64,000 nucleotides of DNA from Guillardia theta CCMP2712 (Eukaryota > Protista > Cryptophyta), in assembly GCF_000315625.1 (NCBI RefSeq), contig NW_005434656.1:355741-419740 (forward strand), written 5' to 3'. Each line of letters begins with the position of its first letter. Position 1 is the first letter of the stretch. The translations under genes were made by a program, and so were the position numbers. The notes below the pieces were generated by a model, which ran no database searches, was not told where the DNA came from, and saw only the letters and a program-made list of their open reading frames with translations. This document shows positions 1-64,000 of the stretch, one piece after another.

Positions 1-313
1 AAGCAAGAATCGAGCAAGAGGGTTTGACGATTCTCGTAGATCACCCTTGTCAACGCTGTACATGATGAGACCCCGTGAACGCCCTCTCCTCACGGACAAA
101 GTCATCGCAGCTACTCGCCAGTGCGACGTCTGTTCCTATACGTGTTTCATATCTTTACAACCTCTGTTATTCTATGTGTTTCATATCTTTACAATCTCCC
201 TAGTTTGCCTGTGACGTCTGTCGGCCGTTACTCATACCGCATCCACTTGGTCTCTCACGCAGCCGCTGTCTCTCTCGTCGCGCTCCTCTCAGTCGACCTC
301 CTCCCTCGTCCCT

Positions 314-2713
314 TCAGCCGTCGCTCGTCACGTCCAGCTTGCTCCTCCCCGTCCTCTGCCTCGCGGCTGATCGCTCGGCGATCAGCGATGGGAGGGGGTC
401 GAGCCGGCGCTTCTGCGTCTGCTCATGGCAGCGAGCGGTCAGGGTCTCCTCGCGCGCGCAGCCTGTCGACCTCTTGGGGCAGCGGCTGCATCGGCATCGG
501 TACCGAGGCTCTCTCGAAGACGATCCGGTAGGCGGGATACGCGCTGGCGCTGTGCTGGAGGAGGCGTGAGGGGGTGGAGGGGCTGCCGGGAGGGGGGAGG
601 GATGGGAGGTACCGGGATGACGAAGATGGAGGGGTCGTGGAGGGTATCGACCATGCTGTGAAAGTGCTGCCCGGGGCTGCCTGCTCGCGTGACACGTGAG
701 AAAGAAGCCAAGACGGGTACAGGAGGTGCACAACCAGGAGGAGGAGGAGGCAGGGGCAGGGGTAGAGGAAGGGGCAGGGGTACAAGGCAGGAATACGGGC
801 AGGGGCCGGGCGCAAGGCTGCCGTACCGGTCGGGTCGACCGGGGGCACAGCACACCAGGAGTGTCCTTGCGCGTATCGTCCCAGCACAACCTGCCACCAG
901 CCGCATCGCTCAGCCCCCCGTCCGCGAGACGTCAGAGGGCTTGACGCACGCGCGCTAGCAGCATGGAGCAGGGCTGATTGGCTCTCGTGTAGCCGCAGTA
1001 GGACAGCGAGTACCTGCGATGGCACGAGCCTCTCACTCCCTCGGTGTTCGCGTCTCGGACTCGGTCGCCTCCTCTTGCTCACCTCGCGTCTCTCGCAAAG
1101 TAGGAGCCTGCCCCGTACACCCTCCCGTTGCTTGAGCCTGCTCGCGGGGCGTGAGAGGACGCATGGCTGCTCGCTGCCGGTGTGCCTGAGAGGGTGACCA
1201 TGAAGCCCTCGCTCATGATGGCGGACTCAGCGTCCTTGTTCTCCCTGCAGCCCCTCGGGCGTCACGCAGCTCGTCTTGTCGGCCCCTCCTCGCCCTCACC
1301 TGGTCCCGTCTCGAGGCTGTACCCCGTGAAAGCCCCAGCGCTCCATGGAGGCGGCACTCCACGCCAGCCCTCGTCTCTCCACGTCGCTGCGCATGCGATC
1401 TCTCTGATGCGCCTGGTCAGTGCCGTCGCCGACAGCTCGCGGGCCCACCTGCGCTTGGTAGAGGCGGCGGAGACCGGAGTTGCGCACGCGGCTGATGCTG
1501 GCGATCCTGAATCTGCGACACGTCGTCGCTGTCAGTCGCTGGTCCGCCCTCGGCGGGCCCTGAGGCCGGGCGTACAGGTACTGGGAGACAGTGGCGTGGA
1601 AGAGGTCGGACACCATCTGGTATTCCTCGCTCTCCCCCGCGAGCTCCTCCGTCAGCTGCTCCTCGTCGCTGAGCTGCGTCAGCCGCGCTGCGGAGAGACG
1701 AGACGGGAGCCTACCTGTCCGACTTCCACAGCCTTCGCGGGTCCCCACAAGCACCCAAGCCCAGCAGAGTCACTCGCGTGCCTTACAGGCCTCTCGCGCT
1801 CTCGCGGCGTCTCTTCCTCCTCGCTCACCAGGGATGTCCGGTCACCGGCGTCTCGCCATCGTACTCAACCTCGTGAGCCCGGCCGTCGAAGGTCTGCAGG
1901 GTGCCGGAGAGAGGCATGTCCTTGGCAAAGCTGCCTTGGAAGATACGGCAGACGTGCTCGCTCTCGTCCAGACACTCGTACACTCCCTGCCAACGTCCCC
2001 ACTCGTCACGCGTCCTCGAGCCCCTTCCTCCTTGCCTCCTCCCGTCACCTCGCCGTCCATCATGTCTTCCCTCCAGCTCCCGCTGTACTGCCAGCTTCGC
2101 GCTCTGTAGAGTCCTTGACCTGAGCGACGCTCGTCACGGCTGGGCGTCGCGGCCTGACGGGGAGCGGCTCCCTCACCATGGCGCTGATCGTGGACGTAGT
2201 CGCCCTCGTAGGAGGAGCCGTCGGGCCAGCGGTAGGTTCCGTGACCATGCCGCTGGCTGCCGCTGATCCCTCCTGCCGCGTCTCTCCGTCAGGTCGCGCT
2301 GCCAGCACGTGCTCACGGGGGTCACCGTGATAGCTCGACCCGTCCGGCCATATCGCTGTCCCTACGCCTTCCATCACCCCGTCGGTGAACCGTCCCGTCA
2401 TCCTGCGGGGAGGTCAGCCTTGGCCTTGGAGGCAGCCTCGCCGTGTCGCTCGCTTGCTCGACGACTCACGTCAGTCCCGACGGGAAGTACATGCTCCCCT
2501 CTCCTGTGAAGGGTCGCTCCCCTTGCTCCCCCTCCCAGCATCTCCCGTCTGGCCAGATTTGCCTGCGCAGGCGGCATGAGGCATGGGGCATGAGGGGAGG
2601 AGGATGGCGTGCCTGACGCGAGCGTGGGGGAGCTTCTCGGAGAAGACGAAGGAAGGAGAGAGGAGGAGCTCGAGGTTGTCAACGTTGACTGCTGTCGTAT
2701 CCACAACCAACAT
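314..2713 (-). CDS. Inverted copy of the MORN-PARP gene, lacking exon 1 (starts at internal Met MLVVDT)
   Basis: Mirror of 3118-5512. No frameshift or stop was found in the exons and the 5-bp indel is intronic. An in-frame TGA lies upstream of ATG 2713. It may be a truncated functional copy or a pseudogene. Confidence 0.7.
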
Positions 2714-2898
2714 TCGCTGCCACAGGTGACGGCAAAGTTCCTTATGGAGGGGTTTCCGATCATATCAGTACCGGTGGTTTGAGAGTGATCATGACGGGTA
2801 GCACGATCTGTTTGTGGGATGCTCCCATCAGTTCACCACCCCCTGTTACACACTCGATTTAACCGGTACTTGCCCCTCACCCGCAAAAGCCTTCATAA

Positions 2899-5512
2899 AT
2901 GCCCCTACCCGATTTCATGCCACATCGAAACCAAAGGTGAACCCCCACTACCTCCTCCCCTCCCCCTCCCCCTCCCCCTCCCCCTTTCCCCTGCATCTCT
3001 TCCTCATCTTGTGAGCGACCTGCCTCTTCCCCTTCCCTTCTCAGATCTCGTTGTTCCATAGCAACTTCTCCCCGTCATGAACCCGCTGACTTTCATGATG
3101 AGAGTGTACGTCAGCGAATGTTGGTTGTGGATACGACAGCAGTCAACGTTGACAACCTCGAGCTCCTCCTCTCTCCTTCCTTCGTCTTCTCCGAGAAGCT
3201 CCCCCACGCTCGCGTCAGGCACGCCATCCTCCTCCCCTCATGCCCCATGCCTCATGCCGCCTGCGCAGGCAAATCTGGCCAGACGGGAGATGCTGGGAGG
3301 GGGAGCAAGGGGAGCGACCCTTCACAGGAGAGGGGAGCATGTACTTCCCGTCGGGACTGACGTGAGTCGTCGAGCAAGCGAGCGACACGGCGAGGCTGCC
3401 TCCAAGGCCAAGGCTGACCTCCCCGCAGGATGACGGGACGGTTCACCGACGGGGTGATGGAAGGCGTAGGGACGGCGATATGGCCGGACGGGTCGAGCTA
3501 TCACGGTGACCCCCATGAGCATGTGCTGGCAGCGCGACCTGACGGAGAGACGCGGCAGGAGGGATCAGCGGCAGCCAGCGGCATGGTCACGGAACCTACC
3601 GCTGGCCCGACGGCTCCTCCTACGAGGGCGACTACGTCCACGATCAGCGCCATGGTGAGGGAGCCGCTCCCCGTCAGGCCGCGACCCCCAGCCGTGACGA
3701 GCGTCGCTCAGGTCAAGGACTCTACAGAGCGCGAAGCTGGCAGTACAGCGGGAGCTGGAGGGAAGACATGATGGACGGCGAGGTGACGGGAGGAGGAAAG
3801 GAGGAAGGGGCTCGAGGACGCGTGACGAGTGGGGGTGTTGGCAGGGAGTGTACGAGTGTCTGGACGAGAGCGAGCACGTCTGCCGTATCTTCCAAGGCAG
3901 CTTTGCCAAGGACATGCCTCTCTCCGGCACCCTGCAGACCTCCGACGGCCGGGCTCTCGAGGTTGAGTACGATGGCGAGACGCCGGTGACCGGACATCCC
4001 TGGTGAGCGAGGAGGAAGAGACGCCGCGAGAGTGCGAGAGGCCTGTAAGGCACGCGAGTGACTCTGCTGGGCTTGGGTGCTTGTGGGGACCCGCGAAGGC
4101 TGTGGAAGTCGGACAGGTAGGCTCCCGTCTCGTCTCTCCGCAGCTGACGCAGCTCAGCGACGAGGAGCAGCTGACGGAGGAGCTCGCGGGGGAGAGCGAG
4201 GAATACCAGATGGTGTCCGACCTCTTCCACGCCACTGTCTCCCAGTACCTGTACGCCCGGCCTCAGGGCCCGCCGAGGGCGGACCAGCGACTGACAGCGA
4301 CGACGTGTCGCAGATTCAGGATCGCCAGCATCAGCCGCGTGCGCAACTCCGGTCTCCGCCGCCTCTACCAAGCGCAGGTGGGCCCGCGAGCTGTCGGCGA
4401 CGGCTCTGACCAGGCGCATCAGAGAGATCGCATGCGCAGCGACGTGGAGAGACGAGGGCTGGCGTGGAGTGCCGCCTCCATGGAGCGCTGGGGCTTTCAC
4501 GGGGTACAGCCTCGAGACGGGACCAGGTGAGGGCGAGGAGGGGCCGACAAGACGAGCTGCGTGACGCCCGAGGGGCTGCAGGGAGAACAAGGACGCTGAG
4601 TCCGCCATCATGAGCGAGGGCTTCATGGTCACCCTCTCAGGCACACCGGCAGCGAGCAGCCATACGTCCTCTCACGCCCCGCGAGCAGGCTCAAGCAACG
4701 GGAGGGTGTACGGGGCAGGCTCCTACTTTGCGAGAGACGCGAGGTGAGCAAGAGGAGGCGACTGAGTCCGAGACGCGAACACCGAGGGAGTGAGAGGCTC
4801 GTGCCATCGCAGGTACTCGCTGTCCTACTGCGGCTACACGAGAGCCAATCAGCCCTGCTCCATGCTGCTAGCGCGCGTGCGTCAAGCCCTCTGACGTCTC
4901 GCGGACGGGGGGCTGAGCGATGCGGCTGGTGGCAGGTTGTGCTGGGACGATACGCGCAAGGACACTCCTGGTGTGCTGTGCCCCCGGTCGACCCGACCGG
5001 TACGGCAGCCTTGCGCCAGGCCCCTGCCCGTATTCCTGCCTTGTACCCCTGCCCCTTCCTCTACCCCTGCCCCTGCCTCCTCCTCCTCCTGGTTGTGCAC
5101 CTCCTGTACCCGTCTTGGCTTCTTTCTCACGTGTCACGCGAGCAGGCAGCCCCGGGCAGCACTTTCACAGCATGGTCGATACCCTCCACGACCCCTCCAT
5201 CTTCGTCATCCCGGTACCTCCCCTCCCTCCCCCCTCCCGGCAGCCCCTCCACCCCCTCACGCCTCCTCCAGCACAGCGCCAGCGCGTATCCCGCCTACCG
5301 GATCGTCTTCGAGAGAGCCTCGGTACCGATGCCGATGCAGCCGCTGCCCCGAGAGGTCGAGAGGCTGCGCGCGCGAGGAGACCCTGACCGCTCGCTGCCA
5401 TGAGCAGACGCAGAAGCGCCGGCTCGACCCCCTCCCATCGCTGATCGCCGAGCGATCAGCCGCGAGGCAGAGGACGGGGAGGAGCAAGCTGGACGTGACG
5501 AGCGACGGCTGA
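2899..5512 (+). CDS. MORN-repeat protein with C-terminal PARP-type (mono-)ADP-ribosyltransferase domain, full-length copy, multi-exon
   Basis: Spliced reading gives MORN-like units (IWPDGRCWEG, GVGTAIWPDGSSYHG, HGHGTYRWPDGSSYEGDY, GQGLYRARSWQYSGSWREDMMDGEG). These are followed by PARP motifs EYQMVSDLF, SISRVRN, ERWGFHG, GRVYGAGSYFARDARYS, VVLGRY, HSMVDTLHDPSIFVI and AYPAYRIVF. Exon 1 (ATG 2899-2936) lies in the spacer. Confidence 0.85.
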
Positions 5513-5629
5513 AGGGACGAGGGAGGAGGTCGACTGAGAGGAGCGCGACGAGAGAGACAGCGGCTGCGTGAGAGACCAAGTGGATGCGGTATGAGTAACG
5601 GCCGACAGACGTCACGGGCAAACTAGGGA

Positions 5630-5731
5630 GATTGTAAAGATATGAAACACATAGAATAACAGAGGTTATAAAGATATGAAACACGTATAGGAACAGAGGT
5701 TGTAAAGAAATGAAACACGTATAGGAACAGA
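5630..5731. repeat. 34-bp AT-rich tandem repeat (3 units in right arm; 2 units at ~130-195 in left arm)
   Basis: Unit ~CTGTTCCTATACGTGTTTCATATCTTTACAACCT. Copy number differs between the arms. Confidence 0.85.
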
Positions 5732-5794
5732 CGTCGCACTGGCGAGCAGCTGCGATGACTTTGTCCGTGAGGAGAGGGCGTTCACGGGGTCTCA

Positions 5795-8700
5795 TCATGT
5801 ACAGCGTTGACAAGGGTGATCTACGAGAATCGTCAAACCCTCTCGTCTGATGCTCGTTCCTTCACACATCTTTCCTTTCTGTGTCCTTTCTTCTCTCCCT
5901 TCCTCCTTGTCAGCCCTTTCATCCTCTTGTTCTAGCTTGCCTCTTTCCCGTTTTTTCGTCACCTCGTTGTTCCAGTCCTCTTCCTATCCATCTCAAAGCA
6001 CTAGTCCTCTGCCCCTCTTCTCTCTGCTCCTCCTCTCCTCTCCTCCCTACCTGATGGATCGAGCTCCTCCTTCGTTCATCATTGCAGAGCACCTCTACTA
6101 CAACCACGCTGGAGCTCGGCCGTCTCTGAGCAAGAGGACATCAGGGCCAGCAGACGGTAGACATCAACACGAACCTCTCGGAGGTTTTCTGACGAGTTTT
6201 CTTCCACACCGACTTTTCTCCTGCTTGAGAACCAGGAGATTCCTTTCTTGGCTTCCTTCTCGTTCTCGCCGCCTTCCTTCTTCGTCTTTCCCTCCTTGTC
6301 ATTCTTCTTCTTGTCCTCCTCCTCGTCGTCCTCCACCTGAAGGTCCTGCACCTGATCTGTGACCGCCTGTTCTTGTGATAGCTTGCTCAACAAGCCCTGC
6401 AAGAGATGTCGCCTCAGTCGAGGGACAGGATCGACTTTAGACTCACTGTGATAAGTTTCATGGCAGAGGCCACTTGCCCGACGAGACTGGAGATGAGCAT
6501 CGGGACGAGAGAGAGGAGCGAGAGGGCGAGGAACGACTTGTCAAGGGAAGGTTGAGATAGAAGTCCTTGTGTGTAGGAGCAGATCACGGCTGCGATTCCC
6601 AATCTTGCCATGCTCGCCTTCAGGGACACGCGCGTCAGTGACAGGGAGAGAGCAATAGGGGAGATGAAGCAAAGAGAGAGGGAGAGAAGGAGAGAGGGCG
6701 AGGAGAGAGGGAGGGAAGAGAGGGAGGGGATGGATTGATGGAGTGAGTGAGTGAGTGAGTGAGTGAGTGAGTGAGTGAGTGAGTGAGTGAGTGAGTGAGT
6801 GAGTGAGTGAGTGAGTGAGTGAGTGAGTGAGTGAGTGAGTGAGTGAGTGAGTGAGTGAGTGAGTGAGTGAGTGAGGGAGGGAGGGAGAACGAGAGAGAGG
6901 GAGGGAGGGAGGGACTTGAGAGGGAGGGACGGAGGAGTTCAGGAGCGGAACCTCGAGCTGCTTGATGAACTCGAACCAGTCGTCTTGAGGATGGAGCAGG
7001 AGGATGATCAACAGCTCGATGGTGTAGACGGTGATACACAGGGCTGAGTTGAGATGCCCGTTGGAGGCGAAGCCAATGATGAGGCCGATGATCAGCTTGG
7101 TCCCGATGCCGAACAAGCCGAACCACCAGGCTCGGCCATGGTTGCCCTCTATGAGGACCCCGTACCTGTCCATGAACCTCTCGTGCAGTATGCTCCTCTC
7201 CTCCCTCACTTCCGCCACCTTCCACGACCCTCGCATCCTCAGCTGGTTCAGGGAGCTCGTGAAGCTCTGACCCTTGCCCAGCACGCCCTTGCCCTCCGGG
7301 TTCCTCAAGGTGACGAGGAAGGTCTGGAGGTTCTCGCGGAAGGAGACGTCCTTCCATGCTACCGTCTGCTTCTTCACTCCCTCGAACGAGATGAACACAA
7401 AGAAGGCAAAGGCGCCGAGGAGGAAGAGGAAGAGGAAGCTGCCTGCTATCTGATACTCGGCGCACCTGCTCGCCATGGCGCTGGAGGCAGCGAGTGAGAG
7501 ACCCTGGAACTGGGCGACGAAGACAGTGAGCTCCCACTTAGGGAAGGGGATGGGAGTTTCTTTCATGTCCTTCCCGTCCAGCCTCTTCTTGTACTTGATC
7601 GCCTCCACGACGAGCGACCGGACAGCCACGACGACCAAGGAGACCAGGAAACACATGAGGACTGTGGAGAAGAATTCGTAGGGCGAGTTGTGTGCTACCA
7701 GGCAGTCGGCAGCACCTCGTCGGGCTGGGAGGGAGGAGTTGTGCGAGTAGAAGGCGAAGAGCTTGAAGTTGGACCAGGACAAGCCGTCTGAAAGCGCCTT
7801 CACCCCATCCGACTGATCCCTTCCTCCGATCCCACCGGCCAGCGCGACGAACTGAGTCTGGAAGATGAGGCTCATGACTGCCGCGCCCGACGCTCCTCCC
7901 CCGCCGGTGCCTGCGGAGCCGGAGGAGGCCATGGAGGAGGAGACGGCGCCTCCTACACTCGCCCCAACACTGTTGGCAACTGCCGTGGCCACGATGACGG
8001 CGACCGCAGCAGTGACAACCTTGCTGGCTGTCTGCATGCTCTGCTTGATATCCTTGAGAACAACCTGTTCGGACAGACACTGCATCTTGTCCTCCAGTGA
8101 GGATTTGGTGTAGCCATCCATGCACTCGCACATCGCGATGGAGCTGCTGAGAGCTGGAGAGCTGGAGAAGGCAGGGCATCGAGTGCAGAGAGAGTCAGTG
8201 ACGTTAACGAAGGCGTCAGAGACGGAGCCAGCAGGGCAGGAGGAGCATACGAACTGTTCTACCTCCATCTTCTTGCTCGTCAGGTTCCTTAGGATACCCT
8301 CAGTGTCCGAGTAAGAGCCCTCACCGCAGGAGACGCAGGATGGGCACTTTGGGAGGAGGGACCGCCGGTCCTGAAGGCTCCCAGTCAATACTTCCCCCTC
8401 CTTGAGAGGGGGCTCGCACTGGAGGGGGTTGCTGGTCATGGAGACGTAGTGCATCTTGAGGTCTTTTAGGGTGGATCCGTCCATGCAGGTGAGACTGTTC
8501 TGGTCGAGGTAGAGGTACTTGAGGTTGGTCATGTTCTTGAAGAGAGCCGGGGGGACCATGGAGATGGAGTTGTGCTGCAGGGACATCATGAGCACGTTGT
8601 AGAGCTTGTCGAAGCACCCCTCGCCGAAGGATGCGATCTTGTTGTCCATGAGCTCGACGATTTGCAAGGAGCTGGCGGTGTCGAACAATCCCTTCTGCAA

Positions 8701-10092
8701 GGAGGCTATCCTGTTGCTGGACGCCCGGAACGTGAGGAGCTGCTTGGTACCGGCGAACAGGCCGTCAGGGAGCGAAGGCAGGCTGTTGTTGTAGAGGCTG
8801 AGGTACTGGAGGCTCGTCATAGAGGAGAAGACTCGTGGGTCGATCTCCACCATCCCATTCCCATCGAGTGTGAGCGTGTAGATCCAGGAAGGGAAGGACA
8901 TCCCGTCGTAGCTGAGCCGAGTGATGCGGTTCTTGTCTAGAACCAGTGTCTGCACGTACTCCATGCTTGACAGGGCACTGTAGGGAACTGCCGCCAGCTC
9001 GTTGCCTGTGAGGTCAAGCCTCTCGACGTTGAAGCCCTTGAACACGTTAGCATCCAGGTTCTTGATCCCCTGTCTGGACAAGTCCAGGTAGGTGCAAGAT
9101 GCGCACTCTCCGTACTGCCTGAGAGTTCCCAGCTCGTCGAGGCTGAAGGAGCAGCACTGCAGCCGGATGATCTTGACCTGCGGGATACAGAGCGAGTTGC
9201 CGACCGTTGGCTTGTACGTCCCCTCGGAGCAGGCGGAGCAAGAGAGCGGCGAGACGCCACCATACCCGATGTTGCACTGGCACTTGTCCAGCGACATGCT
9301 GCCGTTGGGGGAAGTGGAGAAAGGCGGGCACGAGGGGCATGATGAGGTCACGTTACCGGCGATGTTGGAGAACATCCCACTGGGACATGCAGGGCAGCCG
9401 TAGAGCGTCGTTGAAGCTGCAGTAGCATTCTTGAAGTAGGTTCCTTCTCTGCACGACAAGCAGGACGGGCAGGTGGGATACTGCTGGGCCGAGTTGAACT
9501 GTAAGACATTCAGCGACACTGCAGGCACGCAGTTCATGGGGTTGCCGTTGAGGGAAACAAGGTTGAGTTTCAAGCTGTTCTCGAATGCAAGGCCGTCAAT
9601 GCAGGAAAACTTGTTGTTGTTGATGTAGATCTGAATGAGGGAGGACAAGGACTTGAAAGTCCTTGCTGACACGCTCGTCAACTGATTGTACTGGAGGCTC
9701 AAGACAGTCAGCTGCTTGAGCGAATCGAAGATCCCGTCAGGAAGGGCCGATATCTGGTTGCTGTCGAGGTAGAGGGCTTGCAGGCTGGTGAGGTCATCGA
9801 ACAAGCCGGCAGGAAGTGACGTGATCGAGTTGTAGTTGAGGTACAGGGTAAGCAGCGACGTCATCCCAGAGAACGCTAATCTATCAACAGATACGATGTT
9901 GTGCTCCGACAGACTGATCATAGTGCACTGCCCCGTAAGGTTTCCTTTCCTCGAGAGAGTTCCGTTGGAATCCAAAGTGAACGTGGCACAGCTCTGCTCG
10001 ATGACAGTCTGGGCGCAGCATGGAAAGGCGATAATGACAAGAAGGAAACACTTGAGTTGCGTGGCTGAGCTGTGTCTTTGATGAAGAAGCAT
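5795..10092 (-). CDS. LRR + cysteine-rich (ephrin-receptor-like/GCC2) multipass membrane receptor-like protein
   Basis: Signal-like N-terminus, two LxxLxLxxNxI LRR blocks each followed by CxxCxxGxY/F repeats, a Gly/Ala/Ser-rich hydrophobic segment and several TM helices. The first exon is 10092-6952. Short downstream exons end ...DHPCQRCT* at 5795 (3' exons less certain). Confidence 0.85.
6741..6874. repeat. (GAGT)n/(ACTC)n microsatellite in intron of the LRR gene
   Basis: About 33 perfect tetranucleotide units. They explain the spurious HSLT-repeat tail in the ORF track. Confidence 0.97.
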
Positions 10093-11500
10093 TCTATTGC
10101 AAGATTCACTTTTAGTTCTTCTCGACGCCCTGACATCGGTGTTAGGTCGAATAAACAGAACTGAGCTACCAAATATCAATCAGTCAATTTCCTTCTTAGC
10201 CCCTTTCTCTCTCGCTGATTGCTGATGTTCTCCATATTCATTAAGGACACATCGCACTATACCCTGATCTTTCATCTCTTTCTTTCTTCTTCTCCACGTC
10301 ATCCTCGTCCTCCTCGACCTCTTCAAGCTCCTAAAGCTCTGCGTCCTTCTCATGGTTCTCATCCACTTCCCCTCCTTCTTGCCCTTATGCTTTTCCGTGT
10401 CCTCAGCATTCGCCATTTCTCTTCCTTCCTCGCAATACTCGTCCTCCTCACCTCCTCGTCCTCATCCTCCTACTCGTCTTCCTCGTCCTGCTTTGCCCTC
10501 CCCCCAGATGTACCTCGTCGTTACTTTACTCCTCTCGTCAGCAAAACATTCTTGTAAACTCCAAAAGATGTCTTTTGACAACATTTGATTATTTCTTTTT
10601 AAAAGACCCCCCCAAGCCTAGTAATAAATCCACCCACCCCCTACTCTGGTCATTGATCACATGTGTTTTTAGCCCTTCGTTGCCCCACCCCCTCAGGGAC
10701 AATTTCCCATTCCCACTCATCTCACTACCCCCAGTAGATACTGAAATGACCCCCTTTTTCCGCAGGGTTATCCCCACTTCTAGTACCCACCACCCTCCAT
10801 TCCTCACTCGGTTTGCTCCAGCGCTCCAACTCCTTCCAGTCAAAAGAACGAGCCCAAAAAACGATATGTAACGGATATAACGGTCAATACGCAACGGAGA
10901 AGTAACGTCGTAATAACATCTAGGCGGCTGTTCACGAAGAGGCAGCAGTTCCAGCGGCAAGCATGGATCGCAGGGCAGCAGGAGCGAGGAAGTAAAGAGA
11001 TTGGGATCCATGGATGACCTTGGGAGGATAGAGGCAATTTTTTCTCAGTGAAGGGAGAGAAGAATGAAGTGAGACTAAGAAGGTGGCTGGTTGAGGTAGA
11101 TGTGTAGGATATCTGGGGGAGATGCAGCATAGGATGCGGTGCTCACGTTAGGAACGAATTGAGAATGGTTATGTTGCCTTATCAAGGAGCAACAGAGGAT
11201 CACCTCGGTTAACCTTGGATAGCCTGATGGATAAGTCCATTCTTAAATGTGTAAAATCTGGACAGCTGAATTGAGTTCGCGAAGTTCGTAGAAGCGGTGT
11301 ACGTTGTTTCAATTCTCTTGGTCAATATATGTATGATTCATCATAGGGTGTGGAAGAATTCCTTTCCGTATCTTATGAACATGTGGTGAAGTTACAAGAA
11401 AGTGTTATGATCCATGGTAGCTGTGACATACTGCTTATTCGAAATGTGTTGCCTTCAACACTTGTGTAGCTGGTTTATGCATCTGACCATTTGTGATCAG

Positions 11501-11686
11501 ATGCGCACCATTCTCTACGGCAAGAAGGCAGCAAACCTCTACACTCAGGCGTTTGTCCAGAACACCCAGGCTCGTGCTCTCTACCAGGAGTCCGAGGACA
11601 CCTACTACCGCGCCAACGACGCCGCCTCCTACGATGACTGGCGCCGCGCCCGCCACCAGTGGGACTACTTCTACAACCGCCACTAA
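11501..11686 (+). CDS. Small 61-aa Tyr/Asp/Ala-rich protein of unknown function
   Basis: MRTILYGKKAANLYTQAFVQ...QWDYFYNRH*. Strong C/G-ending codon bias against AT-richer flanks. The ATG directly follows a CTGAC...CAG acceptor-like signal. Confidence 0.7.
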   Translation: MRTILYGKKAANLYTQAFVQNTQARALYQESEDTYYRANDAASYDDWRRARHQWDYFYNRH

Positions 11687-11778
11687 GCAGTATGTTGTGT
11701 GTAGTTCCACAGAAAACCTTTGAGGACATGGTGTTTGAATGAAAGTAGGTTCTCTTCACATGCTTAGTCTTTATTCAA

Positions 11779-13783
11779 TTACAAGTTCTCAATCTCATCA
11801 AGTATTTGATCCATCAGACCTTCATCATGGTGATCCAACTGCGAAACAAGAGGCCCATCTTGCTCTTCATTCGTGCTCAGTTGAGGGTTGGGTGGATTCA
11901 AATCGAACTCTGTCAAGTTCAACTTCCGCCCTGCATATTCCTCAAGTTAAATGCAATTCAGAGACATTGAAGAGATGCCCACCTCGTGAGTTTTGACGTC
12001 TAGAGGGAGCCGCTTCCAGAGTCGGAACAAAGCTTTCCCTGTCACAACGTCAATATTTTGAGTCAGCACTGCATGAAAATTCTTACGAATCAGGTTGTGG
12101 CATCGGGTTAGCCGGAGGTGACTCTGTTGTCCCACAAGTTTGAGTCAACGCCCTGTACATGTAAGAACAAAACATACTATTCTCAGACTTGTCTGACTCT
12201 GGTGAGGCCTGTGATTGGCCTGGCATTCCTTGTGAGCATGGACCAGCAACATCCATTGACATAGCACCCAATCGCTTTCCACATGGTGTTCCTTTGCGCT
12301 CCAGTTCGTCTGCTTTGTACCCTGAAGATAAAATCAACTTGCCTTCACTTTAGGGCATTGTTTACACACCAACAGCTGGGAGGCCCAAATGCATACAAAC
12401 TGTGGTGCAACGATGTCGAGTCAAAAAAGCGTTTAGCCCTGCCATGTCAAGGAATCAAAATGAAGATGAGATAAACAGATATCACCCGCTTGTCCAAGAT
12501 TTCCTCTTCCAAATCCCTTCCCAGATTGCGTGTGAATCTGTTGATCACCGTTGTCATTCAGAGCATATACCGAGATGGTTTTTGAGGGGGTGGCTGGAAA
12601 CCTGAGGGTCTGTGTACAAATCTTCCACTCCCTGGTCAAGCTATCAGCGATCTATCGTACAACATGTTTAGGCAATTGTGCCTGAATATCGCAGACAAGA
12701 AGCGAATGGTTGCTTGCTTCCCACGTAAAGTGGCTGCGAAACGCAATGAAGCAGGGAATCTTAAAAAATGGCATCAACCTGAAAGCATTGGGTGTTGCTC
12801 TGTCACAGTCGCCAACTGTTCCACCCACGTTGTTGTTATGCTTTTGAAATACTCCCTGCATGCACATGAGGAATTTTTCGGAGCAGAGCCTCAAGATTCA
12901 ACTCTTACTTCAACAAACTCTTCCACCCCAATCAGCGGCCGACCAGGTCGATCAACCAATTCAAACACGTAGGCTTTGACGAAGTCTTGGAACACCGAAG
13001 TTCAATGAGCTCAAAATCGATTGCACTTGCTGTTGCACATACCTATACTTTTTGGCACATCGCATGCATTGAACTCAATTGCCCACATTTTGGCACACAT
13101 TTGTGCCTATCATGAGGCAGATGTGAACCGCAAGTGGCACGAATAAGCGCTCATCACAAGAACCTGAACATCTCTGTAGTAAGTATTCTTGTCTTCATCT
13201 GGGTCCTTAGAGATCTGGGATAAAGAAATCATTCATTCCTGAAATGCTGCGAGAGTTTTGTGGATTCACCTTGGCTACCACGTTCCTCCTTGTACCATCC
13301 TTACTCACGATCTGCATTCTATAGCATTCACTGCCCGAAAACCTCAATCCGTTATTATTTCACAAGAGATGGCTCCTACCGAAGAGCTCCTTCTGCAAAA
13401 GGAAGATCATCGATGACGCAGTTCTCCACCGACTTGACCCATTCACCTGTTTCAAGGCAAAAATCACCTTGAACACAGCAAGGTGTTTCGAACAGTGGCA
13501 ATCGTTCACACCTTGACAATATCGAAATTCTGGAGGTCCTCCTGATCGAGGAACAAACTCATGCCTGAGAAAGTGTCACATCCACCAAATCCGACTCGCC
13601 AGGTGCAGAGAGGGGGCAAACAATGTTTCAGTGGGGATTTGACTCCGGGAGGGAGGAAACACTGCACAGAGAGCAAGAAGCATCTAGGTCTCACTTCAAG
13701 GCTCTTTCAACTTGTCCTTGAAGCATGCTGCCGTGTCTCTTCTTCCCCTACCAGGCACCTTGCGTTCCTTCTATGCTCGCCAT
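11779..13783 (-). CDS. Alpha-kinase (eEF2K/MHCK family), multi-exon
   Basis: Spliced motifs PFAEGALRECY, NVVAK, YYRDVQAQMCAKMWAIEFN, DFVKAYVFEL, GVEEFVEGVFQKHNNN, TPNAFSHFTWE, LLVCDIQGVEDLYTDPQIH and GKGFGRGNLG. The start and the 3' exons are approximate. Confidence 0.88.
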
Positions 13784-14519
13784 CGCTTCCGATTCCCGCC
13801 ACTTTAAAGTTGGAGGGCAGTGCGCAGCTCGAAATGAACCGGGTGGTTGAGTAAACGACTTGTGAGCACTAATAAAATGAAAGACTTCCGCATGCTCGGC
13901 CGCGTGACTGCGGCACTGACGCCGGTCAGTGCCCGGCCGGCCCGCGGTGCAGCCCGGGGCCAGTGACGGTCGGACGGTCGGAATGGGTGGCTCGGACCGC
14001 CCGCCGCCGTGGCTGCTGTGTACTAGCTATCAACTGCCGCCGGCTCCGCGGCGGTGGCCCGGTGCCGCCCGGCGGCGGGGATGTCGGCATAACTTGGTAA
14101 TCACTGCCGCAAGCTGAGTCGGCGCTGGACCCGCCGGGCCCCAGGCGGCGGTGACTGGCCTGAGGGCCTGAACGGTGCGCGGCGGGCCGGACGGCCGGGC
14201 CGCGGCGGCCGCCCGGCCCCGGACCCGCCGCCGGTTACTTTAGTTACTAATCGTTACGGGCGGTCATTCGGTTTTTCCGTTATTATGACAGTTACAGGGC
14301 TGGTAGGAGCTCATAGATCTTGAAACCATAGGAATGGTTACATTGAAAAAGGTAGGCAAGTTTGGGTAACAATTCAAATATTTCCCCAATTTTATTTATT
14401 CAACTTCGAAAGTATACCACAATCAACATTCAAAATATGACAAAAATTTGAACAATTGTAGCTACATGGTACCGTCCAGCGGAAAACTTGGTATCGGCGG
14501 GAAAGTGCGCGAAGAAATC

Positions 14520-17500
14520 ATGGAAGCTGAAGAGGCCGGTGAGGAAGCATGGTGACCTGGCGATGCTGAACCCTTGCGAAGAGACATGATTTTCAGTAGC
14601 AAACTGTCTTGCATCTGAATGTGTCTTATTCCTTGCAAGGCTCTTCTTGATTGTTGCCCTTGTGCTGGTGTGTGGTGGTCTCCGGTGAAAATATTTGCAT
14701 TGCGCCCTCGCTGACTTTTGAAGGAAAGAGAGTTGTTTATCTGTTTGTTTTGTTGTGCTTGTTTTGAATTTACTTCTGGTCTTGCTTCACCAATGCTTAC
14801 GTGGAGGATATGGAAACAGAGCAATGACATTACCGTGCTTCACAGCAGGTCAGGACTCGGTGATATGCTTAGAAGCCCAAAGATCTTCCAACTCAAGTAT
14901 AATCGAAGGGCTTGCCAGACTCTGGAAGGTGAGCATTCATTCCCCTCTTTTACTAACCTACCCTCGCTACAATTTATCTTCGTTTTCCTCTTGAATGATT
15001 CGTTCTGGTGACAACTTTGTCGCAGAGGGAAGAATTCATAGATTTATATCTCCAAGTTGGCGGCGCCTGCTCTGATAACCCCGAAACGAAGCTGATAGGA
15101 GCTCACAAGATTGTAGTGTCGATGATAAGTGAAAAGCTGAAACGGATTATGACAGAAGAACATGAAAGAAGGCGCAGAGACAGAGAAGACGCAATGGCAG
15201 CCATGCGTGCACAAAAACGAGAACATGATGAAGAACGACAGGAGAGAACTGACAGACTAACTTCAGACAGCCAAGGATTACGCAGAAAGCGCAACCATAA
15301 GCAGAATGGCATGGGTGCAGACTTTTCTCATTCAGACAGAAGTACGGATGCTGGTTCTACGCTGAGCATGCAACTGGATTCTAACTCCGCTGGCAAACTC
15401 CAGTCGGACAAATTTGACGACGGAAAGGCTCATAATGGTGCGAGCAATCATTTTGGCAAAGATGAACAACGGGGCAACGTTCAAAGAAAGGATGAATCTC
15501 GAAATGGGAAACATGCACAGGGTTCTGACTTTCATGCTGCCAATTCTGCCGATATTTTGGATGGGAGTGATTATCAAATGTATTCGTTTGGAATGCCGTA
15601 TGGGCCTGGAATAAACTGTATGGCAATTCGTATCAGAGAAAATCAGCATACTATCGCTTTTGATGATCGAAACACCAACATCAAATATTCATTAATGGAA
15701 TTAGCAACCAACATGAGCAATATGGGCTACCTTGAATTTTACGAATGGTTTCCTCAGCATGATTTGGATAGAGCCGGCATCACCGGAATCAACACTTCTC
15801 TAGCGAACCAATTGCTAGGCGAAAACCCAAAGAGATACTTCAGAAGCCCTCGTTTGCGAAGAGTTCTCCGATGCAGCTCCGAGGGGGAGCAACCTGACAT
15901 GGGTAACGGAGAGATATGGAATGTGGGAGATCTCATATACGAAGTGAAAACTTTTCATAACGGGTTGCTGACGCTGCCAGGCTCTGCAAACTTTGAATAC
16001 TGCGAAATAGAAAACGAAGAGCAAGAAATTGTGAATGCTTGCCGTTTGCATGCGGAATGCGCATCATCTTCCACCAGGGTTGCAGTTGACGACGATGTGA
16101 TCATTGTGCCTGAAGACGACATGGAGCCTGTATTTCTTCGGGTTGATCGTATTCTAGCAAAAAACGGAGTTCCGATTTCAGATCGTACAGCTGCAGATGA
16201 AGAACAGATTGGAATGTGTAGACCTTTCTGCTCTCCCCAAATGCCTGACGTCCCGGGAAGCAAGACTGCTGAGTTTTACATCTCTGGTCATCAATTTTAT
16301 GTGGTAGATGGCATGAGCGTTCCTGGTCCAAGTAATTCAGCACAGGAAAAAGTATATTTCCGACTGAGTGATGAGAGGAAAACTTTTCCCTTCACAGATC
16401 TCGTGAACCATATAGTGCTCAGTCAAGAAACTGATCCCCAGAACAAGACCTATTCTTTGACAAAACTAGACCAGACGATTGTGTATCGAAAGATTGTTGA
16501 ACGACAAGATCTTTTGTCTTCCAGAAAGATGATCTGCAAGTCATGCAAGCAGGTTTTCCAGGAAAAACATATTTTTTCTAAGCACATCGCTCGATGCCAA
16601 CGAGGGAAGAATATTGGGAGTGAAAAGCTTTTAGACGGTTTCAATCATTTGGGTGGCAATCAGGATAGCAACAAGCGCAACGACAAGCCACTCTCAGATG
16701 CGAGAAAGAGTGCCAGTGAAAGGAAGCAAAATGATCATCACCAGACATCGACTAACGAAGGTTTCCATGACATGGCATGGATAGCTCAAGCATTTGAAGC
16801 AAGGTATGGTACTGGAGATAGCATGGACACCGGCGCTTGTGATGCCTCGTCGCCCGTTCTAAGTCACCAAGGGTCTTATCATGTCGACGATCTTCACTTG
16901 GGACTCTCGCCTCCGCGCCCTCAGAATGTTTCAAGAGTGGCCGATCCTGGAACCAATACAGGTGATCACACAGACAGAAACAGGCATGCTGAGAACGACG
17001 AACAATCTCTATCCATCAGTAATGTCGATCTGGGAGTAGATGCCAGTATTGAGGTCTGTGGGCCCATTGTCCTGAACTTCCCACAGGTACGTCGGGTGTT
17101 GTGGTTTAGCTGCTTTTGCCTGAGCTTGTTGACAGATTCACCCAAAAGCTATGTATTACATACTTGAATACCATTACTATGGTCAGACTACGTTACCAAA
17201 TTTAGAAGTTCTACTTCTATTCGCAAATGCTGTGAAGGAACTGGAAATTGATGAGCTTATCAACACAGTGAAGGACAAAATCTCTCGGTCTGTGAATGCA
17301 GAGACTTGTGTACCGATAATGCAGAGGAGTCCTCCAGCGGTATGCCATCTTGATGGCTTTGCATTCTTAGAGAGTCTTATTTCTGCCTGCCAGTGGACGG
17401 AGCCTTTCCATGTCGCATGGAGATTCGCACTTTCCAATTTCGAAGAAGTGGCGAAGTCAAGCACATTTTTACATCTTGATGCACATGTCTCTTTTCTATC

Positions 17501-18134
17501 CTTGTTATCTCGCTCTCTGTCCCCCTTTCCCCTCTCGCTTGGCCCCCCTGCCCTTCCCCCTCCATCCTCCCTTCCCTTTGCTTTCCTCTCTCTCGCACTC
17601 TAATATGGATCGCAGAGGCTAGAGGAGCTGCTAAAACAGGATCAGCTCAACGTGAACTCGGAGTGGGACTTGTATCAACATCTTCTACGATGGATGTGCT
17701 CAGGCGATGCTGAGGACATCTCACATGCAGAGGTTGTAGAGGGTTTCTTTGCCAACAATGGAGTGGCAAGGAGGGGACACTCGTTGCTCTCTCTCGTTCG
17801 CTGGCCGCTCCTGGGATCGGAGAAACTCACCAGATTTGTATGGAGAGACAAGCGGCTCATCGGAAACTTCTGGTCAGAGGTAACGTCAATGAGATAGCGC
17901 ATGCCTGTCAGGTGATTCTTGTCTTGATCCTCACAGGCACAACCGTACGTGGAAGAGGCGATGGCTCTGCTTCTTGCTGGGGCCCAACGTGACGAGATAG
18001 TGGCGGCTCACCATGCAGGCGAGAAAAGCTGTGAGCTGCACCTCTCTGAGATCCACTGGACGCCGAGGATCGGACAGAACTATGCTGAAGTCATGGAAGA
18101 AATCTCGTCTGGGATGGTCGAAGCTCTCTCATGA
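14520..18134 (+). CDS. BTB/POZ-BACK protein with large insertion (possible BAH-like region and C2H2/C2HC finger)
   Basis: BTB N-half LARLWKREEFIDLYLQVG...AHKIVVSMISEKLKRIM. BTB C-half IHPKAMYYILEYHYYGQ...ELEIDELINTV. BACK NFEEVAKSSTFLHL...LNVNSEWDLYQHLLRW...LLSLVRWPLL. CKSCKQVF..KHIFSKHIARC lies in the insert. Confidence 0.8.
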
Positions 18135-18342
18135 CAAGGTGGCCTCCTGCCCTCAGCCGCCACATGGTCATCAAGGGAGATGACAAATGTTGAATATATA
18201 TGTTTAGACATGTTGATAGTTGGTTGTAGTCTTCAAGGGATATTAACATTCAAAATGAACTGTTCTATCATTCTACATCCCCGCATTCCGTATTCTTGCG
18301 CTCTTGCAGTTGATGTCGGTGTGTGGCGGCTCCTCCTCTCCG

Positions 18343-19041
18343 TCAGTTGTCGTCCACCATCCTAAGAAGGTTCTCATCGGACAGGCTGTCGGTGACTCCA
18401 TCCGTCAGGGCATCCTTGGGGCCCTCCTTGGACAGCAAGATGCGCGTGATGAGGTGAAGGAGTAGTCCAATAGGCCCGAAGAGCATCGTCGCTATCAGGC
18501 TCAAGGTGGCAGGCACTCGGTTCCTCAGCGCATCGAAGAAGATCCAGCGTCCGACGAAGAGGTCGAAGCAGATGTGATGAGACCAGCTGGAAGAAACAAC
18601 AGCTTGATGTGAGAACAGAGCTGCAAGCCCAGACAAGGATGAAAAACTGGAGGCCGCTACTGAAATCTCCGGCTTGGTGAAGGACGTGATGAGGTTAAAC
18701 ACATACAATGCGATGAAAGGCAGGAAGATCGCCATGGAGCTCATCACAGACTGAGCTTTCCTGCTCTTGGGGAACAAGATCATCAGCGACCAGAGAGGAA
18801 CAGCAGCCAGGTTGTTGGCCACGAACAGAGACTCGGCACCGACCATCCGAACACGTACATCATCCCCTGCCCTCGTCGGATGCCTCGGCTTTTGGTGGAA
18901 GGGGCGCGGGGTGAGGAGACGTAGAGGATTCGAGGTATGACGGAGACCAACCGGACCAGCAGGAGGAGGGCGGATGCTCAAGACCTCAACCTCGTGAGGC
19001 AGCAATAGAGCCGCGAACGCCACCATCGCCACCCGTGCCAT
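18343..19041 (-). CDS. ABA4-like / DUF4281 membrane protein, probably plastid-targeted, intronless
   Basis: VPLWSLMILFPKS, LFS...SWSHHICFDLFVGRWIFFDA and LIATMLFGPIGLLLH match the ABA4 family. N-terminal hydrophobic signal followed by an R/P-rich transit-like stretch. Confidence 0.85.
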   Translation of the reverse strand: MARVAMVAFAALLLPHEVEVLSIRPPPAGPVGLRHTSNPLRLLTPRPFHQKPRHPTRAGDDVRVRMVGAESLFVANNLAAVPLWSLMILFPKSRKAQSVMSSMAIFLPFIALYVFNLITSFTKPEISVAASSFSSLSGLAALFSHQAVVSSSWSHHICFDLFVGRWIFFDALRNRVPATLSLIATMLFGPIGLLLHLITRILLSKEGPKDALTDGVTDSLSDENLLRMVDDN

Positions 19042-20261
19042 GCCTGCGCCGTTACACAAATTAGCCTGTGCCCAAGTCACGACTGAAACGACGGACGGTC
19101 GGACCGGCCACCCCAGGCCGGCCCGGCGGCCCGGCCCGGGCTGCCCGGCGCGGCCTTATCATCGGATCCGACGGACTCCGGACTAAGTTGACTCTGTGAA
19201 GTTAAGTCCGACTCGGCGGCAACTTACCCGCCGCACCGGCGCCCGGGTGACACCGGCGCCATCCGGCCCGTACGCTACTACGGTACTTGAAGCCTTGACC
19301 GACGGCGTGACTGAGTATTTACCTTTGAGTAAAGGAGTATTTACCCACCGAGTTGTGACATCCGGCCTCGGAGGCTCCTTCAAGTATGGCCGCCCCTGTG
19401 GCCGCCCGGCCCGGGCCACCGCTAGCACTGCGGCCGGGCTGCTGCATCTACAAATGGCACTTCAGTAGTAAAAGCTTTAAAAAAGGATCTTTTACACAAG
19501 AGGTCAAAAGTTAGATGAGGTGAAGGTCCAAACGCTGTGATATCAAAACGTATCAGATCTGCTGAAAATAAGAATAATACTTATTGGTACGTAACCCCAC
19601 CCCACCTCCAACCCCTTGTCAACCATGCTCGACACCTTGAGCTCTCGTAGACTAGCGATAGAGATAAACCTTCTACCCTTACCCCTACTGCACAACATTC
19701 CTCAGGCTCTACCCCACCCGTAGACTGCCCGTGTTTCAGTCATTCTACCCCCACCTTCTCGTGAGACCACAGCGGAACCCCACCCCGAGCCTCCACCCTG
19801 TGCTCGTGGTCACATGAGATAGAACTTTTACGATACTACTTTCTAATTTTAAATTTGTTCTCAATAATTCTTTTCTGAAAATTCAATATTTATACAACAA
19901 ATTAGAAAATGTAATGGAACTTTTGAGTAATCGCTGGAACTTTTCGATTACTACTACCCGGAAAAATTGATTTTACCAGGCAGGCACTGCGAAATGCAGG
20001 GCGCGTAGCCTAGTAGGATTGGAGGAAGGGTGTCCCGAAGCCGCAACAATGCAGGAAGGATTCGGCCGAGGAAGATAAAGTGAGTATCAGTATGAGAAGG
20101 ATGGAAAACAAGTTGAGATGGAAGTGAGGGCAAATGTGTTGAAGGAAGGCCATACGTATGTTAGAACCTGCGCAGGCCCCCGTTTCGTGCATCACGGATA
20201 GCAGCAATTATAAGGTAGGGAGACATCAGTACCATGAGTTGATGAGCAGAACACTTTAAAC

Positions 20262-23200
20262 ATGGCCGGAGAAGATGCATGACCTCCTCCATGATTCCTC
20301 GAGCAGGGCATTCACCTTCTTCGCAACTGCTCAAGTTTTGAAGGAGTAAAAGAGCTGATTGCTTTTGTAGCAGGACATGCGAGAGGAGACTGAGCTGCAC
20401 AGGAACCGCGAAATGAAGTTCAGAGAGTGAAGGAGAGTCTTGTCTCCATGTCTGTGCTCGTTTGATACAGGAGATGGGCGGGGAGTGCCGGTGAGCAGAC
20501 AAGCCAACGGAAACATGGAGACAGCTTGTAAGGGTGAAGGGCAAGTGGCAACGCCATCCAAAGAGACCTCAAGTGCTTTCTTGAACCTGGATAAGATTAT
20601 GTTCTTTGGTGGGTTCCACGATAGAGAGATGGAGCAGCAGTTGCGGAACGACCTTGACGACGACGCCCAGACTGAAAGTGCTGCACTGCAATTGGCGTCC
20701 CTTGTTGCGGCTGACCTTCATGCCAGGCCATGTGCGTCTGTGGGGTGTTGTCATCATGAGCATCGACTGCTTTTCCATGGTGTACCTGTTTGCTGTCTCC
20801 TGCGTTCAGACGTACCTCGCGCAAGACTGTAAGAGCGACTGGAGTTCACGGATGGAGGTGGTGTCGTGACAGTGCTCGATATGCATGACTCAGTATGTCG
20901 AGCAGGTCTATCTTAACGGGGCTCAGAGTGTCATGTCAGCTGCCAGTCTTGTCTTTCTCACTTACGACAACATTCCGGTGAGATAGAGCTCAGATGCCAA
21001 AGAGCTTAGCGGGATTGACATGCACTGATATGCTCTGTACAGACAAGGACGAGGTTCCGAGGTGTTCGGTGGCTTCTGAGAATGAGGAACGTTGTGCTCA
21101 TCTTCTGTGCTCTTCAAGAACAGGCAACATAAACGTGTTGGCTGCGGTTTGAAAGATCTCACCGTTGGACAGCTTTCTCGCGGGAAAGTGGAATGGGCCT
21201 CGGGGCGCTACTTGCACATCCACACCCTCGTTCAGGTGCCGTTGCTCCAGGGAGCTAGTAGCAGGGGATGAAGAGGTTGTAGGTGTTGTGCGGTCATATC
21301 ATATGGAGGTCGCAACTGGAACACCATGCATGGATCTTGTCCTTGAACTGGATGAAACCTCTGCTCCGAGCCATGTTTCACCTAGTGGTGCGGATGTTTG
21401 TCTGATCGACGCTGTGGTACGCATGTTGGTGCGTGTGACTGACAGTCTTTGCAGATGTTCAAGACGGAGCTGCAGAGAACAGGTGATGTTCATCAGCATC
21501 GTTGTGTGATCAATTGAAGGAACAAGCAGATGCGTTGATGTTCCTGAAGAAGATCTTCTCCAAGCACGAGAAGGTTCCAATGTCAGCGGACGACATTGTG
21601 AGTTGCCTTGCTGCTCTTGACTTGATGCATTCACCAATCTTTCTTGTATGTGTCATTTGTCTGATGTCTGACATGTCTGGTTTCGGGCCTTCCATCCTCT
21701 CATCTCTTCCTCGCAGTACGAGCTCGTAACCATCGTGGGATTCACGATTTTATCGTTCTTTGTGCTCCACCGCAGCCACATGTCCGTGAGACGGAACTGG
21801 CTGCTAATGTTCAACGAGCCCAGAAGAATCATCGGGGGAGTCGTGAAGAATGCCGAGTCGAGCTGGTTGAACAACATGCAGCACGCCAGCTTCATGGAGC
21901 AAGAAGATGAATATTACACGCCAGGAGATGTAGAAGTGTTGAAAGGAAAGGTGGGTGTGCGGCGTTTCAAAGACGGGACTGGCTCTCTTGAGTTTTGACG
22001 TCTTGCTCCCCCAGTGGCAAGCTCAAAGCTTCACGTACGGGAACAGCGGATCTCCGACTGGAGGTGAGAAGGCTTGCGGCACGTGGACCTTCAACGATGA
22101 TCGTCCTCTCACAGCAGGCAGCATGAAGCATGGTGTCTACGGGGAGGATTGGCACATGACAGACGTAGTGGTGTGTATGGAGGGAGGCCGCCGCGACCTC
22201 TGCTGACCATCTGGGTTCTTAGCTGGGATCCGGGACGTATGGATGTGTCTACAAGGTGATGATGTGAAAGAGGACAGGAGAGTAGGAGAAGGAGGGGGAC
22301 GGGAAGGAAGGGAAAGGGGGAGAAGGGAGCAGGAGAGGTGGGGGTGGGGTGGGGTGGGGTGGGGTGGAACGAGTGTGTGAGAGCCGTCGAACAACCAGGG
22401 GCTGAGCATAAAGACTGGGGAAGAGCTTGCGGTGAAGACAACGATCGTCAAGGTGAGGGCGAGAAATTTCAAGGCGTGCGGGAGATGAAGGGAGACGCAG
22501 AGGAAGAACCTTGCAAGCGGGATGACTCAGCTAGAGCGCGAGCTCAAGATGTTGGAGGTGCAGCATGGAGGTTGTTGCAGTCGGAGTAGCTCGTGACCTC
22601 CCTGCCAGAGGTTCTCCCACAAGAACATCGTGCAGTACAAGGGAGCTTGCTTCCGCGGCGACCAGCTCTACCTCTTCCTTGAGTTCTGCCATGGCGGGAG
22701 GTACCTCGCGCTGTTCTCCTGGAGCGCACGCCTCTGAGGGTTTCCCGCTCCTCTCCCAGCTTGTCAAGGTGCCTGGAGGTCTGTGGAGCTTTCAACGAAA
22801 CTCTAGCTCGTGCCTTCGCACGGGATGTGACAGAGGTTTACCTCCTCCTCTCTTCTTCTCATCTTCTCTGCTCTACTGCTTTCCTGTCCTATCCTGTCTC
22901 GTCCCGTCCTGTCCTGTCCTGTCCTGTCCTGTCCTGTCCTGTCCCCTCCTCTCCTTCCCTTCCTTAGCCCTCCTGACTTCAACGCAGGGGTTGGCTTACT
23001 TGCACTCCCATGGCATCGTTCACAGGCTTGAGCAGTGCTTGCTCCTCTTGCCTTGAGTGACTCAGCGCAGAGACGTCAAGAGCGGCAACTGCCTCCTGTC
23101 GCACGAAGGGATTTTGAAGCTCGCTGACTTCGGGGCGGTGAGAGAGAGAAGTTGAGGGAGCGACTGAAGGAGTGGGCAGGAGGAGAGGAGGGGAAAATGT

Positions 23201-26200
23201 AGCATGTAGTTGGAGATGGAAAGAATATGACAGATCAGGATTTATTGGGAGAACAAACAGGCGCGCTGAGGTGGAGTGTATGAGATGGTCTGAGCGTGGA
23301 GGATGTGACAAGAAATGAAAGGAAGCAGAATAGAGGAGTAAATGAGGAAGAGGAAAACAGGTGGAGCGAGGAGAGGAGGAGAAGCTGAGCGGAGGGAGGA
23401 GGAGGTTGACGTGTGAGAACTGCAGGCCCAGAGTGTAGGAGACGACGTGAATCAAGAGCTTCAGGGGACTCCGGGGTACCTCGCGCCTGAGGTGAATATG
23501 CGCTGCATGCTGGAGTAGAGGGGAGGTGGAAGACGAGGACAGAGCATGCCTTGCTATCTCTCAGCGTCATATGATGATACATCGATGATGAGGAGGAGCA
23601 TGTTGATTGTGAGCAGCGCGTGTTGAATCCATTGATGTTGATGACGTCGACCCCGCATCTGTTGTTGTGAATGAAACCGCTGCAGGTGATGCGCAAGACG
23701 GGGATGATCAGACAGAGCGATATCTGGAGTTTGGGGTACGAGAGGAAAGGAGGGCAGGGGAGAGGAGAGCAGGGAGGGGATGGGGAAGAGGAGGGAGAGG
23801 AGGAGGGGGCACAAGGAGGAGCGATGTTGAGTGAGCCATGCAGCGCGTGCGTGATGGAGATGTTGACGTTGGAGCTTCCGTTCGAGGACGCGGACATAGA
23901 TCCGCAGGCCATGCAGGTTCATCGACTTTACCGACTCTCTCAGGTCACCTCAAGTCTGTTCTACTTCCTCTTGCCTCCCTCCTTCTCCTCGATCTTCTTC
24001 CTCCTCCCTATTTCTCCTCCTTTTTGCCCCTTCCCATACCTCCACGGTCTTCTCTTTCTCTTTCATTCTTCTTCCATTCTCCCTCTCCAGCCTCCGTCCT
24101 TCCCTCCTTCTTCCCTTACCTCTGTGCACTGACCTGCTGCCAGGTGACCACCGATCCTCCGCTGCCCCCCAATCTTGGGGAGGAGGCGAGGGAGTTCCTG
24201 CAGGCGTGTCTGCGGGTAAGGAGAGCAAGTCGCCTTGCCGGCCATGACGGAGCCACCAGGTCGATCCGAAGAAGAGGCTCAACACTCTGCATCTCAAGAT
24301 GGTGATGAGCTCGGAACCCTCGTTCGCTCCCCTCCCTCACCAGCTCTCCCCCAGCTCAAGTTCCTGCGCCTGCCCGACGACCCGCAAGTGGAGGAGAAGG
24401 AACGAAGATCCGTCGGTGAGCATGCTGCTGTCCTCGCTCGATGCCTCCCTACTCACCCTCCTCCTCCCTCCCGCCCTCTCAGTCGGGAAAGTTCTCCTTC
24501 GCAGCAACTCAGGTGCGACCCCCTTGACCGCTCGCGGCCTGCTGTCTCATCTTCCTGCCAGATCACAAGATGGATGCAACTTCCCAGTGGCTGTCTACCG
24601 TCCTCGCTTCCTCCTGGATCCCTGTCTTTCTGTACACCTCCCTCCTCCTCTGCCCTTGTCGCTCACAGTGTTTCAGCCGCTCCTGGCTCATCCGCCTCCA
24701 CCTCATGGTCATTCAGATCGAGGGATGGGACCGAGAAGACGCCAAGTGAAGAAGAGCGACGATGCTGACTAAGCTGACCCGTTGCAACAGGTTCGCCCTC
24801 GCCTTCCAGGAGAATTTCCAGTACCATTCCCTCTGCCAGGTCCCCATTTCATGAACCCATCCCTTCCGTCCATCCTTCCGTGCCCCCCCCCCCCCCCCCC
24901 CCCCCCCTCTCCTCCTTCCTCTCTCCCTCCCTCTCCCTCCCTCTCCCCCCCTCCCTCTCCCTCGCTCCCTCTTTGTCATCCTCGTCCGTGAATGTGAACA
25001 CCAACATGCTTGTTTGCTCATCTGACATTCCGGCAGACCATTCGCGCCTTGAGATACGCCCAACCTGTTTCCACCACCCTCGGTGCCGCACCCTCTCCCC
25101 CTTTCCTCACCTCACAGACCTCCAGTCCTCCTCGACAAATTTTCCATGCCCTTCCCCGACAAGCTCTTCGATCAAGTGAGTTCGTTCAGCCAGTGAGGGG
25201 AGGTGGGAGAGGCCTGAGCCTGTCGCAGTGCGTCCTTCTCGTGTTCGCCTTGTTCCAGATCCTCTGGGCCTACGTAGTCTGGACTTTCAGGGGTGAGAGA
25301 GATGTCGAGCAATGAGGAGACACTGAGACTCGTCCTTCTTGCCCTGCAGCCGATGACAAGAACAAGTCTCATTGGAAGTTCTACTACAAACTCCTTGTGA
25401 GTTCCTGGGAGCTCCTCCTCCTCGCTGACTGGGCCATCGCAGCTGTTCTTGATCAGGATGTCGGTCATCACTACTCCAGGTCCTGCTCTCTCCCTCCTCC
25501 CCCCTCCTCCTTCTCCTTTCCTCCTCCTCCTCATATTCATCTCAGTTGTCATGTGGAACCAAGCCGACGCCTTCTCCATCATTCTGATTCTCCTCTGCCC
25601 CATCGGTGAGTCTGGGCAGCTGCGGCAGCAGCTGCTCGTTTCCCTGAGTCTGCTTGCAGTGGGCAACATGTTCCCTACCATCCTGGAGAGTTGGATGTTC
25701 ATTACGATGGTGGCATCCTCCAGGCTCCTCAAGTGATCCCCTGCCTCCCATCCCCCGCCGCCGCTCCTCTCCCTCGCCTTCCCGCCGTCTCTTCTCCTCC
25801 CTCCTCCCCTCCCTTCTCTCTCCTCCTCCTCCTCCTCCTCCTCCTCCTCCTCCTCCTCCTCCTCCTCCTCCTCCTCCTCCTCCTATGTTGTTGTTGTTGC
25901 TGACGTTTGGAAGGGCTTCCTTCGAGCTCCGAGAACTTCTGAAGCAAGGTTCCCCACCTCCCCCTCCCTCCTCCTCTTCCTCCGTCCTCCTCCCTCTTCC
26001 ATCCTCCTCGCGAACATCCTCCTCGTTTCGCGCCGCTTTTCTGACTTGCTCTTGCAGATGAAAGTCTGAATCTCTTTGACACGCGAATTCTCGAGGAATA
26101 CGTTCCAAGGCATGCAAGACATGCTTTCTCCCTCGCCTCCCCTTCCCCCTTCCTTTCCCATCTTTCTCCCCCTACTCCCTAATCCTCTTCTCCCAATATC

Positions 26201-26422
26201 ACGCTGGCTCGTCTCTTGACCGATTCCCGCGGCAGGATCGGCGTGATGCTCCTGACCTTCCTCTTGTCTGTTTTCATCATCAGGTCCGAGGCTGGAGGTT
26301 GGAGGAGAGGTACCTGCCGTCTCCTGCTCGTCTCCGGGCCGGGTTGACCCGATCGCCATGGCAGGTCGCTCTTCCGCAAGAGGATGTCCAAGCCTGCTTT
26401 CCGACGCAAGGCGCTGGACTGA
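20262..26422 (+). CDS. STE11/MAP3K-like Ser/Thr kinase flanked by N- and C-terminal multi-TM regions (possibly two genes)
   Basis: LGSGTYGCVYK, ELAVK, HKNIVQY, FLEFCHGGSL, YLHSHGIVHRDVKSGN, LKLADFGA, GTPGYLAPE and SDIWSLG. Hydrophobic exons at ~20690-21780 and ~25230-26285 end ...RRKALD*. The start is approximate. Confidence 0.75.
25821..25884. repeat. (CCT)n intronic microsatellite; similar tracts at 27701-27762, 45195-45260, 57465-57509
   Basis: Perfect trinucleotide runs inside introns. Confidence 0.9.
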
Positions 26423-27439
26423 TTCGCGTCAAGTTTAACTCTGATGAGAAAGTGCAAGTGAACTAGGTTTGATAGCCGCAGTAGCCTCCCGCCAGTCCAG
26501 TAGGGGGCCCGGGCCCGGCTCTCCCGGGAGTCCGCCGGGTCTCGGGCGCTGGCACTGCAGGCTCCGCCTCTAGTCAACGGTCACTCTGTACGGGCCGGGC
26601 TGACATCTCTCTCGGAACGGCCTCGACGGCCATGACGCCCGGCCGGGCCCGGCACACTCAGAGGGCCGGGGCCGGTTGTGTGCCGGGGCCCCGCCGGCCC
26701 GGTACGGGTCCGACGGTCAACGGTCCGACCCGGGCGGGTCGATCGGACTCGGCGACTGGCAACATTGAGTTGAGTAAAAGCATTTGGTAAGAGATCGTGC
26801 TGGGGTGGTGTTAGGACTTGTGAGGGGTACTAGAGGGAGAAGAAGGGGGTGGGGGTTATAGCCGAGGGGCGTCCATGCGATAAGAGGTGAACGCGATGGC
26901 GGCGGTGGGAGGAGAGGTGGGAGGGAAAGGGAGAGGAGGAGAGGAGGGGGGGAGGAGACAAGCAGAGGCAATTCTAGAATGGACATGAGGCAAGAGGAGA
27001 TAAGAGAAAGAGAGGGCGGAAAGCAGGAAGGCATGTAGGCGGGAGTGAAGTGAGGCATAAAAATTTGAGTCAAGGACTCCAGTGAGGCATACTAGTGATT
27101 GAGCTGGTGAACGACTGAGAAGACACTATCCGAGATCAAGTCCAAGATGAGAATAGCTAGGAGCAGGGAACGCTGACGAGAGGAAGGAGTGTCTGATCAC
27201 TACCAGGGGAGGAAGGGAATGGTGAAGGGATGTGCCAGTAGAGGAGGGAGGTCGCTACCGAGCTCAGAACTTTCAGGGTCTCAGTATGTTGAGAAAACTC
27301 TTGAGGGCAAGGCAGAGAAGAGGAAGGAGTGAGGGAAACAGCACAAGCATGAAAGTTTGAGGACGCCAAGTCAGAGCCCGCGCAACAACTTTGACCTCGT
27401 TGGCCACTTCCAGGGTAGCTCCATTGGCAGTTTGAAACC

Positions 27440-29731
27440 ATGGCAAGACGCCTAGCCGACCATCCCTTCTATGGTCTCTTCGTCGCAACGGCGTACGGTA
27501 GAGGCGCTTCCCATGTTGCTCTCCCAGCTGACGCCCGGCAGGCATTGTTTCAATCACCATCACCCTCTTCAACAAAGCCGTCTTCAGCTTCTACAAGTTC
27601 AAGTACCCCATGACCCTCTTCGTCTTCCAGGTGAACGGAACTTGCCTCCCCAGTCCTCCTCTTCCTCCATCACTAGCACCTTCTCCACCACCACCACCAT
27701 CTCCTCCTCCTCCTCCTCCTCCTCCTCCTCCTCCTCCTCCTCCTCCTCCTCCTCCTCCTCCTCCTTCACTACCACCATCCCTGCTTGCTCCTTCTCCTCT
27801 CCTTCTCCTTTCCTCCACCACCACCACCACCACCACCACCACCTTCTTCTCCTCGTTGGCCGCCACCGTGATCCCACGCTCTTGTGACTCGCACTCTGTT
27901 GGCAGATGTTTTCTCCCTCGTCTTTGTGTCCCTGTTGAAAATCATCTCTCCCAAGCAATTCGGGTTTCCCGGACCGGAGTGGAGTATGGCCAAGAAGGTT
28001 AGCGCAAGAACAACTACTCCCTCCCTCCCTCCCTCCCTCCCCCGCTCCCTCCCTCCCTCCCTCCCTCCCTCCCTCCCTCCCTCCCTTCCTCTCTCCCTCC
28101 TCCTTCCTTCCTTCTTTCCCCCCTCCCCCTCCCTCACTCTCCCTCACATGCACCCAGTTAACGCCCATGGCGCTCGGCTGGTGGGTCTACGGGATCTCAG
28201 GGGTGATAGCTCTCAAATACCTCAACGTCCCCATGTTCAGGTTCAGCCCCCGCGCTTGACCTCGGGCGACTGATGCGCTTCCACGGCAGCGCATTCAGGC
28301 GATTCACGACCGTTATCGTCATGTACGGGGAGTACAGGTTGTACGGGACCAAACCTCCTCCCGACCAGCGCAACGCCGTCTTTGTTATGTCCGCTGGAGC
28401 CGCCATTGCCGGGCTCACCGACCTGACGTTCAGCCTGCCCGGATACTTCTGGGTCCTTACCTGCGCCATCTCAACGGCCTTGTACCTCCTGTTCATTAGC
28501 AAGCTGGGGAAGGAGTCCGGGCTGAACGACTTCGGGTAGAGATGCAGCGAGTGAGAGGCGGTGGGGAGGCTGAAGTTGCTGCGTCCTCAGGCTTCTGTTC
28601 TACAACAACCTGCTGGCTCTGCCCTTCATGCTCATTTCCCTCTTCCTTAGCGGAGAACTCAATCACGTCACAGAATACCCCAACCTTCACGACCTCGACT
28701 TCCAGGTATGATGGACATGCGCGGTCTCCTGGTATGACCTTTCCTTCCGACAGATCTTCTTTGTGGTGTCAGCCATGCAAGCGTTTTTCCTGAACTTCCT
28801 CATCTTCTTCTGCACACGAGTGAACTCTCCGCTCATTACCTCGGTGACCGGCACTGTGAGTCTGCCTGCCACCATCTGCTCGCCCTCCATTGGCTCTGAC
28901 CGGCTTCTGAATGTCAGGTCAAAGATCTGGTCACCAACGGTCTCGGAATGACTTTGTTCGGAGACTTCCCTTTCAACATCCCAAACATTGTAACAGTTCG
29001 CCGTGTCGTCTCCTTCCCCTCACCGTGGTTCTCTCAGATGTCTATCGTCGTTTGCTTTGCTGGGAGTGTCTGGTATAGTCGGCTCAAGTACGTTGCAAGC
29101 AACCGTCCACGTGCAGAGGTTGTTCCTCTTCTCCCCCCCCCCTCCCTCCCGCTCCTCCAAACCTCCTCTGACCTCGTTCCTGCTCCTCTCGCTCCTCTCT
29201 TTGCTCTCCCCCCGCCCACGTTCCGTTCTACACACTTTCTCCTCCTTCACTTTCCTCCTGTGAATATTGCATGCATGCTGCTGCCTGCTCGTTGCTCACT
29301 CTGCTCCCAAAAGCAGGCATCGAGTCTGAACGAGTGAGTATTCGTGGGGTGTGGGAGAGCAAGAGGGTGCAAGAGGGGATGATGCGCTGCTGTACTGTCA
29401 TCCTGCGTTGAACGTGACGAACACTGAAAGCCTTTGCTCCTTTGACTGCATCCAGTTTGGTGTAACTCTGGGGAATTCTAGGACAAAGGTTGTGGAATTG
29501 GAAGAAGGTCTGGAGCAGCAGGCCACAACCGGAGGTCCGATACAGGCCCAAGAGGCGGCAAAGTACACCGCATCCGAGAAAAGTAGCGCTCCTCCTGAGG
29601 GAACCTCGAAGCCCCAGCAGACGGTGCAAGATCAAGCGCTGCTGGACAGGAAGAAGGCGCTGGAGCAGCAGCTGAAGGAGCTCGAGGCGCAGCTCAACGC
29701 TCAGCCGGGGAATGTACATCACGACGATTGA
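27440..29731 (+). CDS. Nucleotide-sugar transporter (SLC35D/GONST, TPT family) with hydrophilic C-terminal tail
   Basis: ITLFNKAVFSFYKFKYPMTL, ALKYLNVPMFSAFRRFT, AGLTDLTFSLPGYFW, GLLFYNNLL, FLNFLIFFCTRVNSPLITSVTG and GSVWYSRLKY. The last exon (TKVVELEE...HHDD*) splices in phase. Confidence 0.88.
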
Positions 29732-29957
29732 GAACGAGGAGAGCAGGGGATGCGAATATTTTTATTCTTCGTTGATGGGATCGAAAACTCGCGAAAACGG
29801 GGGCTGTTATGAACAAGGACAAGGCAAGGAGCTGAGAGAGAAATCAATCTACACTTAATGAACAAGTCGGCTCGACATGTCTGGGATCGTTCGGGAGGGA
29901 GAGGAAGACTCGGGTGCTCTTAGGCAGGCTCTGTGAGAGAGGCATCGTACTGAGACA

Positions 29958-30936
29958 TCAACTTGGCCATCTTATCCTTGATCCGCTGTTTGGATTGTTC
30001 GATCTTCGCTTCTTCCTCGTCAAACTTTGAGGGTAACCTCCCCCCCGAGCCAGCACGTGCTCCCTCCTTCTCCTCTTGACCTGCGCCACCGTCAGACAGT
30101 GTCGAGGAAGCCTGATCCCATCACCTGCACTGCTGCTCGCTGAACCTCTGTGCAAGCGAGCTTGTTTCACGCTCCCCGTCGACCCCCTCTCGTTCCTCTC
30201 AGGCTGGTGTGATGCCTGCGCGGTCTGTGCCTTAACGTCAGGTCGATGTCTCCTCGACTCGGCATTCGTTGCCGCCCCTTCCGGTTCGAAGCTTGTCGCT
30301 CGGTCAACATTCCCCCAGACGTAGGCAGGATGTGGAATATCCGACGCCTCTGCCTTGTTCCAGGGACCCTCAGCCTTGTCAGTCTGGACAGGCACAAGCC
30401 CCGTCACCCTCCCTTCTCCCAGCCAGGCGCCGCCCGTTCTTTCCTGGTAGGTAGGTGGAACATGGATGTGGCAACGCACTCCAAACGCGCAAGGGATCTG
30501 GAACTTCTGGTCGTTGGCTATCATCTTGATGGCTTCGCTTTCACTGCCTACAAACCTCTGATGGGATTGAGAGGCGAGGTATGCAAGAGGGTCCATGTAA
30601 CCACGAGGAACCGAGGAGAGCTCAGCTGCTCGCTCCCTGTCAGAGAACTCTCATGACACGTTGGGTATCAGCAGACTTCGGGAATGAGTCCGCGAGCAGG
30701 CATACCTATGACAGCATGCGAGGACAACAGCCAGGGCAACAAAGATCCCGGAAATGACGACAGCAGCTTTCCTCTGCGATGCTGCCTGAGAAGACAAACG
30801 AATCAACAAGTAGTATGGAGCGGCTAGGGCAAGGGGTTGGTGAAGGGAGTCAACACATCGACACCTACTGTATCATCTCTGCCTCCTCTCTCCTCCTCCT
30901 TACCTCCATTCTCGCCGGCACCACAAATTCTGCCAT
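29958..30936 (-). CDS. Hypothetical multi-exon protein
   Basis: ATG (MAEFVVPARME) followed by a GTAAGG donor, then a 212-aa open stretch. No family recognised and the 3' end is uncertain. Confidence 0.45.
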
Positions 30937-31164
30937 CGTCCTATTTCCGTCACTCTGCCGGCCCGGGCCGCGCCTCCCGGTCCGACGTCCGACGATCCTC
31001 CCTGACTCCGGACCGCTGAGCCGCCGGGAGTCCGCTCGGGGGCCGCGCCGGGCCGCACCCGGTCTCGGATCCGCAGCCACCGGGGGGCCCTCAGTCGACC
31101 GGGAGTCCAGTCCCGCCGGGTGATCATCGGATCACCGACTGTACGGTCCCCGTCCGATCCTCTT

Positions 31165-31190
31165 CTTTACTCAACGTTAAGTTAAAAATC
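31165..31190 (+). promoter_or_regulatory. Conserved intergenic motif CTTTACTCAACGTTAAGTTAAAAATC
   Basis: Near-identical copies at 49461-49486 (+) and 41327-41351 (-). Function is inferred from position only. Confidence 0.55.
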
Positions 31191-31398
31191 CGGTACGGTG
31201 ACCGCCCGGGCCGGCCGCGGCGCCGCCGCGGCCGGAGTCACTGCCGAGTTTCAAGTTTTCGGATCGAACCGTGCGCCGGGGCCACCCGGCTCTCAGGCGA
31301 CGGGCCGGGCCTCGTGACCTGACCGGGACCAACGGTCACACTGAGTTACGCATGGCGGCCGTCCGGCACGCTGGAGAGTTTTAACCTTTTGAAGGAGG

Positions 31399-32200
31399 CT
31401 ATAATAAATTTATAACTACACTGGAATAAATCTCAAGATCCGATAATCTCGTGATCAGGGTCAGGCTGTGTTGCATGAGTCTCGAAGGAGGGTCGCCGGA
31501 TCTCAAGGTCGCCGGATCGCCCATATCGGCTGGTTCCAGCTTAGCAAGAGGAACAGTGACGGTGATGGATTCCTCAGATGAAGCAATGCTGTGATGACCA
31601 TGTGCATGAAGGATCGGGCAACCAACAACCTCGGTCACGAAACGTTCTTTCATTACATTCGCATTCGCGACTGAATCGATACAGGTCAGCAGCTTTTTAT
31701 TCCTATTTTCGAGGTGACAGATATCATGAGAAGTGATACAGTGAAGGTCTCATCTCTTAGAGCATGCTACGCAGACATTCACTATACAGCGCCTACAACA
31801 GTTGTCTCAACCCAGACCAGAACCTTTCCGAGTAAGAGAAGCAATCAAAGCTAGATCCAGTGTTTGTCGATTGGAAGGCCTGGTAGTCTGTGCTCTAAGA
31901 TGCATACTCCTGTGTGACACAGTGGCAGTCTTTCTGTAGTCGTAGGTTCGAGCAATAAAAGCACTGGCCCTTTGAGCTCCTTAAGTCACTGTCTGATCAG
32001 TACCTCCCCGTCCAGAGTCCTGTACCTTCTGGTCCGGATCATAACCTTCTCGCATGACATTTCTTCATGTTGTAAAGACATCAGACCCATTTTTTCCACG
32101 TGAGCCTTGTGCTATCAAGAGCTTATCACTTCTCTGCAACATTGAGCACATTGAGTTGAGGTGCGTGTGGCATTCGACACCGTTGACTCCCCGAACCGTA
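31399..32200 (-). CDS. Hypothetical multi-exon protein
   Basis: Short exon-like segments with GT..AG-bounded gaps and an 84-aa terminal ORF. No motif recognised. Confidence 0.3.
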
Positions 32201-32434
32201 GAGCTTGTATTGTTACACTTCTTGTTTTTTCACAAACAACATTGATAATTCTAGCTTTAAAAATTAACTGCACACTTGTCGACTCAGAGATCTACAGTGG
32301 GTGATAAATCTTTGGACTATTACGCAGAATTTGCGTTGAGATACGATTTCATTCAATCTTATCACCCATCAACCTTGTTGGGAAACCGATCGCTATTGAG
32401 GTAATTGGCAATATATCTCGATATGTCCATACGT

Positions 32435-32731
32435 TTAAGATTCTTCATCTGGCTTTGTAGGGACAGTATCCTCCCTTTTCTGTTTGGAGCAGAACTTCAT
32501 CTTGGCTTTCATAATATTCTCGAGGCACTCTTTGCCAGATACAATTATGGATTCACGCGTCCTCGGTAGCTCGGATGCATTGAAGTCAGCCGATTGACGA
32601 TCACGAATTTCATTGAGATAAAGGAGCTGCTTCGCAGACAGCTTCAACTTGATGCGTTGGTTATGTGAGCTGGTGACCTCCGATGTCTGCCCCCCGTCAA
32701 AGTGAAACCGTGTAACTTTGATCCGGAGCAT
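32435..32731 (-). CDS. Small protein, paralogue A (…ECLENIMKAKMKF…)
   Basis: 98-aa ORF aligning with 33799-34056 on the opposite strand. Confidence 0.7.
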   Translation of the reverse strand: MLRIKVTRFHFDGGQTSEVTSSHNQRIKLKLSAKQLLYLNEIRDRQSADFNASELPRTRESIIVSGKECLENIMKAKMKFCSKQKREDTVPTKPDEES

Positions 32732-33798
32732 CGCAGCCTCTGCGACGAATCGACTCTACACAGCCATGTCAAGCTTGTCGCTCAGTTCTGTTCGGGGACA
32801 AAGTTTCTACAGGCCGTCAGGATGTGTCTGCCCAGCTTCATGCAACTATCTTCGGCTCACGCTCTGGTCTCAGATCTCAAACTCTGGTACAGGTGAATCA
32901 TCTACCAACGTAACTGAAAATATGAAGGTCATGTGTGCTAGGTATAATAAAGTGTCAATAAGACGCAACAAAAGCAAAAGGGTAGGTAGGGTGGTTTGGA
33001 TACCATCTCCATGACTATTTGTCGTATGGAAAAGTGAGGGTAGGGTACTGTGTTTGATGGGTACCTTGTAATGTCGGAGGCAGCTCCGAGAAAGTCGGTA
33101 TGTGGCATCCGTGACGCAGAATTAGATCGAAGAAGATCTCAATCGTTGTTATTTCACAACTGAAAATCTGAATATCTGGAGATTAAAGATACGAAAAAGA
33201 GGGATTTGGAAGATCGATGGCTTGTGACTCCCGCGTGATTGGAACTGCTTCGGAGGTCCTGGCCCCGGATGCCACTACGAATCCCGATTGGACCATTTCC
33301 AACACTCTCTCATGAGGTACTATTAATTATCAAAAAATTTCATAGAATTTCAACTTTGAGAGAAAAGCGTTTCATCCCTGTATCAAATGATGTATGATAG
33401 ATTACCCCACCCTCAAAACCTTCTTCATTCAAGAGCTACACTATAAATCTTGAGATTCACCTCCGCATCTTGTCCTCGTTGGACCTATCCCACCGGATAT
33501 CTTGTTTCTTCTTACCACCCCTACCCTTATTCTGGGGCTATCAATTGGGAAATAGAGGGGTAATGAAAATGACTCTTCGGTACCCCACCCTCGAGGGCAG
33601 GACCTCGATATAATCCCGTCGTCGTCTGCTCCTCCCACAACCTCGCGGCCACGACTTGGTGCTTGTAATAAGCATCAGCACAACTTACACACAAGAGATC
33701 GCGATCAAGCTGGATTTTTTCCTTGCTCCTACAATCAGATTCACATCCGTTCATTACTGTCTTCAGCTTCTTTGTTGATCTGCACACATCCCACTGCA

Positions 33799-34056
33799 AT
33801 GGTTTCGGCTCCTGCACTTGTTATCCGTGTTTCTGAGTTCAGCTCGGTCTCCTCCACGAAAGGACGACGCAATCTTCCCTCCCTTCGGCTTACAGCCTCT
33901 CAGCGAGATTTCCTGGATCGCTCCCGTACAGAATCGCCGATTGCAAATGGCAGACCTGCAGCATGCATTGTGAAATCAGATGGTTCGGAGTGCCTGGACA
34001 ATGTTTTGAGAGCCAAGATGAAATTTACGGAGAGAACAGATGTCAAGCTTCACTGA
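33799..34056 (+). CDS. Small protein, paralogue B (…ECLDNVLRAKMKF…)
   Basis: 85-aa ORF from ATG 33799 aligning with 32435-32731. Confidence 0.7.
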   Translation: MVSAPALVIRVSEFSSVSSTKGRRNLPSLRLTASQRDFLDRSRTESPIANGRPAACIVKSDGSECLDNVLRAKMKFTERTDVKLH

Positions 34057-34300
34057 AAGTGATTCTTTAAATTGCTTTAGGGGGATGAAATGTGTAGGAT
34101 TATGTACATACAATGAAATAAATGGTTGGACTACAACAAATGTAATTCGACTGACTGCTGCTTGCGGAGTTTTGTTATGTGCACTGCTCGCCGATCGGGA
34201 AAAGAAGAATTGTACCAAAAGTCCGTGAGTTGTATTGCGAACAGACTGGCTGACAGGAATGGATTTGTGCTGAATGTCTGATGTGAATTGATTTGATCAT

Positions 34301-35787
34301 TTATTCTTTCAGTTGTCCTGAAATGAGACCGACAAGCCGTTGTTTCAAAATCTGCATGGCAATCGTTAGCTCTCGATCAGAATTGGTGATGTTTGTTATA
34401 CTTCCTCTCCATGAGGTATTTTTTCGACACACCTGTTTCATACGTCATTGAAAACATCGATAACAACCCCCTGGTCCGGCAACGCTTACGCGATCAATTC
34501 AATTCCAACAGCACTATCAAGAAGGATATCCACGGTGTCTTCAAACGATGTTTCCAGATGCTGAAAGCGGCAGAGTGCTGAGAGGCTTTACATTAGATGG
34601 AGTAATGACGCTGAGATGAAACACGTCCAGATAAACGTGGAATTGTGATCACTACGTTGTTACATGACTGTCATTCCATGAACAGCACGACAAAGGGGAA
34701 AAGAAAACGATGATGGCGGGACACGATATGAAAAAATATAGCTGGCAGAGGGTAAGCATAGATAAACAGAAAGCAAAAATGAAACACAGTTTGAGCAAGC
34801 GAAGTGAGTGAAACAGGTGATCAAGATACATCATGATTCAAGCAAGAGGTCATGGACGTGAGTGATTGAGTGAGTAAGGAAGAGAGTGAGACATCAAAAA
34901 GCAACAAAAAGAGTGTTCGCAAGGGAAAAAATAGGATGGGGAACACAGTAAACTAAGCCAAACAGGAAATGCGAGAGCCTAGCGCTTTGAAAGAAGATTG
35001 AGCCAGATTATGATCACATATCGACAACAACAAGAAGAGCACCGTTAACTAAAGTCTCATCTGATAAGACAGCCTTGTGTGATGCAAAAACATCCTCGTA
35101 TGACATCCCCCGTATCTCAGCATTCTCATTTGCTACAGCAGATTGTTGTTTTTCTGCAAAATATTTCAAAAATGAAGAGTCATGAAAGCAAGGCAAAAAC
35201 CCGAACTATTGAAGGATTTGATTGCGATATCTGAATTGCTCGCATGCAACAAAGAGTCGTCGATCGGCTCGTTCACTGGCTCGTCTTCATCGACTTTGAC
35301 GTCCTGGACCGAACTTCGGGTTCTTCTTGCATTCTTGACTTTCGACACGGGATTCTTCATACGCTCCATCAGCCTAATGAAAACCACCGAAATCATTCAG
35401 CCTGCAAGACTCAGAACAGACACATTACTCGTTGAATTCCTTCGTGGCAGTCTCATTCCACCTTTTCTGCTCTTTGATCGCCTGAGAAGTGCTTTCTTGG
35501 ATCTCTAAACATGTTTGGTTCAACTCTTGTACAAAGTTCAAAAGAGCTCTTCTGCTCGAACTTTCGTCCTCGCCCTATGATCCTCAAGGTCAGCAACACA
35601 AGAACCGTCGACTCCCTCAAACCGACCCATCATTTCATGTCTTCCTCCTTTCATTTTCCGGTCCCCTGGCCTCTAGCCTTGGTTGTCGTCTACTCTCCTT
35701 CCTTGCCTCAGTCTCTCTATATCACTCTCCGGTTCCTCCCTGCCTCTACCTCCCTCTCTCCTTCCTTCCTGGAAGCGCCTTACCATG
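34301..35787 (-). CDS. Hypothetical multi-exon protein
   Basis: Exon-like segments (MERMKNPVSKVK..., EDVFASHKAVLSDETLVN, FEDTVDILLDSAVGIEL, LTIAMQILKQRLVGLISGQLKE*) separated by GT-AG gaps. Confidence 0.45.
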
Positions 35788-36399
35788 GCGGAGGCGCCGC
35801 CGGGCGTCCTGATCATATTTCGCTTTCCTGCAAGGGATCGGATCAAGTCAACTTCACCGGCCGGGGCCCGCCATGACTCTTTCAGTAGTGACTCACCCGG
35901 GCCCGGGCCCGGGCCCGGGTCGCAAATTTGGGCGAATCTGTGGCAGCACCGTGGCACTGCGGCAGGCTGGCCCAGATTTCGCGGTTCCAACAACAGATTT
36001 GTGATGGTCCTGAATATTTGAGTGCAATTTTCAACTTTAGTCGAGATATTGCTGATCCTCAAGTAAAACCTGGTCCACCTCGACAAAACCACCCACCTAT
36101 CCTCTGTTGAATCAGCCGGGGGTAGGGATGGGGGTATGGGTAGTACCCTACCCCATGTTGCATTTCCCAAGAATCGAGAACAAGTTGCAACCTCAGGTAC
36201 CCCCATTGTATTGTCATAACCCACCTCTTTTTTATTGTACCCCTTGTCTGAACATCTATTCACCCATACCCCTGTGGTATCAGATACCCCCATTATTTGT
36301 GTTACCCTTATTTATTGTACCCCTACCCTCCCAAATCCACCCCATCTTGTTTCTTCTTTCGATACCCCGGTACTCACCACGTTCTTCACTTTGGTCGCA

Positions 36400-38039
36400 A
36401 TGCGCAGTGCGGTCGGGGCGATGTTTGGATGCCTTATGCTGTTAGTGATGATGATCAACGAGACATCATCATCGTCATCGGCCCATGCTAAGATGTTACA
36501 TATGGAAGCAGATGTCAACCTCATCAATAGCGTGATACATCCCCGGCCTTGCTCAACTCAGACACGTCCCCGAGATGTTCCTCTCTTTGTAGCTCTGCTT
36601 CCTCCTCGCAAGTCGTTTGTTCGAGACGCAGAAACTCGCAATGAGGTCTGCGCGATCAAAAATTCATTCCAATCTCTCTCAAACAAACACGTAAACATGC
36701 CACTTCCTCCACGATCGCGACGTGGGGGCGGAATCTCTGCAAATAGTAATCAGGAAGGCATTGCCTACGATTGGTTCCTGAAACAAGCACTTCTATCTCA
36801 AGTCTACGATCTCGTGAAAGAAACTCCGATTCAATACCTGCCAGTGATGTCAAACGAGTTGAACAATCAGATTTTTGCGAAACGGGAGGAGATGCAGACT
36901 GGATTCTCTTTCTGTACCCGAGGTGCCCATCATCTCCTCCTGAATCTGACCCTGAAGACAAGGGTGAGTGAACATGAAAGCATCGCTCGTCAATGTTCTG
37001 ATTTGTCACTTTGATGTTGAAGCCAACTGGTATTGTGGTTGCGAGCGCAGGCAACTACGGGAATGGAGTTGGACTTAGTGCAAAGTATCTAGGGATTGAC
37101 TGCGTGAATGTGGTTCCAGAGAATTCAAATGGTATCCACATTATAGATCAGACGACATGAGTGTAGCTCTGATGCGTGTTGACAGCTGTGAAGATACGAA
37201 ATCTCAAGAGGAACAGCGACGTTATTGCTTTCGGCAGCAACGTAGATGATTCGATCAACTTCGCTAAGCAGGCAACTCGAACGTGGGGCTTGCAGTGTGG
37301 AAATAACTGATGATGGTGATGTTCAGCTTGCAAAGATGAACGGATATACGTTTGTGTCCCTTGACGATCCATTGATGATCGCAGGCCATGCTACAATAGC
37401 AGTAGAGGTATTCCTGCATTCTACTTCAAATTTGAATGACACAATGTTGCAGATTCTCCGCCAATCCAAACAAAACTTTGATTACATCTTCGTCCCAATA
37501 GGTGATCTTGATCGACAGAATTCTTGTTGGCAACAACAAACAAGAATTTGACGTCTGGAACCTTGCTTTGCCAGGGACTGGAAACTTAGCAAGAGCAATT
37601 GGAACATACTTGAAACGGTTGAAGCCCATGACCAAAATCATTGGGGTGGCAATGCAGAACTCAGATCTTCAATCTGTATTTGCTTGTGATCATACCTCTC
37701 TATTGAACATGTTGGATGATGTTGTTTATGTGGTAAGAGCTTACCCCATTCAAGCTCTACTGCTTAACTCTCCATTCGCGTGCATGCAGGACTCTACGGA
37801 GGTTAAAAATTCAATCCTTGATTACTATGAGGACACCAGGACTGTCCTTGAACCATATGGCGCATTATCTGTGAGCTCGCATGCAACTTCGATCGTAAAT
37901 GCAGAAACTGAGATTCCGACAGATTGCAGCGGCAAGGAAATGGCTTTGGAGGGAGCAAGTAGTGAACAGCCGCGTGCTACTGCTGACAACGGGCTCGAAC
38001 GTTGACTTGCAAGACGCCTCGACTTCGCAACTCGAGTAA
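36400..38039 (+). CDS. Threonine dehydratase (IlvA)-like fold-type II PLP-family protein, lacking catalytic Lys and ACT domains
   Basis: SQVYDLVKETPIQ, IFAKREEMQTGFSFCTRGA, VVASAGNYG, DDPLMIAGHATIAVEILRQ, YIFVPIG, KIIGV, YEDTRTVLEPYGALS and LTTGSNVD. N-terminal signal peptide. Confidence 0.85.
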
Positions 38040-38089
38040 TATTCTCAGCCTCTGAGACCTGTTGTCGAGTCGTTGATTTGATTGTTTGT

Positions 38090-38862
38090 CGCTCAGTAAC
38101 CCCGGGCGATGGGATGAAGAGAAGGTGGACGAAGTAGCGTCAGGTGCAATCTCCCATGGGATCATGCCTTCAAGTTTCGTCCGATTCGTTCCCAAGCAAA
38201 GGTGCGGTTGAGCTGCCTGCCATGGCGTGTGGAGTGGTTCTGATGCCCCTCTCGTCCACAGCAAATCTTGCAAGTATGGGTTACGGATCGTGCAGCCGCA
38301 GATCATTCATTCCACCCCCAGCAAGGTGAACCAAGCTCTCCTGGTCTTGTACTGCGACTGAACACGCTCTCTCAAGTTTACTGTCGGACTAGGAGTCAGT
38401 CAAATTTCTCGATGGGACGCTGCTGATCATTTCGCAAACCTCGTGTATGAGGGGAGATCCTAACGCGACCGCCAGACCTGTCGTCAGTATCTGTTCCCAG
38501 AAGTCGTGATCTTTGCTCGGAGAGCACCCGCCGTTCTGACTTCGATCACCGTCCTTCACTTACCTCCCCGCATCTCAACTGCCATGGATTATGCCATGAC
38601 CTATTCAAGACTTGTTGTCAACCCGAGATGCCAAAACTCACTGCCGAAATGCTGCCGCCTTGCATATCAATGAAGATTTGCAGGCGGAAAACGAATGACG
38701 TTAAGTCAGAAGTGTTCGTAAGTGGTCCAAATGGTTCAAAAAATGAAAGTTAAGGCCGTCTCTTCGAAACCATGACATTGTCATCTGATCATAACATTGT
38801 CGGCATCCTCGCTCGCCCGTGTTCACTCCTACCGCCTCCTGCCGTAGCCCTTGCGCAGCCAT
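38090..38862 (-). CDS. Hypothetical multi-exon protein
   Basis: ATG (MAAQGLRQEAV), a GTAAGT donor near 38560 and exon-like segments (DHDFWEQILTTGLAVALG). Boundaries are uncertain. Confidence 0.3.
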
Positions 38863-39591
38863 TCTCTACTCCCGACGTTTCTTGTCTTTCACTGCGGGGA
38901 CTGGGGATTCAGTGAGAGGGTGTATGGGATGGGAACAAGTAGGGTAGGGGTCATAACGGAGTTCGGAAAGAAATTTCGGGGGGTGGGTCATGAAGAAGTG
39001 ACTAAGGGTCCCGGGTCCAAGGTATGAAAAGTAGGTGGGGTACTTTTGACTTCTTGAGACTTCCCTTACATTGGGTGCAAACATGGCCTTAATGGAGGGG
39101 TACGGAAAGATCTCAGTCATCTTTCCAGGGGGGGTGGGGTATAATTTTTTTTCAAGTGGTGGGGTGGTGTCAGGGGGTAAGAGGGTAGAAGGGGTTCAGG
39201 TCGCTGGGCTCACTGACTCGGATAGCGGAAGTTGTATGCGCACTACGTTGGCAGGCGTGAAGTGGCAGGAGGAAGGGGGAGATGAAGAGGCCAGCGAGCA
39301 CTTGAAGGAGCACAGGAGAGGAGAGGAAGGATACAAGAGGAGAGGAGAGGAGAGGAGAGGAGAGGAGGGATGGGATACAAGAGGAGGGGAGGGGAGGGGA
39401 GGGGAAGGGATACCCGAAGAGAGGAGGGAAGGAGAGGAGCAGTTGTTCAAGAGTCAGGACATGGTAACAAAACGGAAAAAAGGCCCACTTACTATCATCG
39501 ATATGGTTGACAACATAAGGATAAGAGTTCTAGATAAGAGGGCAGACTTACCGTATCGTCTCACACTTGTGTTGAAGGTTTCGCGATAGGC

Positions 39592-40951
39592 ATGCAGATT
39601 TCGTCGGAATGGCCCTTCTTTGCTTTGGGGTCCTGGCAGAACTGTATGAGCGGCTGCCAGGGGGAAAGCAGGAGAGACCGTGACTTGTTTGCTGAGGGAC
39701 GAGGTCGTGTTCTATCTAAGACGTGCCCTGCTGACCGTTGCTCTCTTACCGAGCAGGAATGGGGAGCATCGAGATTCGCAGCAGAGGGATCAAGAAGAGC
39801 TGGGTGGAGGCACACGGAGCTACCGACCACCGGGGTGTGAACGGGAAGACTTCAAATAAGTTTGCAGGCCTCCAACAGAGCGTTCAAAGCAATGTGAGGC
39901 TAATGTGGCAGTCTCAACAGTGTCTCGCGCTGATTAAAAAGCATCACGCGAGCGGGTTCAGCATCGAAGATGTCAACCGCGTGTTTGAACGAGAGTTGGG
40001 AAAGCTCCCTCGAGGGGGAGCTCAGCTGAGGTAGTTCATGGCTGGTCTCGTCTCCGTGAATGTCAATCTGACATGATGTGGGCCAGCGCATTGTTCGGAG
40101 AGAGTACAACCGCAAGAGAGATCTTCAAATTGCAGCAACACCTGCAGAACGCAGAGCAGCTGGAGAACGAAAGTTTGATTGTCTACAAGCTTGACGTGTC
40201 GAACAAATCTGAAGAAGCGGTTGAAGCGAGAGTCAGCCTGTACCCCTTGCCCGACAAGCTGGGAGGCATGACGTACTTCCTGCTCAAGTTTGAGCAGCTC
40301 CGGAAGCCGTTGAGCAGCTATCTCATCCATTGCAAGCGCGTGAATGAATGGTCTCACTTCGACTCTCGGCTGACCAACGAAACCTACGTGAGGCAAGAGA
40401 AGGATGGCATGCTCGTGCAGCTGGCTACCCGCATGATCGACTCTCACCACAGGAACGAGTTCCGTCATACCCAAATGACCAACCAGGTGCTGCTCTTGCC
40501 GTGCAGTGGTGGCGCCTGCTGTTTGCCCTCTGACCAGGAGCTTCCTACCAGTGCGACCCTTACATGAGCATGGAGGGACAGACGGTGGTGCAGGTCAAGA
40601 GGCGCAAGGATGAGATCACCGTCACGAACCTCCGCAAGCCGATGGACTCAGACAAGGGGCAGGAGCACGGGTTGGAAGATGGGGTGACTTTGATTCCTCC
40701 CCTCCCTTGTCTCTGACCCGTGAGTGTGGTCTGGGCAGGTCCTCAAAAACACCAAGCTGATGACCTATGGGATTTTGTATCAGCAATCAGATGCGACTAG
40801 CACCAAGGATAGATCTTCGATCGGAAAGGAGGGGGAGGTCTGGATTCAGTCTAACGCGTCCTTTTTCAAGCCTGTCAAGGAAAAGGGATCCTATGAAATC
40901 CAGACGATAGCTGGGGGGAGGAGCCTTCCATTGAAGGTCAACCTCAGGTGA
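39592..40951 (+). CDS. PAS-like domain protein
   Basis: FSIEDVNRVFERELGK...LSALFGEST...IFKLQQHL...LIVYKLD...RVSLYPL..KLGGMTYFLL follows the PAS/PAC pattern. The rest is unrecognised. Confidence 0.55.
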
Positions 40952-41326
40952 GCCGTTAAGCCCGGGGACCGGCCCGGCTACTGTTTCCTTGCAATCAGTG
41001 CGGCCAGACACGGGCCCGGCCAAGTAGGCTATCCACTTACTTACTGCTGCTCTAGATCCACAGTGGACTCGCTCCCGACTCACTTTGAGTGACCTGGGCC
41101 CGCCCGGTTCCCGGAACTTGAACTTCTGAACTTCGGAAGTTTTCCGAAGTCTCAAAATCCTCGGGACTTGAGAGGCTGGCCGCAAAGTTGCCGGGCCTGG
41201 GCCGGCCAGCCCTGGTACTCCGGCCTGACTCAGTGACCTCCACTCAGTAAACTCCGGGAACCGTAAAACGGTTGAACCGTGCGTTCACCGCCGAGTCACC
41301 CTGAGCACTAGTATGTGACTGGAAAT

Positions 41327-41351
41327 GATTTTAACTTAACTTTGAGCAAAG
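41327..41351 (-). promoter_or_regulatory. Conserved intergenic motif CTTTGCTCAAAGTTAAGTTAAAATC
   Basis: Reverse-strand copy of the same motif at the edge of a GC-rich patch upstream of the PDZ-DnaJ gene. Confidence 0.5.
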
Positions 41352-41721
41352 AAAATGAAGTGCAGTAGGACAGAATGTGGTACAGGTACACAATATAAAA
41401 CGAAAATGGTGATGAAAAGAGATACCAAAATTATATATGACTGAAAGTTAGTATGACAATAAATTACATCAAAATAGTTTTATAAGTAGGAGGTTGGCTC
41501 TTCCAGGAATAGCCGATAGCATGCTATATAGATCATATATCAGTTATAACAGCCTCACAATCTACATTTTTAGCCTTCGTCTTAACTTATATAGAAAGGA
41601 TTTAGGCTATTAGCCTCAGAATCTCCTGGAACGTGGGAGCCGACATGGCACCAGCTGGCATCGGTAAGAACGAGGAGCAGGGGAGGAAGAGGGCGAGGGT
41701 GGAGGACTGGGAAGGGAATCA

Positions 41722-41935
41722 AGAGCAGAAGCAGCAGAAGCAGCAGGAGCAGCAGGAGCAGCAGGAGCAGCAGGAGCAGCAGGAGCAGCAGAAGGAGTAG
41801 GTGCAGCAGCAGCAGAAGGAGCAGCAGCAGCAGAAGGAGCAGCAGCAGCAGCAGAGGGAGAGGAGGATCGGTGGGAGGTTGGAGCAGGAGAAGGAGAAGG
41901 AGCAGGAGCAGGAGCGAGAGCAGGAGCAGGAGCAG
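41722..41935. repeat. (GCA/GGA)-based imperfect tandem repeat upstream of the DnaJ gene
   Basis: Repeated GCAGGAGCA / GCAGAAG units. Confidence 0.85.
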
Positions 41936-42100
41936 GATAGATGATGGGTAGACGAAAGATCGAGTGGGGTGATGAAGCATTGGACATGGGGGTGGGGATT
42001 TCATAGAATAGTGAAGGTGGGATGAACACAGAGCAGAAGGATGGTCAAGGTTGAGAATAGAAGATAGAGCTGGGGTTGCGTTCGAGAGGTGAAGAATGAG

Positions 42101-45100
42101 ATGATGGGCGACGTTGAGGAAAGAGTGGGGATGCGTGATTTATGATGGGAAGGGCAAGGTAGTCTAGGAAAGGACTCAGGCTCTTTGCCATATTGAAGTT
42201 GAGAGACCTTGAAGTTGAGAGGCCGGGTTTTCGCCACATCCGATCTTGAGTGACCTGGTCAACAGGTGTTGGCCTTGCAGCAACGCCGGAAGGTCTCAAG
42301 GTCACTGAGGTATATGAATACTCACTCCCTCCCTTCATCAGTCCCTCCCTTATTCCATTCCTCCCTAATTCCTCCTCCTCCTCCTCCTCCTCCTTTTCCT
42401 ACCTTCCTGCTATTCCTTTTCTTGTTCGTTCTCGTGATTTCAAACAAGCTTGTGCCCAACGGAGCTGCATATCGATGTGGGAAGATCCGCGTTGACGACA
42501 TTCTCGTCTCCATCGATGGGCAGTACGTGACGAGCATTCAGGAAGCCAAGGTAAGAGGAGGACTGGGAGCTTGCAGCATGCTGATCCCTTGCGCAGAATC
42601 TGATCGTGGGAGAGGAGGGAACGTTCATCGACCTCGTCATTCAGAGGCGCGCGACTGGTGAGATCAAGCTGAGGATCGCTCGAGGGACTGGAGCTCTGGA
42701 TCAAGGTGAAGCTCTGTGCATGCACTGCTGGAGGTAGGCTGGGGTCTGACATGGCCCGACAGGGAGCCAAGGTGGGCAGAAAACGCCTGCCAGTGGGGCA
42801 TACGACACCTGGTCTGTGAAGGAGCTGAAGCAAGTATGCTGCTGCTGCTGCTGCTCCCATGGAGTCTTTCAGACTTGACCCTGCTCACTTCACGTGCTCA
42901 GGCTCTGAGCGAGGCCGGCATCAACCATACCTGGGTCTCCGAGAAGGCTGATCTGGTTAACCTCGCCAAGGAGAACAAGGTCGAGCCGCACAAGCATGCT
43001 GCTGTTGCCCGCCTCCTGACCCTCCTTCCTATTCTCCCTGGCAGGTCCCCCCTCCTGGCTCCCAAAGGTCCTCTGGTGGCTATGGAAATCGAGCTGGATC
43101 GGGCTTCGGAGGAGGAGGCAGTGGCAATTTCAGCGGGGTCAAAGTAACGCTTGCATCAGGAGACGACGACTACTACGGTGACCATGCTTGACCCTCCTCT
43201 CCTGCTCCTCCTTCCCTCCTTCCTCTTCCCAGGATTCAGTTGTACTCATCTCCTCCTAAAATCTTCTGTCCATGCCCCTCCTTGAACCCTCTCGACTGCT
43301 CAACCTGAGCCCTGCAGAGCTCTTGGGTGTGACGAAAGATGCGTCGGACAACGACATCAAGAAGGGCTACTACAAGCAAGCAAGGAAGTGGCATCCAGAC
43401 AAGGTTGCCCTCCCTCCTTCTCTCCCTCCTTCTCTCCCTCCCTGCTTCCCCCCCTCCCTTCCACTTTTGTTTCCACCTTCGCTATCTCCCCTCTTCCCCC
43501 CAGGACCGACGAAGTAACGCATGGTGGGCGAGCAGAATCCGGACAACCCTGAGGCAGAGCTCAAGTTCAAGGTGACCCTCCTGCTCTGCGTTGGGGGCTG
43601 AACCGCCTGCTGCAGGCCATCAGTGAGGCCTACGAGGTTCTGTCCGACCCCCAGAAGCGTCAGATCTACAACGAGCGGGGCAAGGATGGGGTACACATGG
43701 CGCAAGCAGCGGGCAACGTGGACATCAAGGTGCTGAGGGCTAGGAAGAGTCTGGTGTCCACGTGCTGAAGTGGAGGGCAGATGGTATTCAGGCTCATGTT
43801 CGGCGGAGGAGCCTTCGACGAAATCTTCGGCGATGTCTGCGAGCTGCCAATGCTGAAGCAGGTCCTGCTCCTTCTCCCTCCCCTCCTCCTCCTCCTCCTC
43901 CTCCACCCTCCTCCTTCACCACTTACTCCTTCTGCTCGTGCTCCTGCTTCTCCTCATGCTCATCTTTCGCCTTCCTCTCTCCTCCTCCATGCTCCTCCTT
44001 CGAATCTCCCCGGACCCCCCGTCGAGCTCGTGGAAGTAAGAGGATGTGGTGCAGATGCTTTCTTCGATGGAAAGGCACATGCAAGGCAGGCCTGATGAGG
44101 ACAGGTTCCAAGACATCGAGAAGCTGAAGCGGGAGGAGGATGTCTACTGTATGACTTACCTCCCACTCTCTCCTACACGCCCTTTCTTTCTATTGCCCCT
44201 CACCAGCATCGTACTTCACTTTCCTCCTCCTCCACGCGCACGGCTTATGGATTTCACCTCTGTACTCCTCCTCACTCCCACCATACCCTCCTCCTCTCAC
44301 GTCTCCCTCGTCCTGCTCCTCCTTGAGCTCCCGCGCCCTCTGACAGCGTCGTCAGGCAAGGGTCTCTCCGAGAAACTCATGACCAGCCTCGAGCGAATCG
44401 ACACGTTGGGAGCCAAGGGATTCGCCGAGGCCCTCGAGAAGCAGGCAACCGAGCTCTGCGAGGCACCAGGCGGCGTTGAACTTGTTTGCATGGTAAAGGA
44501 GGGAGGGAGGGAGGGAGGGAGGGAGGGAGGGAGGGAGAGAGAGAGGGAGGGAGGGAGAGGGGGGGGGAGAGAAGATCGAGGAAGGAAGGATGAAAGGAAA
44601 AAGGAGTGCCTGATTTGCTCTTGCAAGCTTGGGTACGTCTACTCGCAGGAAGGGAAGCAACACGCTGGTCGATGGTTCGGGCTGGAGGGATTCTTCGCGC
44701 AGGTTCAGGTCCGTGCGAGGGAGGGAGGGAGGGAGGGAGGGAGGGAGGGGGAGTAAAACGATGCTGTAGGAGAAAGCTCACGTCGCCTCGTCTGGAGCTT
44801 CCGTGCTGATGGACGCCGTGAGGACTGCGAACATGGCACAGGTAGGAGGAGAACGACGGCGACGACGAGGAGCTTGGTGGTTGAGAACGGAGATTGACGG
44901 GTGAGGTCGGCAGGAGATGGGAGAGCCTCGAGGAGCTCGTTCGGAGGTGAAGAGAAGCTGCAGGGGCTGTGAGGGCTGACGGGGGGAACAGGCGCAGCAG
45001 CGTGAGATGGAGGCGAAGATGATGAGGTGAGAGGCCCTGCTGAAAGAGGAGACGAGGAAGGGGGGGGGGGGGGAGGAGAGCAGTTCTGAGACTGATTGTG

Positions 45101-45924
45101 TAGATCCGGGTTGAACGTCGTGTGGAAAATGGGAAAACTTCTCTTGGAGGAGCGCGTGCGACGTGTTTGCGAGATCATGTTCAGGTAGTCTCCCTCCTCC
45201 TCCTCCTCCTCCTCCTCCTCCTCCTCCTCCTCCTCCTCCTCCTCCTCCTCCTCCTCCTCCACCTCTTCCCTCCCCCCCCCCGCCCCCCCTTTTCTCCTTC
45301 TCCTCTCGCTCTCCTCGCCTTCTCCTTGTCACTCTTGTTGTCGCCTTTCTCTTCCTCCTCACTCCTTTCTCACTCTATTTCTCTCTTTGGTTTCTCTTCC
45401 TCTCTCCTCGTCCACCTCTGCGTCTCCTTCCTTTCCCTTCCCTTCCTCGCTGCTCCCCCGCCCAACTTTCCTCTTCCTCCCCCGCTTGCTTTTTACTTTC
45501 TTTCCTCAGCCGTGACTCTCGGAAAGTGGAGAAGCTGTCCAATGCGATGATTGAGGTGAGAGAGGAGGAGACGGAGAGAATGTGGGAGATGTAGGAGGAC
45601 GAAGACGAGAAAGGGTACATGTACGAAACCGAGGAGGACGAGGCAGGACAGAGAGGGGGGGAGACAGTCAGCCAACAAAACACAGAGAGGCGAGGGAGGG
45701 AGGGAGGGTTGAGGAGGAGGAGGAGGAGGAGGAGGAAGGGAGCAGGAGGAGCAGGAGGAGGAAGGGAGCAGGAGGAGCAGGAGGAGGTGATATGGGATGC
45801 TGACGAGAGGTAGATGGGCGAGCTGTTCGAGCGTATTGGGGAGGTGGAGACGAGGAAGGCTCGAGCCAAGGCGATTCAGAACGGAGGGACAGGACACGAA
45901 GGGCCGCAGTTCCCCGGCCTCTAG
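42101..45924 (+). CDS. PDZ + J-domain + DnaJ-X protein
   Basis: PDZ: [40 protein letters not shown]-domain: DYYELLGV...[40 protein letters not shown]. DnaJ-X-like: [37 protein letters not shown]. The start is approximate. Confidence 0.85.
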
Positions 45925-46335
45925 AGGGAGACCTGTAACGCCCTGGAGGCTGTGCGAGGATGGAGATGTGGAGAAGGCACGGAGGAGAGGAGGAGGAGGA
46001 GGAGGAGGAGGTGACGTCTTGCGAGGTTGAAGCTGCTCAACTTTCTCTGTAATTTAAAAGTTGAAATGAATTCAACTATCAATAGGACATCTCCTGCCTC
46101 CTCCTCCCCCTCCCCCTCCCCCTCCCCTCATCCTCAATCAGCTTCTCTTCCCAGTTTTTGTCCTCTTTTCCTGCTGCCCACGTTCGATCTGCTGATCTAT
46201 TTCCCCTCTCCTCTCCTCTCTCTCTATCTCCCTTCCTCCTTCTCTCCTCTCTCCCCACCTCTTTCTCCTTCCCCCTTCTCTCTCCCTCCCTCTCCCTCTG
46301 ACATTTCTTTTTTTCTTCCTCTTGTTCTCGTCTTG

Positions 46336-49332
46336 TTATGACTTCAGTTGGCTCCTTGGCTGCCTCACGTGATTCTGCTGCTTCAGCTGGGCAAATTCCT
46401 GAGCCTGCAAAACTTCAGTCGGCGAGCTTCCTCAGTCCTTCCCCTTCCTCCATACAGGCACACACCCGCATCCTCCTCCTCCTCCTCCTGCTCCTCCTCC
46501 TCCTCCTCCTCTTTCTCTCTCGTTATCTATTTTCTCGTCTATCCTACTCTTCTCCGACTTGCCGCACAGGTCTTCCCCTCCCTCTCTCCTTCCTCCCCTC
46601 AGAAAGCCTCCCTGTCCACCTCGTACCTCAGAGGTCTCTGAGATTTCCTGCCGAATTTCGTCCAACGTCTTACTGCAAGGCATCGGGTGAGGGGGAGGGT
46701 GAGAAAGAGGAGGGAGGGGGAGAGGGAGGGCGACTGAGGATGTTCAACTCACTTTCCTTCCTCCAGCTCCTTCTCGTATCTCGACGTCTCTTCCGCCGTC
46801 GCCTCCCTGCCGCAGAGCTCGAGGACGAGCGCCTCGACCTCCCTGCGGTGGTAGGGACGGTCCCCACACATCTCCTGGTGGAACTCCGCACGAGAGATCT
46901 GATGGAGCTTTGTGAGCAAGAGGAGATAGACGCGGAGATTCAGAAGGCGGAGAAAGGAGGGGGGAGCAGGAGGTGAGAGGAAGGTTCAGGGAGGAGAAGG
47001 CGGAGAACGAGGGAGGTGAGGTGAAGGAAAGCGGGGGAGAGGGAGGAGGGGAGAGAGCGGAGAGGGGAGAAGGAAGGGGAAAGGGGGGGGGGGGGGGGAA
47101 GGGAGGAGGAAGGAGGAGGAGGGGACCTGATTGCTGGCGAGCTTGAGGACCCACATCTCGAACTTCTTCTGGTGGAGGGAGAGGGAGAGGGTCGGGCACA
47201 TGCGATGAGCGACCTCGCGTGCAGCCCTCAGGTTGTCGTGGATGGCCTTGCGGTACTCGACGTGCCTGGCGTCGAAGTACTCGCTGACGGGAGAGAAGTG
47301 GAAGACATAGTAGATGAAGCAGAAATTGAACACGAAGATCGCCCCCACCACAACCCATGACAGCGTCGAGGGAGAGCGCTTCGGGTACCTCCTCCTGCCC
47401 CTCCCTCCTCCTTCTCCAAGGTATCCTGCCGCGACTTCGTTGAAGTGTCGCTGCTCCTCCCCTGACTGATCGTCGTCCTTGAACTTGGAAGGAGCCTTCC
47501 CGGTGTAGAGGAGGATGGTCTTCCCGCAGGCCATCAGCATCGACCAGCTCAGGAAGAGGGTCCCAACAACCAGGAGACCCTGTATGAACGCCTTGTCTCC
47601 AGGGGTCCTCCCTCCTGTCTCCCGCATGCTGGGGATGAAGTAGGTTGGCGTCTTGAAGGTAGCATCCTTCTCCTTCCCGCAGGGAACTTCTTCCTTCACC
47701 ACCTCGCTCTTGAGCGCCCGAATCAGCTTCAGGTACTGATCGCCGTAGTGCTGCGAGGGCTCGACCTCTGTGCCGTCATGCCACTGGTTGAAGGAGTTGA
47801 CAAGGACAAGGGACGGATATTTCTCCTTCTTCTCAGCCCCTGCCCTCAGAATCTTGGGCTGGCACACAGAGAACCATAGCAGCTGCTTCCACTGGTGCGC
47901 CAGCTCCGCCCCTCTAGCCCGCGGCACCGTCGGCCTCCCGCTCCCTCCCCTCCTCCGGTCGTCGTATCCAGGCATCACAGTCGGCACGACCATCATGCCG
48001 TGATCCCACGCCAGGGACACGAAGTCGTGCAGCAGCTGCGCCGCTTCCCACGCGAACGAGAGGCCCATCTTGCTCGGCTGAGCCGCGTCATAGAGGTTGT
48101 AGCCTGCGATCCCGCTCACGTTGATAGCCTGCATCCCCTTCCAGTCTGCCTGCTCGGGGGCCGGGTACCACCAGATCGTGTCGACCACCAAGTAGAGCTT
48201 GTGAGAGGTCGCCGACAAGATGCGGGACTGAGCCTCCTGCATGCAAGCCTGGAAGTTGCGATACCATCGGAAGCCGTACACGTAGAGCACAGGGCTCCCA
48301 TGGATGCGGAGGTAATTATCTTTGGAGAAGTAGTGCTGAAGGGAGCAAAGGAAAGGGAAAGAGCATGAGTTCAGTCAAGACAAGAGACGACATGACAGAC
48401 CTTGGCAGCGTACTCCCAGTGATCTTTCAGCCTGTCGCAGTTCTTGCGCTGCGGTAATGTCAGCACAGCAAGGAACGGCGTGGACTCGCATCGGACCACA
48501 CTCAAGTCCAAGTCATTCTCGCTGGCGTCTGGAGAAGCAGCAGGAGTCATCCAGGAGCTTCAACATGCTGCAAGGATCTCACCTCCTAGGATGTCAAACG
48601 CCGTGTACATCAAGGCAACCTGTCCACGAACCCAACGGTCATGAGCGAAGGGGAGGCTGAGCAAGGGTCCAACCTTGACTCCTTGCTTCATGGTGAGGTG
48701 TTCCTCCACTCGGCGATCGATCTCGACATCGCGCTCCGGCTGGCACCGGCACGTTCATGGTCCCATCAGGCAGCATGCATGGCACAGACCGCTTGCTCGC
48801 CCTCCCCCACCCCCGACCAGGGCATGATGAAGAAGTCGATGTTTGACTGCCTTGCCCACTCGTGATGCTTCTGCATCGTGCTGTGACATGCCGTCAGTCG
48901 TGCATCTCTACAAGTCCGTTCCTCACGATCTGTCTGAAAGATCGTATGCTCCAAGCTCAGGCTGTAGACGGTCTTCAGGGCCCCCACAGCTTTCACAGCA
49001 GCCACTGACCTCATGCGTCCGCGGGTGATGGCTCCATTGGTCATCCAGGTTGTACCTTGCCAGGCGTCAGAGGTCCAAGTAACCTAGCATCACTCACCAG
49101 TTGTAGTAGTAAGCTCCCAGCAGCGGCACCTCCTGGTGGCCTGCTCCTATAATGAAAACACATCAGATCCATGCGTTCCTGGAGCAACGATGATAGAGAA
49201 GCTTCAACAGGTCATCATGGAAACATTCAGCGAACCTTTTCTGACGCCATTCCCCATCTCTCTGCCCTCCGTGTCCATGATCATCACCGCCATGGTCGCC
49301 ATACCCAACCACCACGCCGCCTTATGCCTCAT
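46336..49332 (-). CDS. GH99 (endo-alpha-mannosidase)-like protein with C-terminal TM helices; catalytic motif altered
   Basis: LLGAYYYNW, PELGAYD, HHEWARQSNIDFFIMPW, NYLRIHGSPVLYVY, VPTVMPGYDD and VLVNSFNQWHDGTEVEP. Signal peptide and two hydrophobic segments after the barrel. Confidence 0.82.
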
Positions 49333-49427
49333 GGTCCTCCCTTGTTCATGCATAATACTCATCGCCCAGTATGGGAACTTGAGTAAAAGATTAGGCTCAG
49401 AGCCTGTCTCGGGCGCGGCCCCGGGCG

Positions 49428-49460
<33 letters not shown>

Positions 49461-49486
49461 CTTTACTCAAAGTTAAGTTAAAGATC
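49461..49486 (+). promoter_or_regulatory. Conserved intergenic motif CTTTACTCAAAGTTAAGTTAAAGATC
   Basis: 24/26 identical to 31165-31190. Lies ~130 bp upstream of the GH99-like ATG, next to a (GCCA)n tract. Confidence 0.55.
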
Positions 49487-50223
49487 AGTACGAGGACAAT
49501 CAGGAGAGTTAAGTCAGTACGGCGGCGTTCCGGGGCCGAAGCAACTCACTTGCCGTGACTTGACTAAGTTACTGAGCCTGGTTGACTCGACTTGAAGCCT
49601 CAGTGATCCGGGACGGCTCTGAAGTCCGGCGAGCGGTCAAATGGGCGAGGGACTCATGCCGGGCTCGCCTCACCGTTAGCCCCAGACAGAGGATGTGTGC
49701 GTGGCTCGAGGACTGTATAGAGGTCACCATGGTAGGGTAGGGTACTTTATGACCCCTACTTTAGTCCAAATTTTGATAGAAAAGTACGGGTATAATTGTC
49801 CGAAATGTTGATCTCCAGGGGTAGATTGTGAATTGGTGGGGTTGGACTGGGACCCCCTTGTGATGTTTTGGTAGGATTGAGACCAGCTCGGGGGGTGGAG
49901 GGTTCCCAAAACGCTTTGAGGTGGGTGGCCTGCAAGAAATGGGGTAGTCCCCAAAAGGAAAGTAGCGACAGGGGTGATTTTGACTAGCATTGAAGGGGTT
50001 ACTCAAGACCAAGCCGGTAGCTGTGACCGATGAAACGGTGGGGTACACTACCCCACCTACCCAAAGACCCACCCACCCCTAGGATGTGATAAAAAAACGA
50101 GCGGGAAGCGCAAGGACCGCGATGCTGGCGGAGAGGAGCGACTGAGGCGAGGGAGTGAGGAGTAAGTACAGGAGCGAGGAGGACGATCCCTTCTGTAACA
50201 TCTCTCGATAATTGATGCTCTTT

Positions 50224-53200
50224 GATGCCTGTTGTTCATGTGCCATGGCGTTTCCTGTCTTATGGTCCCCTGCCTGACAATTGTAGCAGAATCACTGGAA
50301 AATTCCACAATACCGTAGTTTCGGCCAAAAGGAGGACACAGCGGCGTTCATTGGACCCTACCAACTTTGTCTTGGAAAGACCTCATTGCTGCTTCTCTGA
50401 TAGCAAAATAGAGTATCACAATGATGGTCATGGATATTTTGAGGCAAGTTATCGGCCACAAACAAGAAAGAGCCCAGCGCTTTTTCAGCTTTGATTGTCA
50501 TGAAGTCACAAGATGGGCAGAGCTCACTGCGGAGCACAAGATTCGTGATATCGATACTTCTGCAGAATACAGCGATGTGATGGAATGGTTGGATACTTTC
50601 AAGAATGGAATCAAGGCAGACTTTGATCTCAAGTCGAGCTTACTGTACAGAGACAAGACCATGGCGGACTATGAGAAAGAGCTTTCGACGAAACATGGAG
50701 AAAGTCACCAACCTTCATCTTTGCATGAACCGCTCACTCCAACGGAACAGGGTAGCAGCGCAGAGCAAGGTGTGAAGGATAAACAAGAGGACAAATCGAA
50801 TTTGTGATGTTCATGGTCGTAGATGAAGCTTTGAATGCTGATGGAGACGGACAGAATTCCACAGCTAGCATCAACGAGGTACTCATTCGTACTTCATTGC
50901 TAGAGTTGATCTTGTGGCGAAGGCTCTGAAAGCGCAATCCAAGATCCGAAAAGATAGCAAGCAAGACTCTGGGAATTGCGCGCTGGTCTTGAACTGCGGG
51001 GGAGAGGTGCCTGCATCAGCAGTCGATGTATTTTCTTGCTTGTTTTCTCTTTCCATGATTCCAAGAATTTCGTCTCCTCAGGCTCTTCACCCTCTTCTTT
51101 TGAATTGCAATGATGTTCCTCTGAGACTGTTTTCCTTGTGACAGTATGTAACGAGTACGTTGCAGTCGGAGGGGAGGAATGATACCGCAAGGTGTTGCGT
51201 TTGGAACTGAGCGTGCAATATTTGACAACTAGGCAGGCAATTTCAACATAGAAAGCACCTCATCGATGTGGATGATGAGACAGTCTTGACACTTGCTGTA
51301 CGTGTCACTAGTTCGCTTTTCAAGTGTCCTAATTGCGTCACTCAAGGCTCGTTTCAATGTAGACCCTATGCATCTGTTATCTCTCGTGCAGCAGAACAAG
51401 AAAGACTTTTACAAATTGAGTAAGGTAATGGCGTTTGTCATCAAGATCCTCCTTGGTATTGCTAAGCATGCTACAGATCAAATGCCCAATAGACTCTCCA
51501 TTGAAGAGGCATATTTCTGTAGATCTTCCTGTATCAACAGTGACAAGGTCATCCTGCATGTATGATAGGGGGATGCAAAGCATGATTTCATGATTTTAGG
51601 TATCTTGTGTGTCCCAAGTCAGTGGAGGGTTGGTATGCCTGGTTGAGCACTACCGATGAAGCATTCAAAGCTGGAAATATGGACATTTACATAACTGATT
51701 CCCAGAACCAGACATACTCAGTAAGTGACCATGAATTGATTTCATCTTTCTGATGCTACTACAGTCTTTGAACATGCAACGAGATAATTACTTGGTGTCG
51801 TTCGACATGGTAGCGATCGAGTCCTTGGGACAGCGCGAGAGGGATTTGATTCAATCTGATCTCAAGTTCGCCCGTGACAGATTGCATGTATGTTATTGTT
51901 TCATGTGGGTGCTGCTTCAACCTGACTTTTGGTGAAGTATTTCTTCTCGGGGTGGTGGAGATGTGAATTTTGCAACGAGTGTTTTCAGTCGCTTGCTGAA
52001 ACTACTGAGCATGAAGAGATTTGTTCAAAAGCCGATCCCAAAGAAATCCAGGCTCGTAAATTGAAAGGCAGGCCAGATATTGGATTTGCAAATGCGACAC
52101 CTTGTGGAAATCCAGACGAACGTGAGAAGATGGAAGACACCGCCAGGGCGTTTCTGGAGGCTGTGGTAGATGAAGACCTCACGTGGAGGACTTCTCTGCC
52201 TGCCGAGGTAATGTTGTACTTGTTTCGAAGTGTCTTGTGACCCAATTCTTTGACTAGGCTGAAGGAGAAGAGTTTACATTGTTCCACCTTTTTCGAACAG
52301 TGTTTCCAAGTTGTGCTCACCCAACTTACGGTTTGAAAATTGAAGACTTCAACGACCTTGCAAAGGAGCTTTTCCCTGTCCGAGAGAATGTGTTTCCAGG
52401 TACTTTTTCTTGTCGAAGATGCATGCCATGACAAATTGTGTAAGGAATCAAGAAAGTTTTCCTTGGAGCGAGCTTGCGAGATGTGAAGGAAGATGACAAA
52501 GAGAGCAAGTTTTGGAAAACATTTGTCAATTGTCTGGGCGTCAGCGAGAGCCGCGTCGAGGAAATCCAGGACATCATAGTTCAACAGAAGGAGGCTTGGG
52601 AAACGCATTTGGATGAGCTGTTGAAGAAACTACCATCTCATATGGAATTTCTTTCCTTGAAAAACCCCAGAAAATTACCGAAGTCCGATTCAGGTAAAAA
52701 GCAACCCAAGAAACCTGAACAGCCGAGTCCTCTTGGAAAGGCAAAGGATGTCGAGTTAGCCAACCCTGCGGCAGCGGTACCTTCAGATAGTAAGCAACTC
52801 CCTTGGCTCAAATAATGCTTAACTACTTGGTTGCCTTAGACCCCCATCCAAATTCGACGCCAGCGAAAACAGAAAATGCAAAAACACCGCCTGCAAGTGA
52901 GCCTTATCGTGTTGGGGACTGGGTCATGCTGCATTCACTGAAGACTAATGCGGATTACAACTCAAGGTGCGTTTTCGATTAAACGGCTTCCCAGATCCTG
53001 AAATGTGCAATAGAATCGGACAGGTCGAGAAATGGGATGAGAAGAAGAAAATGTTTCATGTCAAGCTGATCGAGGGAAAGAAATGTGCTTTAAAATCTGC
53101 TAATCTCACCAAGGTACCTGGACCGAATGGTACACAGCAGCCCCCCGAACCGGATTGCAATCCTCCTGAACCAAAGCAAGACAAAAATATCAAGATCACC

Positions 53201-56200
53201 GTTTGTCTGAACGAGCACACAAAATTTGAAATCAGTATCATGAGTTCAAGCAAGGTGTCGGAGATCATAGACAAAGTCCAGGCCTTGGAAACTACTGAGA
53301 ATGCTGGAAGCTTTTCTGCATTGCATGCATTGACGAAGCAGGGCCAGAAACCTGTTATAAAACGAGGGGAAAAGTCCTTACCCTTGAGTGATATTTTGTC
53401 ACAACTCGATGTGGTTGATGGAGATGAAGTTATGTTTGAGATGGGGAATACTGAGCAAGAGCAAAAGTCAGAATCGAATGTAGACGTATCGAAAGGTATA
53501 TGATGGTAACCAGAGAAGGGATTAAAGCTAATTTGATGCAGGGTTTGGGAGCAGAAACAATGCAACAAAGGATGATCTTACTAGCACTGGATCAGATCGA
53601 AAAGACACGACTACACAACCAAATCTTGGCATGGCTGCCGCGACCAGTGGAACAAAGTCGTCAAGCAAGGAAGCTTCAGGTTGGTCGTGTTTCTAGGTTC
53701 GTTTCGAAGCTGAAATGTGATTTCAAGAAACGTTAAGCACAGCAAAAGCGGCGGGCCAACTCCAACCGAAGCGTGTCGATGGTGTAAAAGAGAATGATCC
53801 AGACAAGAAGCCAGAAATTTGTAAGTTTTTTCATATAGAGCCTTCTTGTATGTTGGATCGACACCAGAAGTGATCTTCTAATTTCAGCAGGCTCCAAGTT
53901 AGAAGGAGATACTGCTGGACGCAATGTTTCTTCTGAAAAAGCATCGCCCGGTGAAATGAAAGAGGCTTCTACAGAAGACAAGCCCCGACAATCGGTTGTA
54001 ACAGATTCGTCGAATCCCCCTTCTGCTATGGAAATTGATGGTGCTATCAAGCCCGAAGTTGCGAAGAAGAAAGACGACGACGTCCCTATGTCGAGGACAA
54101 AGCGTACCGTAAGTACGAACAAGGTGGCAGGGAGTGATGTGCAGTCACAAAAGCCTCGAACTGAGGTGTCGGAGACTGAGGGCAGCACAGTTGACGTGAA
54201 AAGCACAGAAGAGGATGTTTCCAAGAACAAAGTCAAAAAATCTGCTAAAGGCAAACCCGCGGAAGGTCCACATAATACCCTATCGGACACAAAGCTGCCA
54301 AAAGAGTCGGAGACAAGTGCGTCAGGACCGCATTCGACGCAATCAGCTGACGCTGTTGGCGAGGGCCCGCAAGATGGCAAAGCTCTTCAGGAACCATCCA
54401 AGGCTGATGAAAGCTTGCCTCAGATTACGAGCAAATCCACTAAGGATGCAGACAAAGCTGCTACCTCGGGGGCAACACCGATCAAAGACACTTCGGATCG
54501 TGAGAAAAGTCCTCAAAAGCGTATGGAAGCCTCGAACGAATTGGCTGGCAAAGGGGACAACATGACCACAGCAGAGACCACACACAAACACGAACAAACG
54601 AAGAACGTCAAGAGATCGAAGCCCAATGCTCATGAGGTTTCAGAAGACTTGAAAGCTCGGGGCAAGGTCGTGGCACATGAAGTGAATTCTCAACCTTCTC
54701 AGCCACATTTGTCTGCGGAAAGTGACGAGAAATCCAAGGCTGAAGACGTGCCTGGCACACACACGAGTAACACGATCCCTCTACTAGCCTCTGATTCGCT
54801 ATCCTCGCCCGCAGGTGCGCAAGGACATGTACAATCTAAGACTAAGGAGAAGGCTGGTGAAGACGATCATAACGATGATGTACCGATTGCAACTTTGGTA
54901 GGGACAAAAGGTAGCGAGTCTGATCGAGATCAAGGACTAGAAAGTGACAAGTCTAATAAGCAAAAATCACGAAGCAAGAAATCTAAAGACAATGGTAACG
55001 AGGAATTAAGCAAAGCCCCAGGCAAGCCCAACGACAACATCAGTTCTGTTGTCGATACACCTCATGGAGAAGCCGGACAGACTCAGCAGACGGCAAATTC
55101 GAAGCCACAACAAGGACAAGGCTCGGGCGAGAAAGTCGGGCAGAACCTTGAAGCCAAGACATCCGCACAAGTCTTGACCGGAACTCCGATTGATGAGCAC
55201 AACGCGGCGAAACCATCAAATGCTGGAAAGAGCCGCAAGTCCCAGGACTCGAAAGAAGACCAAACGCACAAGGTTCGAAAAGAGGAAGCTCCCAAGGTAC
55301 CAGAAGACAAGGCTCCCAAGGTCGAGGAGAAATCATTAGCAGTTAACCCAACCACCAATGCTCCCAAGGATTCTCAACCATTACCGCCGGTAAAGTCGGA
55401 ATCTGGTGACAAAAAGGTGATTGAGCAGTCATTGACTCGTAGTGTTCTATCGCTCATACACAAGGCCGACGAAATCTCAGTTACCCCTGGTGCTTCGAGT
55501 GCTGAAACACCTGAGGAGAGCAAAAAGGTTGAACCGAAGGCAGCAACTAGGAAGGAGGCTGAAAAGGAGATATGTTCTGACGCCAAAGTTGGCAAGGACG
55601 GTATAGAAGAACATGCCGAACGTCAGTCCAACCAAGGATTGAATGCGTCGTTTATCTCCTTGGATAATTCCATGGACATCAGTGGCTTTCGTGATGAGAT
55701 TATGGCGAGTGATCAATCAGAAAAAGCTCCTGCTCCAAGTGAGCCTACGGCTGCTGAGGAGATAAAAGAAAGCGTGACATCGGAGAACCTTCAGAAATCT
55801 GGAGCAGCGACGGTCAAGCATGCAGCGGACCAACAGCACCAGGAGAAGGCCGCTGAAGGAGACTGGAAAGTGGGAAGCTTTGGAACTGAATCGATTGAAT
55901 CCGGGTCGCATCCTTCAAACTCTGCCAAGAGGAAGAGATCTGCGCACGAATCGAGCAAGACTGATGAGAGCATGGACAAGCCTATCGACAGCCACCGGCC
56001 GGAGGTGACGGAGCAAACGGCAGAGCAGCCAATACCAACATTGCACACCATGAGTCATGATACTGAGTCAGATGTGAAGAAATCCAAGGATACAACTCAT
56101 GCAGCTGCGGACAAGAAGGCTTCCATGACTGAAAAAGACAGCAGCGAGAAAGAAAACTCTCGTGAGACTTCTTCCGAGAATACGGAGGGCGCAAAGACTC

Positions 56201-56663
56201 AGAGGAGGAGGCAGACTTCGGAGAGCGGGAGGAAGTCGGGCTCCGCACTTTCAAGGAACAATCATGACGAGGAAGAGCAACAAACAACCAAGAAGCGCAA
56301 CAGGAGGGAGTCGAACGACGAAGCCGAGGAAGAAAGACAGAGCACAAGATCGAAGAGAAGGTGCGTGATGACGATCGAGAAGGAGCGCCAGGCAGAGAAA
56401 GAAAGGCAGCAGTCTCTCAAGAAGTACATCGGGATGGAGGTCCAGAAGGAATTCGATGGAGTGATGTACCGCGGCAAGGTGGTAAGGATCAGCTACGACA
56501 GGACAAAGAAGGGTCCTGAGGCGGAGGACTTCTTCAACATTGTGTATGAAGACGACGACAGGGAGCAGATGTGAGGCTCTCTCTCCCCTCTCTTTGCTTC
56601 TTCGTTCTGATGAAGTTGTACAGGGACTTCCAAGAACTTCAGCGCTACCTCGTCCGCAAGTGA
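50224..56663 (+). CDS. Large multidomain, probably nuclear protein: C2HC finger, KOW/SH3-like, ubiquitin-like, long charged region, C-terminal Tudor-like (PTM/DIR17-type)
   Basis: WRCEFCNECF...EHEEIC; VGDWVMLHSL...IGQVEKWD...FHVKL...LKSANL; IKITVCL...DILSQLDVVDGDEV; an 872-aa ORF ending YIGMEVQKEFDGVMYRGKVV...FNIVYEDDDREQM. The start is uncertain and this may be more than one gene. Confidence 0.65.
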
Positions 56664-56887
56664 TGTCGTCTCAGCTCTACCGTACAAGGGCGTGAAACAG
56701 AGTGGGGGTGCAGCTGCTGTCATGCCATGCCCGTCATGCACACTTGATTTGATAAAGATTTCTTTGATGTACGAGGATGGGAGAAGGTCGGGCCCTCAGG
56801 CTCTCGATCAGTGGGGCTTCTTGTTCATCTGCTGCTCGAGGGAAGCGTAATCAACAGTCGCTCTCCTCCTCTTCCCTGCTCGTTGGG

Positions 56888-59800
56888 TCAGTCGGAGTCG
56901 CTCACAGGGTTGTAGTCACTTCTGCCCGAGCGGTTCAGCTCCTCCATCTTCATCGCCTCCTTCAGCTCTCGTGCTCGCTCGAGGCTGCAGCAGGGGTTAG
57001 GTCGTGCCCAGCTGGACCTTGAGGTCATCACCCAGCAGAGAGCGAGGTCAACCTGCTCGCGCTCGGCTCGTACTGGCCGCGAGAGACTAGCAGAGCTCGC
57101 ACGTGCGCGGACACGCTGGCGAGGCGTGAGGAGGTGAAAGAAGGTCGAGAGTGGAGGAGGAGAGGCAGAGGAGGGGAGGAGAGAAGCAGATGAACCTGCG
57201 GGCGAGGGGAGACAGGGGGCCGCCGTTGGTGTTGTACCCTCCCTCCAAGATTGAGACTAGCTTTCCTCCACAAGTGACCTCGGCCACTTCACAGAGCTTG
57301 TCCGTCACCTGATCGACTCATCAGCCCTTTACACCCTTCACGCCCTCGCAGAGACCCAAAAGAAATCGTCCTCGGTGAGGGACACAAGACCGTAGTTCAT
57401 GAAGTCCGCTTCATGCCCGTCAAAGCCAGCGCTAACCAGCACCTGGACCCGCGAGTTTGAGGTTGAGGAGGAGGAGGAGGAGGAGGAGGAGGAGGAGGAG
57501 GAGGAGGAGGGTTCGAAGGCTGAATGAAGAAGCAGGAGAAGGTCGACCAGGTCAGGCTTGAAGGAGTGAAGACGAGGGAGGAGCTTTTCCTCTACCACCT
57601 GCCACGTCATCAGCCGTCATGGCACGAAGATGGGCCATCACTTACCCTGCGGAAGTCTTGGGTGCCAAACTTGGGCCCGAGGGGGATGTTGAGAATGTTG
57701 GGCTCCTCCGTCGCTCCTCCCAAGCCCGGATAGAAGAGGCCCGTGTAAGGCGAACCCGTCGAGTACTTGGCGCCTGCCGAGCACCTTCAGCCCAAGGTCC
57801 TGCGATGCTCACCGGCCTCACCCAAATCCTCCTTGACCTCGCCAAAGCCGTGGATGGAGCAGAAGAAGACGTTCTCGCTGTCCCGCTCTGTGAGCCAGGG
57901 CTGGTGGAGCAGAGGAGGGGAGAAAGCAGGTGAGTAGAGGAGAAGACAAGACGAGACGACACCTTGTAGCTCCAGCTTGTCACACAGAACTGAAGAATCC
58001 CGTCAGAGCCCAGCACACCCTCAGCTAAAGTGTCAAATGCTACCTCGCCGAGTGGTGTGTCTGCAACGTGCTTGTACCTCCAGGGCTTCAAGTTTCGAAT
58101 CACCTCCTGCTCTCCACGACTTTACCTCTGCTCCCTCTCATGTCTCTCCTTCACCTCCGTCCCGTTCCCATGGTGAACGTCGAAGTCAACGATAGCGACG
58201 CGAGCGGCCAAACTGGAGGACGCGATCAGAAGAAGAGTACGGGAGGAGGAAAGAACCGATTTGCCATGGCATGCGCTGCGCCGATTGCCACGTTGCTGAG
58301 GAGGCAGAAGCCATGGGACCTCGTCTTGCTCCCCTGCTCCACCATCGCCTCAGAGGCTCCTTGAGGCCCAGCATGGTGTCCAGCAGGCCTTCATGGGTTC
58401 AGGAAAGAAGCAGCAGCTGGGGTCTGACCTGACCACACAGAAGGCGTTCCTTCCCTTCCCCTCCATGACGTCTTTGATCGCCTCGATGACGCATCCTGCC
58501 GCATTCACAGCGGCATCGTAGGACTCGGCGGTCAGGACGGTGTCGACGTCAAGTCTCTTGCTCGACGACTGAGCATCTTGGCTGCTCTTGAGAGCCTCGC
58601 ACGAACTTGAGATCTTCTCTGTCAGCAGGCCGTCAAGTGCTGGCGGGTAGGCCGCATCCTACCAATGTAGTTGTAGTCGTGGACGCGGAGGATGTCAGTG
58701 ATCAGGGCCGGCTTGTCCAGGTCTCGGAGCTCGACCCGGCCCTGAAAGATCGAGCCCCGCAGAGCTCCGAGCTGAGGGTCCAGCAGAACCTTGAGGAGAA
58801 CGTCACACAGCCGGCAACTTCCCAATCTTCTACTTTGATCCGATCCGCGTTCTCTGGCCCGAGGAGCTTCGAGGCCGCGTGATGGCTGCACTTTTCTGAC
58901 GAGTAAACCTAGGAGGCAGACCTGAGGAGGGTACTTGATTACTCGCCCGTTACCAGAGTAGCCGCTGCTTGCTCGCTCGCTGTCTCTGCCTCCTTGTTCA
59001 ACTTCTCGCAGATGAGATCTACACGCAGAGTCACGTCAGACTGGCCAGCATTCTTCGATCGGACCTGCAGCTTTCTGATCGCCACACCGAAGTGCGAGCG
59101 AGAGAGGCGACCCGTACGACAACGACTCGCAGGACAGCATGTCTATGCTCGTCACTTGCAGCAGCAGCTCCACCATCTTGCAGCCTAGAGGAGGCCGTCA
59201 GGCGCTAAGCGAACAGACGAGGCCTGGGGCACTCACTGCGAGCACCATGGAAGAGAGCGTAGTGGATGGGGAGGCTGAGCGAGAAGTCTTGAGCGTTAGC
59301 GTCGCCTCCCTCTGCCATCACGTCAGCGCTCACCCTGAGCATCGTGAACTCGCAACCCTCCAGGAGGATCGCGACCACTTCCTCGTGCCCCGCCAGACAC
59401 GCGCGGTGAAGGGCGGTACATCCCATGGCGTCGGTAGCCTACAGGTCAAGGTCAGCGGGCAGGAGGGAGGAGGATGAGATGTCGACAGTCGCGCTGGCGC
59501 CTCCTTTGAGGAGCATCCGAACCATCTCCGAACAGATGGACTTGCGCTCCTCGAACCCAGCTTGAGCCAGGGCCAGGTGAAGGCAGGGGAGCTCCTGCGA
59601 AAAGGAATGAGGGTCAGCTGCCTGAAGGATGGGAGGAGAGGAGGGAGGAAGAGAAGGGAGGGAGAGGACGACGTCACTCACAGCATACACGAAGCTGACA
59701 TCGGACCCGTTGTCGATCAGCAGCCGAACGCACTCCACATGCCCTCCCACCAGCGCGCGAGCGAGGGCGGTAGACCCCTCGTGGGCCTCGGTAACGCCCT

Positions 59801-60116
59801 CGATGTTGTTGCCGACGGAGAGGAGGCGAGCGAGGAGCTCGTGGTATCCTCGTTCTGCTGCCCAGTGCCTGCAACCCGATCAGCCATGAGGAGGAGCATG
59901 AGGAGGAGCAGAGGAAGGGGGAGGGGCTTACAGGGAGCAAACCTTCCTCTTGTGAATCTCCTCCGCACAATCCTCCTCCACCTTGGGCTCAAGTTGCTTC
60001 CAAGCCTCCTCGTCATCCAGTTTTGCTCCCTGCTCGTTCAACTTCTCTCCTCCTCCTCCTCCTCCTCCTCCTCCTCCTCCATACGCCTTCAGGAGCTCCC
60101 CAGCGCCTCGTACCAT
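56888..60116 (-). CDS. Ankyrin-repeat histone deacetylase (Zn-dependent, class II-like)
   Basis: Ankyrins (LHWAAERGYHELL, GHVECVRLLIDNG, TALHRACLAGHEEVV). HDAC motifs NAFCVVRPPGHHAG, HGFCLLSNVAIGA, AIVDFDVHHGNGT, FFCSIHG, FYPG, SAGFDGH and LEGGY. Confidence 0.92.
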
Positions 60117-60553
60117 GTCAACCAGAGGATACGGTGAAAGGATTGAGCTAAATTGGTTTACGAGGCTTGAAAGGGGCTGAGCTAATTGATACATATAAAA
60201 CGAGAAAAGGGGCATGGAGGATGCCATGGGGGAAAGGAGGGAGGGAGAGAGGAAGGGATGCTGGGGAACAAGGGACGTGGAGGAAGAGAGACTAGGATGA
60301 GGACGAGAAGGGATGAGGGAGAGAGTGCTAGGAGGAGGGCCAGAGCGAGGGTGGTGCTGCAAGGAGTAGGTAAGAAGGGCATCAAAGTGCAGAAGGGAGA
60401 CAGTAGGAGGGGACGCTGCTGAGAGACGGAGTGTCGATGAGGGAAACAAGCGTACCAAGACTGATCTAGAGGTGGGCAAGCGCAAGTGTCAGACAGGAGG
60501 AGAAGTGAACGAGCATCTGATGGCTACCATGTGAGGAGCTCGTAGCAGACAGG

Positions 60554-63392
60554 ATGGTCAACCTTTGGGGGGTTACACTCCTCGTGCTGTCCACAGCTGA
60601 TGTCGTCCTTGCAACCATCCTCCTCCTACACGGCAAGTTCGACCATGCCAGCATCGCCCTTGCCTTCAGCGGGTACAACGTCGTCAGTCCGCTCGACCTC
60701 TGGTTGGTGTGTTGGGTTCGGCTAATCTTCACGTGCTGCCTGCTCTCCATGGAGACATGCCGGGCAGTGACGAGGAGGTACGCTCAGCCGAGCCTCGCTC
60801 CAGATCTCCTCTCCCTCCTCACCTGCGTCGACCTCTCGTTCCTCGTCCTCGAGCTTGACGTGTGGATGAATCTCTTCTTCATGCTGTTCACTACCGGCCT
60901 CCTCTTCAAGCTCGCTTTCTTTGCCTGCTTCCTTGAGCTGATGCCGCCGGATCAAGGATGGAGCTGGGCACTCCTTGCTCAGTCTGCCGTGTTCATGCTT
61001 GCAGAGTTTCTTGCAGCAAGAAGGTACCTGAAGCAGAGGAGCCAACCAGGACAAGGGGACGCGAACTCTAGCGACGGAGGATACTCGCTGATCCCGCAGG
61101 AGGAAGTCGGGCAGAGCCCTGGCTCGTGCTCCAACCTCGAGGAGGAAGAAGTCGATGCGGACAAGGAAGGGTCGCCCAAGGAGGAGGGAGGAGTGACGTT
61201 GAGCAGCCACAAGAGGATCCTATGGCGGTTGTTCGGCCTGGCCATGCAAGAATGGTCCTACCTCGCCCTAGGGCTTGTCTTCCTCGTGGCCGCGTCCATC
61301 TCGCAGGCTCTCCTTCCTCGCCTGACGGGCGACGTGATCAACAGCATCGTCATCGACAAGTCGGAAGAGGACATGGAGGAGGCGCTGAGGAGTCTGACCT
61401 TGTTCTCGCTCCTCTGCGCGCTCTTCTCCGGCCTGCGAGGGACGTGTTTCTTGGTGGTAAACACCAAGATGAACATCAGGATAAGGAAAGACCTGTACCA
61501 GTCCATGCTCAAGCAGGAGATTGGTTTCTTCGACCAGAACAAGGTCGGAGATCTCACGAGCAGGTGACGCTGAGCCTGCCGATGGCGTTGAGGGCGCTGA
61601 GAGCTTGTCAGGTTGTCGTCGGACACAAACAAGATGAGCGACCAGGTGCATTCCTCCCCTCACTCCTCCTCTATCTCCTCCTCTATCTCCTCCTCTTTTG
61701 CCATCCCTCACTCGACTTTGATGTTTCTTTCCTCTCCCCCATCTCCTCCTAACTTCCTCCCCAGATCGGCCTCAACCTCAACGTCTGCCTGCGCAGTGTC
61801 GTGCAGAGCATCGGCCTGCTTGCCTACATGCTCCTCTCCCAATGGCGCCTCACCCTGGTCACCTTCATTGCCGTCCCTCTCGTCTCCCTCCTCTCCAAGG
61901 TCTACGGCCACTACTACCACCTCCTTGCCAAGGCTGTGCAGGACCAGCAGGCGAGGTGCAACGCGGACGCGGAGGAGGTGATCGGGTCGATGAGGACTGT
62001 GAGGTCGTTCGGGTGCGAGGAGGAGGAGGTGCGCAGGTATGAGCAGGAGCTGCAGGAGATCCTGCGGCTGGGGATCAAGCAGGCGTCAGCCTACACCGGC
62101 TACATGTTCTGCTTCACGGGAGCTCCGCTACTGGTGACCGTCGCCGTCCTCTACTTCGGGGGGCACATGGTCTTCACCCACCTCCTTCAGCCCGGCGACC
62201 TCGTGGCATTCGTCTTCTACCAGCAGAGCCTCTCCCAGGCCATCAACAGCATCGGCGACGTTTACGCGGGGCTGATGCAGGCGGCAGGGGCAGCCGACAA
62301 AGTCTTTGACATCATTGACAGGAGGCCTGCTACCTGCCCTCCCTCCAGCTCCTGCTCCTTCTCCTCTGCCTCCTGCTCCTCTCCCACCCACTCCTCTCTG
62401 CTTCTCTCTTCCTCCAGCGAGCTTTCCAAGGAGCAGCTCCAGGGCTCGATCACTTTCCAAGAAGTCTCCCTCGTCTATCCCTCCCGCCCGGACGCGCTCG
62501 TCCTCGACCGCGTCTCCTTCCACATCGATCCGGGGCAAGTCGTCGCGCTCGTCGGCTCCTCGGGCAGCGGGAAGAGCTCCTGCATCTCGCTCATCGAGAG
62601 GTTCTACGAGCCGACAGGAGGAGAGGTCCTCCTCGACGGCCTGTCCCTCTCCTCCTACGACAACTCCTTCCTCCGCCGCCATATTTCCCTCGTCGGGCAG
62701 GAGCCCGTCCTCTATGCCCGGAGCCTGCTGGAGAATATCGCCTACGGCCTGGGACGGGAGGTGGAGGAGGCAGAGCTGCGCAGACGGGTCACCCTCGCAG
62801 CCCGGCAGGCGTGCGCTGACGAGTTCATCATGAGGATGGAAGACGGGTTCTCAACGCATGCGGGAGAGAGGGGTAGTCACCTCAGCGGGGGGCAGAAACA
62901 GCGCATTGCCATTGCTCGTGCGCTGGTTCGAAATCCCTCGATCCTCCTGCTGGATGAAGCAACGAGCGCCCTCGACACTGCAAGCGAAGCACAGGTGCCT
63001 GTCCATTCTACCTCCCTTCCCCTCTCTCCTTTTCCCTCCTACCTCCCATCCCCTCCTACCTCCTCTCCTCTGACTCCTGTCGACAGGTGCAGAAAGCGAT
63101 CGACGAATCAATGAAAGGGAGAACGGTCCTCGTGATAGCTCATCGCCTCTCAACGGTACGTCCACTCTCTCCCCTCCTTCCCCGCCCTCTCTCTCTCTCC
63201 TCTCTCTCCTCCTCTCTCCTCCTTCCTCTTCCTACCTCTCCTTCCTCCTCACTGCTCTCTCAGATCCAGCGAGCTGACAAGATCATCGTCCTTTCCAACG
63301 GCCTCGTCGTCGAGCAAGGGACGCACAAGGAGCTGTTGGAGGCGGGAGGAGCGTACGCTGAGCTCGTCTCGAAGCAAGTGTCCATAGACTGA
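60554..63392 (+). CDS. ABCB half-transporter (TAP/ABCB9-like)
   Basis: [22 protein letters not shown], Walker [10 protein letters not shown]-loop VGQEP, signature [14 protein letters not shown], Walker [14 protein letters not shown]-loop IAHRLST and an N-terminal TMD0. Confidence 0.95.
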
Positions 63393-63531
63393 TGCAAGCC
63401 ACGCTGCTGCTACCTCGTCCACATTCACTCGAGTAAAATACAAACCAAACCTCCCCTCCTCCTCCTCCTCCTCCCAGTCCCGCCCGGCCCGCCTTCCTCC
63501 TGCCTCGCGTCCCCCACAACCTCCGACCGCC

Positions 63532-63757
63532 TCACGAATCGCTCTTGTACTGCTTGCACAGCTCGCTGAAGGTGGGTCGCTGACCTGACAGGAGGTCACT
63601 CAAGCAGCTCCGGCATGTCCCTTCTCACCCGCATCGCTCGTCCAGCATCGCGTCATCATCGCCCAGTCATCATCCGTACAGCTTAAAAAGAAACAAAGTG
63701 AGAGGAGAAGGAAGGAGAGGACGAGGACGAGGACGAGGACGAGGCGAGGATGAGGAT

Positions 63758-63803
<46 letters not shown>

Positions 63804-64000
63804 CGAGGACGAGGACGAGGCGAGGACGAGGACGAGGACGAGGCGAGGATGAGGATGAGGATGAGGACGAGGACGAGCATCCGGTTGCTTACTCAGCAAG
63901 TCTTGTGAGCGTCGATCCCTTCAGCACCTGCTCAGCTCCTCAACGACCAGCAGACACCAGCTGCTCGCCTCCTCACCTTGACCTTCACCACAGACTCCGC
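63532..64000 (-). CDS. 3' end of a tyrosine-kinase-like protein kinase (extends beyond window)
   Basis: Spliced VLKGSTLTRLAECTDDDWAMMTRCWTSDAGQRPTFSELCKQYKSDS* matches kinase subdomains X-XI (CW...RPTF). Confidence 0.7.
63717..63877. repeat. (GAGGAC)n intronic microsatellite
   Basis: Hexamer tandem array with GAGGAT/GAGGC variants. Confidence 0.9.

What the first reader, a model, noticed from the sequence alone, without database searches (positions are those of the whole stretch)
2899..5512. MORN-repeat + PARP-like mono-ADP-ribosyltransferase fusion hidden by short introns
Seen: splicing joins about 5-6 MORN-like repeats to a complete PARP catalytic domain that the ORF track does not show. 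The triad reads H (WGFHG), Y (GSYFA) and I (DPSIFVI). Known: Ile/Leu replacing the PARP1 catalytic Glu marks mono-ARTs of the PARP7/11/12/14 type, which usually carry WWE, macro or CCCH domains and often act in antiviral or stress responses. MORN repeats mediate membrane or cytoskeletal protein interactions. Inference: a membrane- or cytoskeleton-targeted mono-ART with an architecture I do not recognise from characterised PARPs.
Basis: partly seen in the sequence, partly recalled or inferred. Interest (0 to 1): 0.8.

Follow-up and report, generated by a model that had tools for sequence, protein, structure and literature searches.

The report
MORN-PARP mono-ART gene, inverted pair
This is a real, spliced and transcribed gene, apparently of the cryptophyte alga Guillardia theta, that joins five to six MORN repeats to a PARP10/12-like domain lacking the chain-building glutamate, so it probably adds single ADP-ribose units; it is an unannotated, recently duplicated member of a small uncharacterised family.

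Summary
Spliced RNA contigs from two studies confirm 15 of the 16 introns. One 653-nt contig runs from the MORN exons into the PARP exons, past the His motif, so the fusion is a single transcript. The gene has 17 exons (3118-5512, + strand) and encodes 457 aa. These comprise five MORN units spaced 23 residues apart plus one or two degenerate ones, an 18-nt micro-exon, and a PARP domain with H283 (WGFHG), Y324 (GSYFA) and I391 (PSIFVI).

A family profile matches only solved PARP10, 12, 15, 13 and 14 domains (E 6e-16 to 4e-11); tankyrases score E>1. I391 falls in the PARP10 Ile987 column.

The coding start is 3118 by homology or 3240 by RNA, and the mRNA 5' end remains unexplained.

The gene lies in a 99% identical inverted duplication. 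A second intact copy sits at 314-2713 on the minus strand.

Full-length relatives with the same architecture are already public but uncharacterised: Guillardia theta GUITHDRAFT_140954 (50% identity, same exon sizes) and a Hanusia phi protein. No protein prediction for this locus turned up.

Mono-ADP-ribosyltransferase activity and MORN-based targeting are inferred, not shown.

The parts
3118..5512 (+). Copy B of the MORN-PARP gene: coding region of 17 exons, 457 aa. Exons: 3118-3218, 3269-3361, 3429-3505, 3559-3654, 3712-3782, 3845-4002, 4099-4116, 4158-4250, 4314-4377, 4423-4526, 4582-4640, 4689-4743, 4813-4876, 4936-4999, 5146-5213, 5272-5355, 5408-5512.
   Evidence: Introns 2-16 are seen in RNA contigs. 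The model was translated. Its exon sizes 93, 77, 96, 71, 158, 18, 93, 64, 59 and 68 are identical to those of the G. theta paralogue gene in L081.
3118..3218 (+). Exon 1, inferred from homology only. It starts at ATG 3118 and ends in phase 2.
   Evidence: Its translation extends the BLASTP alignment to residue 7 of P0002 and residue 5 of P0003. The intron phase and position match intron 1 of the P0002 gene. No RNA contig covers it.
3219..3268 (+). Predicted intron 1, GC..AG, 50 nt. Its last 47 nt (3222-3268) are present in RNA contigs and contain the alternative start ATG at 3240.
   Evidence: The donor CAG|GCACGC resembles the RNA-confirmed GC donor of intron 11. The sequence resembles the 3' part of intron 1 of the P0002 gene. 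RNA contigs read through 3222-3268 and then leave the window.
3269..4002 (+). Exons 2-6, the MORN array (residues about 38-197). Five units are spaced 22-23 residues apart, followed by one or two degenerate units.
   Evidence: Pfam MORN passes its cut-off on exons 3 and 4. The region is conserved in P0002, P0003 and P0049.
4099..4116 (+). 18-nt micro-exon (part of W-LWKSD-S) that links the MORN and PARP halves.
   Evidence: An X8 contig has 14 extra letters between 4003 and 4155 that match this stretch (table 5c). An 18-nt exon sits at the same place in the P0002 gene. LWKS/LWMS is conserved.
4158..5355 (+). Exons 8-16, the PARP-type catalytic domain (residues about 215-412).
   Evidence: Family profile A2 matches PARP10, 12, 15, 13 and 14 chains at E 6e-16 to 4e-11. 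The Atlas model of the paralogue reaches TM 0.70-0.74 to PARP12/10/14 clusters.
4498..4500 (+). His283 codon (CAC) in WGFHG.
   Evidence: It aligns with the FHG of PARP12.
4724..4726 (+). Tyr324 codon (TAC) in GSYFARDA.
   Evidence: It aligns with PARP10 Y919 and the YFARDA of PARP12.
5199..5201 (+). Ile391 codon (ATC) in DPSIFVI. This is the position of the PARP1 catalytic Glu and of PARP10 Ile987.
   Evidence: The column was assigned from the PARP10 alignment.
4641..4688 (+). Intron 11, GC..AG, 48 nt. If retained, it would add 16 low-complexity residues.
   Evidence: An X9 contig skips 48 nt here. The homologues lack these residues. The P0002 gene has an intron after a 59-nt exon at the same place.
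5408..5512 (+). Last exon, encoding the basic C-terminal tail that ends in LDVTSDG, followed by the stop codon.
   Evidence: The joint 5355/5408 is seen in X8 and X9. The tail aligns with the P0002 tail, which ends in VIDLTGD.
314..2713 (-). Copy A: the mirror-image second copy. All 17 exons are intact, and it differs from copy B by three residues (S179F, L184H, R422Q).
2720..3111 (.). 392-nt spacer between the two arms.
   Evidence: RNA depth is zero here, and a DNA contig covers only 2720-2944.
3112..5843 (.). Arm B of the inverted duplication. Arm A is 17-2719.
   Evidence: There are 4 substitutions in 1374 exon bases against 13 substitutions plus a 5-nt indel in 1021 intron bases (Fisher p 0.006).

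Best explanation
The stretch holds a nuclear, intron-rich, transcribed gene. Its product of about 457 aa carries an N-terminal array of five to six MORN repeats, joined through an 18-nt micro-exon to a C-terminal ADP-ribosyltransferase domain of the PARP10/12/14/15 type.

The NAD+ pocket residues are present: His283-Gly284, Tyr324, Ser332 and Tyr335. The chain-elongating glutamate is replaced by Ile391. The most likely activity is therefore transfer of single ADP-ribose units from NAD+ to itself and to bound substrates, as in PARP10. This is inferred.

The MORN array most likely acts as a protein-binding or dimerising module that positions the enzyme or brings two catalytic domains together. 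This is also inferred.

Shown here: the splicing, the single transcript, the domain identities, the triad, the two intact inverted copies and the existence of cryptophyte relatives with the same architecture.

Not shown here: enzyme activity, substrates, cellular location and the 5' end of the mRNA.
For: - RNA contigs confirm 15 introns, and one contig bridges the MORN and PARP exons.
- Pfam MORN passes its cut-off on window exons.
- The spliced protein is 50% identical over 465 columns to P0002 (E 8e-156) and 46% identical to P0003.
- P0002 passes the Pfam PARP cut-off (35.1 bits against 26.7) and the MORN cut-off.
- The family profile hits only PARP10, 12, 15, 13 and 14 in the PDB (E 6e-16 to 4e-11), and tankyrases score E>1.
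- H, Y and I fall in the triad columns, and the YFARDA..YS..Y motif is nearly identical to that of PARP12.
- The Atlas model of the paralogue's domain reaches TM 0.70-0.74 to PARP12/10/14-like clusters.
- Exons of the two copies differ 4.4 times less than introns (p 0.006), and both reading frames are intact.
- PARP10 and PARP14, with Ile or Leu at the third position, are mono-transferases (PMC2964712).
- MORN repeats are dimerisation and protein-interaction modules (PMC7725318).
- PARP15 needs dimerisation of its transferase domain for activity (abstract of PMC12572374).
Against: - There is no biochemical evidence.
- My two AlphaFold runs on the paralogue failed (pLDDT 36.6 and 32.9), so there is no usable structure model of my own.
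- The window's own spliced protein could not be put through Pfam as one piece. Single PARP exons score below the cut-off (best E 0.16).
- The Hanusia relative has Tyr in place of the His (LFY), so not every family member need be active.
- A 10-12 residue insertion follows FHG.
- Three of the four exon differences between the copies change the protein.
- The 5' end of the mRNA does not fit the window.
- RNA depth is low (contig depth 2-7; 0.7 or less in the raw-read run).
Confidence: 0.65

Rival explanations
1. The protein is a catalytically dead PARP-like scaffold, as PARP13/ZAP or PARP9 are. Its PARP fold binds a ligand or partner and transfers nothing.
For: ZAP, an inactive H-Y-V protein, is among the significant PDB matches. 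The Hanusia relative lacks the His, and P0049 appears to have Asn at the third position. The loop after FHG is long and of low complexity.
Against: The window protein and the G. theta paralogue both keep H, G, Y, S, Y and Ile, and the YFARDA motif is identical to that of active PARP12.
Confidence: 0.2
2. Both copies in the window are silent or decaying duplicates. The RNA comes from a third copy elsewhere in the genome whose first exon differs.
For: RNA contigs leave the window sequence at 3221|3222 without an AG and continue for at least 255 letters that occur nowhere in the 64 kb. The last 22 of those letters begin with GT. Together with 3222-3268 they would make a canonical 69-nt intron 1 behind a different exon 1. 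No RNA covers exon 1 of the window. The window's intron 1 has a GC donor.
Against: RNA contigs carry the copy-B base at all four exon sites where the two copies differ (3474, 3942, 3957, 5351). Both window copies keep 17 open exons. Exons are more conserved than introns. DNA contig depth (about 192 on the arms against 116-125 on the flanks) fits two copies rather than three.
Confidence: 0.25
3. The inverted duplication is an assembly fold-back artefact, and only one gene copy exists.
For: The arms are 99% identical and head to head, only 392 nt apart. No DNA contig of X5 covers 2985-3101 or the junction at 3111/3112.
Against: In X5 the arm end at 5843 forks into two different flanks, one being the window's 5844 onward and the other matching the window's first bases. 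One contig crosses the 2719/2720 junction. Arm depth is about 1.6 times flank depth. The arms differ at 21 substitution sites and 2 indels, and both variants are seen in public data: RNA carries B-type bases and the X5 contig carries A-type bases.
Confidence: 0.1

Closest known systems
Guillardia theta GUITHDRAFT_140954 (P0002; UniRef automatic name 'Poly [ADP-ribose] polymerase'; JH993014.1) and Hanusia phi A0A7S0HKU0 (P0003)
   Same: They share the domain order (MORN array, LWKS linker, H-Y-I/V PARP domain, basic tail) and are 50% and 46% identical over the full length. The P0002 gene has the same exon sizes, including the 18-nt micro-exon.
   Different: At only about 50% identity this is a distinct paralogue, not the same gene. 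P0002 has a longer tail with a basic cluster and a terminal VIDLT motif. Neither protein has been studied. The public P0002 model seems to keep parts of two introns inside the PARP domain.
Human PARP10 (ARTD10) and PARP12 catalytic domains (PDB 5lx6, 2pqf)
   Same: These are the best solved-structure matches (E about 6e-16). They share the H-Y-I triad, the PSIFVI motif with the Pro two residues before the Ile, and the YFARDA motif. PARP10 is a proven mono-transferase (PMC2964712).
   Different: The accessory domains differ: PARP10 has RRM, Gly-rich and UIM elements, and PARP12 has CCCH and WWE, whereas this protein has MORN repeats. This protein has a longer loop after FHG. Whether it belongs to the same clade by descent or by convergence was not tested.
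MORN-repeat proteins (TbMORN1, junctophilins) and MORN-enzyme fusions
   Same: The units are 23 residues long with a GxG register. Fusions of MORN arrays to enzyme or signalling domains are common: protein kinase, peptidase C13, TIR and F-box fusions all appeared.
   Different: None of the MORN fusions seen in those searches carries a PARP domain. The partner of this MORN array is unknown.

Membership tests
PARP catalytic domain (Pfam PF00644) | Profile match above the curated cut-off | tested here: inconclusive
   The window's spliced protein could not be submitted as one piece. Single exons give at best E 0.16 and 11.9 bits. The full-length paralogue P0002 (50% identical, E 8e-156) scores 35.1 bits against a cut-off of 26.7. 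Family profile A2 hits PARP10/12/15/13/14 chains at E 6e-16 to 4e-11.
PARP catalytic domain (Pfam PF00644) | His and Tyr of the H-Y-E signature in the NAD+ pocket | tested here: met
   H283 (WGFHG) and Y324 (GSYFA) fall in the columns of the PARP12 FHG and PARP10 Y919.
PARP catalytic domain (Pfam PF00644) | ART fold | tested here: inconclusive
   My AlphaFold models of the paralogue were too poor to search (pLDDT 36.6 and 32.9). The ESM Atlas's own model of P0002 residues 205-450 reaches TM 0.70-0.74 to PARP12, PARP10-like and PARP14-like clusters.
Clade 3 / PARP10-12-14-15-type mono-ADP-ribosyltransferases (Citarelli et al. 2010, PMC2964712) | Aliphatic residue in place of the catalytic Glu, with a conserved Pro just before it | tested here: met
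   Ile391 in DPSIFVI aligns with PARP10 Ile987 in QPSIFVI.
Clade 3 / PARP10-12-14-15-type mono-ADP-ribosyltransferases (Citarelli et al. 2010, PMC2964712) | Groups with clade 3 in a phylogeny of catalytic domains | not tested
   Only similarity ranking is available: PARP10/12/15/13/14 are significant, tankyrases score E>1, and PARP1-3 and PARP16 are not listed. The paper itself warns that protist members may group by convergence.
Clade 3 / PARP10-12-14-15-type mono-ADP-ribosyltransferases (Citarelli et al. 2010, PMC2964712) | Accessory domains of the animal subclades (macro, WWE, CCCH, RRM/UIM) | tested here: not met
   Pfam finds only MORN and PARP in P0002 and P0003.
Clade 3 / PARP10-12-14-15-type mono-ADP-ribosyltransferases (Citarelli et al. 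2010, PMC2964712) | Mono- rather than poly-ADP-ribosylation activity | not testable with these tools
   This needs an NAD+ auto-modification assay.
MORN repeat (Pfam PF02493) | Profile match above the cut-off and tandem units of about 23 residues | tested here: met
   Exon 3 scores 24.3 bits and exon 4 scores 34.3 bits with two stretches, against a cut-off of 22.5. GxG anchors lie at residues 54, 77, 100, 123 and 145.
MORN repeat (Pfam PF02493) | Membrane or lipid binding | not testable with these tools
   This is not a settled property of the repeat (PMC7725318).

The most novel reading that the evidence does not exclude
The MORN-PARP genes form a cryptophyte-specific, actively duplicating family of conflict or stress-response enzymes, comparable to the fast-evolving antiviral PARPs of animals. 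In this reading the MORN array recognises a foreign or damaged target and, by dimerising, switches on the mono-ADP-ribosyltransferase. It would also mean that PARP10/12-like enzymes are much older or more widespread than the animal-Amoebozoa distribution described in 2010.
Probability: 0.12. Interest if true: 0.7.

Novelty: new variant of a known kind. Interest (0 to 1): 0.42.

Why it matters
PARP-family mono-ADP-ribosyltransferases have been studied almost only in animals, where their accessory domains (macro, WWE, zinc fingers) define what they act on.

This gene shows a PARP10/12-like domain combined with a MORN array, a pairing I found in no paper. It occurs in a lineage (cryptophytes) outside the clade-3 distribution reported in the 2010 survey (PMC2964712).

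It gives a compact 457-aa protein in which to test two questions. First, does a repeat-driven dimer or partner contact control a mono-transferase? Second, are such enzymes ancestral to eukaryotes or convergent?

It also documents an unannotated, RNA-supported gene with an 18-nt micro-exon and GC-AG introns, and it suggests corrections to the public model of its paralogue.

The practical importance is modest: it is one more PARP architecture, and its function has not been tested.

Tried and rejected
- My first hand-made model used an exon at 4050-4116 and a 27-nt intron. RNA contigs show the 18-nt micro-exon 4099-4116 and the acceptor at 4157/4158 instead, so I rejected it.
- I first kept 4641-4688 as coding. 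An RNA contig and the homologues show it is an intron, so I rejected that too.
- Pfam, the PDB and the Atlas searched with the unspliced 122-aa piece gave nothing useful.
- The exhaustive representative search with that piece gave only three hits, but two of them were the key homologues.
- A word search restricted to the PARP part of P0002 added one metagenome fragment, P0049.
- A word search with window:4006-4530 found nothing, so no fragmentary prediction of this locus in the 96-306 aa range turned up.
- The metagenome scan with full-length alignment A1 was swamped by MORN-only proteins, many of them bacterial. No locus reached the PARP part, so the loci were not used further. Those labelled human-gut metagenome are microbial contigs, and I left them alone.
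- The viral-contig scan with the PARP alignment found no relative.
- The 25-letter upstream RNA sequence was found neither in the window nor in the metagenome contigs, and a findings look-up gave nothing.
- Two AlphaFold runs (full-length P0002, then its PARP part, three-row alignments) gave pLDDT 36.6 and 32.9. No fold search was run on them.
Full report
**What is in the sequence.** The stretch is GC-rich (about 63%) and has no long ORF on the + strand. Reading it with short introns gives a continuous protein. The repeat search showed at once that the gene sits in an inverted duplication: arms 17-2719 and 3112-5843 are 99% complementary, with 392 nt between them. The gene therefore exists twice, head to head.

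**Splicing is real and MORN and PARP are on one RNA.** I laid four public runs on window:2400-5900. Two runs kept as contigs (X8 and X9, from different studies) carry spliced forms.
- The skipped stretches are 3362-3428, 3506-3558, 3655-3711, 3783-3844, 4251-4313, 4378-4422, 4527-4581, 4744-4812, 4877-4935, 5000-5145, 5214-5271 and 5356-5407. All are GT..AG.
- X9 also skips 48 nt which, after allowing for the stated ambiguity, is a GC..AG intron at 4641-4688.
- Between 4003 and 4155 the X8 contig has 14 extra letters. These are the core of an 18-nt micro-exon (4099-4116), flanked by GT..AG introns 4003-4098 and 4117-4157.
- That same 653-nt contig runs from 3558 (third MORN unit) to about 4624 (past WGFHG). 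This refutes the idea of separate MORN and PARP transcripts.
- Overlapping contigs tile the mRNA from 3318 to 5556.
- The raw-read RNA run (X18) looks like a 3'-tag library. It shows only a few reads at the 3' end of this gene, so expression in that sample is low.

**Gene model.** The gene has 17 exons and encodes 457 aa. Introns are 41-146 nt long, with a mean of 64.
- Exon 1 (3118-3218) and intron 1 (3219-3268, GC..AG) rest on homology only.
- The translated exon extends the alignment to the N-termini of both homologues.
- The intron has the same phase and position as intron 1 of the paralogue gene, and its 3' part resembles that intron.
- Its donor, CAG|GCACGC, is nearly the same as the RNA-proven GC donor of intron 11, CAG|GCACAC.

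**Domains.**
- *MORN.* Pfam MORN passes its cut-off on exons 3 and 4 taken alone. GxG anchors at residues 54, 77, 100, 123 and 145 give five units at 22-23-residue spacing, followed by one or two degenerate units.
- *PARP.* Single PARP exons are too short for Pfam (best E 0.16), and the tools would not take a spliced protein by reference. I therefore argued through relatives.

**Relatives.**
- An exhaustive search with the open piece 4159-4524 found P0002 and P0003.
- In the sandbox, the spliced window protein aligns over its full length with P0002 (50% identity, E 8e-156) and P0003 (46%, E 1.5e-129).
- P0002 is Guillardia theta GUITHDRAFT_140954 and P0003 is a Hanusia phi protein.
- P0002 passes the Pfam cut-offs for MORN (66 bits) and PARP (35.1 against 26.7).
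- A profile of the PARP parts of P0002, P0003 and the metagenome fragment P0049 hits only PARP10, PARP12, PARP15, ZAP/PARP13 and PARP14 among all PDB sequences (E 6e-16 to 4e-11). The next PARPs are tankyrases at E>1.
- The ESM Atlas's own model of P0002 residues 205-450 matches PARP12, PARP10-like and PARP14-like clusters at TM 0.70-0.74.

**Triad.** In the printed alignments the family column under PARP10 Ile987 (QPSIFVI) is the Ile of DPSIFVI. The Tyr of GSYFARDA lies under PARP10 Y919 and the YFARDA of PARP12. The His of WGFHG lies under the FHG of PARP12. In the window these are H283 (4498-4500), Y324 (4724-4726) and I391 (5199-5201). Gly284, Ser332 and Tyr335 are also present. By established knowledge of PARP1 (G863, S904, Y907), these residues hold the nicotinamide.

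**What it probably does.**
- PARP10 (Ile) and PARP14 (Leu) are mono-ADP-ribosyltransferases, and the loss of the Glu prevents chain elongation (PMC2964712). An intact pocket with Ile391 therefore points to mono-ADP-ribosylation.
- For the MORN array, the usual membrane-binding label is weak. MORN1 proteins did not bind membranes and form tail-to-tail dimers (PMC7725318).
- The PARP15 transferase domain needs dimerisation for activity (abstract of PMC12572374).
- My preferred mechanism is that the MORN array binds a partner and/or dimerises, and in that way places or activates the transferase. All of this is inference.

**The 5' end is unexplained.** RNA contigs in both runs read from exon 2 leftwards through 3268-3222 and then continue for at least 255 letters that are nowhere in the window. 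The break at 3221|3222 has no AG, so it is not a canonical splice.
- With that 5' end, an in-frame TAG lies 21 nt upstream of 3222 and the first ATG is at 3240 (MPHASC...).
- The last 22 unknown letters start with GT. Together with 3222-3268 they would form a normal 69-nt intron 1 behind a different exon 1.
- These contigs may therefore come from an intron-retaining RNA of another copy, or from a strain whose copy differs upstream.
- They cover only about 3222-3335, so they are not physically tied to the rest of the mRNA.

**The two copies.**
- Both keep all 17 exons open. They differ by three residues.
- Exons carry 4 substitutions in 1374 nt. Introns carry 13 plus a 5-nt indel in 1021 nt (Fisher p 0.006). 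This fits selection on both copies, although three of the four exon changes alter the protein.
- RNA contigs have the copy-B base at all four diagnostic exon sites.
- In DNA run X5 the arm end forks into two flanks, and one contig crosses the 2719/2720 junction. Two copies therefore exist in an independent data set. The 3111/3112 junction is not covered.
On my model both arms contain the same exon 1, whose ATG lies 6 nt inside the arm, so I do not support truncation.

**Organism and annotation.** Earlier notes of this scan name the genome as Guillardia theta. I did not verify this independently. It does fit the run labels sharing one species label, and it fits a paralogue with identical exon sizes in the G. 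theta assembly. Another note, s1-430782, describes a MORN-PARP gene with an NLS and a SUMO-interaction motif on another piece of the genome. This fits P0002, whose tail ends in a basic cluster followed by VIDLTGD. Neither word search returned a protein predicted from this window's locus (candidate lengths 284-905 aa and 96-306 aa), so the gene appears to be unannotated.

**Novelty.** The components are well known, and PARP domains are found with many different partners. The MORN partner appears in no paper I could find and in none of the large Atlas clusters near either half of the protein. The same architecture is already public as two automatically named cryptophyte proteins. I rate it a new variant of a known kind, of moderate interest.

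**Limits.** There is no usable structure of my own and no phylogeny. There was no Pfam run on the spliced window protein and no biochemical test.

Noticed in passing
window 17-2719 and 3112-5843: This is a 2.7-kb inverted duplication, 99% identical, with a 392-nt spacer. The outer breakpoint at 5843 lies inside the last intron of the convergent neighbour gene. Arm A therefore carries an orphan copy of that gene's terminal exon and poly(A) site (about 17-210).
   Followed up: partly
window 5617-6082, minus strand: A convergent neighbour gene lies here. Its poly(A) site is at 5617 (T-runs in raw reads). Its last exon runs to 5822 and is spliced across 5823-6052 to an exon that starts at 6053. 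It is far more highly expressed than the PARP gene in run X18 (depth about 100 against 0.7 or less). The 3' ends of the two genes nearly touch.
   Followed up: partly
window 5630-5745 (and 120-200 on arm A): A tandem unit of about 34 nt lies in the shared 3' region. There are three units in arm B and two in arm A (34-nt indel at 5676-5709).
   Followed up: no
window 3219-3268 and 4641-4688: The gene has two GC..AG introns with nearly the same donor (CAG|GCACGC and CAG|GCACAC). The second is confirmed by RNA.
   Followed up: partly
L081:7787-7848 and L081:7916-7976 (G. theta JH993014.1): The public model of GUITHDRAFT_140954 uses introns of 24 and 34 nt. It thereby keeps 12 and 9 extra residues inside the PARP domain. 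Canonical GT..AG introns of 62 and 61 nt would remove them and match the window gene and the Hanusia protein. This probably explains why Pfam matches only the first half of the domain in P0002.
   Followed up: partly
P0003 (Hanusia phi), residues about 285-290: The Hanusia relative reads LFY where the others read FHG, so it lacks the triad His. It also has Val at the third triad position. This is either a pseudo-enzyme or a variant worth checking.
   Followed up: no
window 5489-5509 (C-terminus LDVTSDG); P0002 C-terminus VIDLTGD: Both paralogues share a conserved motif at the extreme C-terminus. In P0002 it matches the VIDLT core known from PIAS SUMO-interaction motifs (from memory). In the window protein it is weaker.
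   Followed up: no
window 2945-2998 and 6733-6880: There is a CCCTC-rich low-complexity run in the spacer, where DNA contigs break and the reads tool skipped. There is also a long (GAGT)n microsatellite downstream.
   Followed up: no
runs X7, X13, X15, X16: Freshwater and lake-water metagenome runs hold 5-39% of the sampled words of this stretch. This is odd if the organism is the marine Guillardia theta.
   Followed up: no
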